DNA of 61,254 bases, counting the filler, from Chloroflexota bacterium (lineage in GTDB: Bacteria; Chloroflexota; Chloroflexia; QHBQ01): assembly GCA_043754535.1 (NCBI GenBank). It is 6 parts of 6 records of this genome, joined end to end, with 100 filler letters (N's around TTAATTAATTAA, not from the genome) between each part and the next. Parts side by side here need not be neighbours in the genome. Positions count along the whole stretch, not along the records: positions 31,664 to 35,405 come from JAYUUN010000075.1; 5 more parts are not named here. One strand, 5' to 3'. Shown piece by piece: positions 1-61,254 of this stretch. A program made the translations under genes and the position numbers. How positions within the stretch are numbered: the first letter of the stretch is position 1; every line of letters starts with the position of its first letter. The notes beneath the pieces are model-generated. The model saw only the letters and a program-made list of their open reading frames with translations, was not told the DNA's origin and searched no databases.

Positions 1-130
1 CAGCGGCAACCGTGCCAGCCCCAGCCGCAACCGGGGTAGAGACAGTGCTGCTGTCACACGCGCTCAGGCTTACGGTGAGCGCAATCGCCAGCGCGACAAG
101 CGCGGTGGCCTTCTGGAACTTCTTGAACAT
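1..130 (-). CDS. Lipoprotein, 5' part only (runs off window start)
   Basis: My translation from ATG at 130 gives MFKKFQKATALVALAIALTVSLSACDSSTVSTPVAAG..., with a basic N-terminus, hydrophobic core and LSAC lipobox. GGAGG SD lies upstream. Not in the ORF track. Confidence 0.75.
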   Translation of the reverse strand, partial: MFKKFQKATALVALAIALTVSLSACDSSTVSTPVAAGAGTVAA

Positions 131-264
131 TGCTTGGTTTCCTCCACAGAATGGTGAACTCTAGCTCCGCTGCACTCTCCGTGCAGCCCAACCACGCCTG
201 CCCTGGCACCATGCCCCCACCAGCGGCTTGCTTGCTATTGAGGGGTAATCTGGTTGTAGGGGCA

Positions 265-293
265 ATTATAGCATATGCAAACTGTCCCTTCAA
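265..293 (-). promoter_or_regulatory. Sigma70/SigA-type promoter for the lipoprotein gene
   Basis: Minus strand TTGAAG-N17-TATAAT with extended TG. Confidence 0.55.
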
Positions 294-399
294 GCGCGGG
301 AGTGCCTGAGCAACGCAATCTGCACGTTTGCAGCAGAACAAGCAATCTGGGACCAAAACAGCTAACCCAGGGTAGCAATGTTGGTGTATAATAAGTTGT

Positions 400-1002
400 A
401 TGGAAGCAGAGCAAACGAATGCAACCGATATGAGCGGCCAGCGGCGGGTGATCACCGTCCTCTTTGCCGACCTACGCCGCTTCACTAGCTACGCTGAACG
501 GCGCGACCCCGTGAGCTTGTTGGCGACCGTCAACAGCTACCTGACCATCGCCGCTGACTCGGTGCTGCACTATGGTGGGATGCTTGACAAGTTCATGGGT
601 GATGCGGCGATGGCCCTTTTTAACGCCCGCGAACCACAGCCTGACCACGCGATGCGGGCGATCAAGGCAGCTCTATACATCCAGGAGCGCATGGCCTTCT
701 TCAACAGCCAGGTAGCTCCCGCCCTACAATTTGGCATTGGGATCAGCACGGGTGAGGCGGTGGTGGGCAACGTTGGCACCCCGACCATCCACAACTACAC
801 CGCACTCGGCGACACAGTTAACGTGGCTGCCCGCCTGGAGTCGAAGGCGAAGGGTGGCGAAATCCTGCTTGGTGGCGAAACTTACCGCTTGGTTAGCCAC
901 TGGTTCGCCGCAGAACCGGTCGGCCTCCTGACTGTGCGGGGGCGGCGCAGCAAGATCGAAGGCTACCGCCTGACCAAACTGAGCGACTACCCGATCAAGT
1001 GA
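400..1002 (+). CDS. Stand-alone class III adenylate cyclase catalytic domain
   Basis: Motifs LFADLRRFT, LDKFMGDA, GIGISTGEAVVGNVG and YTALGDTVNVAARLE carry the metal-binding Asp pair, the adenine-specifying Lys/Thr and the Asn/Arg pair. Confidence 0.9.
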   Translation: MEAEQTNATDMSGQRRVITVLFADLRRFTSYAERRDPVSLLATVNSYLTIAADSVLHYGGMLDKFMGDAAMALFNAREPQPDHAMRAIKAALYIQERMAFFNSQVAPALQFGIGISTGEAVVGNVGTPTIHNYTALGDTVNVAARLESKAKGGEILLGGETYRLVSHWFAAEPVGLLTVRGRRSKIEGYRLTKLSDYPIK

Positions 1003-1066
1003 CCGCCAGCCTCGGTTGCGCCAGCCAATCGTCTGTAAAGAGTAGGTTAAAATACGTTCGGGTTGC

Positions 1067-1095
1067 TTGACTAGCCTCTACGGGTGTGATATACT
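1067..1095 (+). promoter_or_regulatory. Sigma70/SigA-type promoter for the FTR1 gene
   Basis: TTGACT-N17-TATACT with extended TGn. Confidence 0.65.
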
Positions 1096-1098
1096 GAC

Positions 1099-1117
1099 TT
1101 TAGACAGCCAAACCTGT
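1099..1117. promoter_or_regulatory. Possible DtxR/IdeR/MntR-family operator
   Basis: TTTAGACAGCCAAACCTGT matches 12/19 positions of TTAGGTTAGCCTAACCTAA. It lies just after the -10 box of an iron permease gene. Confidence 0.35.
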
Positions 1118-1182
1118 TTTTAGTTTATCACTGCGGCAAGCAGCCAGCCTGCTGCCGACACTACTGCGACGGAGGCACTGCT

Positions 1183-2700
1183 TTGTTTACCCAAACCCAG
1201 ACGAGGATCGTCGCCACTCTGACCATGATGCTGCTCACCTTTGGTTTGTTCTTTGGCTTTGCTGCTCCCGCCTTCGCTGCTGACACTGCGGCTGATGCCA
1301 AAGCTTTGCTCGGTAAGTTGGAGGCGGTTGAGGGGGCAGTTAAAGCGGGAGACTTCGCCGCCGCCGCTGCCGCCTACAAGCAGTACGATGCTAGCTGGGT
1401 TGAACGGGAGGACAGCATCAAGGGGGCCTCGAAGGAGCAGTACAGGGTAGTTGAGGATGCGGCCTACGACCTCAAGAGTGCGCTAGCGGCGAAGGATGCG
1501 AAGCTGGCTCTGGCGGCAGTAGCCAGCATGGAAGCGGGCTTCCAGAAGGTGGTTGCCGACCCCAACCCCGCCGTTGCCCCCAGGACTGCTGGCAAAGCGA
1601 CCCTTATCCAGTTCATGGCGATGATTGGCGAAGGGCAGACCGCCATTGGCCGCAACGACGCTACCGCTGCCGCTGCGGCCCTCACTGAGATGAACAAGAT
1701 GTGGCTCGACGTTGAGCTTGAGGTCAAGCCCCGCTCTGCCGAAGCCTATAACGCCACCGAAAGCAGTCTCGCTGCCGCTGCTGCTGCCCTGCGCCAAAAC
1801 AACCTGCCCGCCGCTGGCAAGGCTTTTGCAGCGTTGAATAACACCCTCGCGCCAATTGCAGAGCGAGTAAGTAGCCCCTATGGGCCACTAGATGCGGCTA
1901 GCATCATCCTGCGCGAAGGTCTGGAGGCGATGTTGGTGGTGATTGCCCTCGTTGCTTTCCTCAAAAAGTCGGGTAACGAGGACAAGAGGCACTGGATTTG
2001 GCTGGGCGGAGCCTTCGCCGTCGTCGCCAGCCTACTCACCGCCTTTGCCCTACAAGTGCTGTTCAGCAGCGCAGCCGGTGGCAGCAGCCGCGAACTGGTT
2101 GAGGGGGTAGTTGGGCTGCTTGCCGCCGCCATGCTCTTTTACGTCAGCTACTGGCTGCACAGCAAGTCTAGTGTGGCGGGTTGGCAGGCCTACATCCGCA
2201 ATCATTCCAGTGCCGCCCTCGCCGGTGGTAGTCTGTTCTCCTTGGCCTTGCTGGCCTTCCTTGCCGTCTACCGTGAAGGGGCAGAGACGACCCTGTTCTA
2301 CATGGGGATGGCTCCCTCGATCAGCGTAAGCGATCTGGTGCTGGGGCTGGTGATCGGCACCGTAGGCCTGGTTGCTATCGGACTGGCAATGACAGTGTTC
2401 GGCTTGCGTATCCCCATGCACACCTTCTTCCGAGTTAGCAGCTTCCTGATCTACTATATCGGCTTCAAGTTCGTTGGCACTGGCATTCATGGTTTGCAGA
2501 TGGCAGGGGTACTGCCCAATACTACGATCCAGGGTATACCTAGCGGCGGCCTCCTTGAGTTCTTCGGTATCTACCCGACTGTGGAGACAATGATCGGCCA
2601 AGGTGTGCTGCTGGTGGCCGGGGTCACTGTTTGGGTGTTGTCCACCCGCCGCCAGGTACGCCTTGCCCGCCAGATGAAGATGGAGCAAGCGACAGCCTGA
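1183..2700 (+). CDS. FTR1/EfeU-family high-affinity iron permease with N-terminal extracellular helical domains
   Basis: TTG start with GGAGG SD; signal peptide; two similar helical repeats; REGLE and REGAE (RExxE) motifs in a multi-TM C-terminal domain. Confidence 0.9.
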   Translation: MFTQTQTRIVATLTMMLLTFGLFFGFAAPAFAADTAADAKALLGKLEAVEGAVKAGDFAAAAAAYKQYDASWVEREDSIKGASKEQYRVVEDAAYDLKSALAAKDAKLALAAVASMEAGFQKVVADPNPAVAPRTAGKATLIQFMAMIGEGQTAIGRNDATAAAAALTEMNKMWLDVELEVKPRSAEAYNATESSLAAAAAALRQNNLPAAGKAFAALNNTLAPIAERVSSPYGPLDAASIILREGLEAMLVVIALVAFLKKSGNEDKRHWIWLGGAFAVVASLLTAFALQVLFSSAAGGSSRELVEGVVGLLAAAMLFYVSYWLHSKSSVAGWQAYIRNHSSAALAGGSLFSLALLAFLAVYREGAETTLFYMGMAPSISVSDLVLGLVIGTVGLVAIGLAMTVFGLRIPMHTFFRVSSFLIYYIGFKFVGTGIHGLQMAGVLPNTTIQGIPSGGLLEFFGIYPTVETMIGQGVLLVAGVTVWVLSTRRQVRLARQMKMEQATA

Positions 2701-2746
2701 GCCACCTATCCTCCTTGAGCTACCAGAGCTGAGGGGGAGAGCAGAA

Positions 2747-2782
2747 GACGCCCGCTCACCTACGGGGGAGGGGCGTTTTGTT
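2747..2782 (+). terminator. Rho-independent terminator
   Basis: ACGCCC...GGGCGT stem followed by TTTGTT after the FTR1 stop. Confidence 0.55.
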
Positions 2783-2846
2783 GGCAACAGATGCAAATGG
2801 CGGATCGGTACAGCAAACTTTTTACCGCAGAATAGGAGCTAAACAG

Positions 2847-3851
2847 ATGAAGGCCATAGTGCTAGAGCAGGCGGGCGGCCCTGAGATGCTGGTTTACCGC
2901 GACTATCCTGACCCCCAGGCAGGTGCGGGCGAAGTGGTAGTTCGGCTAAGAGCGGCAGCCCTCAACCACCGTGATATCTGGCAGCGGCTACGCTCGACCA
3001 ACACGCAAGTGATCCTTGGCTCGGACGGCGCAGGGGTGATCGCCGCAGTTGGCGCGGGAGTGGAGGGGTGGCGCGAAGGCGACGAGGTGATGATCAACCC
3101 CAGTCTCGGCTGGCCTGATGGCGACGAAGCACCACCCGCGACTGGCTGGCGCATCCTCGGCGACCCCGACAATGGCACTTACGCTGAACAGATTAGAGTG
3201 CCAGCCGCAAACCTCGTCCGCAAGCCCGCCCACCTCTCCTGGGCCGAAGCTGCTGCCTTGCCCCTTGCTGGGCTGACAGCCTGGCGCGCTTTGACTACGC
3301 GCGGGCGGCTGAGGGCAGGCCAAAGTGTGCTGATCCTCGGCATCGGCGGGGGCGTGGCAACTATACTCTTGCAGATGGCAAAGCGGCTAGGGGCGACCGC
3401 CTATGTGACTAGCAGCAGTGATGAGAAGCTGGAGCGCGGGCAGCAGTTGGGGGCCGACGCTGGCTTCAACTACCGCACCAGCGATTGGGTGGCCGGGGTG
3501 TTGGCGCAGACCGATGGGCGCGGGGTTGACCTGGTGGTCGATAGCAGTGGGCAACAGACTTGGCCGGGGGCAATCAAGGTGGCGCGAGCAGGCGGGCGGG
3601 TGGTCTCCTTCGGCGCAACGACTGGGCCAGAGGCACAGGTGAACGTGCGTGAGGTCTTTGCCAAGCAGCTTAATCTGCTGGGGACGATGATGGGCAACGC
3701 GCAGGAGTTCAGCGCAATGGTGGACTTCTACGCTATCGAAGGTCTGCGCCCTGTGATCCACCAGCAGTTCCCCCTCGCTGAGGCTGCCGCTGCCAACCGC
3801 CTGATGGAAGCTGGCGAGCAGTTCGGCAAGCTGGTGTTGACGATAGGCTGA
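2847..3851 (+). CDS. MDR-family (zinc-binding dehydrogenase / quinone oxidoreductase-like) enzyme
   Basis: Start reassigned to ATG 2847 (AGGAG SD). Motifs MKAIVL, ALNHRD, LGSDGAG, GIGGGVA and QFGKLVL. Confidence 0.88.
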   Translation: MKAIVLEQAGGPEMLVYRDYPDPQAGAGEVVVRLRAAALNHRDIWQRLRSTNTQVILGSDGAGVIAAVGAGVEGWREGDEVMINPSLGWPDGDEAPPATGWRILGDPDNGTYAEQIRVPAANLVRKPAHLSWAEAAALPLAGLTAWRALTTRGRLRAGQSVLILGIGGGVATILLQMAKRLGATAYVTSSSDEKLERGQQLGADAGFNYRTSDWVAGVLAQTDGRGVDLVVDSSGQQTWPGAIKVARAGGRVVSFGATTGPEAQVNVREVFAKQLNLLGTMMGNAQEFSAMVDFYAIEGLRPVIHQQFPLAEAAAANRLMEAGEQFGKLVLTIG

Positions 3852-3858
3852 GGCAAAC

Positions 3859-3885
3859 AAAAAGGACAGCCGGTTGGCTGCCCTT
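3859..3885 (-). terminator. Terminator hairpin between tRNA-Ala and the convergent MDR gene
   Basis: AAGGACAGCC-GGTT-GGCTGCCCTT stem with an A-run on the left (U-tract on the minus strand). Confidence 0.6.
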
Positions 3886-3891
3886 AGCAGG

Positions 3892-3967
<76 letters not shown>

Positions 3968-3979
3968 ACGTGCCTGCCT

Positions 3980-4008
3980 ATTATAACAGATCACACTGGT
4001 TGCGTCAA
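3980..4008 (-). promoter_or_regulatory. Promoter of tRNA-Ala
   Basis: Minus strand TTGACG-N17-TATAAT. Confidence 0.75.
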
Positions 4009-4016
4009 GCGCACTT

Positions 4017-4961
4017 TCAACGGTAGACTGGGCTGAGCTTGCTAGCCAGTGCGTCCAGCACTTGGCTGAGAGCAACCTGCCCCTGCTCGCTGAGGCTGCC
4101 GTTAGTGGCGAAATCGAAGCCGTGTTCCTCCCCTTGCAGCTTGTAGAAGGTCACGTCCTTGCCTGCTGCCTGCAACGCCTGGGCAAAAGCCTCCGACTGC
4201 TGCCACCGGGTCGTGCTGTCCGCCGTACCATGCCACAGGATGACAGGGCCAGGAGCGTTGGTGGCAAGAGCGGTACTATCTGCCTGCGATCCGTCATTCT
4301 GCCCCGACTGCCCTGGGTTGAGTAGGGCGGGATCGCTGCTGTACACACCATAGAAGCCAAAGAAGGCAGCGGCTTGCTCGTCGCCGGGCGTAACAAAGAC
4401 GGCACCGCCCAGGACAGCCCCTGCAGAGTGGCCCTGGATAGCGACCTTGGCTGGGTTGATGCCAAACTGCTTCGCGTTGCGCTGGAGATAGGCCAGCCCC
4501 TGGCGCACCGCCGTCACCTGCTCGGCCAGCTTCGCCGCTGGCTGCAAGGGGTAATCCACTGAGAGGATAACGTAACCGCCCCGCGCCAGCCCCTCCGCCC
4601 AGGCGGTCAGTTGCAGTCGGTTGCCACTGGTCAGACCTCCACCATGTACCAGCAGCACCGCCGCATCATAGTGCTTACCCTGCGGCAACCAAAGCGCGGC
4701 TAGCAACGGTTTGGTTGGGTCAAGGCTGTAGTTGATCTTGTCTACCGTGCGAAAGGCGAAGCTGGCGGGTGGGCTGGCGGTGGCGGTCGGCTCTGGTGTG
4801 GCAGTCGGCTCGCCGAGGGTGGCAGTCGGCACTGCGGTGCGCGTCGCCATGGGGGTGACGGTCGGTGGCAGAGGAGTGGGCGGCAGAGGAGTGGGCTGGC
4901 TGCTACCACAGCCGGTCAATAGGAGACTCAGGCAGAGGAGCAGCGCAATTTTCTTGTTCAC
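4017..4961 (-). CDS. Lipoprotein alpha/beta hydrolase (HSL-like esterase) with Pro/Thr linker
   Basis: True start is likely GTG 4961, overlapping the comF stop (GTGA). MNKKIALLLCLSLLLTGC lipobox; HGGG, GHSAG, HGTAD and EHGF motifs. Confidence 0.85.
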   Translation of the reverse strand: MNKKIALLLCLSLLLTGCGSSQPTPLPPTPLPPTVTPMATRTAVPTATLGEPTATPEPTATASPPASFAFRTVDKINYSLDPTKPLLAALWLPQGKHYDAAVLLVHGGGLTSGNRLQLTAWAEGLARGGYVILSVDYPLQPAAKLAEQVTAVRQGLAYLQRNAKQFGINPAKVAIQGHSAGAVLGGAVFVTPGDEQAAAFFGFYGVYSSDPALLNPGQSGQNDGSQADSTALATNAPGPVILWHGTADSTTRWQQSEAFAQALQAAGKDVTFYKLQGEEHGFDFATNGSLSEQGQVALSQVLDALASKLSPVYR

Positions 4962-5686
4962 GTTTTCCCCTGTTCGTCTCGCTGGGCTAGAGCGCGGGCA
5001 ACGGTGAGGGCGTAGACGCGGCTTACACCTGCCGCGTACAAGGCCCGCGCACAGTCGCGTAGGGTCGCACCCGTCGTGTATACGTCGTCGAAAAGCAGCA
5101 CCCGCTTGCCTCGTAGGTCGCCGCTGGCGGTAAAAGCCGCAGCTACATTGGTCAGCCGAGCGGCCATGCCCAGCCCCACCTGTGGCCGGGTGGCGCGCTG
5201 GCGATGCAATAGCTGGGTGGTATAAGTGATACCCAGAGCGGGGGCAAGGGCCGCCGCCAGCACTGCCGCCTGGTTGTAGCCACGTTCCCTCTCCCTGGCG
5301 GGGTGCAGCGGCACTGGTACGAGCAGGTCTAGGCGGTCGGGGCGCAACCAGAGCGGTCCTGCTGCCAGCCGCTTCGCCACCAGCCCGGCCAGCGGTGCGA
5401 CCAGCGACCGCCTGCCCTTGTACTTGAGTTCCCAAATCGCCTGCTTGATCGGTGCGCTGTGGTCGTAGGCAGCGTAGCCGCCAACCAGGCTCTGCGGCTG
5501 GCGACAGCGGGTGCAGGTAAGGGCTTCCTGCTGCGGACGGCGACACTGGGGACAGGTCAAGTGGGCAGGATAGCTAGCCTGGGTCAGGCAGGTGGAGCAG
5601 ATGGCTGCCCCCGACCTACCGCAACCGACGCAGCGACCTGCCAGCAAGCCGCTGAGCAGACGGCGGAAGGCGGTATGCAGCTTCAC
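4958..5686 (-). CDS. comF: ComF-family protein (double zinc ribbon plus PRTase domain)
   Basis: Four CxxC pairs, LKY, VPVPLH, RERGYNQA and LLFDDVYTTGAT. Confidence 0.92.
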   Translation of the reverse strand: MKLHTAFRRLLSGLLAGRCVGCGRSGAAICSTCLTQASYPAHLTCPQCRRPQQEALTCTRCRQPQSLVGGYAAYDHSAPIKQAIWELKYKGRRSLVAPLAGLVAKRLAAGPLWLRPDRLDLLVPVPLHPARERERGYNQAAVLAAALAPALGITYTTQLLHRQRATRPQVGLGMAARLTNVAAAFTASGDLRGKRVLLFDDVYTTGATLRDCARALYAAGVSRVYALTVARALAQRDEQGKT

Positions 5687-6048
5687 CGTCCTACCGCCTC
5701 CACCCTTAGCTGGTCGCCGAGGGCAGTGCCAGTTGCCTGCAACACCCCAGCTGGTAGCTCCAACACTGCATTGCCCCCACGCACGAAGCGGCTGGCCCGC
5801 CAGGGCTTCATGCTGTGGATCATAAAGAGTACCCGGTTCTCTTTGTCCAGGAAGCAGGCATCAAAGCGGAAACGCATAAAGAAGCTGTGGATCGCGTTGT
5901 CGCCAACGATCAGCAGCCCCCGGCCTGCCGCCAACTCTGGCTGGCCCATCAAGCCAAAGAAGCGGCTGATCAGGTTGTCAGCGTAGACGATCTCGCTGGC
6001 GATCTCAGAGTCGCGAGTGATGTTGTAGACACGTCCATTACGAGCCAC
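5683..6048 (-). CDS. DUF192 domain protein
   Basis: ADNLISRFFGLMG, IHSFFMRFRFDACFLD and VLELPAG; overlaps the comF start. Confidence 0.85.
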   Translation of the reverse strand: MARNGRVYNITRDSEIASEIVYADNLISRFFGLMGQPELAAGRGLLIVGDNAIHSFFMRFRFDACFLDKENRVLFMIHSMKPWRASRFVRGGNAVLELPAGVLQATGTALGDQLRVEAVGR

Positions 6049-6064
6049 CTGATACCCCCCTCAC

Positions 6065-6098
6065 AAAACGCGCACCGCCCTTGAGAGGATGGTGCGCG
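6065..6098 (-). terminator. Possible terminator/attenuator between tadC and DUF192
   Basis: CGCGCACC...GGTGCGCG stem followed by TTTT on the minus strand. Confidence 0.45.
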
Positions 6099-6123
6099 GA
6101 CACGAATGGACTGACCGCTTGGC

Positions 6124-7065
6124 TCAACCCCCGCTTAGGCTCTTCCAGACCTGCGGCACAGCAGGGCCGAGGATGACGATGTAGAGCGCAGGAAAGATGA
6201 AGAAGGCCATGGGGATCAGCATCAAAACTGGGGCGCGGTGGGCCTTCTCCTCAGCCAGTTGGCGGCGGCGAATCCGCATCTGGTCGCTCTGGATGCGCAG
6301 CACCTTACCCATGCTCACGCCCAACTGCTCCGCCTGGACAATGGAGGAGATGAAGGTCTTGACCTCATCCACCCCAGTCCGTACCGCCATTTCGCGCAGG
6401 GCATCACGGCGAGTCTTGCCAACCTTGATCTCCGAAACCACCTTCTGCACTTCGACCCCCAGTTGGTTGTCCATCTTCTCAGCGATACGGCTGAAGGCAG
6501 CATCGAGGCCGAGGCCAGCCTCAACGCTCACCTGCAAGAGGTCGATCATGTCTGGCAGTTGGCGGCGAATAGCACCGACTCGCTGGCGCATCTTGGAGCC
6601 GAGCCAGAACACCGGCAGCATATAGCCGAGCAGGCCAGTGACCAGGGCGTAGATGTAGCCTTGCTGCGGAGGATCGGTTGGCGAGACAACCCCGAACAGG
6701 AAGCCAAACAGTAGCAGCATTGTAAGGCCAGCAAACACACGCAGGCCGAGGAAATTAGCAGCGTGCATTCCCCCAGGATTGCCTGCGGTCATCAGGTTGC
6801 GCTCTGTCTTCTCCTGGCTGGCACCGGGCGAGAACTTGCCCAAGAAGCGAATCATGCCATCCACGATAGGCTTGATCACCCGATCCGCGAAGGGCTGCTC
6901 CAGCTCTATCTGTTCCAAGGTGCGCGGTCGCTCGGCGAAGTTGGTTAGGCGGGCTTCAATGCTACCCTCCTCCGCCGGGCGGCGCGAACTGATCACGAAG
7001 TAGGCCACCACCCCACCAGCGAAGACCAATGCGCCCAGTATAGCAAGGATTTGCATTCCGTTCAT
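6124..7065 (-). CDS. tadC: Tad pilus assembly protein TadC (T2SS F family)
   Basis: LPDMIDLLQVSVEAGLGLDAA, QAEQLG, QSDQMRIRRRQLAEEKA; position in the cluster. Confidence 0.9.
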   Translation of the reverse strand: MNGMQILAILGALVFAGGVVAYFVISSRRPAEEGSIEARLTNFAERPRTLEQIELEQPFADRVIKPIVDGMIRFLGKFSPGASQEKTERNLMTAGNPGGMHAANFLGLRVFAGLTMLLLFGFLFGVVSPTDPPQQGYIYALVTGLLGYMLPVFWLGSKMRQRVGAIRRQLPDMIDLLQVSVEAGLGLDAAFSRIAEKMDNQLGVEVQKVVSEIKVGKTRRDALREMAVRTGVDEVKTFISSIVQAEQLGVSMGKVLRIQSDQMRIRRRQLAEEKAHRAPVLMLIPMAFFIFPALYIVILGPAVPQVWKSLSGG

Positions 7066-7120
7066 CTTTGTACTCCTCTAGTTGTGGAAGAATAGCCTGG
7101 TTGCCGCAAACTGGTTGGCA

Positions 7121-8116
7121 CTAAACGTCAATGTTGACGATCTTCATGATCGAGATGAAGCCGATGGTGATCATTATCCCGGCACAAATCGGCATACAAA
7201 TCCAGGGCCAGGCAAACATCGCACCCATGTACTTGGGGTTGACAGTGAGCAGGAACAGGCAGAGGATGATTGGCAGACCAGTGATAATGTAGCCCGAAGC
7301 CACACCCTGGGCGGTGAGCGCAGTAATCTCGCCCTTGATACGAACGCGCTCGCGGATCGTGTGCGCGATGGTGTCAAGGATTTGGGCCATATTGCCACCA
7401 ACCTCGTACTGGATGTTGATAGCGGTGATCAACAGGTCGAGGTCGTCGGAGGGCATTCGGCGCAGCAGGTTGGCAAGAGCTTCCTGGGTCGAGAGGCCGA
7501 GACCAACCTCGCGCACCACACGGCGCATCTCATCAGACATTGGGGCAGCCCCCTCGCGGGAGACCAGTTCCATAGATTGCAGCAGGCTATAGCCAGAGCG
7601 CAACGAGTTAGACATCAAGGTGAGGGTGTCGCCTAGCTGATTGTTGAAGGCCTTCATCCGCTTGCCACGCGTAAAGTTGACGTAGAGATCGGGGACAAAC
7701 AGGCCAACCAGGCCACCTATGATACCAACGACGAAGGCAAAAGCGTCTGCGCCGCGCCCCAAGAACACGCCAATACCAAATCCAACCGCTACCGCCAGTG
7801 CCTTGATCAGCACGAACTCGCTGACTGTCATCTTGAGGTCGGCTTGAGCAAGTTTGCGGGCGGCCTCTGCCGCGAAGGTGCGACTCGCAATTGCCTTATC
7901 CAGCTTGGCGGCCAGGGCGCGGGTCGCGTCCATGCCAGCTGCCCGCTCGATCTGGTCCTTGCGTAGCTTATCATCGCGGGTGCCAAACTTCTCCAGGCGG
8001 GCGTCAACCGCATCCTTCGGCTGGCGCAACATAAGCAAAAGGCCGCCAATGACCACCAACAGCCCAGCACCACCAGCGATCAGCATGGGGTTCTGCATGA
8101 TACTTTGTAGGTTCAT
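7121..8116 (-). CDS. tadB: Tad pilus assembly protein TadB (T2SS F family)
   Basis: Start ATG 8116 with GGAGG SD. QLGDTLTLMSNSLRSGYSLLQS, IQYEVGGNMAQILD and IRERVRIKGEI. Confidence 0.9.
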   Translation of the reverse strand: MNLQSIMQNPMLIAGGAGLLVVIGGLLLMLRQPKDAVDARLEKFGTRDDKLRKDQIERAAGMDATRALAAKLDKAIASRTFAAEAARKLAQADLKMTVSEFVLIKALAVAVGFGIGVFLGRGADAFAFVVGIIGGLVGLFVPDLYVNFTRGKRMKAFNNQLGDTLTLMSNSLRSGYSLLQSMELVSREGAAPMSDEMRRVVREVGLGLSTQEALANLLRRMPSDDLDLLITAINIQYEVGGNMAQILDTIAHTIRERVRIKGEITALTAQGVASGYIITGLPIILCLFLLTVNPKYMGAMFAWPWICMPICAGIMITIGFISIMKIVNIDV

Positions 8117-8177
8117 CTTACTACCTCCCGGCATGGGGTGGGCTGTTATCCCACCCACTTAACGTTGGCTAACTAGA

Positions 8178-9635
8178 TCAAAAGAACTTGTCGGTGTACC
8201 CAAAGATATTAGGTGGCAGGTAGATGTTGTACTGCTCGAACTTGTCAATAAACTTGGGCCGCACGCCAGTTGCCTTGAGGCGACCGATCACCTTGCCGCC
8301 CTCAACCCCTGTCTGCTCGAACACGAAGATGTCCTGCATGACGACCACATCGCCTTCCATGCCCTGCACCTCGGTGACAGCCACGATGCGACGGCTCCCA
8401 TCACGCATACGCTCCTGGTGGACGATCAGATCGATTGCACTGGCAATCTGCTCGCGGATCGCCTTGATCGGCAAATCCATGCCTGCCATCAGTACCATCG
8501 TCTCCATGCGCGAGAGTGTGTCGCGGGGGCTATTAGAGTGAGCGGTGGTCATCGAACCATCGTGGCCGGTGTTCATCGCCTGTAGCATATCCAGGGCTTC
8601 GCCGCCGCGACACTCGCCAACGACGATCCGCTCTGGGCGCATACGCAGGCAATTCATCACCAGGTCGCGGATGGTTACTTCGCCTTTGCCTTCGATATTG
8701 GCTGGGCGCGACTCCAGGGTAATCACATGATCCTGGCGCAGTTGCAGTTCTGCTGCGTTCTCCACCGTAATGATCCGCTCATCCGAAGGGATGAAGCTGG
8801 ACATCACGTTGAGCAGGGTCGTCTTGCCGCTACCAGTGCCGCCGCTGATCACGATGTTCAGGCTCGACTCGACACAGGCTTTGAGGAAGGTAGCAATCTC
8901 TGGGGTCATAGAGCCAAAGCGAATCAGGTCGTCTACACTCAATGGCTTCTTGGAGAACTTACGAATGGTGATGGTCGGGCCGTTGAGGGCTAGGGGCGGG
9001 ATAATGATGTTTACGCGGGAGCCATCAGGCAAGCGGGCATCTACCAGCGGGCTACTCTCGTCGATACGCCGACCAAGAGGCGCCACAATGCGGTCGACCA
9101 CGCGCATCACGTGTTCATCGTTCTGGAAGGTGATGCTGGTAAGCTCTAGCTTGCCCTTGCGCTCGATGAACACCTGGCGCGGGCCGTTGACCATCACTTC
9201 AGAGATGGTGTCATCCTTGAGCAGCGGCTGGATTGGGCCGTAACCGAGGATTTCGGCCTCGACCATATCAAACAGGCGGGCGCGCTCGACTCGGGTGAGG
9301 ATCAGATTTTCGCTATCCAGGATTTGGTTGAACACATCCTCGACCTGACGGCGTACTTCGTCCAGACGGCTAAGGTCCATCTTGGGGTCAAGCTCGGCGA
9401 TCAGCTTGTTCTGCACCCTTGCCTTCAGTTCCATCATGTCGCCACGTCCCCCAGCTGGGGCTGCCCCAGGGGCTACGGTTGGGCGACGCAAGGCTTCTGG
9501 CTGCGAGCCATTATTGCTGGGCGCAGGCTGGTACTGCTGGCCGCCCATCGGCCCCGCCGGTGCGCCAGTTGGGGCAGCCTGACCGCCGCTACTGTTGAGG
9601 CTGTCGCCGCCACCGATCCGCTTGAGCAGTGACAT
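8178..9635 (-). CDS. cpaF: CpaF/TadA pilus assembly ATPase
   Basis: Walker [38 protein letters not shown] and [11 protein letters not shown]. Confidence 0.95.
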
Positions 9636-9656
9636 AGGTAATTCCTTTCTCCGTAA

Positions 9657-10961
9657 CTAGCCCTTGTTGGTCATTGGCAGCTTGAAGCGGCTGAGGAAAC
9701 CACCGCTCTGTTGCTGGGGGGGCTGCTCCTGTTGCTTCTTTGGTGGGGCAGGCTTATCCTTCTCTGCATTGGGGTCAACAAACTTGATCTCGCCGATGCG
9801 CTGGGCCATAGCGATCACGTTAGTGCTGAAGACGTTTTCGCGGGCCGATATCACTAGCGGTACCCCCTGGTTTACCGAGAGGGTGACGGCGCGGGGGTCG
9901 CTAGCCAGGCTGAAGTCTACCTTGTGGCGCAGGCTATCCTCCACGTTCTCTACTGGGATACCCATCTTGGCATCAGCACGGTTGAGAACGAGCATAATCT
10001 TCTCTGGTGGATAGCCGAGCTTGGAAGTCAGTTCGAGGTAAATCTTGATGTTCTTGATGCTAGGCATCTCCAACGTCATCACCAGCAGTATGCGGTCCGC
10101 CATATCAGTGAGGGCAAGGGTAGCAGGGCTGAAGTTGGGGGCGGTATCGATAATGATGTAATCGAAAGACTTTCGCATCTGAGCCAGGATGATCCGCAGC
10201 GCATCCTCGGTGATCGACTCTGAAAGCTCCGGCTGGGTGGGGGCGAGTAGCACCTTGACCCCGCTAGAGTGCGTCACCAGCACGTCGCTGAGTAGCTCAT
10301 CTTCCATGTGGTCAATGCGTGTCACCAGGTCGTAGACGGTCTTGTTGGAGAGAAGGTTGAGGGCCACCCCCACGTCGCCGAAGGTGAAGCTACCATCGAT
10401 CAGGGCAACCCGCTTGTTGGTAGCCTGTTTGAGAGCGACCGCCAGGTTGCAGGCAACCGTGGTGCGGCCCACCCCTCCCTTCGGGCTGAAGATGGTGAAC
10501 ACCCTCCCCATTGCGGCAGCGTCTTCGGCACTATTCTGGGTGTTCTGCGGCGCGTAGGAGACCAGCTTCTTGCGGCTAGTTTCCAAGCGGTAAACATCGC
10601 GCACGCTCTTGATCAACTCGTCAGTACTCATCGGCTTGGTCAGGAAGCCCCTCGCCCCGGCCAGCATTGAACGGCGCAGGTAGTCTTGCTCACCCTGCAC
10701 CGACATCATGATCACGGCAATACCCGGCAGTTCGCTGGTAATTAGCTCGGTCGCCTGGATACCGTCCATATCGGGCATATTGATGTCCATCAACACCACA
10801 TCGGGGTGGAGGGTGCGGCACATCTCCACCCCCTCACGCCCATTGGTCGCAGTGCCGACTACCTCGATATCGCGCTCGAACATGAAATACTTACTCACGT
10901 TGTCGCGGGTTTCAGCGATGTCGTCTACGACGAGTACCCGAATCTTGTTCTGGCCTTCCAT
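9657..10961 (-). CDS. cpaE: CpaE/TadZ: receiver domain plus MinD/ParA-like ATPase
   Basis: N-terminal REC domain (VVDD, VLMDINMP, FLTKP); SPKGGVGRTT and IIIDT motifs. Confidence 0.88.
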   Translation of the reverse strand: MEGQNKIRVLVVDDIAETRDNVSKYFMFERDIEVVGTATNGREGVEMCRTLHPDVVLMDINMPDMDGIQATELITSELPGIAVIMMSVQGEQDYLRRSMLAGARGFLTKPMSTDELIKSVRDVYRLETSRKKLVSYAPQNTQNSAEDAAAMGRVFTIFSPKGGVGRTTVACNLAVALKQATNKRVALIDGSFTFGDVGVALNLLSNKTVYDLVTRIDHMEDELLSDVLVTHSSGVKVLLAPTQPELSESITEDALRIILAQMRKSFDYIIIDTAPNFSPATLALTDMADRILLVMTLEMPSIKNIKIYLELTSKLGYPPEKIMLVLNRADAKMGIPVENVEDSLRHKVDFSLASDPRAVTLSVNQGVPLVISARENVFSTNVIAMAQRIGEIKFVDPNAEKDKPAPPKKQQEQPPQQQSGGFLSRFKLPMTNKG

Positions 10962-11026
10962 AACGTCCGTTCCTTCGCAGGTAAGCTAATCTGTTGGGCG
11001 ATAAGCCCGCTCCCGCCCGACTGAGG

Positions 11027-11989
11027 CTAAGGGGTGGGGGTTGGCTGCTGAATGACCAGCAGGTTGGGAGCCTTCATGCCATACTTCTCGACCAGGGTTA
11101 GAGCGTCCACGCCGCTCAATGCACCAGGGGTGCCAGAGAGGACGGGGAAGGTGGCTGTATCCTTGCTGTTCCGCAGGGTAAGGCTCATGCCGCCAGGGCC
11201 GTTCTGGTAGTTGCACTGGCCGCTGGGTTGGCAGGCGAACAGGTCACGCATATACTTGATGATCTCAGCCTGCTCTGGGTTCACGTCCAACAGCAGCAAG
11301 ATAGTTTGCGCTGCGTCAGTAGCGTGGCGGGGGCTGGCTTTCGGGTCAGGCGGCACTGGTAGCTGGATTACGCGCACCACGCGGATCGCTTGCAAGATCG
11401 TCTTGGTGCCTAGCTGCGGCTTGATCAGCGACGGCTGCTGAGCGGTAGTTTGGCCGGGAACGCTGGTTGGGGTCGTTTCCTTCAAGTCGAAGTAGACCGA
11501 AAAGAGGATGTCGACCAGGTCGCCGTCAGTGACCAGTCCACCTACGCCCGTTTCGTCTCCTACAGGCAGGGCGATCAGACGGTGGGTGTTGCTGATCGTC
11601 GGGGTGCTGTTCGGCTCAACGGTGGGGATGAAGCTGCTCATGCCGGGGTCAGTCACCTGATCCTCACGCACAGTTGACCCCTTGTAGAGCGGTACTCGGC
11701 TCATCTTGCCGAAGATGGTGGTCGAACCGGTACCAGCCGCAGTGTTGATGAAGCCCTTGTTCTTGATCTGGTCGCTATCCACCTGTATCTTTGCAAACAG
11801 GTCGGGGGTGAGAATGGTAAACGACGGGATGGTATCAACTGGCTGGTAGACAGTCACCTGGGGGGCAACCTGAACGGTGTTGGTACTGGCGGTATTGGCC
11901 TGGCTGGTCAGGTAAAACACGGCACCGACTACCCCGACTGCGATTAGCAGCAGGACGATGATGCCGATTGGTGATCTACGCTTCCGCAT
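11027..11989 (-). CDS. cpaB: CpaB/RcpC-family Flp pilus assembly protein
   Basis: N-terminal TM, SAF-like segment, GVGGLVTDGDLVDIL, TKTILQAIRVV and LDVNPEQAE; first gene of the tad cluster. Confidence 0.75.
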   Translation of the reverse strand: MRKRRSPIGIIVLLLIAVGVVGAVFYLTSQANTASTNTVQVAPQVTVYQPVDTIPSFTILTPDLFAKIQVDSDQIKNKGFINTAAGTGSTTIFGKMSRVPLYKGSTVREDQVTDPGMSSFIPTVEPNSTPTISNTHRLIALPVGDETGVGGLVTDGDLVDILFSVYFDLKETTPTSVPGQTTAQQPSLIKPQLGTKTILQAIRVVRVIQLPVPPDPKASPRHATDAAQTILLLLDVNPEQAEIIKYMRDLFACQPSGQCNYQNGPGGMSLTLRNSKDTATFPVLSGTPGALSGVDALTLVEKYGMKAPNLLVIQQPTPTP

Positions 11990-12013
11990 AGAGTTCCTTC
12001 CTCCTCATGATTT

Positions 12014-12041
12014 ATTATAGCACAGGTGGGCCGCTTTGCAA
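12014..12041 (-). promoter_or_regulatory. Promoter of the tad cluster
   Basis: Minus strand TTGCAA-N16-TATAAT with extended TG. Confidence 0.55.
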
Positions 12042-12209
12042 AGTGGCAACCTCTAGCTGCCGACAGGCATTGGGGAATCTGGTCGCACCTGTGACCCTGC
12101 TACGATTATAGACCTAGAGGTACGGTAGGCACAATAGGAAAAAGGTACTGATCTATGTCAAGTTGCGTCTTTATCCTGTCTGCGTGGGTGGGCTACGGCG
12201 TGGGTGAAA

Positions 12210-12238
12210 TTGCCCGCAAGCCACAGCCGTGCTATAAT
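12210..12238 (+). promoter_or_regulatory. Promoter of the 12301 gene
   Basis: TTGCCC-N17-TATAAT with extended TGc. Confidence 0.6.
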
Positions 12239-12300
12239 CATGCTGCAAGGCGTAGCAGCGCAACCACAGGATGCTGGTTTGCTGGCGAAAGGAGCAGGCG

Positions 12301-13521
12301 ATGAGTTTCTTCTTTGAGGGCATGGTGCTGGATGCAAAGAGCGGGCAGCCGCTAGCGGGCGCAAAAGTTTACCTCGCAGGGAGCCAGGCGACGCTGGGTG
12401 AAGTGCCGGGGGCAGTCGCCACTGGTAAGGCGTTTAGCTGGACGAAGCTACTGCCCGGTAGTGCCGTAGGTGCGCCACCCAATAACTACCGCTATGCCGC
12501 CTACGCCGCCCTGGTGCAGCCGACGATCAGCGTGGCAGAGCTAACCTTCCCCACCTTCCGCGATCTAGTGCTTGACCGCAACCCCGAACTGGCCGCTGAT
12601 GGCAACCTCTTTCAGCCAAACAAGGTCTACCTGCTGCCAACCAAGGAGAACGGCCCAGAGTTTGTGCTTGAGGCAGAGACGAATGAGGCGGGGGCGTTCA
12701 GCTTCTCTGGCCTGAGCCAGAGCGGAGCTTACGGCTTTGAGGCGGAGAAGGAGGGCTACCAAAACTACTTCGCCTCCAGTTCGGTCTTTGACAGCATGAT
12801 TACCCAGCCCCAGGCGAGCATAGAACTGAGCCTACGCCTCACCAAGCTGCCACCCGCCGCGCCTGCGTTGCGGATTAACTCGACTGAACCCAACTTCGCC
12901 AGTCTACCAGCTGCGGTGCAGAAGTTTGTGCAGTGCGCCCTCCTGCTGATCACCGACAATGAGGCGAAAGCATACGACTACCTGCCCCAGCTTGCGCCCC
13001 AACTGGTGGGGATGCCCTACGGCGCAGTCAGTAACAAGTTTGACAAGGATTTCGTTTGCGCCGACCTGCCGAGCATCTGCTACGCTTACGCCTTCGGCCA
13101 CGCCCCCAACTGGCGGTCGCTCAACCCAGAGGATGGCAACCCGCAGAACCCCCACCAGGCTAACTTCTACCTACCTGGCGGGCAGAACGGTGACCATCTT
13201 GCCACCATTGGCGGGCCGGTTAGTAGCGACGGCAATCTACGGGGCGACGATTGGAAGCTGGGCGACCTGATCCTCTACGGTCAGACGGCAGGGGGGCGAG
13301 CGACCCACGTCAACGTCTATGTTGGCACCTTCTTCGGCACCGACCTCGACAACAAGCAGCAGGACAGGCGCACTATCCCCTCGGTGGTCAATTCCAGCAT
13401 GAATGTGGGTGACGACAGCATCAGCCGGGGCATCCTCGTCTTTGACCTGCTGGGAGCCGCCCGCCCACAGTTCGCGGGCCGCTGGGCGCAGCACGTGCGG
13501 ATATCGGATTTGTGGCGGTGA
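12301..13521 (+). CDS. Hypothetical protein: split carboxypeptidase-regulatory-like beta-sandwich with LysM-like insert and C-terminal NlpC/P60-like domain
   Basis: ATG 12301 with AAGGAG SD. GMVLDAKSGQPLAGAKV...TNEAGAFSFSGL...AEKEGY; NPELAADGNLFQPNKVYLLP; FVCADL, GDLILY and HVNVYVG. Confidence 0.55.
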   Translation: MSFFFEGMVLDAKSGQPLAGAKVYLAGSQATLGEVPGAVATGKAFSWTKLLPGSAVGAPPNNYRYAAYAALVQPTISVAELTFPTFRDLVLDRNPELAADGNLFQPNKVYLLPTKENGPEFVLEAETNEAGAFSFSGLSQSGAYGFEAEKEGYQNYFASSSVFDSMITQPQASIELSLRLTKLPPAAPALRINSTEPNFASLPAAVQKFVQCALLLITDNEAKAYDYLPQLAPQLVGMPYGAVSNKFDKDFVCADLPSICYAYAFGHAPNWRSLNPEDGNPQNPHQANFYLPGGQNGDHLATIGGPVSSDGNLRGDDWKLGDLILYGQTAGGRATHVNVYVGTFFGTDLDNKQQDRRTIPSVVNSSMNVGDDSISRGILVFDLLGAARPQFAGRWAQHVRISDLWR

Positions 13522-13695
13522 TCGCTGCCCAGTTAGGTGCTGTCCTGTCGCAGCGTGAAGGCAGATGAGGGTGAGGAGCCGAGCGGCATAAGTGGGCTTC
13601 TCCGTGAGTTCGGCGTGTGCAACCGCGCATCCGCTGCGCCAAACTGCAAGCGGATGACCTCCGCCAACCCCGAACAGTTGTCGGGTAGCAGATAG

Positions 13696-13724
13696 TTGCA
13701 TTTCGTTCGCCTTTGTTGTACAAT
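13696..13724 (+). promoter_or_regulatory. Promoter of dinG
   Basis: TTGCAT-N17-TACAAT. Confidence 0.55.
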
Positions 13725-13777
13725 TGCGCTTAGCGTTAATCCAATTCTAATGTTCTAGATTAGGAAACCCCCTGCGC

Positions 13778-16687
13778 GTGTCGAAGTCAAGAGTGTACGT
13801 CGCCCTGGATACAGAGACGACTGGGGTCGGGGCCGAGAGCAACGACGTGATCGAGATAGCCGCGATCAAGTTCAGCGGCGACGAGGTGCTGGATCGCTGG
13901 CACAGCCTGGTTAAACCCGCGAACCCGATCACCTTCAAGGTGACACAACTAACCAGCATTACCCAACGCGATGTGGAGCGCGCCCCACTGATCCACTCGC
14001 TGGCCCTGCCGCTACTGCGCTTCATTGGTAGTGCGCCGATAGTCGGCCAATCTATTGAGTTCGACCTGCAAGCCCTGGCCGCAGGCAACATCCGCCCCCG
14101 AGTGCCAGCTTACGACACCTTCGAGCTAGCCACCCTATTGCTCCCCCAACTGCCCTTCTACAACCTGGCTGCCATCGCCGCCGCTCTGGGCATTGCCCAC
14201 CCTGCCGCACATCGGGCAATGGCTGACGCAGAGGTGACAATGGCCGTCTTCCGCGCCCTCTTGCAGCGCATGGACGAGATCAGCCTGGCAGTGCTGACCG
14301 AGATCAACCGCGCCACCAGCGGGCTGAATTGGCCGCTGCGTAGCCTCTTTGTCGAGGCCGAGCAAGAGAAGATGCGCAACTCCTTCAGCCTGCCCAACAA
14401 TAGCATCCGTGAGGCTTTGCTGGCAAAGGGAGTGGGAGAGACTACGTTGGAGATGGGGCTATTGCAGCAACCCGACGTTGCCCCGCCGCTAGAGGCGACC
14501 GAGTACGTAGAGCAGGTCGATGCGGATGAGATCGCTGCCTTGCTCGCTGTCGATGGCCCGCTTGCTCGCGTCAATCGGGAGTACGAGTACCGCCCGCAGC
14601 AGGTGGCAATGGCCCGCGCTGTGGTCGAAGCCTTCAATGCGGGACGACACCTGCTGGTCGAGGCTGGCACTGGCACTGGCAAGAGCATGGCTTACCTGCT
14701 ACCCGCCATTGACTTTGCCCTGAAGAACGGCCAACGGGTAGTGGTTAGCACCAACACGATCAACTTGCAAGAGCAATTGCACCTCAAAGACCTGCCCGCC
14801 CTGCAATCCACTCTCGCCGACTACTACACGCCGGTTGAGGTGGGGGCGGGCGGCAAAAGGAAGCGGTGGCAGCGAGCCGAGCCAGTAGCCTTCCGCACTG
14901 GGCTGGTCAAGGGGCGCACCAACTACCTCTGCCTGCGCCGCTGGGCGGGCTTCCGTCAGGCCCCGAACCTGACCGCCGAGGAGATCAAGGTGCTAATCAA
15001 GGGGCTGATCTGGTTGCCGACAACTGCGACGGGCGACCGGGCCGAACTGCTGCTCTTGGGGCAGGAGCAGGCCGCCTGGCAGCGGGTCTGTGCTACTGCG
15101 GATAGCTGTGACCAGGACGATTGCGCCACCCAGAACGGCCTCTGCTTCCTGCGACGCACCTATGCCCACGCTGAAGCCGCCCATATCGTCGTTGTCAACC
15201 ACGCCCTGCTGCTTGCCGATCTCGCCAACGGTGGCTCGATCCTGCCAGAGTACGACCACCTGATCATTGACGAGGCGCACAACCTGGAAGACCAGGCGAC
15301 CGAGCAATTGGGCTACAACGTGGACGAGCGTAAGATTACTATGCACGTGGACGCACTGGCTCGCCGCAACGAGCGAGGCGACGAGGTGCATGGCCTGGTT
15401 GCCAGCCTGCGGCGAGTAGCGAAGAAGCTGCCTCAGGAACAGCAGGAGGGCGCAGAAGTAGTGTTCACCCGCCTGCAAGACGACAGCTTCACCGTCCGCG
15501 AGATGGTAGACAAGCTGTTCGGCTGCCTGACCCACTTCATCAACACGCACGGCCCCGACCACAGCGGCGACACCCGCCTGCGCCTGATCCCCGAAGTGCG
15601 CCACCAGCCCGCCTGGAGCGAAGTAGAATCCTGCTGGCTACCGCTGCACGAGCGGCTGATCAACATTGAAGACGGCCTGGGGCGAATTAAGTACTTGTTG
15701 GAGGGCAGCCTGGAGCGCGGTAGAGGGGGAGACCTGACCGCTAACGAACTAAAGTCGCTCAGTGCAGCCAACCGCGAACTGCGTACCCGCCTGGATGCGC
15801 TGATCACCAACGGCCATCCGGAGGAGGTCTATTGGCTAGCGACTACCGCCCGCAACAACGAGATCGTGCTGCATTGCGCCCCGCTCAACGTGGGCGACAT
15901 CCTGCGCGAGACCCTGTTCGAGAAGAGAAGTGTGATCCTGGCCTCGGCTACCCTCAGCACCAACGACAACTTTAACTACATTCGCGGGCGGCTCGGCCTC
16001 GACAACCCAGAGGCGCGGGTGGATGAGCTAATCGTTGGCTCGCCCTTCGACTACCAGCGGGCCGCCCTGCTCTACCTGCCTACCGATATGCCAGAGCCAG
16101 GCGAACAGGGCTACCAGAAGGCCTTGGAGCAATCGCTGCTAGAGCTTTGCATCGCCACCGGGGGGCGGGCTATGGTGCTGTTCACCAGCCACAGCGCGCT
16201 GAAGCTGACCTACAAGGGTTTGCAGCGCAAGCTCGAAGCCCAGGGTATCATGCTGCTCGGTCACAACATAGATGGCAACCGACGGCAGGTGCTAGAACGC
16301 TTCAAGGCCAACGAACGGGCCGTGCTGCTCGGCACTGCCAGCTTCTGGGAGGGGGTGGACGGGGTGGGCGATGCGCTCAGCGTCCTCGCTATCGCCAAAT
16401 TGCCATTCGCTGTCCCCAGCGACCCCATCGTAGCCAGCCGCAGCGAACTGTTCCGCGACGCATTCCACGAGTACAGCGTGCCGCAAGCGGTGCTGAAGCT
16501 GAAGCAAGGCTTTGGGCGGCTGATACGCAGCCAGACTGATCGGGGGGTAGTCGCTATCCTAGATCGGCGGCTGACTAGCAAAGGCTACGGCGCGACCTTC
16601 CTTGCCAGCCTACCCCCCTGCCACATCGAGCGCGACCGCCTCGCCTACCTGCCTACGAGGGCAGCAGCGTGGCTGAAGGGGGAATAA
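13778..16687 (+). CDS. dinG: DnaQ-like exonuclease fused to DinG-family helicase
   Basis: DEDDh motifs ALDTETTG and HRAMADA; Q-motif YRPQQ; EAGTGTGKS; IIDEAH; Cys residues in the FeS region; FWEGVD; KQGFGRLIRS. Confidence 0.93.
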   Translation: MSKSRVYVALDTETTGVGAESNDVIEIAAIKFSGDEVLDRWHSLVKPANPITFKVTQLTSITQRDVERAPLIHSLALPLLRFIGSAPIVGQSIEFDLQALAAGNIRPRVPAYDTFELATLLLPQLPFYNLAAIAAALGIAHPAAHRAMADAEVTMAVFRALLQRMDEISLAVLTEINRATSGLNWPLRSLFVEAEQEKMRNSFSLPNNSIREALLAKGVGETTLEMGLLQQPDVAPPLEATEYVEQVDADEIAALLAVDGPLARVNREYEYRPQQVAMARAVVEAFNAGRHLLVEAGTGTGKSMAYLLPAIDFALKNGQRVVVSTNTINLQEQLHLKDLPALQSTLADYYTPVEVGAGGKRKRWQRAEPVAFRTGLVKGRTNYLCLRRWAGFRQAPNLTAEEIKVLIKGLIWLPTTATGDRAELLLLGQEQAAWQRVCATADSCDQDDCATQNGLCFLRRTYAHAEAAHIVVVNHALLLADLANGGSILPEYDHLIIDEAHNLEDQATEQLGYNVDERKITMHVDALARRNERGDEVHGLVASLRRVAKKLPQEQQEGAEVVFTRLQDDSFTVREMVDKLFGCLTHFINTHGPDHSGDTRLRLIPEVRHQPAWSEVESCWLPLHERLINIEDGLGRIKYLLEGSLERGRGGDLTANELKSLSAANRELRTRLDALITNGHPEEVYWLATTARNNEIVLHCAPLNVGDILRETLFEKRSVILASATLSTNDNFNYIRGRLGLDNPEARVDELIVGSPFDYQRAALLYLPTDMPEPGEQGYQKALEQSLLELCIATGGRAMVLFTSHSALKLTYKGLQRKLEAQGIMLLGHNIDGNRRQVLERFKANERAVLLGTASFWEGVDGVGDALSVLAIAKLPFAVPSDPIVASRSELFRDAFHEYSVPQAVLKLKQGFGRLIRSQTDRGVVAILDRRLTSKGYGATFLASLPPCHIERDRLAYLPTRAAAWLKGE

Positions 16688-16693
16688 CCAGGC

Positions 16694-17539
16694 CTAAGCA
16701 CAGACGGCCCGCACTAGCAGTACCTCGTTCTTTAGTACCACGCCACCATCATCGGCGGGATGTTGGTTGAAGAACTGCACCATCGCGGCGCGCATAGCGG
16801 CCTGCACCTCTAGCGGCTGCTTGTAGTAGAAGGGTCGCAGAGTGCCAGTGCCGTTGAACATTGCATCGCTGGCAGCCTCGGCGTTGGCAAAGTGCCAGTC
16901 GTGCCGCACAAACTGGTAGCCGATCTTGCTGAAACCTGCCGCAGTGAACAACTGCTCATGCAGAGCAGGATCGCCCATGTCCCACAGGCCTGGTGTGCCT
17001 GGGCGCGGCGGCCCAGCCCAGGGCGCGACCACTGCGGCAGTGCCAGCCAGTTCGCAGCGGCTAGCCTCGGCCCAGACCGCGACCGCTATCACTCCACCTG
17101 CGACTAGCGTATGGTGCATCCCCTTCAGCATTGCCAGCTTGTCTGGCACGTACATCAGGCCCAGTTGGCTAAGGGCCACGCGGAAGGCAGAGGGGGGTAG
17201 GTGGCTGGGTAGCTCCTCCGCGTCCGCTTCGATGAAGCTCACATTGCTGTAGCCACCTGCCTGCGCCCGCGCAATGTCGAGCAGATTGGCGGCGATGTCG
17301 CAGCCAACTACCCGCCCTGCCATGCCTACCCGACGGCGGGCAGCCAGAGCCACCACCCCACTGCCGGTCGCTACGTCCAACACCTGGTCACCCGGACGCA
17401 CCCCAGCGAAGCGCACCAGCTTGTCAGCCAGATCAGCGGTCAGGGTGCCAAGCTGCCCCGCCCAGTCAGCGGCGGCCTCATCCCAGCCCTTCTTCTCCCG
17501 CGCCTTGAAGCGGGCAGCATCAAATATCGCTTCTGCCAT
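16694..17539 (-). CDS. Class I SAM-dependent methyltransferase (UbiE-like)
   Basis: VLDVATGSG, GCDIA, EADAEEL and LGLMYVPD. Confidence 0.88.
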   Translation of the reverse strand: MAEAIFDAARFKAREKKGWDEAAADWAGQLGTLTADLADKLVRFAGVRPGDQVLDVATGSGVVALAARRRVGMAGRVVGCDIAANLLDIARAQAGGYSNVSFIEADAEELPSHLPPSAFRVALSQLGLMYVPDKLAMLKGMHHTLVAGGVIAVAVWAEASRCELAGTAAVVAPWAGPPRPGTPGLWDMGDPALHEQLFTAAGFSKIGYQFVRHDWHFANAEAASDAMFNGTGTLRPFYYKQPLEVQAAMRAAMVQFFNQHPADDGGVVLKNEVLLVRAVCA

Positions 17540-18522
17540 AATCCCCCCTCACCAGTCAGTTGGTCGAACGCAGCGGCAAACTGCGGGTTGTTCGCGCGCA
17601 GCCAGCTAAAGTCGGCATCGTCGCGGGCATAGCTGCCGTGATCGGGATCGTGCTGGATCGCCCGCGCAAGCTGGCTCAGGCTCTCTGCTGGCTCGTGCAG
17701 CAGTGCGTAGAGGCAGGCCAGGCCGTAGAGTGCATCGGGATGATTCGGTGCAAGCTCAAGCATCTGGCGATAGTCGCTCAATGCTGCTTCGTAGTTACCA
17801 CCCTCATAGTAGGTGTAGGCGATAGCACGGTTGAGGTAGTGAACTGGTTCAGTGGGGTTGAGTTCGATGGCCCGGCTGCTATCGCTCAGTTCCAGGTCGT
17901 GGCGACCAAGTTCGCTATAGGCGGCGGCCCGGTTCTGGTAAGCGAGGTCGCTGTTGGGGTTGAGTTCGATGGCACGGGTTGTGTCGGCCACCGCCTGCGC
18001 ATAGTTGCCAAGATGAAAGTGGTCGGCAGCACGGTTGATGTAAGCAGCGGCGTTGTCTGGCTCGCGACTGATTAGCTGGTCGTAGGCCGCGACTGAGAAG
18101 CTGTGATCCTCGTCACTGTGGGTGTCGCCGAGCAGCAGGCGGCTCAAAGCCAGCTTCTCGCGGGCCAGCTCGTAGGGTGGCGCAAGCTCTATTGCCCGCG
18201 CAAAGTCGGCAGCGGCCTCGCTGTAGGCTGCCAGGTTGAAGTGAGCCAGCCCACGATTGTAGTAGTGGCTAGCTACCTTTGGCTCAAGGGCGACCGCCTG
18301 GGCGAAGGCCGCGACCGCTTGCGCCGGATCGTCCAGCCCAATATAGGCGGCACCTTGATGCACGTAAGCCGCCGCATCGCTGGCATCGAGCGCAATTGCC
18401 CGCTCAAGGTCGGCCAGAGCCAGCGCGTAATCACCAGACTGGTTGTAGGCAGCGGCGCGCTCACGGTAGTTTAGTGCGTCCTCTGGCTCTAGCTGCTGCT
18501 TGTCTTCATGCTCCCTACTCAT
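17440..18522 (-). CDS. Tetratricopeptide repeat protein
   Basis: Many TPR units (AIELNP..AY.NR) and a terminal YGLACLYA...ARDDADFSWLR cap. The 3' end overlaps the next gene by 100 nt. Confidence 0.85.
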   Translation of the reverse strand: MSREHEDKQQLEPEDALNYRERAAAYNQSGDYALALADLERAIALDASDAAAYVHQGAAYIGLDDPAQAVAAFAQAVALEPKVASHYYNRGLAHFNLAAYSEAAADFARAIELAPPYELAREKLALSRLLLGDTHSDEDHSFSVAAYDQLISREPDNAAAYINRAADHFHLGNYAQAVADTTRAIELNPNSDLAYQNRAAAYSELGRHDLELSDSSRAIELNPTEPVHYLNRAIAYTYYEGGNYEAALSDYRQMLELAPNHPDALYGLACLYALLHEPAESLSQLARAIQHDPDHGSYARDDADFSWLRANNPQFAAAFDQLTGEGGLWQKRYLMLPASRRGRRRAGMRPPLTGRGSLAP

Positions 18523-18724
18523 CGTCGCCTCCTACGCCTATTATAGCACAGCCAATCACGGTCAGGGCTGGTTTAAGCAGGGGCCGCAAGCGCAACCTTC
18601 GTTGTTCCCCTGACTGCTCCTAGCAACTACCGCCAATGAGGTTGTGCAGGATTCCACAAAGAGATCGCTAATGTTGTATAATTACGCCAGCAGCCAGCCG
18701 ACTTTTGACAGCGAAGGGGTTTGT

Positions 18725-19816
18725 GTGAAGGTACTGACTATCGTGGGCGCACGCCCGCAGTTCATCAAGGCCGCCCCCGTCAGCCGCGCCCTGCGCCAGC
18801 GGCACACGGAGGTGCTGGTGCATACGGGGCAGCACTACGACGACAACATGAGCGGCGTGTTCTTCCGCGAGTTGGCGATTCCACCCCCCGACTACAACCT
18901 CGAAGTGGGTAGCGGCGGGCATGGGGTGCAGACCGGCGCGATGCTAGCGAAGCTGGAGCCGCTGATGCTGCAAGAACGCCCAGACTGGGTGCTAATCTAC
19001 GGCGACACGAACAGCACGATGGCGGGGGCGTTGGCGGCCAGCAAGCTGCACATCCCCATTGCCCACGTCGAAGCGGGCCTGCGCTCGTTTGATCGGCGAA
19101 TGCCAGAGGAGGTCAACCGCCTGGTTGCCGACCAACTGAGCAGCCTCCTGTTCTGCCCGACGCAGACCGCCATGCAGAACCTTGAGCGCGAGGGGATAGG
19201 CGCGTCGCCAGGGGTGCGGCAGGCAGCGCACAACGTCGGTGATGTGATGTACGACGCGGTGATCTTCAACCAGCGGCTGGCGGCAGAGCGAGCGGCTGGC
19301 TACCTTGCTAGCCTCGGTGTGCAGGCGGGTGGCTACCTGCTAGCGACCGTCCATCGGGCCAGCAACACCGACGACCCGGCGAAGTTGGGGGCTATCGCCG
19401 CCGCCTTCAGCCAGATCGCCAGTCCAGAGTTGTCGATCATCTTTCCCGTCCACCCCCGCACGCGCAAGATGCTGGCTGGCCTGGATGTGACCGCTAGCCC
19501 AGCCCTCAAGCTGATCGAGCCGGTCGGCTACCTGGATATGCTCAATCTTGAGCAGCACGCCAAGCTGATCCTGACTGACAGCGGCGGGGTGCAGAAAGAG
19601 GCATACTTCCTGGCCGTCCCCTGCCTGACCCTGCGCGACGAGACCGAGTGGGTGGAGACGGTGCAGAGCGGCTGGAATCGGCTGGTTGGCACCGACACCG
19701 CTGCGATTGTGGCCGCCGCCCGCGACTTTGGCGCGCCAGCCAGCCAGCCACCGCCCCTGTTCGGCGACGGCCAGGCCAGCGAGAAGATCGTCAAGATCAT
19801 GGAGGAGAGCATCTAG
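18725..19816 (+). CDS. wecB: UDP-N-acetylglucosamine 2-epimerase (non-hydrolysing)
   Basis: Start GTG 18725. IVGARPQFIK, HTGQHYD, YGDTNST, HVEAGLRS, TDSGGVQKEA and LRDETEWVE. Confidence 0.95.
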   Translation: MKVLTIVGARPQFIKAAPVSRALRQRHTEVLVHTGQHYDDNMSGVFFRELAIPPPDYNLEVGSGGHGVQTGAMLAKLEPLMLQERPDWVLIYGDTNSTMAGALAASKLHIPIAHVEAGLRSFDRRMPEEVNRLVADQLSSLLFCPTQTAMQNLEREGIGASPGVRQAAHNVGDVMYDAVIFNQRLAAERAAGYLASLGVQAGGYLLATVHRASNTDDPAKLGAIAAAFSQIASPELSIIFPVHPRTRKMLAGLDVTASPALKLIEPVGYLDMLNLEQHAKLILTDSGGVQKEAYFLAVPCLTLRDETEWVETVQSGWNRLVGTDTAAIVAAARDFGAPASQPPPLFGDGQASEKIVKIMEESI

Positions 19817-19852
19817 TGGCAACATTCATCCACCCCACCGCTGAGGTGTCGG
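19816..19852 (+). CDS. Hexapeptide-repeat acyltransferase, first codons only
   Basis: GTG overlaps the wecB stop; MATFIHPTAEVS is a typical start of sugar N-acetyltransferases. Cut by the gap. Confidence 0.5.
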
Positions 19853-19952
19853 NNNNNNNNNNNNNNNNNNNNNNNNNNNNNNNNNNNNNNNNNNNNTTAA
19901 TTAATTAANNNNNNNNNNNNNNNNNNNNNNNNNNNNNNNNNNNNNNNNNNNN
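19853..19952. other. Artificial contig-join spacer
   Basis: N44-TTAATTAATTAA-N44 with stops in all six frames. Confidence 0.98.
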
Positions 19953-20120
19953 GAGTACGTCTACCACACCCTGGTGGAGGTGTGATCGAGCAACTGCTTG
20001 CCGACGAAGATGCCAGCTTCAGCCGCACGGATTTCCGCATCCGCAATGGACACACAGTACTGGTGGCAAAGGGCTAGTTACAAGTGTGGCTGCCCCGTGC
20101 CATGACAGGGTCACTCTTAG

Positions 20121-20204
20121 GGTCACTGTTTCCGGCCCAACGACAACATCCGACGCGGGGAGTTGTCGAAGGTAATACGCTGGGCTGTTAAGAGCAACCC
20201 TTAA
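20121..20204 (+). pseudogene. Orphan 3' fragment of an SLH-domain gene
   Basis: Translates GHCFRPNDNIRRGELSKVIRWAVKSNP*, matching the C-terminus of the 20327-22906 protein. An in-frame TAG at 20118 precedes it. Confidence 0.75.
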
Positions 20205-20235
20205 GTCCTACAGTAGACCACACCTCATCCGCCGC

Positions 20236-20280
20236 AAAAACCAGCCGCCTCACCTTGATGCTGAAGCGGCTGGCTTTGTT
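20236..20280. terminator. Bidirectional terminator
   Basis: AAAAACCAGCCGC...GCGGCTGGCTTTGTT. Confidence 0.6.
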
Positions 20281-20326
20281 TGTGTTTAACCTAAGGCTAG
20301 CACCACTAACCCCACACCGTTGCAAT

Positions 20327-22906
20327 TCAGGGTAGGGACTCGATGGCCCGGCGCACGACTTTGCTCAACTCCCCGCGCCGAATGTTGTCGTTAGGCCGGA
20401 AGCACTGGCCTGAGCCACTGCTGCACAGCGCGCCGTTGACGATGCTGCGGGCGACCAGCGTCTCGACCTCGGCGTAGCCGAAGGCGTTAGCAGGCAGGTC
20501 GGCGAAGGTCGGTGTGGTTGGGGTGGTGAGCGCACTGTCCAGCGCACGGCGGACGATGACGACCACTTGCACCCGGCTGATGTTGAGGTTCGGGCCGAAG
20601 CAGGGCGATTGCAGACCGAGGGCGACACACTGTTGCGGGCTGAGGCCGTTAATCACCCCGGCGTGACCAGCGGCCTGAATATAATTGTAGAAGATATTGG
20701 CCCGATTCACATCGCGGAACAGGTCTGTCTGCGACGAGTAATCCGGCAGGGCAAAGCCGAGCGTAGCAATCTTAGCGAACTGGCCGCGAGTGGTGTTGCG
20801 GTTCGGCTCAAACCTGAACGTGCCGTCGCCGTTGGGCAAGCCGCTGATCACGCTGCGGCAACCGAGGAACAGGATGTCGTTGTAGAATATGTTGCTGGTC
20901 AGTACGTCGCTGTATCTAACCGTGCAGAGAGACGGCCCACCAGCAACCACGACGCGCACCTCGCGGCTGTCGGTCGTCTCCTGATGACCCTCAACATCCT
21001 CGTTGCTTACATTGAAGGTGAGGTTAACGGTTTGACCGGGGGTGACGACCGTCGGCACGTTGATTGGGATGGTGAAGGTGATGCTGCTGCCCGCCGCCAG
21101 GTCAAGCTGGTTCGGTACTTGGCGGAGGTCAGCCCAGGGCAGGTCGCTGCTGGCGATCAGGTCGTAGCGGTCAGGCTGTTCGCCCCGGTTGGTGATGACA
21201 AGGCTGGTAGTATAGCTGCCGCCCGGCTGCACGGTCAAGTCGTTGCCGCCGGTCAGCGTCACACGATAAGCATCGGGGTACGACTCGGCTTCTTCAAAGG
21301 TTATGTCGCTGTGTTCTTCCATTGCCGGGTGTTCGTGATCGGCATGGTTAGGCGCGGCGTGGTCGCGCCCTTCCAACAGGGTGCCATTGCCGATACTGCC
21401 GCCGCCGAAGGTCAGGTTCACCCAATCATTCTGGCTAGTCAGGAAGTTAGCCAGGAGGTCAGCATTGATGTCAACAGCAAAGTTAAGCTGGAAGGGGCTA
21501 ATAGTACCGTCAAGGTTCCAGTCAATCGGGCCATTAGCGTTGGCGACGATCATTCCAGGGCCATTGGGGCCGAGCTTGCGGCGAGTGCTGTAACCGTTGA
21601 TGGCCGCGCCACCGTTGATGCCGATCGGCTCAATCAAGCCCCCTGTTTCGTTCAGCCCCGGTATGTTGTTGAAGCGTGAGTAGTCGAGCCAGCTAGTGCC
21701 GCTGGGCTTGTTGGTCAGCACCCCCTTCTGGAACATATAGTTCATCACGCTGAAGTAGTTAGGCTTGTAGTTGAATCCGTCAGCCCCACCGTGACCGAGG
21801 CCGAGGGCGTGACCGAACTCGTGCATGAACGTCCCGGCCTGCTCCGGCACAGTACCGACGTTATCCGTCCAGCCGCCGAGGCTGACGACGAAGTTGCTGG
21901 CAGCTAGACCCCGCGAGTAGCCACTCGTGTTTCCCAGGCCTTGCGTCGAGGTCTTTAGCTGGTGGGCGAAGATCGTGTAGTAGAAAACATCGCGGCGGGC
22001 GGAGGTGAAGAAGGTGTTGGCATAGGCATCAAAGCCGCTCCAGATCAGGAGTTTGTTCGTCTCAACAATCGAGGTAGAACCTGAGAGGCTGCCCCACTTC
22101 ACGCCTGGCCCTGCATTCATGAAGGTGTTCGGACCAGCATCAATGTGCAGCCTGATTCCGGTCTGGCCGTCGAGATTGGTGAGCGGCGCATTGTTGAAGG
22201 CGATCATCAAAGCAGCCAGCGCTTCGGCCTTCGGCTTGTGGCTGTGATCGTTAGCAACCATGTAGTCCGCGTCCACAAAGTAGTCCACTTCCACAAAGAG
22301 GTCTTTGTGGCAGGGGCTGGCTCCCATTGCAGGCAGGTTCACGCCGTTGTGACCGTTGATCTCCCAGATGTCTGGCAGTGCGTCACCGTCAAGGTCGCGA
22401 GTCGGTGGGATCGTGCCGCCAGGCACGCAGTTGACGGGGGTTGGGGTGCTGGTCGGGAAGCCGATAGGTAGGGGCGTGTTGGTGCGCGTCGGCGTAGCAG
22501 TCGGGTTGCCGATGGGGAAGTCAGTTGGCGTAGCAGTCGGGTTGCCGATGGGGAAGTCAGTTGGCGTGGCGGTGGGCGTGCTGCTGACCGGCGTGCGGGT
22601 CGGCGTACGGGTGGGAATGCTGGTAGCTATGGTCGTAGGGGTGCAGGTCGCGCCGGTCGAGCTGATGCAAGAGGTCGCGGTTGGTGAGGCGGCAGTAGGG
22701 GTGCAGGTCGCGCTGCCACCCGGCCCGAAGCAGGGGGTCTCGGTCGCGGCTGGCTGGGCGGGTGGGACGAAGGGAATGCTGCTGGCGACGCTACTGTTGG
22801 GCGCACGGAGGTCGTGCGCCTGCGTGCTGACCGTGCCGCCGAAGATCAGGGCCAAGGCGAGGATCAGGGCCAGCATCCGCTGGCTTGTGAGTCTGGGGTT
22901 GCGCAT
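20327..22906 (-). CDS. Secreted zinc metalloprotease with Pro/Thr linker, Ig-like domain and C-terminal SLH domains
   Basis: Signal peptide; DLDGDALPD Ca-binding-like motif; HEFGHALGLGH (HExxHxxGxxH) with SVMNY Met-turn; SLH repeats ending FEPNRNTTRGQFAKI, FGPNLNISRVQ and FRPNDNIRRGELSKV. Confidence 0.85.
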   Translation of the reverse strand: MRNPRLTSQRMLALILALALIFGGTVSTQAHDLRAPNSSVASSIPFVPPAQPAATETPCFGPGGSATCTPTAASPTATSCISSTGATCTPTTIATSIPTRTPTRTPVSSTPTATPTDFPIGNPTATPTDFPIGNPTATPTRTNTPLPIGFPTSTPTPVNCVPGGTIPPTRDLDGDALPDIWEINGHNGVNLPAMGASPCHKDLFVEVDYFVDADYMVANDHSHKPKAEALAALMIAFNNAPLTNLDGQTGIRLHIDAGPNTFMNAGPGVKWGSLSGSTSIVETNKLLIWSGFDAYANTFFTSARRDVFYYTIFAHQLKTSTQGLGNTSGYSRGLAASNFVVSLGGWTDNVGTVPEQAGTFMHEFGHALGLGHGGADGFNYKPNYFSVMNYMFQKGVLTNKPSGTSWLDYSRFNNIPGLNETGGLIEPIGINGGAAINGYSTRRKLGPNGPGMIVANANGPIDWNLDGTISPFQLNFAVDINADLLANFLTSQNDWVNLTFGGGSIGNGTLLEGRDHAAPNHADHEHPAMEEHSDITFEEAESYPDAYRVTLTGGNDLTVQPGGSYTTSLVITNRGEQPDRYDLIASSDLPWADLRQVPNQLDLAAGSSITFTIPINVPTVVTPGQTVNLTFNVSNEDVEGHQETTDSREVRVVVAGGPSLCTVRYSDVLTSNIFYNDILFLGCRSVISGLPNGDGTFRFEPNRNTTRGQFAKIATLGFALPDYSSQTDLFRDVNRANIFYNYIQAAGHAGVINGLSPQQCVALGLQSPCFGPNLNISRVQVVVIVRRALDSALTTPTTPTFADLPANAFGYAEVETLVARSIVNGALCSSGSGQCFRPNDNIRRGELSKVVRRAIESLP
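22491..22567. repeat. Perfect 36-bp tandem duplication (coding PTATPTDFPIGN x2)
   Basis: GGCGTAGCAGTCGGGTTGCCGATGGGGAAGTCAGTT at 22491 and 22527, plus 5 nt. Confidence 0.9.
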
Positions 22907-22947
22907 TACTAAAGTCCTTTCTGGCTAAACGCCGCTAGGCGGCTCAA

Positions 22948-23139
22948 TTAGGTGTGGGTCGTTTGGGTAGCGAGGCCGGGTTGTTCCAGGCGTAGGCTGA
23001 TGAATTGGCAGAGGCCTTCGAGCGACTGGAAGTAGGTACGCTGGCCGCTGGGTGTGTGTTCGACTGAGCCGCGCCAGACCGGTAGGTTGCCATCCGGCTC
23101 CAGCCAGAGGCGGACGATAAAGAGATATTGTGCTTGCAC
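22948..23139 (-). CDS. Small hypothetical protein (63 aa)
   Basis: GTG 23139 with AAAGGTG SD. MQAQYLFIVRLWLEPDGNLPVWRGSVEHTPSGQRTYFQSLEGLCQFI resembles a small family I recall beside BTAD regulators. Confidence 0.7.
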   Translation of the reverse strand: MQAQYLFIVRLWLEPDGNLPVWRGSVEHTPSGQRTYFQSLEGLCQFISLRLEQPGLATQTTHT

Positions 23140-23493
23140 GCTGCTTGCACCTTTCTGTTGCCTCAACCTCAAAGACAGGCGGCTTGCTAGGCGCATTCCA
23201 TTGTCAAAGCCATTATAGCTGGGGAGCCGTCCCCCAGCCGTCGCAGCTGGGAGCGAGCAGCAATAGGCTGGGTCTCTGCTCAAAACCGGGCCGGAAATAC
23301 AGCAGAGAACTGGGTGGCGACTAAGTAGAGGTGCTTTCTGGACGGCTACAAGCGGTGTGGAGACGAAAGGGGTGGTGTGGGTAACAAAAGAGAGGTGCGC
23401 TTTGGAGTGTCGCCGCCCTTTGTGGTAAGATGCAGCAAGCTCAACAGACAAGGCTCATGTAAACCAACAAGGGGACTAACAAGGAGTACGCCA

Positions 23494-26400
23494 ATGCTCG
23501 CTATCCGGCTATTTGGTAGCCCCAGCTGGCGCAGGGACAAGGGCGAGTGGACGATAGTACCGCCGGTTCTGCAACCACTGCTCGGCTATCTGCTGCTGCA
23601 TCGCAACATACCCTTGCCGCGTGACATAGTGGCCGCCGCCCTTTGGCCGGAAGTTCACGACACGGTTGCTCGTGCCAAGCTGCGTCGGGGGCTACACCGC
23701 TTGCGAGCGAGCTTGCCACCGTTGAGCGATCCCGATTGGGTGCTAGCCGACAATACGACGATCCAGTGGCAGCCGCAGGCCGCTTACTGGCTGGACATCG
23801 CTGCCTTTGAGCAAGGCAGTACCAGCCCTGACCAGCTGGCCGAGGCCTGCGACCTCTACCGGGGCGAACTGCTACTCGGTTGCTACGACGACTGGGTGTT
23901 GCATGAGCGCGAACGCTGGCGCAACCTCTACCTGACCAACCTTGAGCTACTGATACGCAAATGCCGGGCTGAGCGAGACTACCCCCGTGCTATTAGCTAT
24001 GCCAGCCGCTTGTTGAGCGTTGAGCCGTTGCATGAAACCGCCGTGCGACTGCTAATGTCGGTACGTTACGAGGCTGGGGACGGGGCAGGGGCGACTGCCG
24101 AGTACCAACGCTTCGTCAGCCGCCTACAGGCCGAGCTTGATACGCCGCCGATGGTGGACACAACGGCCCTCTACGCTGCGATCAGGGCAGGCGCACCCCT
24201 ACCCCAGCCAACCGCCCACCTCAGCCTCAACCCAGAGCGAGCGAGCCAACCCGAATTGCCCTTCGTTGGGCGCACTAGTGAGTTGGCGACGTTGGAGCAG
24301 GCCTGGGTACAGGCAGGTCAGGGACGCGGTAGCCTGGTGCTGGTCAGTGGCGAAGCCGGTATCGGCAAATCGCGGCTGGCGACCGTTGCCAGCCACACGG
24401 CTGAGCGTATGGGTGGGCGAGTGTTGCGTGGACAGAGCGAGATCGGCATCACTGTTCCATATCACACTGTTGTGACCGCCTTGCGCCCGGTCTTGCCGCT
24501 GTTGGCTGCCAGCCATGCCAACCGCACCGAGCTTGAGACGCTCCTGCCGCTGCTGCCCGACCTTGCCCGCTACCGGCCTGACCTCCACCCACCAGCCAGC
24601 CTTGAACCGGCGCAGGAACGTGACCGTCTCTACCGGGCCTTGCGTGCTTGCCTGAGCCAGCTTGCCGCTAGCCGTCCACTCCTGCTGATCATGGAGGACC
24701 TGCACCTGTCCGACGCTGCCACGATTGACTGGCTGCGGTTCCTTAGCGAACGCCTGACGACCTTGCCCCTGCTGGTTGTCATAACCTACCGCGAGGCAGA
24801 GGTAGGCCGTGACCATCCGCTGCGTAACCTGCGGCGCAGTCTGCCGCAAGCAACTGTTCACCACCTGCCGCTGCCCCGGCTGGATGCGGTTGCTGTTGCC
24901 GCCTTGTGTGACAGCCTGCAATTGGCCGAAGCCGGGCTTGAACAGCGTTTCTACCAGGAGAGCGAAGGCAATCCCTTTATCCTCAACGAACTTGTTGCCA
25001 ACCTTGCGGATCATCGCGGGGGGCGTGCAGCCAACCGACCGACAGCCCTGATGATCTCGATGTTGATTGGTGACCGGCTGCACCGCTTGCAGGCTAATAC
25101 CCGGCTGATCGCCGAAGCCGCTGCTGTGGTGGGTAGTAGCTTCAACGTGGAAGTCATGCTGGAATTGACGGGCCGCTCCGAGGCCGAAATACTGGCGGCG
25201 ATTTTTGAGTTGCTTGATGTCAACCTGCTGTACGAAGGGCTGGCGGGCGCGTACAGCTTCAGCCACCATCTGATCCAGTCGGCGATCTATGCCGCCCTCG
25301 ATCCCACTGTGCGGAGCCGCCGCCACCGTCGTCTGGGGCAGGTACTGGCCGAGTTGTACCCTACCGAGGTGGACGCAATGGCGGCAACTTTGGCCCGCCA
25401 TTGCGAACTCGGTGGCGACACAGCATTGGCAATCAGCTACTACCAGCGAGCCGCAGCTTACGCCCGTAGCCTCTATGCCGACGAGGACGCACTGACCGCA
25501 CTCACCGCCGCCCTGAGCCTGACTGAGGAGGGGAGCGCGTGCTTCAACCTGCTGTTGCTACGCGAGGGGATTCTGGATCGGCTGGGGCGGCGGGAGGAGC
25601 AAGCCGCCGTACTAGCCGAACTGCGGCGAATGGTGGGTGAGCCGGGCAACGCAAGGTGGGAGCGCGAACTGCTGCAACGTGAGATCAGCTTCTATCACCT
25701 GACCAATCGGCGTGAAATCGAGGCCACCATCATTAGCCAACTGGAAGCGCAAGCTGGCGACGAACTTCACTGGCAGGCAACGGCTATGCTGGCCCGCGCC
25801 TATTATCATTTCGCCTGCGGCGAACTTCCCCGTGCCAAAGAGTTGAGCGAGGCGGCGGTGGGGCTGTACCAGATGACGGATGATCGGTTGGGAGAGGTGC
25901 AGGCTTACTGCTTGCAGGCTAGTTGTGGGGTTGACATGGGTTATTTTGATGAAGTGCGTCACATCACTGCTAAGGCTTTGCAACGCGCCGGGCCGAACGA
26001 TCAACACCTGCTGGGCGACATCCTGCGGCGGGCGGCTCTTAGTGCCAACCGTCAGTTGCAACATCAAGCTGGTATCCACTTCGGCAAGGAAGCTCTGACC
26101 CTGGCCGAGGCCACCCATGACCTTGTGCTTGAGGCTTATGCTTGTAATGTGCTGGGTAGCCTTAGCCTGAACGCTGGCTACTACGAGGACTGTCTGGCTC
26201 AGTACCAGCGGGCGCGGAGCTTGTTTGCCAACCTCGGTATGCAGCGCGAGGAGGCTTGGGTGCTGGGCAATTTTGCTATGGTGCGCGCCCGACTGGGTCG
26301 CAGCCGTGAAGCATTGGATGCTATACAGCAGGTTGATGCTATTTTCCAGCAGCTAGGCGACATCAACGCGCAAGTGGTGGCGGCAATCAACCTATCTCAC

Positions 26401-27240
26401 ATAGCGAACAACCAACGCTGGGCCAGCGAGGCGCAGGTGGCAGCCCTGCATGGTCTGGCACTAGTAGCGACTACCGGCAGTGCTTTTTACCACGCTACCC
26501 TCCTCTGCAACCTCGGCACGGCTGAACTGGATTTGGGCGATCCAGCAGCGGTTGTCCATCTGGCTGAGGCTGTTGCCCTCTGCCGCCCGCTGCACAACAA
26601 CACCGATTTGGGGGAGATACTGCCCTACCTCACAGCAGCTTACCTTGCTGACAGCCAACTGGAAGCAGCAACGTGGTTGGTGGCCGAGATGTTCGAGCAA
26701 AGTGACTACGAGGTTGATGAGTTCTTTGTTCATTTCCTGGCTGCCTGCGTTGAGCGAGCCGCTGGCAATCGGCTCGTAGTGGCTGCCCATCTAAATCAAG
26801 CCTATGCTGGCTTCCAGCAGAAAGTTAGCTCTGCTAAGGCAGTTTTTGGGGGGATAGCCGATCAGCAATGGCACACCTACTATGAAGGTAAGTTCTTCCA
26901 CTCTGCCATCCTCAACGCTTACGAGCGCGGGGTCTGGCCTGCATGGGCAAAGCTGCCAGAGGGCGTGACCGAGGAGGTGCTACCTGCCTGCCGCTACTGC
27001 CAGCGCAGCACCGCCGTGCAGCGGGCAGGGAGCAATGGCAGTGGCAACCAACGCTATCGTTGTACAGCTTGCCAACGCTACTTCACGGTCGAGCGCAAGG
27101 CACACGGTCACGCTGAGCATCTGCGCCAGCAAGCCCGTATAATGCACCGCGAGGGGAAGGGTATACGCGCCATCGCCCGCGAACTGGCGGTCAGCCACCG
27201 CAGCGTTAGCAACTGGCTCAGAATTGAGACCGAAAGTTAG
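23494..27240 (+). CDS. BTAD/SARP-STAND ATPase-TPR transcriptional regulator with C-terminal IS1 InsA-like Zn-ribbon/HTH
   Basis: ATG 23494 with AAGGAG SD. IRLFG, ALWPE, DLYRGELL, DDWVLHERER and EPLHE (BTAD); FVGR, SGEAGIGKSRL, LIMEDLH, SEGNPF and YSFSHHLI; TPRs; CRYC...QRYRCTAC...GIRAIARELAVSHRSVSNW. Confidence 0.9.
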   Translation: MLAIRLFGSPSWRRDKGEWTIVPPVLQPLLGYLLLHRNIPLPRDIVAAALWPEVHDTVARAKLRRGLHRLRASLPPLSDPDWVLADNTTIQWQPQAAYWLDIAAFEQGSTSPDQLAEACDLYRGELLLGCYDDWVLHERERWRNLYLTNLELLIRKCRAERDYPRAISYASRLLSVEPLHETAVRLLMSVRYEAGDGAGATAEYQRFVSRLQAELDTPPMVDTTALYAAIRAGAPLPQPTAHLSLNPERASQPELPFVGRTSELATLEQAWVQAGQGRGSLVLVSGEAGIGKSRLATVASHTAERMGGRVLRGQSEIGITVPYHTVVTALRPVLPLLAASHANRTELETLLPLLPDLARYRPDLHPPASLEPAQERDRLYRALRACLSQLAASRPLLLIMEDLHLSDAATIDWLRFLSERLTTLPLLVVITYREAEVGRDHPLRNLRRSLPQATVHHLPLPRLDAVAVAALCDSLQLAEAGLEQRFYQESEGNPFILNELVANLADHRGGRAANRPTALMISMLIGDRLHRLQANTRLIAEAAAVVGSSFNVEVMLELTGRSEAEILAAIFELLDVNLLYEGLAGAYSFSHHLIQSAIYAALDPTVRSRRHRRLGQVLAELYPTEVDAMAATLARHCELGGDTALAISYYQRAAAYARSLYADEDALTALTAALSLTEEGSACFNLLLLREGILDRLGRREEQAAVLAELRRMVGEPGNARWERELLQREISFYHLTNRREIEATIISQLEAQAGDELHWQATAMLARAYYHFACGELPRAKELSEAAVGLYQMTDDRLGEVQAYCLQASCGVDMGYFDEVRHITAKALQRAGPNDQHLLGDILRRAALSANRQLQHQAGIHFGKEALTLAEATHDLVLEAYACNVLGSLSLNAGYYEDCLAQYQRARSLFANLGMQREEAWVLGNFAMVRARLGRSREALDAIQQVDAIFQQLGDINAQVVAAINLSHIANNQRWASEAQVAALHGLALVATTGSAFYHATLLCNLGTAELDLGDPAAVVHLAEAVALCRPLHNNTDLGEILPYLTAAYLADSQLEAATWLVAEMFEQSDYEVDEFFVHFLAACVERAAGNRLVVAAHLNQAYAGFQQKVSSAKAVFGGIADQQWHTYYEGKFFHSAILNAYERGVWPAWAKLPEGVTEEVLPACRYCQRSTAVQRAGSNGSGNQRYRCTACQRYFTVERKAHGHAEHLRQQARIMHREGKGIRAIARELAVSHRSVSNWLRIETES

Positions 27241-27247
27241 ATAGGAC

Positions 27248-27707
27248 TTACGCACATAGCAAGGTAGTAGGTGGGTTGGCCCTCAGTGTTTGCAACGCAA
27301 GGAGCTTAGTATTAGCCAGCAGCGTAAACACCGGCTCGTGTAGGTACGCCTGCAACGCATTGCGGATGATCGCCCGCTTGCTCTCATACCAACTCTGCCC
27401 ACCTTTGAGCCATTCCACTTCCAAGCCCAAGAAGGCGCGGATGTTCATCCCAATACGGTTGCGTTGGCGGTCGGCCCACCGCTTGACTGCGCTCGACACA
27501 TAGCTGCTTGAACGCACGATGGTACTGCTCGATCTTCCATACTTGGTGGCTCACCACTGCCAGCTTGCCTTCGTCGATCACCGCCCAGTCAGTAGCCCAG
27601 TGTTCAATGTCGCCGTCTGGGGCGACTAGCCTGAACACCGTGATGGGGCCATAGCCGTGCAAGTGGACGACCCCCCGTGGTGCGGTCAGCTTGAGGTCAC
27701 TGGCCAC
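27248..27707 (-). mobile_element. Degraded IS701-family transposase (C-terminal part, frameshifted)
   Basis: VHLHGYGPITVFRLVAPDGDIEHWATD...WKIEQYHRAFKQLCVER, then in another frame QRNRIGMNIRAFLGLE...SWYESKRAIIRNALQAYL. Confidence 0.75.
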
Positions 27708-28037
27708 CCCCTTCGCAGCGAGGCGGTGCTTACCAGCCGGCTATGGTCTCAATGGCTGGTAGCGCTTCCGCTCGGCAACGGCTCTCGCCCTGACTAGAGG
27801 TCTTGGCTTTATGAGCGGTGGGCTAGCGGCACTGCTACTTGAGACTAGAGGCAAGCAAGAATACACGCCTGCCGCTCTGTTGATGCTTGCACTCTACAGT
27901 GTTACAGTAGGCCTACCGAGCCTCATTGCCTACACCCTAGCCAAACGCTACAAGCAGGCCTGGCGCAGCAAAAGCTCCTGGCTGAACTACCCCAGCCCGC
28001 TGCCCGACCTGATTCTGATGGTTGCTCTGTTTACTGG

Positions 28038-28340
28038 TCAAGGGCGTAAGCACCTTAGCCAAGCTGCAGCACGAGATGGCGGTGAGTTGCTGCGGCGCAT
28101 CATCGTTCGCGCTGTCACCAGCCTCTTGCTGCTACCACCGGCTAGCTGCCTGTCGCTGACGAGGCAGCCATCGGCCAGCCGCAAGCTGCTCGCGCTCTGT
28201 TCGCTGCCCAGTCGCCAGCTAAGTGTGCTAGGGGCAGCGAAGGGGTTGGCGGTATGCGCCATCGGCTGATCTAGCTTGTGCAGGGCAGCCGCAACCGCCA
28301 CGCAGCAACTATCCGCTTTATCACCAATTAGCAGGTACAT
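28038..28340 (-). pseudogene. Probable 5' fragment of a truncated gene (possibly an ATP-grasp-type enzyme)
   Basis: GGGAGG SD and a protein-like start MYLLIGDKADSCCVAVAAALHKL...; sequence becomes non-protein-like after about 70 aa. Family call is tentative. Confidence 0.35.
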
Positions 28341-28400
28341 TGCACCGCCTCCCTTTTATCAACTGGCAACCGTCACCATCTTACGCCCAAGCCGCACCCT

Positions 28401-31400
28401 GTGTCAACGCCCGTGCAGCGGTTGGCTAGCCCCTATGTTGACCCCCAACTGCCCAGCCTGATCCTCAACAGCAAGGTTGCGCCTGACCTTATCGGGGTTG
28501 GTGAGACCTTCACGGTCACGGTAGTCATCTTCAACCAGGCCCGCTACAACGCCAGCAACACGGTAGTCACAATGGCCGTACCAAGCGGCACCCTATCCTT
28601 GCCCACGACGCAGCAGACCATCACCTGGCGGCCAGGGCTAATCGCAGGCGGCAGTGCCATCACCCTGACCGCCAGCTTGCGCCTGGTATCTGGCACGCTG
28701 GACGCTGTGCTGTTCCGGCCCAGCGTGCTGGCTGATGGCCTGACCACGCCGCTGGTGGCTCAAGCGGGCGCACTAGTCGAGAACCGCACGATGCAGCCAG
28801 CTACCGCCGCCTTCATCCCTGGGCGGGCCGCTATGCTGCGCAGCGTCGATCAGCACCTCAGCGTAGCTCTGCCCGCTGGGGTCTCCAACCGTAACCTCAA
28901 CCTGCGCCACACCTATACCACTGGCACCGTAGGCTTGGCTAACTCCCGACGTGGCTTGGGCGGCTTCTCCCTGGATGCCACTAATGACCAGGGGCAGCCA
29001 GTCCACCAGTTCAGTCAGCCTGTAACGATCACCTACCACTACTCGCTAACCCAGCTTGACGCGCTCGGCATTCTACCTGACGACCTGACCCTCTACTGGC
29101 ACGAGCCGCAGAGTGGGCAGTGGCAGGCAATCCCCACGACCGTAGATCAGGCTGCTGGTACTGCAACGGCGCAAGTGAATCACTTCAGCAACTTTAGCTT
29201 CGGTGATAATTCGACAGTCTCAACCGACTTCATCCCCAGCCTGCAAAGCTGGCAGACCAACCTTTACACTGGAGCGGCTAGCTATTCCTACCCCATCGAG
29301 GTACCAGCGGGGCCAACAGGGATCAAGCCTGACCTTGCCCTGAGCTACAACAGCTCCGCGACCGATGGTAAAGGTGGGCAGCGGCAGCAGTTGCAATCTA
29401 ACTGGGTGGGACGCGGCTGGAGTCTGGATACTGGCTCCGTCAACCTGAACATCCAGCACCAGGAAGGTGGCAATGCAGTCGGCTACTACAGCCTGGCCTT
29501 CAACGGACGCTCCTTTGATGTGGTGCGGGGTGCTTGTATTACGGCTGGTGACTGCAACAATACCGATGTTACCAAGTGGTACTGGACTAGTACCGACGAG
29601 TCCTTCGTCAAGGTGCGGGTGGTCAACAATGGGCTATCTTACCCGGGTAGAGGTGGAAGCTACTTTGTGCCTCCTGGTTCTGGAGACACCGTTTTCATCA
29701 ACCGGACTAAGTGGCAGGTGTGGGCGAAAGATGGTACCTACTTTGAGTTCGCTGAGGATCTCTGGTGGGGCTGGGACTGCTCAGTTGGTAGCAGCATTTC
29801 CGATGACTTCCTGCAGACTTACAAGTGGAATCTGTCCCTGGTGCGCGACACCCACGGCAATGGCATCACATACCAATACGGGCGTAAGACGGAACCAGTA
29901 TCAACCCCTGTTGGCTGCAACCGCATCGCTAGTGGTACGGTGGACAATGATAGCTGGCCCTCAAGCGTAACTTGGGGTGGCAACACCAACGCTGGTAATA
30001 GCGACCGTTACCGGGTCGTCTTCGACTCCACTGATCGTACCCTCGACCAGTTCAACGAGCATGCGTCAGGTGTCCTCGGCAGAGGCACGCGCCAGAGTCA
30101 GCAGCTTAACGATGTTCGGGTAGAGAGCTACGTCAACACTTCCTGGCAGCTCATGCATCAGTACAACCTTAGCTATACGAGCGAGTTGTTCTCCGATGCA
30201 AGCAAGGGTACCTGTATCGACCCTAACAACTGCGACCCCCGCAACATCAATGATTATTACTATGCCCCCTTCATCGACACCGCCAAGTTGACCCTCAAGC
30301 AGATCGAGCGCACCGACAAGAATGCTGGGATTGGCCTTGGTGTTCCTAGCTACTCTCTGCCGCCAATGGTTTTCGCCTACAATTCTGGCACCGTGGCGCG
30401 TGGCACTGGCTACTACCCTAACCCCGGCTGGAATCGCTTGCAGAGTACCAGCAATGGCTACGGTGGCACCGTTAGCTTTATCTATGAGAACATCGGCAAA
30501 GTAGTCTCAGATACTATTGGCACTAACAACGGTGATGCCAGGAAGTTCCGCAACAACCTGCGGATTCAGTACCAGAGCCTGAACGATGGCATGACTGGCA
30601 TCGTCAACGATGGCGCGGCCCACGTCTATACCACCACCTATAGCTACAGCAATCCCGCCTACAATACGTCATCAGACCCACTAGCTGGTGGTTATCCCAA
30701 CTCAGACCGCCTGCTACTCAGCAGCAAGTTTGGCCTGTCAGACTACCTGGTTAGGCCAGAGAACACCGAGTTCCGTGGTCACAGCAAGGTAGTGATGACC
30801 GACACGCGCGGCTACCAGAGCGAACACTACTTCTACCAGGGTAACGCTGGTTGTAGCCCAGCAGTAATCACCAATACGCTGCCGACCACGGATGCCTGCT
30901 TCATCGAGATGCGGCGGCAGGAGTTCAACCTGGGCCGCGAGTACCACACGATCACGCGTGGTGCAAACGCGGCCAGCAACCCGCTAAGCGAGTCCTACAG
31001 CGACTACGCCCTCGCCTTCTACGATTATGGCGGCTACCATCTCGAACTGGGTAGCGACTACATCACCGGCACCAGCGGACTGTGGCACGGCTTCAGCTAC
31101 ATGACGCAGACGCGGGAGATCACCTATGACCCCGCTAACCCCGCCGCCTACCGCAGCAAGAAGACGCAGTACGACTATGCCACTGCCCTCAACCAGTATG
31201 GCAATATGACCGAGATGCGTGAGTACGATGCCAAACCCGGTGGCGACGAGCTGCTGCGGAAAGTCAGTTATGCCTACGCCAGCCGAGACGACTTCGCCAG
31301 CAACCCCACTGCCGCAACTGGCACCTACATCGTTGACCGCCGTACCCAGGAGTTTATCCGCGGTGGGCAGGGGAACTACCTGGCGGGCAGCCTCTATGCC

Positions 31401-31563
31401 TACGATGGTGACCTCTACAACCTGGGTACGAAGGGCGAGTTGAGCAAGGTCTTCAAGTTTGCTAACCTGAGCGGCACTGCTATCAACCCTGCTACTTACA
31501 CTGGCACCGACAGCAGCTTCGCCTACGACACCTTCGGCAATATGGTGCGTACCACTAGCTACA
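28401..31563 (+). CDS. RHS/YD-repeat protein with DUF11-like, Ig/ZU5-like and SpvB/TcdB-N-like regions (3' truncated)
   Basis: KVAPDLIGVGETFTVTV; VNHFSNF; TGAASYSYPIEVPAG..IKPDLALSYNS; VGRGWSL; WNLSLVRDTHGNGITYQY; EFRGH; YDTFGN. Confidence 0.8.
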
Positions 31564-31663
31564 NNNNNNNNNNNNNNNNNNNNNNNNNNNNNNNNNNNNN
31601 NNNNNNNTTAATTAATTAANNNNNNNNNNNNNNNNNNNNNNNNNNNNNNNNNNNNNNNNNNNN
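31564..31663. other. Artificial contig-join spacer
   Basis: N44-TTAATTAATTAA-N44. Confidence 0.98.
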
Positions 31664-32041
31664 CCGCGCCAGATGGAGCGCGTTCCGGCGGGCGCACGCT
31701 TCCGCTTCAATATTGCCTATAGCGTGCTAACGCGAGCGGATGCTGACAACTTCATCGTCGTGCTGGAAGGCTTGCGCCTGCTCGAAGATGACTATCTTGG
31801 CGGCCTCGGTTCGCGTGGTTCGGGGCAGGTGGCGTTCACCAACCTACGGCTTAACTGGCGTTCACGTAAGTTCTACGAGGGTGTTGTGGTGGAGAATGAC
31901 ATTGTTGAGGCGCAGAAGCTCTGGCCGCCTGCTGACACCAACCTAAAGCGTAAGCTACCGCGCCTCTCTGACTTGACTAGTGAGCGTTTGAGCAAGGTAG
32001 TTGCATACATTAACGATCAGATCAAGGCCGAACACCCATGA
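31664..32041 (+). CDS. csm3: Type III-A CRISPR RAMP Csm3, C-terminal part
   Basis: PRQMERVPAGARF...GLRLLEDDYLGGLGSRGSGQVAF Gly-rich loop; ATGA overlap with csm4. Confidence 0.9.
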   Translation, partial: PRQMERVPAGARFRFNIAYSVLTRADADNFIVVLEGLRLLEDDYLGGLGSRGSGQVAFTNLRLNWRSRKFYEGVVVENDIVEAQKLWPPADTNLKRKLPRLSDLTSERLSKVVAYINDQIKAEHP

Positions 32042-33309
32042 CCCTGCAACTGGTACGCCTCAAGCTACAAACCCCCTTCCACGTCGGTGAGCGTGGCGTT
32101 GGCCTCGAAGGGGCGACGGCTGCTATTCAGGCTGACACGCTGTTCGGCGCGATCTGCCATGCCTGGCGGCGGCTGTTCGGCCTGCACGACAGCAAGTATG
32201 GGATAGGCCTACAAAACTGGCTGAACAGTTTCCCCCGACTGATGATGGGTAAGGAGGCCGTGGAAGGGGGCGAGTCGGCCAACTATTTCGAAGGTGAGGG
32301 CGCGCCACCGCTGTGTCTCAGTTCGCTGTTCCCCTATGTGCGGCTGGTGGATGGCAGCAGCGTCTACACCCTGCCACTGCCGCTCGGCTTCGACTATGAG
32401 GGCGATGTCAAGAAGCTGAAGAAGATAGCCTGTGCCAGCTTTAGCCAGTTCCGACCGGCTGCGGCTAGCTGGCCGTTGCTCAACGTCAGCGACCCTGCCA
32501 CGATCCAGGATGGTACAATCTGGTTGAGTGCGGAGGAGCGCAGTAATCTGCCGCCCAGCACGAGCGAGGCCGAGCAACTGGGCGGCAACCAGCGCAGCCT
32601 CCCGCTCTGGCAGCTTGACAAGCAAGAGGTGCGGCGGTCGCTCTACGATAATATGGCAGTGCCGCACGTGACGATTGACCGCCAGACCACTGCCCCGGCT
32701 CTTTATCATGTCGGTAGTGTGCGCTATGCCGAGCAGACCGGCCTTTACTTCATCGCCGAGGTGATGGATGACACGCTAGTGCAGTTCCAGCAAGCGGTGC
32801 GGTTGGTAGGCGACACCGGGCTGGGCGGCAGGCGCACGTCGGGGCATGGGCTGTTCACGCCGACCTTCTTTGGGGCGGAGGGCAAAGCTGATCGTGGCCG
32901 TCGCCCTAAACCAACTGATCCCGTTGTTGTCGAGCAAGATGGCAACGCTGCGCTGCTGCTGAAGCTAGTTGAGGCGGGGCAGCGTGGTGACGGCGGTCGC
33001 TGGCTCAACCTCGGCTTGGTTGCGCCGCGCAGTGCGATGGAGCTTGGCGACTTGCTGAAGGACATAACTACTGACCGGCCACCGGCCTACCGGCTGCTGC
33101 AACGACGCGGCTGGGTGGACTCGGATAGCGGCGAGATGAGCGTGCTGCGTAGCCGGGCGGTGACGCTGTTCAGCCCCGGCTCGGTACTGGCTAGCCGACC
33201 GCAGGGCGCGTTGGTCGAGGTCACGCCGCAAGGGGCAGAGGGGAAGGCTGGCTCTCACCCTGTTTATCGGTTTGGTTGTGGGTTGAGTGTGAGCCTTAAT
33301 TTGCCTTAA
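32038..33309 (+). CDS. csm4: Type III-A CRISPR RAMP Csm4 (Cas5 group)
   Basis: FHVGERG, ADTLFGAI, LSSLFPY, PHVTIDR, GLYF, GDTGLGGRRTSGHGLF, RRGWV, PGSV and HPVYRFG. Confidence 0.9.
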   Translation: MTLQLVRLKLQTPFHVGERGVGLEGATAAIQADTLFGAICHAWRRLFGLHDSKYGIGLQNWLNSFPRLMMGKEAVEGGESANYFEGEGAPPLCLSSLFPYVRLVDGSSVYTLPLPLGFDYEGDVKKLKKIACASFSQFRPAAASWPLLNVSDPATIQDGTIWLSAEERSNLPPSTSEAEQLGGNQRSLPLWQLDKQEVRRSLYDNMAVPHVTIDRQTTAPALYHVGSVRYAEQTGLYFIAEVMDDTLVQFQQAVRLVGDTGLGGRRTSGHGLFTPTFFGAEGKADRGRRPKPTDPVVVEQDGNAALLLKLVEAGQRGDGGRWLNLGLVAPRSAMELGDLLKDITTDRPPAYRLLQRRGWVDSDSGEMSVLRSRAVTLFSPGSVLASRPQGALVEVTPQGAEGKAGSHPVYRFGCGLSVSLNLP

Positions 33310-33320
33310 GGAGAAGCGCA

Positions 33321-34064
33321 ATGAACGAGCAAGACTACTTCGAGGAAGACGCAGACGACGACTCATACGACCCAGAGGACTTTCAATGTCCTTTCTGCGC
33401 TTCTTTTGGTATGCCTATTGGGTTGGCTCTAACTGGTCAGACTGATGGGAGTGCTGCTCCCTACGGTCTTAGTATTCTTCAGTGTCCCAGATCAAAGAAA
33501 TGCGGTAAAATATCCATCTGGGAGGGCTACAAGGTATTGTACCCACCAACAGGTGGACACCCCTTTGCGGAGCGTAGTATGCCGAAATCCGTCAAGAAAT
33601 ATTATGAAGAAGCACGTAGGGTGGCTACTGCATCTCCACGTGCTGCTGCGGCACTTCTTAGACTAGCTATGGAGGAGTTGTTTAGGTACTTTGCTGGGCT
33701 AGAACGTTACAGACAATGTGAACTACACTCTGAAGGTGTGGGTACCTTGAAACATAACATCAGCCAAATGAGCCGTCACGGACATATTGATGAAGAAACT
33801 CGGAAGAAGCTAGACTACGTTAAGCTTACTGGTGACTACGGAGTGCATGGTATGCCGATAGTCTTTTTGGAGGATAACGAATCTACAACTCATCTACTGT
33901 TCAGGCAGGTTAATAAGATTGTAAGGAAATTGATTGCAGAGCCACAAGAAGAAGAAGCAAGCGAGCGTAAAGTTCAAAGTCTACAGCGTGCAGTTAATAC
34001 AGCCGCCAAGCAAGCAGAGCAAAGCTCTAACTTGGTAGAGGATGTGAACAATGACAACAACTAA
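33321..34064 (+). CDS. DUF4145 (HEPN-superfamily) protein with N-terminal Zn ribbon
   Basis: FQCPFC...CPRSKKCGKISIW...LYP...MP..VKKYYEEA...SPRAAAALLRLAMEEL...LDYVKLTGDYGVH...LFRQVNKI. AAGGAG SD overlaps the csm4 stop. Confidence 0.82.
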   Translation: MNEQDYFEEDADDDSYDPEDFQCPFCASFGMPIGLALTGQTDGSAAPYGLSILQCPRSKKCGKISIWEGYKVLYPPTGGHPFAERSMPKSVKKYYEEARRVATASPRAAAALLRLAMEELFRYFAGLERYRQCELHSEGVGTLKHNISQMSRHGHIDEETRKKLDYVKLTGDYGVHGMPIVFLEDNESTTHLLFRQVNKIVRKLIAEPQEEEASERKVQSLQRAVNTAAKQAEQSSNLVEDVNNDNN

Positions 34065-35405
34065 CTACCGGCTTGAAATCCTGACCCCCACCCATGTCGG
34101 CAGTGGCGACAGCTATATGTGGCTGGACTACGTGTATGAGGGCGGCAAGCTGTATGTGCTGGATATTGGCCGGGTTAGTCAGGCACTTACCCGCAGCGGG
34201 GTGATCAGCGTCGGCGAGCTGGTCGAGTGGATGAAGGACGCTACCTTTAGCTGGAACCGGCTATTGCAGCAGGCCGGGGTTGCAGCGGCTAGCGTGGCCG
34301 ACTACGCCATTCCAGCAGCAGGCGACCCGGCAGTTGATAGCACGGGTAGGCGGGGGCAGCGTGGCGGTGAGGTGCGGGTCATTGCCCGTAACGCTAACCG
34401 CCAGCCTTACATACCGGGGAGCAGCATCAAGGGGGCAATCCGTTCGGCGGTGGTAGCGCGGCTGTTGCCGGGGGTAAGCAACAACGAGCTTGGCGGCAAG
34501 GTTGGCCGAGGTCGCAAGGAGTTCGCTGCTGGGCAGCTTGAGCAAACGCTGCTGGGTAGAGACCCTAACCACGACCTGTTCCGCGCCTTGCAGGTTAGCG
34601 ACAGCGACCCCTTTGCGCTGGATGATGTACGAGTGGTCGAGGTTAGGCGGGGACGCAACTTCGATGGCACAGGCGGGATGTTGACCTTTGTCGAGGTGCT
34701 GCGGGCAGGGGCGGCGACGGTGGTCAAGCTGCGGGTGGATGATGGCTTGTTGGAGGCGCACTTCCGCACGCTGGGTTGGAGCAGCCAGCAGGTAGCTATC
34801 CTGCGCGACGAACTGGCAGCGGCCTGTCGGGAGTTCAGCGCGACGGTGGTGCAGGAGCAGCGCAAGTTTTACCGCCCAAACTGGCAGGAGAGTGAGGACG
34901 CGGCCAGCTTCAGTCTGCTGCTGGGCTGGGGTGGTGGCTGGGCGGGCAAGGCTCCAATAGGTGTACGGCTGAAGGGGCAGATGCCGGACTTCTTCGAGCA
35001 GACGGCCAACTATTTGCAGATGGGCAAGCGCGAGGTGGTGATTAGCGCGGACACCTTCCCGACCAGCCATTGGATGGCGCGGGAGGGCAGTCAGGAGTTG
35101 CCACTGGGCTGGGTGCGGCTGACCCCAACCGATGCGGTGGTAGCTTTGCCGCGCTTGCAGCCGGTGCAGGTGAGAAATGTCGAAGTCAAGCTACTGCCGC
35201 GTGCGGTAGTGCAGCAGTCGTTGCCGCCGCGTGGCGACCGCCGCGACGCTCCTGTTCGCAGCAACCAGTTTGTGCCAGCCGAGCGACCACAACGCCAGGG
35301 CGGAGCGCAACGCATCACGAGCGAGGCTGAGATTGTGCGCGGGCGGCTGGTGGTTGGCACGGTGGTTGAGGTCAAGCCAAACATGGTACGGGTCGAACTC
35401 TACCC
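34051..35405 (+). CDS. csm5: Type III-A CRISPR RAMP Csm5 with probable C-terminal S1-like domain (3' truncated)
   Basis: LEILTPTHVGSG, PYIPGSSIKGAIRSA, DPNHDLFRALQVSDS, LGWGGGW, FP and PLGWV; tail GRLVVGTVVEVKPNMVRVEL. Confidence 0.88.
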
Positions 35406-35505
35406 NNNNNNNNNNNNNNNNNNNNNNNNNNNNNNNNNNNNNNNNNNNNTTAATTAATTAANNNNNNNNNNNNNNNNNNNNNNNNNNNNNNNNNNNNNNN
35501 NNNNN
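35406..35505. other. Artificial contig-join spacer
   Basis: N44-TTAATTAATTAA-N44. Confidence 0.98.
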
Positions 35506-36274
35506 TGAGACCCTGGCCGCCCGCAATATCATCAACGGGGCAGCCTGTGTCGCCCCCCAGGTCGGCCAGTGCTTCCGCCCGAACGACAACATCCGCCGCG
35601 GTGAACTGAGCAAGGTCGTGCGTCGCGCTATCGAGAGCGTCGGCCCCGGCAACCGCTCCTACGTACGGGCAATCCATGCCTCCAGCAACGCCCCAGCCAG
35701 CGTGGATGTCAAGGTTGATGGCGCAGTTGCCGTCGGCAGCCTCCCCTACACTACTACCCTCGCCGCCGTTAGCTCCTTCCTCTCCGTCTCTACTGGTAAC
35801 CACCTGGTGCAAGTGACGGCAGCAGGCGGCTCGGCAGCGGCTATCTCGGCCACCCTCAGCCTCACCAGCGGGGTCAACTACAGCATCTACGCCATCAACG
35901 GCGTGAGCGGCACTGTTGCCGCCCTGGTGCTGACCGACGACCTCAGCGTATCTGCTACCGGCCAGGCCCGCATCCGCGCAGTACACGCTGGCACCGGCGC
36001 ACCGAACGTGGACATTCGTGCCAACGGTGCTTTGGTCTTCGGCAACCTCGCCTATGGCAATGCCAGCGGCTATGTCATCGTGCCAGCTGGCAGCTACACC
36101 CTGACCGTTTCGGCGGCAGGGACGACCACGCCAGTACTGACCATCCCCAACTACAACATCCAGACCGGCAAGGTTTACACCTTCCTGGCCCAGGGTGTCT
36201 TCGGCGGCACCCCCGCCCTCACCGTGCTGCCCATCGTGGACAGCGTGCAGACAGAACTCCGCCACGAGCAGTAG
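35506..36274 (+). CDS. SLH plus tandem DUF4397 domain protein (5' truncated)
   Basis: Frame is open from 35507: ETLAARNIINGAACVAPQVGQCFRPNDNIRRGELSKVVRRAIES, then VRAIHASSNAPASVDV and IRAVHAGTGAPNVDI repeats. Confidence 0.82.
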
Positions 36275-36293
36275 ACTGCACTAGTGGTTCAGC

Positions 36294-36328
36294 AGCCCCC
36301 TCCCCTGCAAAGTGGAGGGGGCTTTCTT
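36294..36328 (+). terminator. Rho-independent terminator
   Basis: AGCCCCCTCC / GGAGGGGGCT stem followed by TTCTT. Confidence 0.75.
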
Positions 36329-36412
36329 GTGCCAGCATATTGACTAACCAGACATAATGTTGTAACATAAAGGGGGAAGTTCGCGGCTCACGCGTCACAA
36401 GGGGAGTAGCCA

Positions 36413-37834
36413 ATGAGTACGATGCAAACCGAGGAGCTAGACCGGGCGATCCGCCGTTCGCACGTCGGTGACCTGCGCCCCAACGAGCGGGTGATCCTGG
36501 AGCGGCGGCGGCACCCATTGTGGATCGTGCAGCACGGTTGGCCCGCGATCCTGTTCTTCCTCGCCAGCCTGATCGCCACGCTTGCCTTGTTCCTCAGCAG
36601 TGCTGGAGGGCCACCCAGTAGCTACCTGGTGATCGGCGTGGGCGTAGCAGTGCTGATCGGCACCCTGGCAACCGCCTGGTACATCCTCGACTGGACCAAC
36701 GACTTCTTCATCCTCACCAACCAGCGGGTGATCTTCCTCGACAAAACTATTGGGGTGCATGAGACGCGCAGTGAAGCTCCCCTCAATAAGGTACATAACG
36801 TCCGCTACGACATCCTCAGCCCCCTAGCCAGTAGCCTCAACTACGGCACGCTTTCGCTCGACACCGCAGGGGTGGGGGTACTGTCCTTCGACATGATTCC
36901 CCGGCCAAAGGAAGTGGAGCGGCTGATTATGGAGCAGCGCAAGGGGTTGACTGAGTCTGTCGGCCAAAGCCGCGGCGAACGACGGCGCAAGGTCTTGCAG
37001 AAGATCGTCCTCGGCCAACAAGACCCCACCGACCTGCCACCCTCCGCCCCCTACAGCCGCCCCCGCGAACGTGGCCTCGGCACCTTCAACCGCATCTTTC
37101 CCTTTACCCCCCAACAGCAGGGGGAGACAATCATCTGGCACCGCCACTGGGCCTTCCTTGTCAGCCATGAACTGCTGCCAATCGCTCTCTTTACCCTGCT
37201 TACCGTACTGCTCGTATTCTATCTGGGGGCGATAGCCGGATATGACCCCAACAGCTACCCACCGCCCAGCGGCTTCGTCGGCACGCTAGTGGGGGCGGGT
37301 GGGCTGGTCGCAGGGTTCTTCATCCTTGCCTACATCGTCGTCCTCTTTATCATCTGGTACCAATGGGAGGACTGGCGCAATGACCGCTACAGCCTGACCC
37401 ACGACCGGGTGATCGACATCGACAAGAAGCCGCTTGGCTTCCGCACCTCGGTCAAGGAGACGCTGTTCAACCGTATCACCGATGTTAGCTACAGCCTACC
37501 CTCCCCCTTCGCCATGATCTTCAACTATGGCACGGTGGAGATCAAAACCCCTGGCGAGGCAACCGTCTTCTCCTTCAACGATGTGCCGAACCCACGTGGG
37601 GTGCAGCAGGAGATCATGACTCGCCTGGAGAAGCACCGTACCCGCGAACAAGCCTCCTGGGACAACGACATTGTGGACTGGCTGAACGTCTATCATGAAG
37701 TGCTGAACCGCTCTAATCGCCCCTCTGTGCCAGAGTTGCCAACTACCCGCGCCAACCCTGCTCTACCACGGCCAAGTAGCAGCGAGCCACGCCTGACCAC
37801 ACCCGCAGCACGGGGCCGCGACGACGCATATTGA
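36413..37834 (+). CDS. Membrane protein with two bacterial PH (bPH_2-like) domains
   Basis: Duplicated unit: RRHPL/HRHW, two TMs, DWTNDFFILTNQRVI / DWRNDRYSLTHDRVI, NYGT, F..IPRP / F..VPNP. Confidence 0.78.
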   Translation: MSTMQTEELDRAIRRSHVGDLRPNERVILERRRHPLWIVQHGWPAILFFLASLIATLALFLSSAGGPPSSYLVIGVGVAVLIGTLATAWYILDWTNDFFILTNQRVIFLDKTIGVHETRSEAPLNKVHNVRYDILSPLASSLNYGTLSLDTAGVGVLSFDMIPRPKEVERLIMEQRKGLTESVGQSRGERRRKVLQKIVLGQQDPTDLPPSAPYSRPRERGLGTFNRIFPFTPQQQGETIIWHRHWAFLVSHELLPIALFTLLTVLLVFYLGAIAGYDPNSYPPPSGFVGTLVGAGGLVAGFFILAYIVVLFIIWYQWEDWRNDRYSLTHDRVIDIDKKPLGFRTSVKETLFNRITDVSYSLPSPFAMIFNYGTVEIKTPGEATVFSFNDVPNPRGVQQEIMTRLEKHRTREQASWDNDIVDWLNVYHEVLNRSNRPSVPELPTTRANPALPRPSSSEPRLTTPAARGRDDAY

Positions 37835-38007
37835 GCGGCCAGCAGAGAGTTGAAGTGGAGATAGGTGGCTGAGGGCGGCGCAAGTCGCTCTTTTTGCTGA
37901 CAACCACGATAACTCGCATAAACAGGTACTTGTATTTTAGGCTGAACTGTGTTATTCTATAAGCAGCGACTTATGCTGACTAGTTAGGTGGGCGTAGAGG
38001 GGGTGTG

Positions 38008-40008
38008 ATGGCAAAGATACGACTTGTTGGGCTGATCGTGCTGCTGCTAGGGCTGGGGGCTGGGCCAGGCAGCGTGGCGGCGCAGACGGCGGATGGCCTG
38101 CGGATGACCGTCAAGCCAGGAATTGACGGCTACTATCGGGTCGGTAACTGGTTCCCCGTACAGGTGACACTAGAGAACAGCGGACCCAGCCTCAATGGGC
38201 GGCTCTGGCTGGAGGGCGACAGCTATGCCGCCAACTACATTGCCGTTGACCTACCCTCCCAGGCACGCCAGTCATACACCCTCTACACTGCCAGCAGTCG
38301 GATCAACTCCACTGCCGTCCTCCGCTTTGCCGAGGGCGACAAGGTGTATGCCGAGCAGCCGCTAACGCTCAAGTACCAGCAAGACCCCAGCTTCATCATC
38401 GGGGTGGTCGGGGGCGACAGCACCGCCCTCAGCACCCTCACTGGGGCGACCTTCGGCTACATCAGCAGCTCGCAGACGACGCAGCAGGGTGTGCAATCCA
38501 CGATCATCCACCCCAAGCTCGACGAACTGCCAGCCAATGCGCTCGCCCTGGCTACCCTCGACGTGCTAGTGATCGCTGACGGCGACACGGCAAAGTTGAG
38601 CGCGGGGCAGGTGGCGGCGGTGCGTAGCTGGCTGGCAGCAGGCGGCGACCTGGTGATCGGTGGGGGGCGCAATGCCCGCGCCAACGCCGCTGCCTTCGGC
38701 GACCTGCTGCCAGTTGAGGTCGGTGAACCGCGCTCTATCGACGGTCTCGCACCGCTCGGCACTTACATCACTGCTACCACGGCCCCGCCCGCGGAGCAGG
38801 TAGTGGTCAGTAGTGGGCCGCTCAAGCAGGGCAGCACGCTGGTGGCGATCAGCCCCGACCAGGCACAGAGCAGCCAACCGCTGATCGCCCAGCGCGAGTA
38901 CGGGCGCGGTCGCCTGCTATACTTCGCCTTCGATCCCACCCTCAGCACCCTGCGCGGCTGGGACGACTACCCACGGCTGTGGCAATTGCTGCTGGCAAAT
39001 CACAGGAGCGGGCCGGACAGTGCGGCCCTTGCTCACACCAATCAGGGCGGCAACTTCGGCTTTGCCCTACCGCAATTCGATTTGCCCAACCCAGGGCTGC
39101 TAGCCATCCTGCTGTTCGCCTACGTCATGGTGATCGGCCCGCTCAACTTCATCATCCTGGGGCGGCTGCGGCGGCGTGAACTCTCCTGGCTGACGATCCC
39201 GGCCTGCGTGGTCGCCTTCGGCCTGCTATTCTTCCTGATTGGCTACCAGACAAAGGGCAGCACCATTCTGCTCAACCGCGCCAGTGTTACCTTTGGGCAG
39301 GTGGAGGGGAACGAGGCACTTATCAGCAGCATCGTCAGCATCTTCTCGCCCAACAGGACCAGCTACGACCTGCGGCTAGGTAACGGGTTGGCGGTGGCGG
39401 ATAGCAACGGCTCGTTCGGCAGTGCTGGAGGCGGCCTACATCTCGGCACGCCCAACCGCTTCGAGGGGCTAAACATCGGCAACTGGGCGCAGGGCAACAT
39501 CAGCGTGCAAGAGGCGGCCAACCTGGCCCCCCAGTTTGCGGTCAGCAGCCTGCCCAGCAGCAGCAACCTGCGCCTGACGCTCAAGAATGTGGGCGACCGC
39601 CCCTACCGGGATATCGTGCTGTTTGAAGCTGACCACCGCAGCGACCGCTTCGACCTGGCCCCTGGCGAGAGCAAAGAAGTGTCACTCAATCAGGTGCCTG
39701 GCGGTAACGAGGAGTTCGTGCGCTACCTGGCCCATACTGGCGAGTCGATTGCTCGCTACACTGGCTACAGCTATAGCAACAGCCAGTTGACAAAGGAGGA
39801 GCGCACAGATGGCCTGCGCTACCAAATGGCGCAGACAACCCTGACCAACCGCGACTTTGGCAGCTACAACGAAGCGACCTTTGCCCCCATCTACCTGACG
39901 GCTTGGAGCGACAAAGCACGGGGCAGCAGCGAACTAGAGCAGGGAGGCGCACGCACGGACAGCAGCTTCGACCTCTACACCACACGCCTGGGGAGGGTAC
40001 GGCCATGA
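38008..40008 (+). CDS. ABC-exporter-associated exported membrane protein with a GATase-like domain
   Basis: Signal peptide, GNWFPVQVTLEN, SWLAAGGDLVIGGG, GRGR, two TMs (VIGPLNF...WLTIP); ATGA overlap with the ABC ATPase. Confidence 0.65.
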   Translation: MAKIRLVGLIVLLLGLGAGPGSVAAQTADGLRMTVKPGIDGYYRVGNWFPVQVTLENSGPSLNGRLWLEGDSYAANYIAVDLPSQARQSYTLYTASSRINSTAVLRFAEGDKVYAEQPLTLKYQQDPSFIIGVVGGDSTALSTLTGATFGYISSSQTTQQGVQSTIIHPKLDELPANALALATLDVLVIADGDTAKLSAGQVAAVRSWLAAGGDLVIGGGRNARANAAAFGDLLPVEVGEPRSIDGLAPLGTYITATTAPPAEQVVVSSGPLKQGSTLVAISPDQAQSSQPLIAQREYGRGRLLYFAFDPTLSTLRGWDDYPRLWQLLLANHRSGPDSAALAHTNQGGNFGFALPQFDLPNPGLLAILLFAYVMVIGPLNFIILGRLRRRELSWLTIPACVVAFGLLFFLIGYQTKGSTILLNRASVTFGQVEGNEALISSIVSIFSPNRTSYDLRLGNGLAVADSNGSFGSAGGGLHLGTPNRFEGLNIGNWAQGNISVQEAANLAPQFAVSSLPSSSNLRLTLKNVGDRPYRDIVLFEADHRSDRFDLAPGESKEVSLNQVPGGNEEFVRYLAHTGESIARYTGYSYSNSQLTKEERTDGLRYQMAQTTLTNRDFGSYNEATFAPIYLTAWSDKARGSSELEQGGARTDSSFDLYTTRLGRVRP

Positions 40009-41012
40009 GCCAGACGGCAACAGGGCTGGTGGTAGAGACGAGCCACCTGAGCAAGACCTACGGCCCCTTCCTGGCCGTGCGCGACCTGAACATGAACATT
40101 GCAGCAGGCAGCATCTACGGCTTCATTGGGCCGAACGGTGCAGGCAAGACCACGACCATGCGGATGCTGGCGACTCTGCTGCGGCCCAGCGGTGGCGATG
40201 CGCGGGTGGGCGGCTACTCCGTGGTCAGCGATCCAAAGGCGGTCAAGCGGCAGATCGGCTATATGCCCGACTTCTTCGGTGTGTATGACAACATGAAGAC
40301 TTGGGAGTACCTCGACTTCTTTGCCGCCAGCTATAAGGTGCCAGCCAACCGTCGGGTGGGCATGATCGACGACCTGCTCAACCTGGTTGACCTCAGCCAC
40401 AAGAAGAACGACTACGTGGATGCCCTCTCGCGGGGGATGAAGCAGCGGCTCAGTATCGCCCGCACCCTGGTTAGCGAACCGACTTTGCTGATCCTCGACG
40501 AGCCAGCCAGTGGCCTCGACCCCCGCGCCCGCATAGAACTGCGCGAACTGCTCAAGGAGTTGGGGCGGCTGGGCAAGACGATCCTGATCTCCTCGCACAT
40601 CCTCAGCGAACTGGCAGAGATGTGTACGCACATCGGGATCATCGAACGCGGGGTGCTGCTAGCAAGCGGCAGCGTGCAGGAAATCTTGCAGCGGGTGCAG
40701 CCGATCCGTGTACTGCTACTGCGCCTGTTGGCCGACCCTGGTACGGCGGCAGCCACTGTGCAGGCGGTGCCAGGTGTAGTTGGGGTGGAAGTGGTAGATG
40801 AGCCAGCCAGCCCAGCCCAGCCTGCCCCTGCGGAGGGAGCAGCTAATAGGCCACCACTTAGCCTGCGAGTGCGCTTCGACGGCGATGAGCGGGCGATGGG
40901 GCTACTGCTCTGGAGGCTGGTGCAGACGGGTCTGCCAGTCTACTCCTTCAGCGAGGAAGTTAGCAACCTGGAAGATATCTTCTTGCAGGTAACGAAGGGT
41001 CTGGTAGACTAG
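40005..41012 (+). CDS. ABC transporter ATP-binding protein
   Basis: GPNGAGKTT, LSRGMKQR, LILDEP and ISSH. Confidence 0.95.
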   Translation: MSQTATGLVVETSHLSKTYGPFLAVRDLNMNIAAGSIYGFIGPNGAGKTTTMRMLATLLRPSGGDARVGGYSVVSDPKAVKRQIGYMPDFFGVYDNMKTWEYLDFFAASYKVPANRRVGMIDDLLNLVDLSHKKNDYVDALSRGMKQRLSIARTLVSEPTLLILDEPASGLDPRARIELRELLKELGRLGKTILISSHILSELAEMCTHIGIIERGVLLASGSVQEILQRVQPIRVLLLRLLADPGTAAATVQAVPGVVGVEVVDEPASPAQPAPAEGAANRPPLSLRVRFDGDERAMGLLLWRLVQTGLPVYSFSEEVSNLEDIFLQVTKGLVD

Positions 41013-41048
41013 CAGCCTCCCCCTTGTGGGAGCCAGTAAGGGGGAAAT

Positions 41049-42047
41049 ATGGAGATCAATCCGATTATAGTCAAGGAATTGCGCGGGCGGATGCGTGGGG
41101 CGCGAGCAACGATCACGATCAGCATCCACCTGATCGCCATTGCTGTGATCATGATGCTCACCTACGCCAGCATCTACAGCAGCCAGTTTCTCAACCAGTC
41201 GGGGACGAGCGGGCGCATCCTCTACTATGTAATCATGGGGGTGCAACTGCTGACCCTCACCGTGATCAGTGTAACCAGTACCACCTCGTCGATCAGCAGC
41301 GAGCGGGAGAAGCAAACCTACGACGTGCTGCTCGTCACCCTACTCAGCCCACGCCAGATTATCCTCGGCAAGCTGACTGCTGCTCTCGCGTACTGCTTCC
41401 TGCTGATCCTCGTTGCAGTGCCGCTCGAAGTGGTGGCCGTGATGATCGGTGGTGTGGGCCTGGATGAGGTGCTAGTTGGCAACGTTGCGCTGGCGATGAT
41501 GAGCATCTTCTATGGGGTAATCGGCCTCTACTGCTCGGCGGTCTTCCGCACTAGCGGTGGGGCGAATGGCGCAGCGATTGGCTTTGTCTTCTTCATCTCG
41601 CTGTTCTGGCCGCTGCTGGTCAGCCTCTTTACCTCTGTCACCAGGTTCTATGGCGGTGATAACGCAACCTGGATAGTAACTTGGACACTGATCTCGCTCA
41701 GTCCAGGTGCGGCCTTCATCACCTCGTTTGGCATTATCGCGCTGGACAGCGGCAACAGCGACCTGTTCATTGCCAAACTACCATTCGGCAGCAACCTGTA
41801 CTTCCTGCAACCCTGGCTGATCTTCTGCATCTTCGCGCTGCTGGTCAGCGTAGTGCTGCTCAACCGGGCTACCCGCCGCCTCTACCCCAGCGACCGCCCC
41901 CTCAGCCAGAAGGAGCTACACGCCCGCATGACAGAGCAGGCAGATGGTGGGCGCAAAGCATCGGTTGTTGCTAAGTCAGCCCCCCACCCAGCAGACGAAA
42001 CGAAGCGTTTAGCCTGCGGCTGCGCTCAGGAGTCCTTCAGCACGTAG
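41049..42047 (+). CDS. ABC-2 type transporter permease
   Basis: [30 protein letters not shown] and IILGKL; multiple TMs. Confidence 0.88.
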
Positions 42048-42694
42048 CCCACCCCGCGCACGGTCTGGATCAGCCGCGCCGCTGCGAATGGTTCGAGCTT
42101 GGCCCGCAGGTAGCGGATGTAGACATCGAGGATGTTGCTCTCACCGCCAAAGTTGTAGCCCCAGATGCGGTCGTAGAAGGTCTCGCGGGTTAGCACTTGG
42201 CGGGGGTGGCGCATGAACAACTCTAGCAGGTCGAACTCTTTGGTAGAGAGTTCGATCAGCGTTTCGCCCCACTTCACTTCGCGGGCGGCCACGTCCATCT
42301 GGAGATCAGAGAACTTCAGCACGTCCCCGCCCGGCTCTACGCGCCGCCGCAAGAGGGCGCGCACGCGGGCCAGCAACTCGTCGAGGCTGAAGGGCTTGAC
42401 CAGATAATCGTCAGCCCCGCTGTCCAGCCCCGCCACCTTGTCGCTCACTGCACTGCGGGCGGTTAGCATCAGGATCGGCACGCTGTTGACCTGGCGCAGG
42501 CGGCGGCAGACTTCTAGGCCGTCCATGCCCGGCATCATCACATCCAGGATCACAACATCGGGCGGGTTGTCACGGGCTGCCGCCAGTGCTTTGTTGCCGT
42601 CGGGCGCAAGGTCAACAATGTAGCCTTCGAGGGCCAGCCCGCTTTTGAGCAGGCGCAGGATTTCCGGGTCGTCATCCACAACCAATACACGCAT
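42026..42694 (-). CDS. OmpR-family response regulator (MprA-like)
   Basis: [27 protein letters not shown] and IQTVRGVGY; no kinase gene adjacent. Confidence 0.93.
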
Positions 42695-42756
42695 AATCGT
42701 TCCCCCTAGCCTTCTATCAGCCGATTATAGCACATCCCAGCACGCACCATCCCCCG

Positions 42757-43707
42757 CTACTTGCGGCGAGTCAGCGCGATACCCACCAGTACGACTGCGC
42801 CACCGAGCAACTCCCAGGCGGTCAAGGCTTCACCACGCACCAACCAGGCGAACAGGATCGCCACTACTGGCACAAGATTGGCGTAGACCGCTGTGCGGGT
42901 GCCGCCCACCCTGCTGATCGCGTAGTACCAAAGAAGATAGGCGACTCCTATTGAGCAGAGGCCAGAGTAGACGGTCGCCAGCCACGCCTGCCAGCCGATG
43001 GCCGCCCAATTCTCGCTCAACAGGCTGGGCATGGCAACCAGGATGATCGGTGGGATACCCACCAGCCCCGCCAGCGTCGTCATCTTGTAGGGTGAGTAGC
43101 GGGCGAGCAGGGGACCAGAGAACAGGGTGTAAACGGCCCAGCTAACCATGCTGGCAACCACTAGCAGGATGCCGCTCCAGTCGCCCGCTGCCACCACGCC
43201 TGCGCTCCCAAAGATGACTAGCAGGAGGCCGCCCAGGCTAACTGCGATCCCCAGCCACGCGCTGCCCTTGAGCCGCTGGCCGAAGAAAAGGAGGGCTAGC
43301 ACCGCAACGACCAGAGGGGTGAGTGCCTGGATCAGGCTGGCGACCCCAACGGCAGTGCTGCTCAGGCCGATCACGAAGCAGATGATGAACAGGAAGTTGC
43401 CAAAGAAGCCGAGTACCGCCACCCGTCGCCAGTCTGCCAGCGGCAGTTGGTAGCCTGCTTTACCCTCGCGCCGCCAGAGGACGACAAGGAAGAAGACCAG
43501 GGCCAGCCCCGTCCGCAACGCACTGAAAGTAAGCGGCTGCATATCTTCGAGGGCGATCTTGGTCGCACTAAAGTTGATACCCCAGAAGCTGACGACCAGC
43601 AGGAGGAGAAAGTCCACCACGCCAAAACCGACTTGCCGCCCTTGCTCGACCGCCAATTCCGGTGAACCACCCTCTACCTTTGGCGGCTGCTGCTGTGTAG
43701 TTGCCAT
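42757..43707 (-). CDS. DMT/EamA family transporter
   Basis: FWGINFSATK, two EamA repeats, about 10 TMs. Confidence 0.9.
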   Translation of the reverse strand: MATTQQQPPKVEGGSPELAVEQGRQVGFGVVDFLLLLVVSFWGINFSATKIALEDMQPLTFSALRTGLALVFFLVVLWRREGKAGYQLPLADWRRVAVLGFFGNFLFIICFVIGLSSTAVGVASLIQALTPLVVAVLALLFFGQRLKGSAWLGIAVSLGGLLLVIFGSAGVVAAGDWSGILLVVASMVSWAVYTLFSGPLLARYSPYKMTTLAGLVGIPPIILVAMPSLLSENWAAIGWQAWLATVYSGLCSIGVAYLLWYYAISRVGGTRTAVYANLVPVVAILFAWLVRGEALTAWELLGGAVVLVGIALTRRK

Positions 43708-43835
43708 GCTGCGCCACTTCCTTGCTCTGCTTACAGACCCCTGTGGGATGCGTACTGCTCATTATACCAACTGCGGTTGGCGGTAGGCAAAGTAGCGGCG
43801 GAGCAGCCGATGCTGTCCGCCAGATAAACCCAGCC

Positions 43836-44723
43836 TCAGGTGTAGCTTATAGGCCCTAAAGCGGCGGCCAGCCCGGTCAGTTGCGCGCTGATCGACCACA
43901 ACCGCTGGCAGGCGGCCTCATCGTAGGATTGCGCCGCCGAGCGTTTTTCCTTCTTATCAGCGAAATACTTGCCGCTTACACTCGCCACGGCGGGGTCGGT
44001 CGCTAGCCAGATTGCTGTCTCTGCGCCCTTCTCTGGTGTGCGCATGAAGCGTGATCCCACCTTTACTAGCAGGCCCAACACGCCACCCGTGTCCACCCCA
44101 AAGTTGGTGCGAACCCCACCGGGGTGCAGGCAGTTGACGGTAACACCCGTTCCCATCAGTTTACGGGCCAGTTCGTAGGTAAACAGCACGTTCGCTAGCT
44201 TCGAGCGACCATAGGCCAGCCCAGAGTTGTAGCCTTTGACCGACTGCAAGTCGTCGAAGTCGAGTTTGCCAAACGACTGGGCCGCAGAACTGACGTTGAT
44301 GATGCGTGCTGGTGCGCTGGCCTTGATCGTATCGAGCAGCAGGTTAGTCAACAGAAAGTAGGCCAGGTGGTTGGTAGCGAAGGTGCGTTCCAGGTTGTCA
44401 CGCGTCAACTCGCGCTGCCCCACTGCCGAGCCTGCGTTGTTGACTAGCACGTGCAAGCGGTCGTGCCGCTGCTGAAAAGTGGCGGCCAGTTCGCGGATTG
44501 ACTGCTGCCAGGAGAGGTCGGCTAGTAGTAGTTCAACATTGGCGTTGCCACTCTGCGCCTTGACCGCCGCCTGCGCTGCTTCGCCCTTCACCTGGTCGCG
44601 GCTGACCATCACCACAGTGGCCCCCAGCCGGGCCAGTTCGCGGGCAGTGACGAAGCCCATCCCAGAGTTAGCCCCGGTGACGAGGCAGACCTTGCCCCGC
44701 ACGTCCCATCGTTCGTTTGCCAT
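43836..44723 (-). CDS. SDR oxidoreductase (retinol dehydrogenase-like)
   Basis: Start ATG 44723 with AGGAG SD. TGANSGMG, NNAG, YGRSK and HPG. Confidence 0.92.
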   Translation of the reverse strand: MANERWDVRGKVCLVTGANSGMGFVTARELARLGATVVMVSRDQVKGEAAQAAVKAQSGNANVELLLADLSWQQSIRELAATFQQRHDRLHVLVNNAGSAVGQRELTRDNLERTFATNHLAYFLLTNLLLDTIKASAPARIINVSSAAQSFGKLDFDDLQSVKGYNSGLAYGRSKLANVLFTYELARKLMGTGVTVNCLHPGGVRTNFGVDTGGVLGLLVKVGSRFMRTPEKGAETAIWLATDPAVASVSGKYFADKKEKRSAAQSYDEAACQRLWSISAQLTGLAAALGPISYT

Positions 44724-44865
44724 CAGACCATCTCCTTGCTTGCTCTTTAGTTTAGGACTCACGCCTTAGATACAATACTGCGGCAGATTTGTTCGTCGTA
44801 TTGTAGCACAAGATAGAGGTAACAGCCTAAGCCATCCGACTCCCATCTCAAAGAGAGCTTACGCC

Positions 44866-44897
44866 AAAGGGCGCGATCCAGGTGGATCGCGCCCTTT
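44866..44897. terminator. Bidirectional terminator (perfect 15-bp inverted repeat)
   Basis: AAAGGGCGCGATCCA-GG-TGGATCGCGCCCTTT. Confidence 0.8.
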
Positions 44898-45036
44898 CTT
44901 GCTGCGTGTCATAGTTGTACGTTCAAGGGTCGGTAGATGTAGCAGACACTCCGCTCTTATAGGCACAGCTAGAAAGCCTCCTACACTCACCAATCCCCAG
45001 CTCGCGTTGGATCAAACCAGGTTGTTGTGCTGCTTG

Positions 45037-46547
45037 CTACTTGCTGATGTAGAAGTGCAAGCGGATGTTGGTGAAACGGTCATCAGTCTGCGTGTTTGTC
45101 AAGGCCATGCCTTTGAGCGGCGCAATGTAGGGCTGCACTTCCTGCTCGTAACTCGCCTTGTGGTCAGGGTTGTTCTTGTATTCGTACTGCTCGTACATCT
45201 GGCGGATCAGGTCGAGGTTGAAGTAAAGTTGGCCGCCGTTGCGCTGGTCAATGTGCTTGATGCTAGCCTGGTAGATTGGTGCGCCAGCTAGAGCATTGTC
45301 CTTGCCGTAGCCCTCAGCGGCGGCCTTGCTACTGGCAACTACAAACGCATCGCCGCTGATGCCATAGTGTATCTCGGTTGTGCTAGTGTAGCTGCCGCCG
45401 ATGCTGCTCACGATCTTGATCACGTAGAACTTACTGCCGTTCACGCTCTCGTCACTAACTGTTACTCCCGTCTTGAACCCTGGATTACCCTGGCTCTCGC
45501 CACCGCTGGGAGTTGCGACCGCATCAACGGGGGCAGCAGCCTGCTTGCGGGCGTACTCGGTGATCTTGTCCACGAAGTTTTGTGCCTTCTGCTTGTCGCC
45601 GTCGCTGTTCAGCTTGATTGCGCCACCACCACCGATCTGCGGGAGGCCGCCATCTTTGCCTGGACCCTCGTTGGTAGCGTAGGCCATCCACTCGCCGCCC
45701 ATCCACGCCAGCACATCGTTGTCGAAGTCGAGGCCGGTTTCGGTCTTGAACTGCTGCTTGGCTTTGTCGAAATCGGCACTGTCTCCGTAGGACATACCAA
45801 GCAAACTGGACAGACTAGAGCTTTGCGCTGCGTTGATCAAGCCCTTGAGGTCTTGCGAGGCAAGCAGCCCCAGCAAGTCGGCGGGAGCCTTGCCAGGTAG
45901 GGTGCGGTTGTCAAAAGGCAACGCCTTCTGCTTGAAGTCGAGGAAGTGCGAATTGATTGCGGAGGCAATGTCCACCTGGATGCCATTGTCTTGGGCCACC
46001 ATGCTCAGGCCTATGGTGCCGCTTATGTCCATGCTGCTGAGGTAGCCGTTACTGCTCATCTGCTTATAGAAGGCCGCAGTCTTATCCAAGTTCTCGTAGA
46101 CCGTGAACATTCGGTTGGCGGGCAGCTTGTTTACCGTGTCCTGGTAGTCTTGATCAAGGTCGAGTGCCTGGTTCTTGTCCTTGCTTGCGTCCAACACAAG
46201 GTAAAGCAGGTCACGATCCATGGTCACGATTGCGTCCTTGCCACGCATCACCACGAAGAAGTCGAAGCCACTGAGCGTCAGCTTATAGATGGGCTGGGCC
46301 TGGTAGTCCGCAGCCTTGTCGAGGGTAATGCTGTCGCGGGTTCTAGCGACCAGTTGACCAGTGAGCGTGTCCTTGTCTTCTGGCTCAATGGTGGTGTCTA
46401 TTACCAACACGGTCGTGTAGCGCGCCAGCTTGTAGCCAATGCACTCGTCGTAGCCACCGACACCACTCTGTGAAATAGCGGTCTGTAGTAGCTTCATTGT
46501 GCTGCTGGGTGGCGGCACGAAGGCGTAGGTCACGTGTTCGCGCCAGA
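45037..46547 (-). CDS. DUF3352-like protein (5' truncated)
   Basis: LDQDYQDTVNKLP, GLDFDNDVLAWMGGE, FVVASS and GQLYFNL; frame open towards the gap. Confidence 0.6.
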
Positions 46548-46647
46548 NNNNNNNNNNNNNNNNNNNNNNNNNNNNNNNNNNNNNNNNNNNNTTAATTAAT
46601 TAANNNNNNNNNNNNNNNNNNNNNNNNNNNNNNNNNNNNNNNNNNNN
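46548..46647. other. Artificial contig-join spacer
   Basis: N44-TTAATTAATTAA-N44. Confidence 0.98.
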
Positions 46648-46685
46648 CCACCAGCAGTGCAACAGCGGGAGGGCGGGTTCCCGCC

Positions 46686-46729
46686 AAACAAAAAGGGTCA
46701 CTAAACGACTAGTCTAGTCGCCAGTGACC
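46686..46729 (-). terminator. Terminator after the tRNA cluster
   Basis: GGTCACT..CGACTA / TAGTCG..AGTGACC stem followed by TTTTTGTTT on the minus strand. Confidence 0.6.
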
Positions 46730-46794
46730 AGCATGGTTTTGGACACAACGCTGTGCTGCTATTGACCCGCCGGGCAGCGGACGTTTGTGGGGGG

Positions 46795-46883
46795 CGGAGA
46801 GGGTGGGATTCGAACCCACGAGACGGTTTAACCCGCCTACCCGCTTTCCAGGCGAGCTCCTTCGGCCACTCGGACACCTCCCC
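46795..46883 (-). tRNA. tRNA-Ser(GGA)
   Basis: GGGGAGGTGTCCGAGTGGCCGAAGGAGCTCGCCTGGAAAGCGGGTAGGCGGGTTAAACCGTCTCGTGGGTTCGAATCCCACCCTCTCCG: long variable arm, anticodon GGA, CCA not encoded. Confidence 0.95.
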
Positions 46884-46970
46884 CAGGGACAATGGTAGAT
46901 CGCAGACGGCTGGATTGCAGATCAGGGGCGCGTAACCCCTGCAATCCCTCACGCTGTGATCCTATATGGG

Positions 46971-47055
46971 CGGAGAGGGTGGGATTCGAACCCACGAAGG
47001 TGTGACCCTTACTCGTTTTCGAGACGAGCTCTTTCAACCGCTCAGACACCTCTCC
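46971..47055 (-). tRNA. tRNA-Ser(CGA)
   Basis: GGAGAGGTGTCTGAGCGGTTGAAAGAGCTCGTCTCGAAAACGAGTAAGGGTCACACCTTCGTGGGTTCGAATCCCACCCTCTCCG: anticodon CGA. Confidence 0.95.
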
Positions 47056-47156
47056 AGAGGCAGGGGCGAGGCTGGCTGCCAAACACCCCCTGAAATCAAA
47101 GAATACGGGGACGAGATACTTCCTCATCTCCGTATTCTGCTCCTGCTGCTTTGCTA

Positions 47157-47232
47157 TGGTGTGACCGATAGGACTTGAACCTACGACCTTTGGGTCCGCA
47201 ACCCAACGCTCTATCCACTGAGCTACGATCAC
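47157..47232 (-). tRNA. tRNA-Arg(GCG)
   Basis: GTGATCGTAGCTCAGTGGATAGAGCGTTGGGTTGCGGACCCAAAGGTCGTAGGTTCAAGTCCTATCGGTCACACCA: anticodon loop TT-GCG-GA, A20 arginine identity element, encoded CCA. Confidence 0.93.
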
Positions 47233-47264
47233 ATTTGCGATTGCATTGCCTGCGTTGCTATGCT

Positions 47265-47293
47265 ATTATAACATAAAGTTCTGCGGACTGCAA
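47265..47293 (-). promoter_or_regulatory. Promoter of the tRNA cluster
   Basis: Minus strand TTGCAG-N17-TATAAT with extended TG. Confidence 0.7.
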
Positions 47294-47382
47294 GCCATTT
47301 CCCTGCAACATTTGCCTTCGGTAGGCGGTCTAACCCGGCAGACAAGGATGGCTCGTGCCGATCCAGAGGAGACTAGCGAACC

Positions 47383-48054
47383 ATGGAACAAGACCCAAAC
47401 AAGCCACGCACCCGCAACCGCAATCCACTGAACGCTGGTGACGTGTTGCAAGACCTGAATAGCCTCGGCCTCAACAACGTGCAGGTCAGCATTCCTCAGC
47501 CCAACATCAAGGTGCCGCCCGCCCGCGAGGTCGCCAACAACCTGTTGGAAAGCTGGGTGCGCCTGCTGCTCAACCCCCGCATCAGCAACTTCGACCAGAT
47601 GGCTTACAGCACGACCTGGACAACCGCTATCGCCTCGGTGCTAGCGACTGGCCTGGTGATGGGCATCATCAACGCGATCAGGGGTATCTTCGGCAACGTA
47701 CTGTTTGGCACCTTTAATGTGCCCATCGCCCTGATCATGACCCCAGTGATGACCCTGGTTGGCTTCTTCGCAATCAGCGGCGCGCTCTATTACGGCGCAA
47801 AGCGGCTGGGTGGCGTGGGCCAATTCGGGCCACAAACGAAGATGCTTGGCCTGCTAATGCCCCCCTTTGGCCTCGCCCTGCTGATCCTTGGCTTCAAGTG
47901 GATTGGCTTCACCCTGCTTGGTGGCCTACTCGGTGGCTACGTCGTGTTCCTTACCTGGTTGATGCTGCGCTCGGTGCATCGCCTGGATGCGAAGAATGCA
48001 GGTATCCTGATCATCCTACCGGCCTTGCTCGTGCTACTCGGCATCCTGTTTTAG
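47383..48054 (+). CDS. Yip1-family membrane protein
   Basis: WVRLLLNP...F, about five TMs, AKRLGGVGQF and LRSVHRL. Confidence 0.75.
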   Translation: MEQDPNKPRTRNRNPLNAGDVLQDLNSLGLNNVQVSIPQPNIKVPPAREVANNLLESWVRLLLNPRISNFDQMAYSTTWTTAIASVLATGLVMGIINAIRGIFGNVLFGTFNVPIALIMTPVMTLVGFFAISGALYYGAKRLGGVGQFGPQTKMLGLLMPPFGLALLILGFKWIGFTLLGGLLGGYVVFLTWLMLRSVHRLDAKNAGILIILPALLVLLGILF

Positions 48055-48082
48055 TCTAAAGCAACCATCTCAACGCAGCCTG

Positions 48083-48111
48083 TTGCTTTTTGCAACTTCT
48101 GGTGCTACAAT
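48083..48111 (+). promoter_or_regulatory. Promoter of the second Yip1 gene
   Basis: TTGCTT-N17-TACAAT with extended TG. Confidence 0.55.
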
Positions 48112-48232
48112 CACGTAGATTAGCCGAAGGAATAGTGGAAGCCAGAGATTGGCAATGGCTGGCAGCGCGCCCCATGCTGCCTCGTCTGCACCGGCAGTGA
48201 ACCGGCAATACAGGAAGGTCTAAGGCCAACTC

Positions 48233-49027
48233 ATGTCGCAGAACTACGACCCGAACAACCCGAACAACCCCCAGGGTGGCTACGGCCAGCCGCCCGCAGA
48301 CGGTCAGCAGCCGCAGGGTGGCTATGGCGCGCCTCCGCCTTACGGAACGCCACCCCCCAGCGGCTACGGCACACCACCCCCCGCTGGCTACCAGCAGCCA
48401 CAGGGCTATCAGCAGACCAACTACCAGGCACCAGATATGAACAAGGCTGCCGTCAACGTTGGCAACGACCTTGCTGCTCTGCCCCAGAAGTGGCTTACGG
48501 CGTTGACCAAGCCCTCCACCGACTTCTTCGCCCGCGAAATGCCCAACGCCAACTGGACGACGATCCTGGTTGGGGCGGGTATCGCTGCTGTGGTCTCTGC
48601 CATCTTCTCGATCATCCGCGTTGGTGGAGCAACCGGTATCATCAGCGGCTTCATTGGCTCAGTCATTGGCCTGTTGATCGGTTCTGGCATCCTCTACCTG
48701 ATCGCCACCACCATCGGCAAGGGTCGTGGCAACTTCATGGTACAGACCTACCTCTACTCGCTCTTTAGCATCCCGATCAGCCTCGTCAGCAGCGTTCTCG
48801 GCATCATACCGGTAGTTGGTAGCCTGCTCGGCATCGCCCTCAGCATCTACAGCCTCTACCTGACCTACCTGATGTTGCAGCCCGCCCACAACATGAACAA
48901 GCAGAGTGCGCAGACGACTGTGATCGTGCTGTTCGTAATCGGCCTTGTCATCGGCATCCTGCTCCTCGTCGTCTTCGTCGGCCTACTGGCAACCCTCGGT
49001 CTGGCTGCGACTAGCAGCATCCGTTAA
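48233..49027 (+). CDS. Yip1-family membrane protein with a P/Q/G/Y-rich N-terminus
   Basis: QGGYG and YGTPPP repeats; WLTALTKPS..FF, IGKGRGNF and LQPAHNM. Confidence 0.8.
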   Translation: MSQNYDPNNPNNPQGGYGQPPADGQQPQGGYGAPPPYGTPPPSGYGTPPPAGYQQPQGYQQTNYQAPDMNKAAVNVGNDLAALPQKWLTALTKPSTDFFAREMPNANWTTILVGAGIAAVVSAIFSIIRVGGATGIISGFIGSVIGLLIGSGILYLIATTIGKGRGNFMVQTYLYSLFSIPISLVSSVLGIIPVVGSLLGIALSIYSLYLTYLMLQPAHNMNKQSAQTTVIVLFVIGLVIGILLLVVFVGLLATLGLAATSSIR

Positions 49028-49046
49028 CTATCAGCCGCTCAACAGC

Positions 49047-49086
49047 AAGGAGGCCACCTCACTTACGGGGTGGCCTCCTTCTTTTT
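49047..49086 (+). terminator. Rho-independent terminator
   Basis: AAGGAGGCCACC / GGTGGCCTCCTT stem followed by CTTTTT. Confidence 0.82.
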
Positions 49087-49104
49087 GCGAACCGCTCTAT
49101 AGGG

Positions 49105-50058
49105 CTAGACCCGCAGCCGCAGTGCGCCGCTGACCATCTCGAAGCTGGCCGGGGCGAGGCCGATCATCTCACCCTCAGTCTGCACAAAGAGGCGGGCGCG
49201 CGGGTTGCGGGGCATAACCCGCAGGCTCTGGCAGCGCAAGGTCTGCACCTTGTCCAGGTAGATGTGGCTGCCGTCGTACAGGCGTGGCACGTTGCGGATG
49301 GTCTCCAGCTTGCTGAAGTTGCCCATGATCACCACGTCGAACAGGCCATCGGCCATGTCTGCGTCGGGGGCCACCCGCATCCCACCGCCAAAATACTGGC
49401 AGTTAGCGACCACTACGCTGTAGACTTTATCGCGGACAGCCATTGGTTCGCCATCCACCTCCAATTGCACGTACTGGTTGCGGTAGCGCAGCAGGGTAGT
49501 AAAGAGGGCGGAGAGGTAGGGGAGATTGCCGCCGACCACCTTGCCAATCCCCTGGCGGCTGCGATCAGCGCGGTTGGCAACCTCTGCGTCGAAGCCGACC
49601 CCGGCCACATTGACGAAGTAGCGCGTCCCGGTGCCAGCCGCCCGCCCGCGCCGCTCATAACTGGCGCGGCCCGCGTCAATAGTCTGCACGCGGCCATCTA
49701 CCAGGCGGGCCAGCGACTCGCGCACGTCGCTCGGTACCCCGACGGTGCGGCCAAAGTCGCTACCCGTGCCAGCCTGCACCACGCCAAGTTGCACGCTGCT
49801 ACCCGCCGCCTCTGCCATGATACCGTTGACTACCTCGTTGATCGTGCCGTCACCGCCCACTGCCACCACCAGGTCAACCCCGCCCTGCACTGCCTGGCGA
49901 GTAATAAGGTAAGCATCGTTGCGCCGATTGGTGAAGGCGTAGCTATAATCGAAGGGCAAGCCCTCATGGCCGCGCAGGAAGGCATCGGCGGTCGGCCACG
50001 AACGCAGACCACGGCCACCACCGCTGATCGGGTTGATCACAAAGACGGCTTTCATCAC
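49105..50058 (-). CDS. Diacylglycerol kinase-family lipid kinase (YegS/BmrU-like)
   Basis: INPISG, VGGDGTINEVVNG, GTGSDF, FVNVAGVGFDA, YFGGG and DGLFD. Confidence 0.92.
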   Translation of the reverse strand: MMKAVFVINPISGGGRGLRSWPTADAFLRGHEGLPFDYSYAFTNRRNDAYLITRQAVQGGVDLVVAVGGDGTINEVVNGIMAEAAGSSVQLGVVQAGTGSDFGRTVGVPSDVRESLARLVDGRVQTIDAGRASYERRGRAAGTGTRYFVNVAGVGFDAEVANRADRSRQGIGKVVGGNLPYLSALFTTLLRYRNQYVQLEVDGEPMAVRDKVYSVVVANCQYFGGGMRVAPDADMADGLFDVVIMGNFSKLETIRNVPRLYDGSHIYLDKVQTLRCQSLRVMPRNPRARLFVQTEGEMIGLAPASFEMVSGALRLRV

Positions 50059-50094
50059 TCTACCACGCTTTCCTTCTCAACTTCAGCCAAAGAG

Positions 50095-50451
50095 CTAATC
50101 CTGCCCCTTGCTAGCTGCCCCAGTGGGGAGGTAGTGAGCTGCGGTTCTGTCTGTGCCGCCCAGTTGAGCTGCGAGGTCTACGATCACAGGCAGCGCGAGG
50201 CAGAAGAAGGAGCCAGCCCAGGCCAGCCGCCAGTAGGCCAGCGCAAAGGTCAGCAGCCCGCTACCCAGCCCGATCCAACCGATGCGCTGGGTGCGGTAGC
50301 TGGCTACCTTGGGGGCGTGCAGGTAGATTTCGTTGAGTAGCAGGATGACCATGCCCAAGACTAGCACTGCGCCAACCACGTAGAGCAGGATGCGCACCCG
50401 CCGATCCCGTACCGCCATCAACTGTTCTTCTGCTACAATGGGGTCTTCCAA
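50095..50451 (-). CDS. Small membrane protein
   Basis: TTG start after GGAGG SD; three hydrophobic segments. Confidence 0.55.
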   Translation of the reverse strand: MEDPIVAEEQLMAVRDRRVRILLYVVGAVLVLGMVILLLNEIYLHAPKVASYRTQRIGWIGLGSGLLTFALAYWRLAWAGSFFCLALPVIVDLAAQLGGTDRTAAHYLPTGAASKGQD

Positions 50452-50595
50452 CAAGGCTCCTCCGTTGCTGCTATTATAGCAGACTGGCCCACCAATTGCA
50501 CCTGTGCTACTGCACAACCTGTTGTCCTGGCCTGTGCTGTTGTGCTACAATGCCATACACATAGCAGCGGTGAATATGCAGGCTGGAGGCGGGTA

Positions 50596-52374
50596 ATGCT
50601 TGTGTACGGCGATTGGCAGCGACAGGCGGCGACCAGCGACCTGCTGCCAGAGTTGAGCGCGCAAGCCAGTGCGCTGGAGGTGACGGGGCCGGGGATTGCC
50701 CGACACAGTGGGCTGGTTGGACTGCTAATCGCTGCTGGTGAGCTAACCCAGGCTCTGGCTGACGATGCGGCACAGGCGGGCGTGGAGACAGAGACAGAAG
50801 CGGTGCGGGTCGCTAACCAGCTTACCTTCAATTTGGCAACCGCCCTCTATCGCTCCTATTGCCAGCCGCAGACCCCGCGCCTCTACCTGGGCAGCAGCTT
50901 GCTCGCTACCCTGCGCGGCCTGCCCCTACCGTCGCGCCTGGGGCTGAAGATGCCAGAGGGCTACGCTTACTACAGTCTCTACCCAGAGCTGTACTTTGCC
51001 ACTAGCGAGCAGCTGCGGGCCGAACGCCACCCCTGCACGCGGGTGATCGGTATTCGCAGCATCGGGGCCAGCCTAGGGGCAGCAGTTGCCGCCGTGCTGG
51101 GCAGTGAGCCTCCAACTACAGTGCGTCCAGGCGGCCACCCCTTCCAGCGCGAGATCAAGCTAAGTAGTATGCTGGCTGACCGACTGCTGACCAACCAGGC
51201 GGCTACCAATTATGCCATCGTAGATGAGGGACCAGGGCTGTCGGGTAGTTCGTTTGGGGCGGCAGCCGACTGGTTGGAAGATCGCGGGGTGGCAGCGGAG
51301 CGGCTGCACTTCTTCCCCAGCCACGACTCCCCCCTGAGCATCCACGCCAGCGACCGCCACCGCCATCGCTGGCAGGCTGCCCGCAAGTATGTGCCGGATT
51401 TCGACGCGATGCTGATCCAGGGCAACCCCCCGCAGATGCGCCTGAGCGACTGGGTAGCCGACCTGACTGGCCCACTGGCTACTGAGCTTGAGGATGTTGG
51501 CTACGGCCAGTGGCGGGCAAAGCTCTACCCCGAAGCACGCATGTGGCCGGGGGTTAACTGCCAGCAGGAGCGGCGCAAATACCTGCTGACGGCCCAGGAT
51601 GGGCGCACCTGGCTGCTCAAGTTCGCGGGCCTTGGTCGCTACGGTGAGGAGAAGCTAGAGCGGGCGACGGTCTTGCAGCGGGCTGGCTTCATCCCGCCAA
51701 CCACAGGGCTGCGCCACGGCTTCCTGGTGCAGGAATGGTTGGCCGCCGCCCGCCCGCTGCCCACCGTCACCCACTACGACCGCTCCGCCCTGATCGCGCA
51801 GGTTGCCAGCTACCTGGCCTACCTGGTGAGCAGCTTCCCAGCCCCCCACGCCTGGCAGGGAGCCACCCCCGCGCAACTGCTGCACATGGCGCGCCACAAT
51901 AGCGAGCAAAGCATCGGCGCAGAGTACGCGAGCCTGTTGGATCGCTGGCAGGGGCAACTACCTACCCTACAAGCCAGCCAGCGGCGCACCGCCACCGACA
52001 ACAAGCTGCACGCATGGGAGTGGTTGGTGCTGCATGATGGTCGCTTGCTCAAGGCCGACGCGCTCGACCACCATGCCAGCCACGACCTGGTTGGCGCGCA
52101 AGACCCAGCCTGGGATATTGCGGGGGCGACGGTGGAATTGTGGCTGAACCCCACGGAGCAGGCCGCCCTGCTGCACCAGATTGGGCAGCGCGCGGGCTAC
52201 AGGGTAGACGCGGAGAAGCTGAACTTCTACACCGCCTGCTACCTGGCCTTCCAGATCGGCCATGCTGACATGGCTGCCGCTGTGATGGGCAACGACCTGG
52301 ACGAGGCGGGCCGCCTCAATTATGCCCGCGACCGCTACGCCGAGCGGCTACGTGGGCTGCTGGCTGGCTTGTGA
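50596..52374 (+). CDS. Hypothetical protein with PRTase-like and kinase-like regions
   Basis: ATG 50596 with GGAGG SD. PEGYAYYSLYPE, GIRSIG, IVDEGPGLSGSSF, ERRKY, LLKFAGLG, DNKLHAWEW and KADALDH. Confidence 0.65.
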   Translation: MLVYGDWQRQAATSDLLPELSAQASALEVTGPGIARHSGLVGLLIAAGELTQALADDAAQAGVETETEAVRVANQLTFNLATALYRSYCQPQTPRLYLGSSLLATLRGLPLPSRLGLKMPEGYAYYSLYPELYFATSEQLRAERHPCTRVIGIRSIGASLGAAVAAVLGSEPPTTVRPGGHPFQREIKLSSMLADRLLTNQAATNYAIVDEGPGLSGSSFGAAADWLEDRGVAAERLHFFPSHDSPLSIHASDRHRHRWQAARKYVPDFDAMLIQGNPPQMRLSDWVADLTGPLATELEDVGYGQWRAKLYPEARMWPGVNCQQERRKYLLTAQDGRTWLLKFAGLGRYGEEKLERATVLQRAGFIPPTTGLRHGFLVQEWLAAARPLPTVTHYDRSALIAQVASYLAYLVSSFPAPHAWQGATPAQLLHMARHNSEQSIGAEYASLLDRWQGQLPTLQASQRRTATDNKLHAWEWLVLHDGRLLKADALDHHASHDLVGAQDPAWDIAGATVELWLNPTEQAALLHQIGQRAGYRVDAEKLNFYTACYLAFQIGHADMAAAVMGNDLDEAGRLNYARDRYAERLRGLLAGL

Positions 52375-52386
52375 CTGGCAGCTTCA

Positions 52387-53421
52387 TCAACGCTGCACCT
52401 TCTCGGGCTGATCACGGGTGGCGACCCAGCAGGCCAAGACGAGGCTGGAGACTTGGTTAGCTACATACGCTACCTGATCGAGCCTGGCCGGTTGGAGGAT
52501 GGGCAGCGGCTGCAACTGCTGCCTGCCAGCAAGCTGCCGTGCAAGCCGCTGGTGCAGGACTAAGCGCGCCACCACTAGCCCCAACCCCCCCTCGGCACCC
52601 ATCACCCTGACCGTGCGGAGCAGCCGCCCGCTGCCCCCCTCTACCACTGCTACGCCTTCTGCTACGCTGAGGTAGTAGTACGCACCGTCGGTGGAGGGGG
52701 CTACATAGCGCGGTAGGATGGTGTTGCCATCGACGCGGTAGCTGCCGCTCTCTGCCCCGGCTACCGTTAGGGTTGGTGGCACCGTGGCGGTCAGCAGGGG
52801 TCTGCTGCTTAGCTGGTAGCTAGCGGTGTCCATCGTCAGCAGCCTGCCGTCCTTTGTTGGCACCACCAGGCGGCTACCGTCGGGGTTGAGGCTGGGTGAC
52901 AGGCTGCTGTCTGGCTCGGCCCCCGCTTGCAGAGAGAGTCGCTTCTGCCGCTGCTCGATGACGGTGAGCAGGTCGTAGCTGCCCTCTCCCCGCTCACTGT
53001 GGCTGCTGACATAGAGCTTGTCGTGTTCGCGGTCGTAGGCCAGCCCACGCACTCCCGCATCTAGCACCGCAACGGTGCGGAGACCGAACGAGTTGGGGGC
53101 GGCCAGCGGCTTGCCCTCGCCCACCGTTAGTGCATCAGCGATATCGTAGATGTAGAGGTTGTTGTTGTCGCGGCTGGCGATCAGCAGCCGCCCATTGCCG
53201 CAGGCCACTACCGGGGCAGCCAGCTTCGCCGGACGCACATAACCCAGCAGCCGCTCCTGGCCTACAGTCAAGTCTAGTACCGCTGCCCCACCGCTGCTGG
53301 GCAAGGCAAGGCAGCCATAGTGCGCTGGTAGGGGCAATGGGGCATCCGCGCCACAACCGAGCAGCAACAAGCAGAGGGTGACAGTAAGTAGTAGATTAGA
53401 GCCAGCCGTTCTTCTACGCAT
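52387..53421 (-). CDS. Lipoprotein with probable YncE/YVTN-like beta-propeller
   Basis: LLLLGC lipobox; blade-like repeats GLAYD...KLYVS, LNPDGSRLVV and PSTDGAYYYLS. The C-terminus is doubtful. Confidence 0.6.
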   Translation of the reverse strand: MRRRTAGSNLLLTVTLCLLLLGCGADAPLPLPAHYGCLALPSSGGAAVLDLTVGQERLLGYVRPAKLAAPVVACGNGRLLIASRDNNNLYIYDIADALTVGEGKPLAAPNSFGLRTVAVLDAGVRGLAYDREHDKLYVSSHSERGEGSYDLLTVIEQRQKRLSLQAGAEPDSSLSPSLNPDGSRLVVPTKDGRLLTMDTASYQLSSRPLLTATVPPTLTVAGAESGSYRVDGNTILPRYVAPSTDGAYYYLSVAEGVAVVEGGSGRLLRTVRVMGAEGGLGLVVARLVLHQRLARQLAGRQQLQPLPILQPARLDQVAYVANQVSSLVLACWVATRDQPEKVQR

Positions 53422-53557
53422 AGCTGGATTATAGCATAGTGCTGCCCCAGTTGCCGCTCAATTTGGTATAATTAGCTACAAACTACATTGCCAACCACTG
53501 CTAGCTGGCCGCCCAGCCCCGATTACTCGCTGTTCAACTCACAATGATGGAGAACTC

Positions 53558-54664
53558 ATGGCCCTCACGCTCGGTATTATTGGCTTGTCCAAGAGCGGCA
53601 AGACGACCGTATTCAACGCCCTCACCCGCAGTGAGGCACAAACCAGCGCATACGCCAACTCTGGCTCGGAGCCGAATATGGCGATGGTCAAGGTGCCGGA
53701 TGAGCGACTCGACACCCTGGCAGCAATTTTCAGCCCCAAGCGCGTGGTTCAGGCCGACGTGCAGTACACCGACGTGGCGGGCCTGAGCAAGGGCGCGGGC
53801 AAGAACGAGTCCTTCAGCCGCCAGTTCCTCAACTACATCAGCAAGGTGGACACTCTCGTACACGTCGTCCGTGCCTTCAGCAACGCCGACGTGCCGCACC
53901 CAGAGGAGACGATCAATCCCCTGCGCGACGTGGAGACGTTGGAGTTGGAGATCACCTTCAGCGACATGGCGGTGATGGAGAAGCGGATCACCAAGCTGCG
54001 CGAGGGTATCGCCAAAATTAAGGGGCCAGAGCGCGAAGTGAATGAACGCGAACTGGCCGTCCTCGAACGGCTGCTACCCGAACTAGAGGCTGGCAAGCCG
54101 ATCCGCGACCTTGACCTGAGCGAGGACGAGGAGCGTGCAATCCGCAACTTCCAGTTCTTGACTGCCAAGCCGATGCTGGTGCTGCTCAATATAGACGAGA
54201 GCCAGTTGGCCGAGAGCGAGTGGTTGATCGCCGAGGTGCGGGCCAAGCTGCCCTTCAAGAACACCGAGGTGGCCGCCATCGCCGGGCAGATCGAGATGGA
54301 GTTGACCCAGTTGAGCGATGAGGATGCTGCTGTGTTCCTCAGCGAGTACGGCCTCAAGCAGTCGGGCCTCAACCGGGTGATCGGCCTCTCCTATAAGCTG
54401 CTTGGCCTGATCAGCTTCCTCACCGCCGGGGCCGACGAGTGCCGCGCCTGGACGATCCGCAACAACACCAACGCGCAGAAGGCGGCTGGTACGATCCACA
54501 GCGACCTTGAGCGGGGCTTCATCCGCGCCCAGGTGGTTAGCTTCGACGACCTGGTGGCCGCTGGCAGCCTGGCCGAGGCGCGCAAGCGAGGAACGCTCCG
54601 CAGCGAGGGCAAGACCTACCTGGTCAAGGATGGCGATGTGATCGAGGTGCTGTTCAACGTCTAG
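53558..54664 (+). CDS. ychF: Ribosome-binding ATPase YchF
   Basis: GLSKSGKTTVFNALT, DVAGL, FLTAKP, AAGTIHSDLERGFIRA and C-terminal KDGDVIEVLFNV. Confidence 0.95.
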   Translation: MALTLGIIGLSKSGKTTVFNALTRSEAQTSAYANSGSEPNMAMVKVPDERLDTLAAIFSPKRVVQADVQYTDVAGLSKGAGKNESFSRQFLNYISKVDTLVHVVRAFSNADVPHPEETINPLRDVETLELEITFSDMAVMEKRITKLREGIAKIKGPEREVNERELAVLERLLPELEAGKPIRDLDLSEDEERAIRNFQFLTAKPMLVLLNIDESQLAESEWLIAEVRAKLPFKNTEVAAIAGQIEMELTQLSDEDAAVFLSEYGLKQSGLNRVIGLSYKLLGLISFLTAGADECRAWTIRNNTNAQKAAGTIHSDLERGFIRAQVVSFDDLVAAGSLAEARKRGTLRSEGKTYLVKDGDVIEVLFNV

Positions 54665-54705
54665 GCTAGATAACCCTAAACCAACGCCAAGTCAAGGAGA
54701 TGCTG

Positions 54706-54789
54706 ATGCGCCCTGCCAAAATGCACGCCAATGAGCTGGACACCGACGCGTTGCTGGTTGGTCGGCTGTTGGCAGCGCAGTTCCCCCAG
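54706..54789 (+). pseudogene. 5' remnant of an aminoglycoside-phosphotransferase-family gene
   Basis: AAGGAG SD, then MRPAKMHANELDTDALLVGRLLAAQFPQ, the typical N-terminus of this family. Similarity ends where the AT-richer DNA starts. Confidence 0.65.
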
Positions 54790-55059
54790 GTTCAGGTTGC
54801 TTACTACCCAGAAACCCAAACCTGCGGTGATTATCGATGCAGGTCTGCCTGACTACGAATATAGGCCCGGAGGAGAACATGGCAAGTAACGATCTCATAT
54901 GCGCTGTCACTCAGCTTGGTAAGTGGCGACTTGCTCACAATGGTAAGCAGGCACTTAACTGCTACCCTAACCATTTTCTTGAACCATCAAGACACCGGTA
55001 CTCTCATCTTATTATACGAGTGTAGGCTGCTGCACTTTCTCGTTGCAAGGATGCACATC

Positions 55060-56439
55060 ATGAATAAGACTCCTATCTGCAAGTTGCTGGACCTTTGCCT
55101 GCTTCGATCTACGGCTGGCTTGGATGCAGCACATGACTACATACAGGCAAACGCTGAACTTCAAGAGCGAGCTGATGTTCTTACCGTTGTAGGTGCCTGG
55201 TATTTTCAGCAGGCAATACAGGAGGTACATAATCACAAAGCGTTTCGCGATGCAGTTCACTGGCTACGCAGAGCAGCCACAGTACAACCCCTTGATACAC
55301 GCACTTACTACTTACTAGGCCTCTGCTATGAGCTAGGTCTCTTGGATTATGAGCAGGCTTTTGTAGAGTTGCACAAAGCTATCGAGCTGAATCCTTACTA
55401 TGCAAGTATCCTAGTAAATGTTGCTAGCGTTCTTTATGGAGTACCAGAAGACGTTATTACTTTGGAAGAATCCATTCAACTTTTGGAACGTGCTACAAAG
55501 TTGGAACCAGACAACTGGATTGCATTCGCAAGGCTGTCAGACAGGTATCAAGAGGCTGATAGAGCATTTGAGGCAGGACAGGCTTGGCGCAAATCAATCC
55601 TGCTCTCCACCCCATCCGAAGAGAGAAGACTCGATCTGCTGTCAGCGGTAAAACAGGATAATGTAGAACATATTTTGTACATAGCTGGTCTACTTCGTAA
55701 CTACCGTCAATATGAGGCTGCGGCTGAGAAGTACCATGGGGCTATAGGAAAAGTAGGGGAACAGCCTGATGTATTGGCTGCACTCGCTGACTGTCACTAC
55801 GCTCTTGCTTATCCTTCTGAATCTTTTAGACAGTTGAGAGGCATTGAATGGGTAGAACAGATGGTAGCGAACGGAGACACCAGTGCTGATCTAATGATAG
55901 TCATACAAAGTTACCATGTCACACGACCTGTTAATGATCCCAGATTCCATTACAAAGAAGCCTTGAGGCTTATGGAGCGAGCAGCTACCATTGCTCACAC
56001 CGACGCACGGTTGCATTATATGCTAGGCAAGTATCTAAGCCACTCAAACTTGCAGCTTGCTGCGAGTAAGTATCGGCGAGCAATTGAACTTAATGCGGTA
56101 TTCGGTTCAGCCCTGTTTGCAGCAGCAGAGCTGTATGATAAGGCTAGCGGAGTAGTTAGCTTGCCAGAAGCTGTTGACTGGACGGAGCGTGCGCTAAAGG
56201 TAAGTCCCGACAACCCAATTTACCACTTCCAACTAGGCAACCTCTATCGCAAGGCAGAACGTGAGGAAGATGCTATTGAGAGTTGGAGCAAGGCTCTCCT
56301 GTGCGCCGAGTCGCTGGACGAAGAACACCTCAAGATTATAGAGGACACATACTGCAGAGCAGAGCAAGGTTTAGTTAGGTCCTGGCACAGAAGCAAGAAA
56401 GGAGGCAGTCACCACAAAAGAGAGCCTTGCAGACGATGA
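55060..56439 (+). CDS. TPR protein (AT-rich, two similar halves)
   Basis: KAIELNPY / RAIELNAV and VITLEESIQLLERA / VVSLPEAVDWTERA. Start is uncertain (55051 or 55060). Confidence 0.7.
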   Translation: MNKTPICKLLDLCLLRSTAGLDAAHDYIQANAELQERADVLTVVGAWYFQQAIQEVHNHKAFRDAVHWLRRAATVQPLDTRTYYLLGLCYELGLLDYEQAFVELHKAIELNPYYASILVNVASVLYGVPEDVITLEESIQLLERATKLEPDNWIAFARLSDRYQEADRAFEAGQAWRKSILLSTPSEERRLDLLSAVKQDNVEHILYIAGLLRNYRQYEAAAEKYHGAIGKVGEQPDVLAALADCHYALAYPSESFRQLRGIEWVEQMVANGDTSADLMIVIQSYHVTRPVNDPRFHYKEALRLMERAATIAHTDARLHYMLGKYLSHSNLQLAASKYRRAIELNAVFGSALFAAAELYDKASGVVSLPEAVDWTERALKVSPDNPIYHFQLGNLYRKAEREEDAIESWSKALLCAESLDEEHLKIIEDTYCRAEQGLVRSWHRSKKGGSHHKREPCRR

Positions 56440-56644
56440 GACCACTGGAGAGTTCACCCAATTCGGTAGGGGTAACTTTCTAGAGACTGGTCAGCGCGCA
56501 CTTGATGCTGCTAAAGGCACTGGAGCTAACGTGGAAATGGACTTCTCTAACCCAGAAGCTGCAGCAGCAGCACAAAAGCTGTTCGATAGGAGAGGCATGA
56601 ACATCCGATGCGTCTACGTTCCACCGCCAGCTGGCGGCTTCTAG
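56375..56644 (+). pseudogene. Start-less toxin C-terminal remnant resembling Tox-REase-5
   Basis: Open frame between TAG 56372 and TAG 56642 reads ...FLETGQRALDAAKGTGANVEMDFSNPEAAAAAQKLFDRRGMNIRCVYVP.... It lies upstream of an Imm52-like gene. Confidence 0.55.
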
Positions 56645-56863
56645 ATGACGAGCAGTGCAAGTTGAGCAGAGATGGGCTTAAGAATGAACAAAATCTTAGA
56701 CTTGAATAAGCGTGCCTACAGCACTTGGTGAGGCCTTTGTGTCTGTGCCAAGAGCAGAAGTAACGTTCTAGTCGACGATAAGCCGGATGATGCTGAAGTG
56801 TCGTTTCGTGGGACGGTACAGACTAGTTCTGTGGCAACTAAAACATTCGGAGGGAGATCAGGT

Positions 56864-57561
56864 ATGATAGAAACTTACATTGCAGCCGCTTACTGGGGCG
56901 CACGTGAGGAGTCGCTGGAGCAGTGTACATCGCGACTGTTCAACTTCATGGAATGCTTCACCAAACTACATCATTCGTTTAGCACATGGCTAGATGTCCG
57001 TGCTAAGGGTTATGCAAAGGGCTATAAGGGCCGTAAGGCTGGAGTAACAAGGGTTCTCCGCATCAACGATGTAGATGAGATAAGGAGCTTGCTTCTTAAC
57101 AGACTAACCAACGACGACGGGAGAGTCCTTGAAGAACTAGGCTTCAGTGTCTTCCTCGCGAATGCGTTGAACAAAGAGCCAGGAACATCAATCTCGGTCA
57201 CCTGTGGGTGTTCAGTAGACGGTGTACCTAGCTGTTGCGTTATCTATCTGCCTTATGGGAGCGGAACAGGATCGGAAGTTCTGACCACTGATGTACTAAC
57301 GTCGATAATGAACTGCTTGGTTTCATCTTGGAATCCAACGTGGGGGATTGTTCAATCTGGTCACTACAGACAAATGATTGAACCGTCATCTAAGCAGGCA
57401 GCGCACATCGGCTGGCTTACCTACTTGTCAAAGAGTTATGGTACCATTCCATCACTGGGCAATGACATTCAAGTACAAGAGATGGGCCAGTCTGGATCGC
57501 TGATTACCTTGACAAGAGAACGCTTTACTGTCAGCAATCCCACTCACCTTCAGCTAGCTGC
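56864..57561 (+). CDS. Imm52-family immunity protein (3' truncated)
   Basis: MIETYIAAAYWGAREESLEQC..., ELGFS, SVTCG, WNPTWG, IGWLTYLS and GSLITLTRERFTVSNPTH. Confidence 0.8.
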
Positions 57562-57661
57562 NNNNNNNNNNNNNNNNNNNNNNNNNNNNNNNNNNNNNNN
57601 NNNNNTTAATTAATTAANNNNNNNNNNNNNNNNNNNNNNNNNNNNNNNNNNNNNNNNNNNN
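57562..57661. other. Artificial contig-join spacer
   Basis: N44-TTAATTAATTAA-N44. Confidence 0.98.
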
Positions 57662-58092
57662 TGCAGGATGGCAGCCTGATCTACCTGCTACCCGAAGGGC
57701 TGCTGGAAGGGGAAGGACTGGGCAGCCTACCCGTTGCCGCTTCGCTCACCAACCTCAGCATTGGGCTAAGCAGTAGCGAGGGGGAAGACTGCGGCGTAGC
57801 TTTCGGCACCGCTGACCGCTTTACCCTGCTGCGGATGACAACTGGCGGGCCGAACACCACCCTGCTACGCGCCTTTGAGTTCAAGGACAGCAACTTCGCC
57901 GCGCCATCGGCTAGCGTAATGGTGGCTGACCGCTACGCAGGTGTGCCACATCAACTCAGCATCACCAACACCGGCCTGGTGCAACTTGACGGCCAACCAG
58001 CCTTTACCGTACCCGACCTCGACCTCAGCCATCCGCTGCTCTACGCCAGCGGCAATGGCTGTACCTTCAACCACTTGGAGACCAGACCATGA
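57662..58092 (+). CDS. Hypothetical protein, 3' part
   Basis: Frame is open from 57664 (QDGSLIYLLP...) to TGA 58092; ATGA overlap with the VirB4-like gene. Confidence 0.65.
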
Positions 58093-60758
58093 GCCAAACC
58101 ACTAAACAACTAACCACCACCGACCTTGTGCCGGTCGCCGATGTGCGTGACGGCTACCTCGTGACCGGCTCTGGCTATGCCAGCCTGATGCAGGTTGGCG
58201 GCCTCAACACCGCCCTGCTTGCCCCCGACGATCAACTTGCCGTCGTTGCTGCCCTCGGCAGATTGCACGATCTGCAACCTGACCCCTTCCAGTACTACTG
58301 CCGCATAAGGAGCCGCGACATCGCTCCGATCTTGCAACAGTACGACCGCCGCAAGGCCGCTCGTCTCAACAAGCTGCTCGAAGCCCGCTTCTTCGAGGAG
58401 GAGGATTACATCCTGACCCAGGCCCGCACTGCTGGCATTGTTGAACGCAGCACCCTGTTCGTGCAGACCTACCCCAAACAGGCCAACAGCAGGATCGCGG
58501 GCATGAGCGGTCGCGATGACCTCGCTGATGATGGTAGCCCCAAAGTGCCACCCTTCCGTGAGCGGCTGCGCCAGATGGCAGTGCTGAGTAGCTACGAGAT
58601 GCTGGGGCTGGAAACCCCGGAGCAGGTCGAAGCCCGGCTCAAGGCCCGCAGTGGGGAGCCGGTGCCAGCCGCGATCCAGAACCTCCGCAAGCAGCGCGGC
58701 CAGACCGCCACCTCCATCTTTGCGGCAGCTGGCATGGAGGCAAAGCTGCTCGAGCAGGACGAGGTGCTGGCAGTGCTGGCCGCCCAGCTTGGCGGCCACG
58801 TCAACGCCGGGCGCGACGGCCTTGCCCCCAGTAGCTTTGTCGAACGACCCGACCACCTGAGACTTGGCGACCGCTACATCTGCGTGCTGGTGGCCGATGC
58901 CACCCGCTACCCGCGCGAGGTCGAGCTTGGCTGGCTCTATCCCCTGGTCAGCCTCAAGGATGTAGAACAGCTTGAGGTCAGCATTCACTACCAGCCGATC
59001 CCCAACCCCGAAGCGGAGCGCAGCCTGCGGGCTTACGAGTTCGTGTTGGACTACGCCATGACCCAGGATGCCTACAACCGCAAGTTGGGCTACGTCGCCA
59101 ACAGCGTGGTAGCAGGCCGTGAGATGCTGACCAGGGGCGAAGGTCGCTTCTTCCACACCGGGGTGTACGTGGCAGTATCAGCCAGTAGCCTGCGCAAGTT
59201 GCGCGAGAGTGTACAAACAGTCAGCCACGTGCTGCAAACGATGCAACTCGACCCCTACGTGGCCCGGCTCGACCAGTGGCAGGCTTACGTCTCAACGCTG
59301 CCGCTCGGCCAGAACCTGGTGCCGAAGAACAAGCTGTTGCGCGAACACAGCCGCCGCGCGCTGACCACCTGGGTGACCGCCTGCACCGTGCCGCAAGTGG
59401 TGGCGAGTATCGACCACGAGGACGGGGTGATGCTGGGGACGCAGGTGCAGGACGGCAGCCTGCTGCGGGTCAACCCCTGGCGGTTCAGCAAGGCTCCGCA
59501 CACCATAGTAGCGGGCATCACTGGCAGTGGCAAGACGCAGGGGGTGCTGATCGAAGCCCTGCGCTGGCTGCTGGTAGACCCGGCCATGCAATACTACTAC
59601 ATAGACCCGCAGAACGGGGTAGCCAGCTTTGTGCGGGCGGTGGGCGGTAGCATCATCAACTTTGGGCCACGAGGGGAGGCGCGGATCAACTGCCTGGACC
59701 GCAGCACGCCGAGCGGCTACAAAGTGCCGTTGCCAGAGAAGCGCACCTTCATTGCTGGCCTGTTTGAACTAATGATCGGGGAGGAGCTACCGGCCCTGAC
59801 CCGCAACAACACTTTGCCTGCTGCGCTCAAGACCATGTACGCCCACTTCGAGGATGGCCTGAACACGAGCAGCGAGATCAGTCGGGCGATCCTGCACGAG
59901 CTGCAGCTAGGTTGGTCGCCGGAGCGCGAGCAGGCTGTAGCGAGATTGGTTGCTGACCGTGAAGGTACTGGCAGCGCAGAGTGGGGGGCGCAGCTAAACC
60001 GGCTGGCAGGCGGGCAGGTACGGCAGGCGGTAGCCGAGCGCATCGCCAACTACGCAGCGGTCGAACACAAGCGTGGTACCCCGATCCTGAGTGACCTGCT
60101 GCCGTATCTGCTTGAGCAGGGGGCGGTAGACCTGGTCAACAAGCTGCGGCTCTACGTTGACCCCAGCTATGAGGGCCGCAGCTACAACGGCCCGACCAAT
60201 GTTGACCTGCGTAACCGCTTCGTCTCGTTCAACATCCGCGATGTAGACCGCTACCAGCGTCCGCTAGTGATGTTCATGATTATTGAACACATCTGGCAAC
60301 AGATCGTGGATAAGCCCCAACGGCGGGTGCTGGTCATTGACGAGATCGGGCTGCTGCTGATGCAGGAGTACGAGGCCTTCGGGCAGTGGGTGGCGGAGTT
60401 GTTCAAGCGGGCGCGGGCGTTGCAACTGCGGCTGATTGCGATCGACCAGAACCTGGTCACCTTCCGCTCCAAGTACGGACGGCTGATGTGGGAGAACACC
60501 TCCATCTTTCGCTTGGCGCGGCAGGGTCGGGGGCAGGCCAACACCCAGGAGATCGCCGCTGAACTGGGGCTGGGGCAGGGGCAGGCGGCGCAGCTAACCG
60601 CCCTGGAGACAGGACAAACCCTGGAAGTGGTAGACAACAAGGTACTGCACATCGTCTACGCGATCAGCCCGCAGCAGCTACGGCGCATCGAGACCTTCGT
60701 CGAAGGTCGTGCTGCCGAGGACGAGCGGCGCATGGCTGAGGGGGTGGGGCATGAGTAA
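58089..60758 (+). CDS. VirB4-like type IV secretion / conjugation ATPase
   Basis: N-terminal DLVPVADVRDG...VGGLNTALL; YPREVELGWL; STLPLG; HTIVAGITGSGKT (Walker A); YIDP; INCLD; PILSDL; VLVIDE (Walker B); KRAR; DQN. Confidence 0.85.
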   Translation: MSQTTKQLTTTDLVPVADVRDGYLVTGSGYASLMQVGGLNTALLAPDDQLAVVAALGRLHDLQPDPFQYYCRIRSRDIAPILQQYDRRKAARLNKLLEARFFEEEDYILTQARTAGIVERSTLFVQTYPKQANSRIAGMSGRDDLADDGSPKVPPFRERLRQMAVLSSYEMLGLETPEQVEARLKARSGEPVPAAIQNLRKQRGQTATSIFAAAGMEAKLLEQDEVLAVLAAQLGGHVNAGRDGLAPSSFVERPDHLRLGDRYICVLVADATRYPREVELGWLYPLVSLKDVEQLEVSIHYQPIPNPEAERSLRAYEFVLDYAMTQDAYNRKLGYVANSVVAGREMLTRGEGRFFHTGVYVAVSASSLRKLRESVQTVSHVLQTMQLDPYVARLDQWQAYVSTLPLGQNLVPKNKLLREHSRRALTTWVTACTVPQVVASIDHEDGVMLGTQVQDGSLLRVNPWRFSKAPHTIVAGITGSGKTQGVLIEALRWLLVDPAMQYYYIDPQNGVASFVRAVGGSIINFGPRGEARINCLDRSTPSGYKVPLPEKRTFIAGLFELMIGEELPALTRNNTLPAALKTMYAHFEDGLNTSSEISRAILHELQLGWSPEREQAVARLVADREGTGSAEWGAQLNRLAGGQVRQAVAERIANYAAVEHKRGTPILSDLLPYLLEQGAVDLVNKLRLYVDPSYEGRSYNGPTNVDLRNRFVSFNIRDVDRYQRPLVMFMIIEHIWQQIVDKPQRRVLVIDEIGLLLMQEYEAFGQWVAELFKRARALQLRLIAIDQNLVTFRSKYGRLMWENTSIFRLARQGRGQANTQEIAAELGLGQGQAAQLTALETGQTLEVVDNKVLHIVYAISPQQLRRIETFVEGRAAEDERRMAEGVGHE

Positions 60759-60993
60759 CCAACCGGAACGGCAGCCACAACCGGAGCTAGACCCGGCGTT
60801 GCGAGAGGTGATCCTGGGCTACAGCGTGGCGGAGTACGCGCAGGCACTCGCCTATCGGCTGCGGCTAGCCGAGGTCGAGCAGGAACAGCGTGACGCGGTG
60901 GAGCTGAGCGAACTGGCAGCCCGGCTGAAGGTGCTGCACGCCCGCCGCGCCCACCTGCGTGGTGAGCCACCTGGCGAGGAGCCGCAGCCATGA
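60751..60993 (+). CDS. Small helical hypothetical protein
   Basis: ATG 60751 overlaps the VirB4 stop, and its TGA overlaps the next ATG. Confidence 0.65.
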   Translation: MSNQPERQPQPELDPALREVILGYSVAEYAQALAYRLRLAEVEQEQRDAVELSELAARLKVLHARRAHLRGEPPGEEPQP

Positions 60994-61254
60994 AGATGCT
61001 AGTCTGCCTGCTGAGCATCTTGCTACTGGCTCTGCCGCTAACCGTCCAAGCACAAACGAGCAAGGGTAGTCGCTACGAACTGCGCCTGCTAGTGCTGCTA
61101 CCGGAGCTACTAACCGGTGATAAGCGCACAGTGTTGCTGCAACTGGGCCGCAACCAGAGCTTGCTCCCGGCTCATGCCGAGGTGGAGGGCCGCTACAGCC
61201 TGCAAGCGGCGACCAACGTGCGGAGTGCGGTTGTCTACCTGCTACGTGGTGGGG
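60990..61254 (+). CDS. Secreted protein, 5' part (runs off window end)
   Basis: My translation MKMLVCLLSILLLALPLTVQA-QTSKG... has a signal peptide; GAGGAG SD; frame open to the end. Confidence 0.7.
   Translation, partial: MKMLVCLLSILLLALPLTVQAQTSKGSRYELRLLVLLPELLTGDKRTVLLQLGRNQSLLPAHAEVEGRYSLQAATNVRSAVVYLLRGG

Follow-up and report, generated by a model that had tools for sequence, protein, structure and literature searches.

In type III CRISPR systems, the accessory nucleases known so far are linked to the complex through cyclic-oligoadenylate sensors. A genome of a Chloroflexota bacterium (GCA_043754535.1) raises the question of what a protein of another kind may be doing in such a system, as it carries, between csm4 and csm5, a gene encoding a putative zinc ribbon and a HEPN-family DUF4145 domain (protein P0001). 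The first-pass annotation, made from the sequence alone, proposed a candidate ancillary effector, regulator or complex-associated subunit, devoid of a CARF sensor and recruited into a type III-A operon. In this report, we describe a member, by sequence and predicted fold, of a protein-sensing innate-immunity family that lies between core Csm subunit genes, has lost a catalytic arginine, and exists as deeply divergent alleles.

The gene and its csm operon

The window, that is, the whole stretch of 61,254 nucleotides analyzed, consists of six contigs joined end to end by N44-TTAATTAATTAA-N44 linkers. The source assembly is metagenome-derived and fragmented (132 contigs), and the genome is 89% complete. 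The csm4-to-csm5 locus sits on a contig of 3,742 bp (C75, window 31664-35405) that begins within csm3 and terminates within csm5 (Table 1). The 1072-aa ORF to the left of the locus and the DUF4397 gene to its right are genes of other contigs. Likewise, the apparent stop of the csm5 ORF, at 35457, falls in the linker; a full-length csm5 product that is 98% identical to the C75 csm5 (P0179) has 503 aa.

A second contig (C46) carries cas10 (TIGR02578, E 6.8e-104), csm2 (PF03750) and the 5' part of csm3 (TIGR02582 positions 2-90, E 5.8e-26). Because the two halves of csm3 lie one on each contig, we infer that C46 continues into C75; no sequence overlap was found between their ends. Inspection of the Cas10 sequence revealed the GGDD cyclase motif, and no HD-domain match was obtained for Cas10. 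With the contigs joined in this way, cas10 with GGDD, csm2, csm3, csm4 and csm5, which define type III-A, are all present, and the type III-A context first assigned to the gene is borne out by the Csm4 and Csm5 profile matches on either side of it. Searches of the 89%-complete genome for four cyclic-oligoadenylate effector families, Csm6 (TIGR02672), Csx1_HEPN (PF09455), Card1 (PF09002) and SAVED (PF18145), returned nothing, the positive controls having matched only for PF09455 and PF09002.

As annotated at first, a 247-aa gene separates csm4 from csm5, its ORF (33321-34064) lying between ORFs 32038-33309 and 34051-35457. The span initially given, 33310..34064, was correct at its end and has to be amended at its start, position 33310 belonging to the Shine-Dalgarno region and the ATG being at 33321. 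The signals that tie the gene to its neighbors were also described correctly and can be read directly: the Shine-Dalgarno sequence overlaps the csm4 stop (TAA, 33307-33309), and the final 14 nt of the gene, ATGACAACAACTAA (34051-34064), contain the csm5 start, upstream of which a GAGG (34038-34041) is found inside the gene. By this arrangement, the gene is translationally coupled to both csm4 and csm5. No promoter-like site and no plus-strand terminator-like site were detected on C75, a result that carries little weight.

The base composition sets the gene apart, and the AT-richness reported relative to both neighbors was readily confirmed. Its G+C content is 0.44-0.47 in 400-nt windows, versus 0.60-0.66 in the flanks, and its GC3 is 0.43, versus 0.73-0.74 for csm4 and csm5. 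Over the full gene the G+C content is 0.461 (z -4.8), which ranks it within the lowest 0.1% of the genome: when 10,209 windows of 744 nt were compared, only 9 were as low or lower. This z-score suggests a foreign origin of the gene.

In a short 3.7-kb contig from so fragmented an assembly, a low-G+C segment might have been wrongly joined to csm flanks. Such a chimera is refuted by metagenome contigs of two studies that span the two junctions: one from run X1, possibly the source sample, covers 33156-34125 (970 nt) without a difference, and one from run X5 of a different study covers 33208-34119 (912 nt) with 13 differences. It is also refuted by the identical gene order in the assembly of a different species (G001, see below).

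Table 1. Position of the features of the csm4-csm5 locus, in window coordinates
Feature	Position	Strand	Basis or remark
Contig linker N44-TTAATTAATTAA-N44	31564..31663	.	Leftward sequence belongs to another contig, C74
csm3, 3' part, truncated at contig start	31664..32041	+	TIGR02582 profile positions 146-203, E 2.2e-18
csm4, 423 aa	32038..33309	+	TIGR01903 E 2.8e-44; Csm4_C E 9.9e-15
Exchangeable cassette: last 7 csm4 codons and RAZR-like gene up to csm5 start	33288..34050	+	Metagenome contigs
Shine-Dalgarno AAGGAG, overlapping csm4 stop, 7 nt upstream of ATG 33321	33308..33313	+	Sequence inspection
RAZR / PD-T7-4-like gene (P0001), ATG start, 247 aa	33321..34064	+	PADLOC PD-T7-4 E 8.1e-30; PDB 9y9c (RAZR) E 1e-12; Foldseek 9y9c_OA
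Acidic N-terminal tail, predicted disordered	33321..33383	+	11 D/E among 21 residues; pLDDT below 50 at residues 1-16
Predicted zinc-ribbon domain, residues 21-75	33381..33545	+	C23, C26 canonical; second knuckle C55-x5-C61 versus CxxC in 162/166 relatives
HEPN (DUF4145) domain, residues 85-210	33573..33950	+	
Degenerate catalytic motif K168-x7-H176 (RAZR: R146-x7-H154)	33822..33848	+	D172 where the family has Asn
C-terminal extension, within one long modeled helix (187-245), ends DNN	33951..34061	+	Structure prediction
csm5, 5' 451 codons, truncated at contig end	34051..35405	+	TIGR01899 E 7.6e-28
Contig linker	35406..35505	.	Rightward sequence belongs to contig C77

Family membership and the catalytic pair

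The protein features listed in the first-pass annotation were all recovered: the acidic N-terminal tail (11/21 D/E), the motifs CPFC (residues 23-26) and CPRSKKC (residues 55-61), and the DUF4145 core, matched by Pfam over residues 96-178 (E 5.7e-9). Protein Atlas confirmed DUF4145 and gave nothing beyond. In the alignment, C23, C26 and C61 match invariant cysteines, the fourth ligand has moved to C55, and S58 occupies the usual Cys position (Cys in 162/166). The zinc ribbon of P0001 is thus a predicted one with an atypical second knuckle (Cx5C); in the allele of G001 both knuckles are CxxC. The gene's overlap with csm5 dictates the C-terminal DNN.

P0001 matched the PADLOC PD-T7-4 model PDLC04109 over positions 9-190 of 211 (E 8.1e-30), and the G001 allele did so with E 1.7e-43. 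Matches to the RAZR chain 9y9c were obtained at E 1e-12 and 4.1e-24, respectively, and 9y9c_OA was the top Foldseek match of the predicted P0001 structure (probability 1.00). Sequence and modeled fold together show P0001 to be a member of the RAZR / PD-T7-4 family, the csm-embedded forms scoring 102 and 147 bits on the PD-T7-4 model, versus 243-288 bits for three stand-alone members.

RAZR is described as a stand-alone abortive-infection RNase activated by phage ring proteins, portal or recombinase; these are sensed by its zinc-finger domain, which sets phage specificity and is its most variable region, while the enzyme requires higher-order oligomers and defense needs both R146 and H154 (Zhang et al., Nature 2026, PMC13017515). 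Further hallmarks of this ring-activated zinc-finger RNase are assembly into 24-mers and cleavage of ssRNA. This description bears on the effector without a CARF sensor that had been envisaged for P0001. The HEPN domain and zinc ribbon stand, and the absence of a CARF sensor was correctly noted, neither CARF nor SAVED families being among the Pfam and NCBIfam matches of P0001; it is no longer an oddity, however, since in the RAZR family the zinc-finger domain senses phage rings and no cyclic-oligoadenylate sensor is needed. The columns of the RAZR oligomer-interface residues D179, D180 and R184 vary across the family and gave no signal.

At the column of RAZR R146, an alignment of 166 sequences holds R in 161, K in 2, Q in 1, H in 1 and one gap; a set of 176 proteins, which overlaps the former, holds R in 173, K in 2 and Q in 1. 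The K, K and Q are exactly those of the three csm-embedded proteins, Arg being present in 173/173 other relatives, so that within this sampling the loss of Arg is shown to be specific to csm-embedded forms. The His of the catalytic pair is kept (H176 in P0001). As R146, required in RAZR, is Lys in P0001 and Gln in the sister allele, a role of P0001 as effector RNase is doubtful.

An exchangeable slot between csm4 and csm5

The search of genomes for DUF4145 between csm4 and csm5 returned a second case in a sister species. In this same-genus genome (G001), a RAZR-like gene sits between csm4 (76-77% identity) and csm5 (81%), with an identical ATGACAACAACTAA junction. That a sister species keeps a homolog in the same slot supports recruitment rather than a chance passenger, as had been supposed. 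The two RAZR-like proteins share 28% identity by BLASTP and 33% by MAFFT, and both keep the zinc ligands, SPRAA..LLR, His and Gly; D165 has become K in the G001 allele. Synonymous divergence is dS 0.67-0.82 in the flanks, and in the cassette it is saturated (pS 0.75), where pN is 0.49. The same codon is used at identical residues at frequencies of 0.61 in csm4, 0.70 in csm5 and 0.43 in the cassette, against a saturation expectation of 0.37 +/- 0.06, a test based on 68 informative codons only and on an alignment that, with identity near 30%, is insecure.

Contigs from four runs of four studies link position 33287 to 34049, 34051 or 34064 across about 748 unlike letters. This filling is explicit in X1 and calculated from record lengths in X6 and X8; the joints were called at a likeness of 90% over sides 41-75 letters long, and may derive from sister strains or species. 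Because of the ~30%-identical sister allele and of this different filling, which may possibly be RAZR-like too, sequence comparison shows the csm4-csm5 slot to hold a swappable cassette with deeply divergent alleles. A tree constrained to keep the csm-embedded forms together exceeded the free quick tree by 45.9 lnL (p-AU 0.84), which is compatible with their common descent, in a test affected by attraction between two long branches. No inverted repeats, and hence no integron attC-like one at the cassette 3' end, were found in 33100-34300; as this end overlaps the csm5 start, there is no room for an attC. A search for flanking repeats or recombination sites yielded just short direct matches.

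Cas/RAMP Pfam families were found among 0/287 neighbors of 163 stand-alone family loci, and a phmmer search of Cas10 and Csm2-5 against all ORFs of these loci, a test of low sensitivity, gave no match. Conversely, the order csm4-RAZR-like-csm5 occurs in 0/38 other csm5-bearing genomes sampled from the phylum, and a RAZR-like gene is found at 0/5 more distant csm4 loci. Some relatives do reside within restriction-modification (R-M) operons, as hsdM-RAZR-hsdS (L046, L052, L067) or mod-RAZR-res (L011). A word-based search with the sister allele retrieved, apart from the query, just two distant proteins. The best 150 of 2,808 profile matches included no third sequence close to the csm-embedded forms (third match 135 bits versus 511 and 323), although a further ~30%-identical allele could rank below them. 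When genome contigs were scanned, a single-protein query found no relatives and alignment-based queries did. In full-text literature searches we found no description of a RAZR-like gene in a csm operon; the supplementary tables of type III accessory-gene surveys could list one.

Proposed role, alternatives and known systems

Our preferred reading, to which we give a probability of about 0.5, is that the slot holds a horizontally acquired, divergent RAZR / PD-T7-4 cassette that provides a separate innate phage-defense layer with altered output. The acquired gene would occupy a fixed place between csm4 and csm5 and be translated within the csm operon, and its product would form a second layer that travels with Csm and acts separately. 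The hypervariable zinc ribbon would recognize a protein of the phage, much as RAZR is triggered by ring-forming portal or recombinase proteins, and alleles recombined in via the conserved csm4 and csm5 flanks would each recognize different phages. Since every csm-embedded allele has another residue in place of the catalytic Arg, the output is probably not the canonical RAZR RNase burst; we would favor, ~60:40, a nuclease that is weakened or lost, the protein coating or sequestering its phage target, against residual RNase activity assisted by Lys. That the protein is independent of the Csm complex is an assumption of this proposal, for which stand-alone relatives inside R-M operons offer a precedent.

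That Arg loss is exclusive to the csm context argues that this context changed the function of the protein, and a Csm-linked role fits at least equally well with this point. P0001 could thus be a Csm-associated subunit, adaptor or regulator, a nuclease-impaired RAZR scaffold docking on Csm5 or Csm4, which we consider rather unlikely overall. Such a protein would connect Cas10 activity with the sensing of phage proteins, or modulate the complex. The translational coupling to both neighbors, with the same design in G001, the conservation of the slot in two species and the confinement of Arg loss to csm-embedded forms are all in line with it. In addition, the C-terminal LP break of the family is missing from both alleles, whose models show a single C-terminal helix of ~58 residues, Csm4 and Csm5 exceed their profiles (423 aa versus 304 positions, and 503 aa versus 364), and Cas10 has retained GGDD with no HD-domain match, in an 89%-complete genome where neither Csx1_HEPN nor Card1 was matched. 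However, ~30%-identical alleles would have to share one interface with 75-81%-identical flanks, no conserved surface is seen beyond family-wide motifs, and the 38 csm5-bearing genomes and five distant csm4 loci hold no comparable gene. Moreover, RAZR relatives inside R-M operons are, to our knowledge, not known as R-M subunits.

A more elaborate and clearly less probable form of docking on Csm is that the RAZR descendant was domesticated as an exchangeable pattern-recognition subunit: the zinc ribbon would bind a structural or recombination ring of a phage, the HEPN and long-helix scaffold would dock on Csm (for example, on the extended Csm5), and sensing of infection at the protein level would license, localize or boost an RNA-guided effector in whose Cas10 no HD nuclease is recognized. 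If so, the slot polymorphism would amount to an arms-race sensor library plugged into one adaptive machine.

It is improbable that the gene is a mere passenger, a defense or selfish gene decaying in a permissive spot with no host benefit. Its foreign composition, its low PD-T7-4 scores, very long tree branches and a degraded catalytic motif (R to K/Q, N to D in P0001, D165 to K in G001) would suit decay. Yet the reading frames are intact in P0001, P0002 and P0029, pN is below pS, zinc ligands, SPRAA..LLR, Gly and His are retained, and confident folds are predicted for both alleles; the Shine-Dalgarno sequence and start/stop coupling are kept in two species, and in metagenome contigs the slot is refilled rather than emptied. 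An anti-defense element, for example a catalytically dead RAZR decoy that disables the oligomers of canonical RAZR or turns down the Csm operon, is conceivable in that a dead subunit of an obligate oligomer, as RAZR is described to be (PMC13017515), could be dominant negative, but is very improbable given a single DUF4145 match, and hence no canonical RAZR, in the source genome (89% completeness), no match in 50,697 phage records, and an orientation and coupling that keep csm5 translated and do not look disruptive.

Should the protein act alone, as we prefer, Csm operons can carry innate sensors that are exchanged for one another, a carrier role also played by R-M and BREX loci; should it act with Csm, it would provide the first case in which the sensing of a protein pattern is tied to an RNA-guided effector. 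In both cases, these are natural Arg-less variants with which the RAZR scaffold can be tested without its RNase.

Among known systems, Csm6 and Csx1, the CARF-HEPN effectors of type III CRISPR-Cas, differ in their sensing: P0001 has no CARF or other detected nucleotide sensor and would use its zinc ribbon instead, has a K-x7-H and no Rx4-6H motif, and belongs to a different HEPN family (DUF4145); its gene lies between core subunit genes and not at the operon edge. BxaP, a BREX-associated protein for which an added abortive-infection layer has been proposed, is likewise a DUF4145 HEPN-like protein attached genetically to another immune system, but, as far as its description goes, carries a HEAT-like region at its C-terminus, lacks a zinc ribbon, and belongs with BREX rather than CRISPR (Nat Commun 2024, PMC10799925). 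PrrC of the EcoprrI type Ic R-M locus, the classical embedded suicide RNase, is described as an anticodon nuclease restrained by its R-M partner, and is unrelated (PMC3506569). RAZR-family genes in R-M operons offer a parallel, being toxin-type RNase genes amid immune operon genes, but they have kept the catalytic Arg, and their host operon is R-M, not CRISPR.

With RAZR / PD-T7-4 itself, P0001 shares an N-terminal Cys4 zinc ribbon, a conserved linker, and a DUF4145 HEPN domain in which the His and the helix SPRAAAALLR are present; variation is greatest in the zinc-ribbon region, as reported for RAZR. It differs in its catalytic residue (R146 to Lys, or Gln in the sister allele), its Cx5C second knuckle, its acidic N-terminal tail, a C-terminus modeled as one long helix versus the helix-LP-helix of the family, its coupling within a csm operon versus a stand-alone gene, and a family-model score ~40% of that of typical members. 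Because the Arg of the catalytic pair is replaced, the His being kept, we file P0001 as a divergent homolog and not as a canonical ring-activated RNase. What is new here is a slot with swappable, divergent alleles, the loss of Arg in csm-embedded forms, and a csm placement seen neither at the 163 stand-alone loci nor in the 38 other csm5-bearing genomes sampled.

The csm4-csm5 slot and its AT-rich gene

Our main finding is a fixed slot between csm4 and csm5, coupled to both in translation, which holds a RAZR-family gene of foreign composition and is kept across species with its content exchanged. The first-pass annotation had described an AT-rich gene wired into a csm operon, and our analysis confirms that observation. 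The ORF is present at 33321-34064; an AAGGAG overlaps the csm4 stop, and the last 14 nt overlap the csm5 start, whose GAGG lies 9 nt upstream, inside the gene. Its G+C content is 0.461, where the genome averages 0.614; so low a value is found in only 9 of 10,209 windows, and the GC3 of the gene is 0.43 versus 0.73-0.74 in the flanking csm4 and csm5. Both junctions are spanned by metagenomic contigs of 970 nt (run X1, possibly the source sample) and 912 nt (run X5, another study), and the 5' junction is also covered by a contig of run X6. No promoter-like site or plus-strand terminator-like site was found on the contig that carries the gene, C75.

C75 (window 31664-35405, 3,742 bp) starts inside csm3 and ends inside csm5. 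It is one of the six contigs (part of C71, C74, C75, C77, C79 and C80) that N44-TTAATTAATTAA-N44 linkers join in the window, which is not a continuous chromosome; the source assembly has 132 contigs, totals 3.87 Mb and is 88.9% complete. Gene neighbourhoods spanning the linkers are not real, and the linkers provide artificial stops for the ORFs that reach them (for example, 28401-31619 and 34051-35457). The 1072-aa ORF to the left of C75, which family searches show is not Cas10, and the DUF4397 gene to its right are on other contigs. Elsewhere in the window, a 1287-aa ORF (23377-27240) joins a BTAD/SARP-type activator domain to an AAA_16 ATPase and TPR repeats. A match to NF033558 (E 4e-15, residues 1205-1282) covers roughly its last 80 residues, which correspond to the zinc-ribbon/HTH N-terminus of InsA-type transposases of IS1; the ORF is either a fusion or the product of reading through an IS1 remnant.

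The remainder of the operon is on the minus strand of contig C46 (4,653 bp), which carries the end of a cytochrome-P450-like gene (so named from a motif read by eye, not a family search), cas10, csm2 and the 5' part of csm3. Csm2 matches PF03750, and Cas10 matches TIGR02578 (E 6.8e-104) as well as palm2 and Csm1_B. The csm3 portion on C46 covers profile positions 2-90, and csm3 resumes on C75 at position 146; there is no overlap between the contig ends, which leaves about 55 csm3 profile positions unassembled. Cas10 retains GGDD, the cyclase motif, but no HD domain was matched in it, the first 170 or so residues included, and its NCBIfam match begins at profile position 94. The genome, at 88.9% completeness, gave no match to the Csx1_HEPN or Card1 families. 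According to a crude repeat script, contigs C27, C31, C50 and C112 have CRISPR-like arrays, and C43 is among the other contigs with shorter matches of three copies. Csm5 exceeds its family profile by some 140 aa in this lineage, and a Pro-rich linker is followed by a weak match to the S1 RNA-binding domain (E 0.0079, below cut-off); this may be a Csm5-S1 fusion.

Coordinates of contig linkers, strain-variable patches and the S1-like region
Feature	Position	Source
Contig linkers	window 19853-19952, 31564-31663, 35406-35505, 46548-46647, 57562-57661	
Strain-variable csm3 3' patch	window 31861-32036	X6, X8 contigs
csm4 patch with many small deletions	window 32883-32935	X8 contig
S1-like region of Csm5	window ~35341-35405 and past contig end; residues 431-486 of the full-length relative P0179	PF00575

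A divergent RAZR homologue without the catalytic Arg

The encoded protein, P0001, has the acidic N-terminus, CPFC, CPRSKKC and DUF4145 match first read from its sequence, and belongs with RAZR (PD-T7-4) as a divergent homologue. The PADLOC PD-T7-4 model matches it with E 8.1e-30, and the RAZR chain of PDB 9y9c is matched with E 3.1e-78 by a profile of 24 relatives and with E 1e-12 by P0001 alone. Its AlphaFold2 model (mean pLDDT 79.5, mostly above 90 in the HEPN part) has 9y9c_OA as best Foldseek match. RAZR is described as a single-gene abortive-infection system whose zinc-finger domain, the most variable part and the determinant of phage specificity, binds ring-shaped phage proteins (portal, Gp77); RAZR then forms a 24-mer, its DUF4145 HEPN domain cuts ssRNA, and defence is abolished by R146A and by H154A (PMC13017515). 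The annotation had proposed a CARF-less ancillary effector, regulator or complex-associated subunit. That interpretation stands in part and is sharpened: since RAZR senses phage proteins via its zinc-finger domain, the lack of CARF is what the family predicts rather than an anomaly.

Pairwise alignments place RAZR R146 at K168 and H154 at H176 of P0001, with Asp between the catalytic pair where the RAZR family has Asn. The Arg column of 166 family sequences (163 loci plus three csm-embedded proteins) holds R in 161, K in 2, Q in 1, H in 1 and one gap; in an overlapping, hence not independent, set of 176 proteins from an exhaustive search, R is found in 173, K in 2 and Q in 1. The proteins with K, K and Q are precisely the csm-embedded ones: P0001 and its 97% variant P0002 have Lys, and the allele of the sister species (genome G001) has Gln. 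The csm-embedded forms, and only they, are without the catalytic Arg yet retain the fold. They keep the SPRAA..LLR structural motif, three aligned Cys, the Gly and the His, and lack the C-terminal Y..LP motif of the family; models of both alleles end in one unbroken helix of about 58 residues. P0001 also differs from the RAZR family in its second zinc knuckle, Cx5C. PD-T7-4 model scores are 102 and 147 bits for the csm-embedded forms versus 243-288 bits for three stand-alone members.

Exchange of the cassette

The collection includes just one further species of the genus, G001, in which a single contig carries csm4, a RAZR-like gene and csm5. The most likely start of the RAZR-like gene in G001 is an ATG that lies behind a GGAGG, 8 nt ahead of the csm4 stop. 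This gene is equally AT-rich and ends in the same ATGACAACAACTAA overlap, both proteins ending in DNN. Between the two species, Csm4 is 76-77% and Csm5 81% identical by genome search (76% and 75% by MAFFT), and the RAZR-like proteins are 28% identical by BLASTP (E 1e-15) and 33% by MAFFT. dN is 0.18 in the flanks and 0.80 in the cassette; at synonymous sites the flanks have dS 0.67-0.82, and the cassette is saturated at pS 0.75. Aligned identical residues use the same codon in 141 of 230 cases for csm4, 224 of 322 for csm5 and 29 of 68 for the cassette, the share expected under saturation being 0.37 +/- 0.06. Saturation and low codon sharing indicate that the alleles are older than the split of their flanks, and therefore that they arose by recombination replacement or separate capture, not by vertical divergence; fast protein evolution alone is ruled out by the same synonymous sites and codon use. 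As pN is lower than pS in the cassette, the protein is still constrained. In a tree of 164 family members both csm-embedded forms sit on very long branches; a tree holding the three csm-embedded rows together scored 45.9 log-likelihood units better than a free quick search and was not rejected (p-AU 0.84), with long-branch attraction as a caveat on this grouping.

In all four metagenome runs, from four studies, a contig matches csm4 to 33287 and then csm5 from 34049-34064 on; these joints were matched at 90% likeness and may stem from sister strains or species. Run X1 has an explicit 748 unlike letters between the two matches, and record lengths in X6 and X8 are arithmetically consistent with 748. 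In the 30-letter loose end of X6 and X8, csm4 runs on for three codons to a stop that a GAGG overlaps, the same stop-overlap design as in the gene described here. Judging by its size and layout, this alternative filling of about 748 nt may be RAZR-like. Besides the cassette, the Csm locus has strain-variable patches in csm3 and csm4; in the X6 and X8 contigs, 146 other letters replace the last 176 or so nt of csm3. Two ORFs after csm5 in G001 (contig C244, L184:3036-4236) are without Pfam match, and their relatives here are on other contigs (C90 near 33960-34424, 74%; C104 11239-11919, 58%); beyond csm5, the two species may differ in gene order.

Rarity and possible roles

In 163 family-member loci from genome and metagenome collections, the immediate neighbours (up to one per side, within 1.5 kb) total 287, and none belongs to a Cas or RAMP Pfam family; phmmer with this genome's Cas10 and Csm2-5 found no match in any ORF of these loci. 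Of 401 genomes sampled from the phylum, 39 have Csm5 above cut-off and 17 a PD-T7-4 match, both on one contig only in this genome. Five more distant csm4-matching genomes (four if G012, flagged as unpublished, is set aside) have no RAZR-like ORF; their csm4-sized ORF is directly followed or overlapped by a 379-411-aa ORF, confirmed as csm5 by family model in G052 only. Exhaustive searching of 1.84 billion representative proteins with a profile yielded 2,808 family members, and among the best 150 matches no third relative is close to the csm-embedded forms (511, 323, then 135 bits). For this Csm5, likewise, only two relatives are close (98% and 82%), and identity drops to 37% or less with the next. 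Taken together, and within the searches made, the arrangement is confined to one isolated Csm lineage.

Family members usually adjoin other defence or mobile genes: GmrSD, TIR, STAND and HNH genes, toxin-antitoxin genes, integrases and prophage baseplate genes. One Jeongeupia chromosome has a RAZR relative in three copies (L030-L032), each neighbouring a gene of phage-spike type; these are probably repeated regions of prophage or tailocin origin. Two Pseudomonas loci (L033, L062) hold a tandem pair of paralogues. Stand-alone relatives are often found in restriction-modification (R-M) operons, as hsdM-RAZR-hsdS in three candidate-phyla-radiation genomes (L046, L052, L067), as mod-RAZR-res (L011) or beside methylases, including large N6/N4 methylases (L047, L069); all of these keep the catalytic Arg.

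By analogy with these relatives and with further HEPN genes lying inside R-M and BREX loci (PMC3710099, PMC3506569 and PMC10799925), we favour, at a probability of about one half, an innate sensor cassette that would be made with the csm operon and act separately from Csm, its output perhaps altered or weakened relative to RAZR. An adaptor or regulator bound to the Csm complex is the main rival, less likely but to be taken seriously; the Arg loss specific to the csm context, the long C-terminal helix common to both alleles and the extended Csm4 and Csm5 speak for it. A decaying passenger is improbable, as the alleles are intact, constrained and confidently folding in models, and the slot has been refilled. 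A decoy or anti-defence role has very little probability, and misassembly, with both junctions spanned, practically none.

What appears to be new, on sequence evidence and in one uncultured lineage, is an exchangeable, RAZR-derived cassette without the catalytic Arg inside a type III-A operon, an arrangement that neither the RAZR nor the type III field would have expected, and one that is specific and testable.
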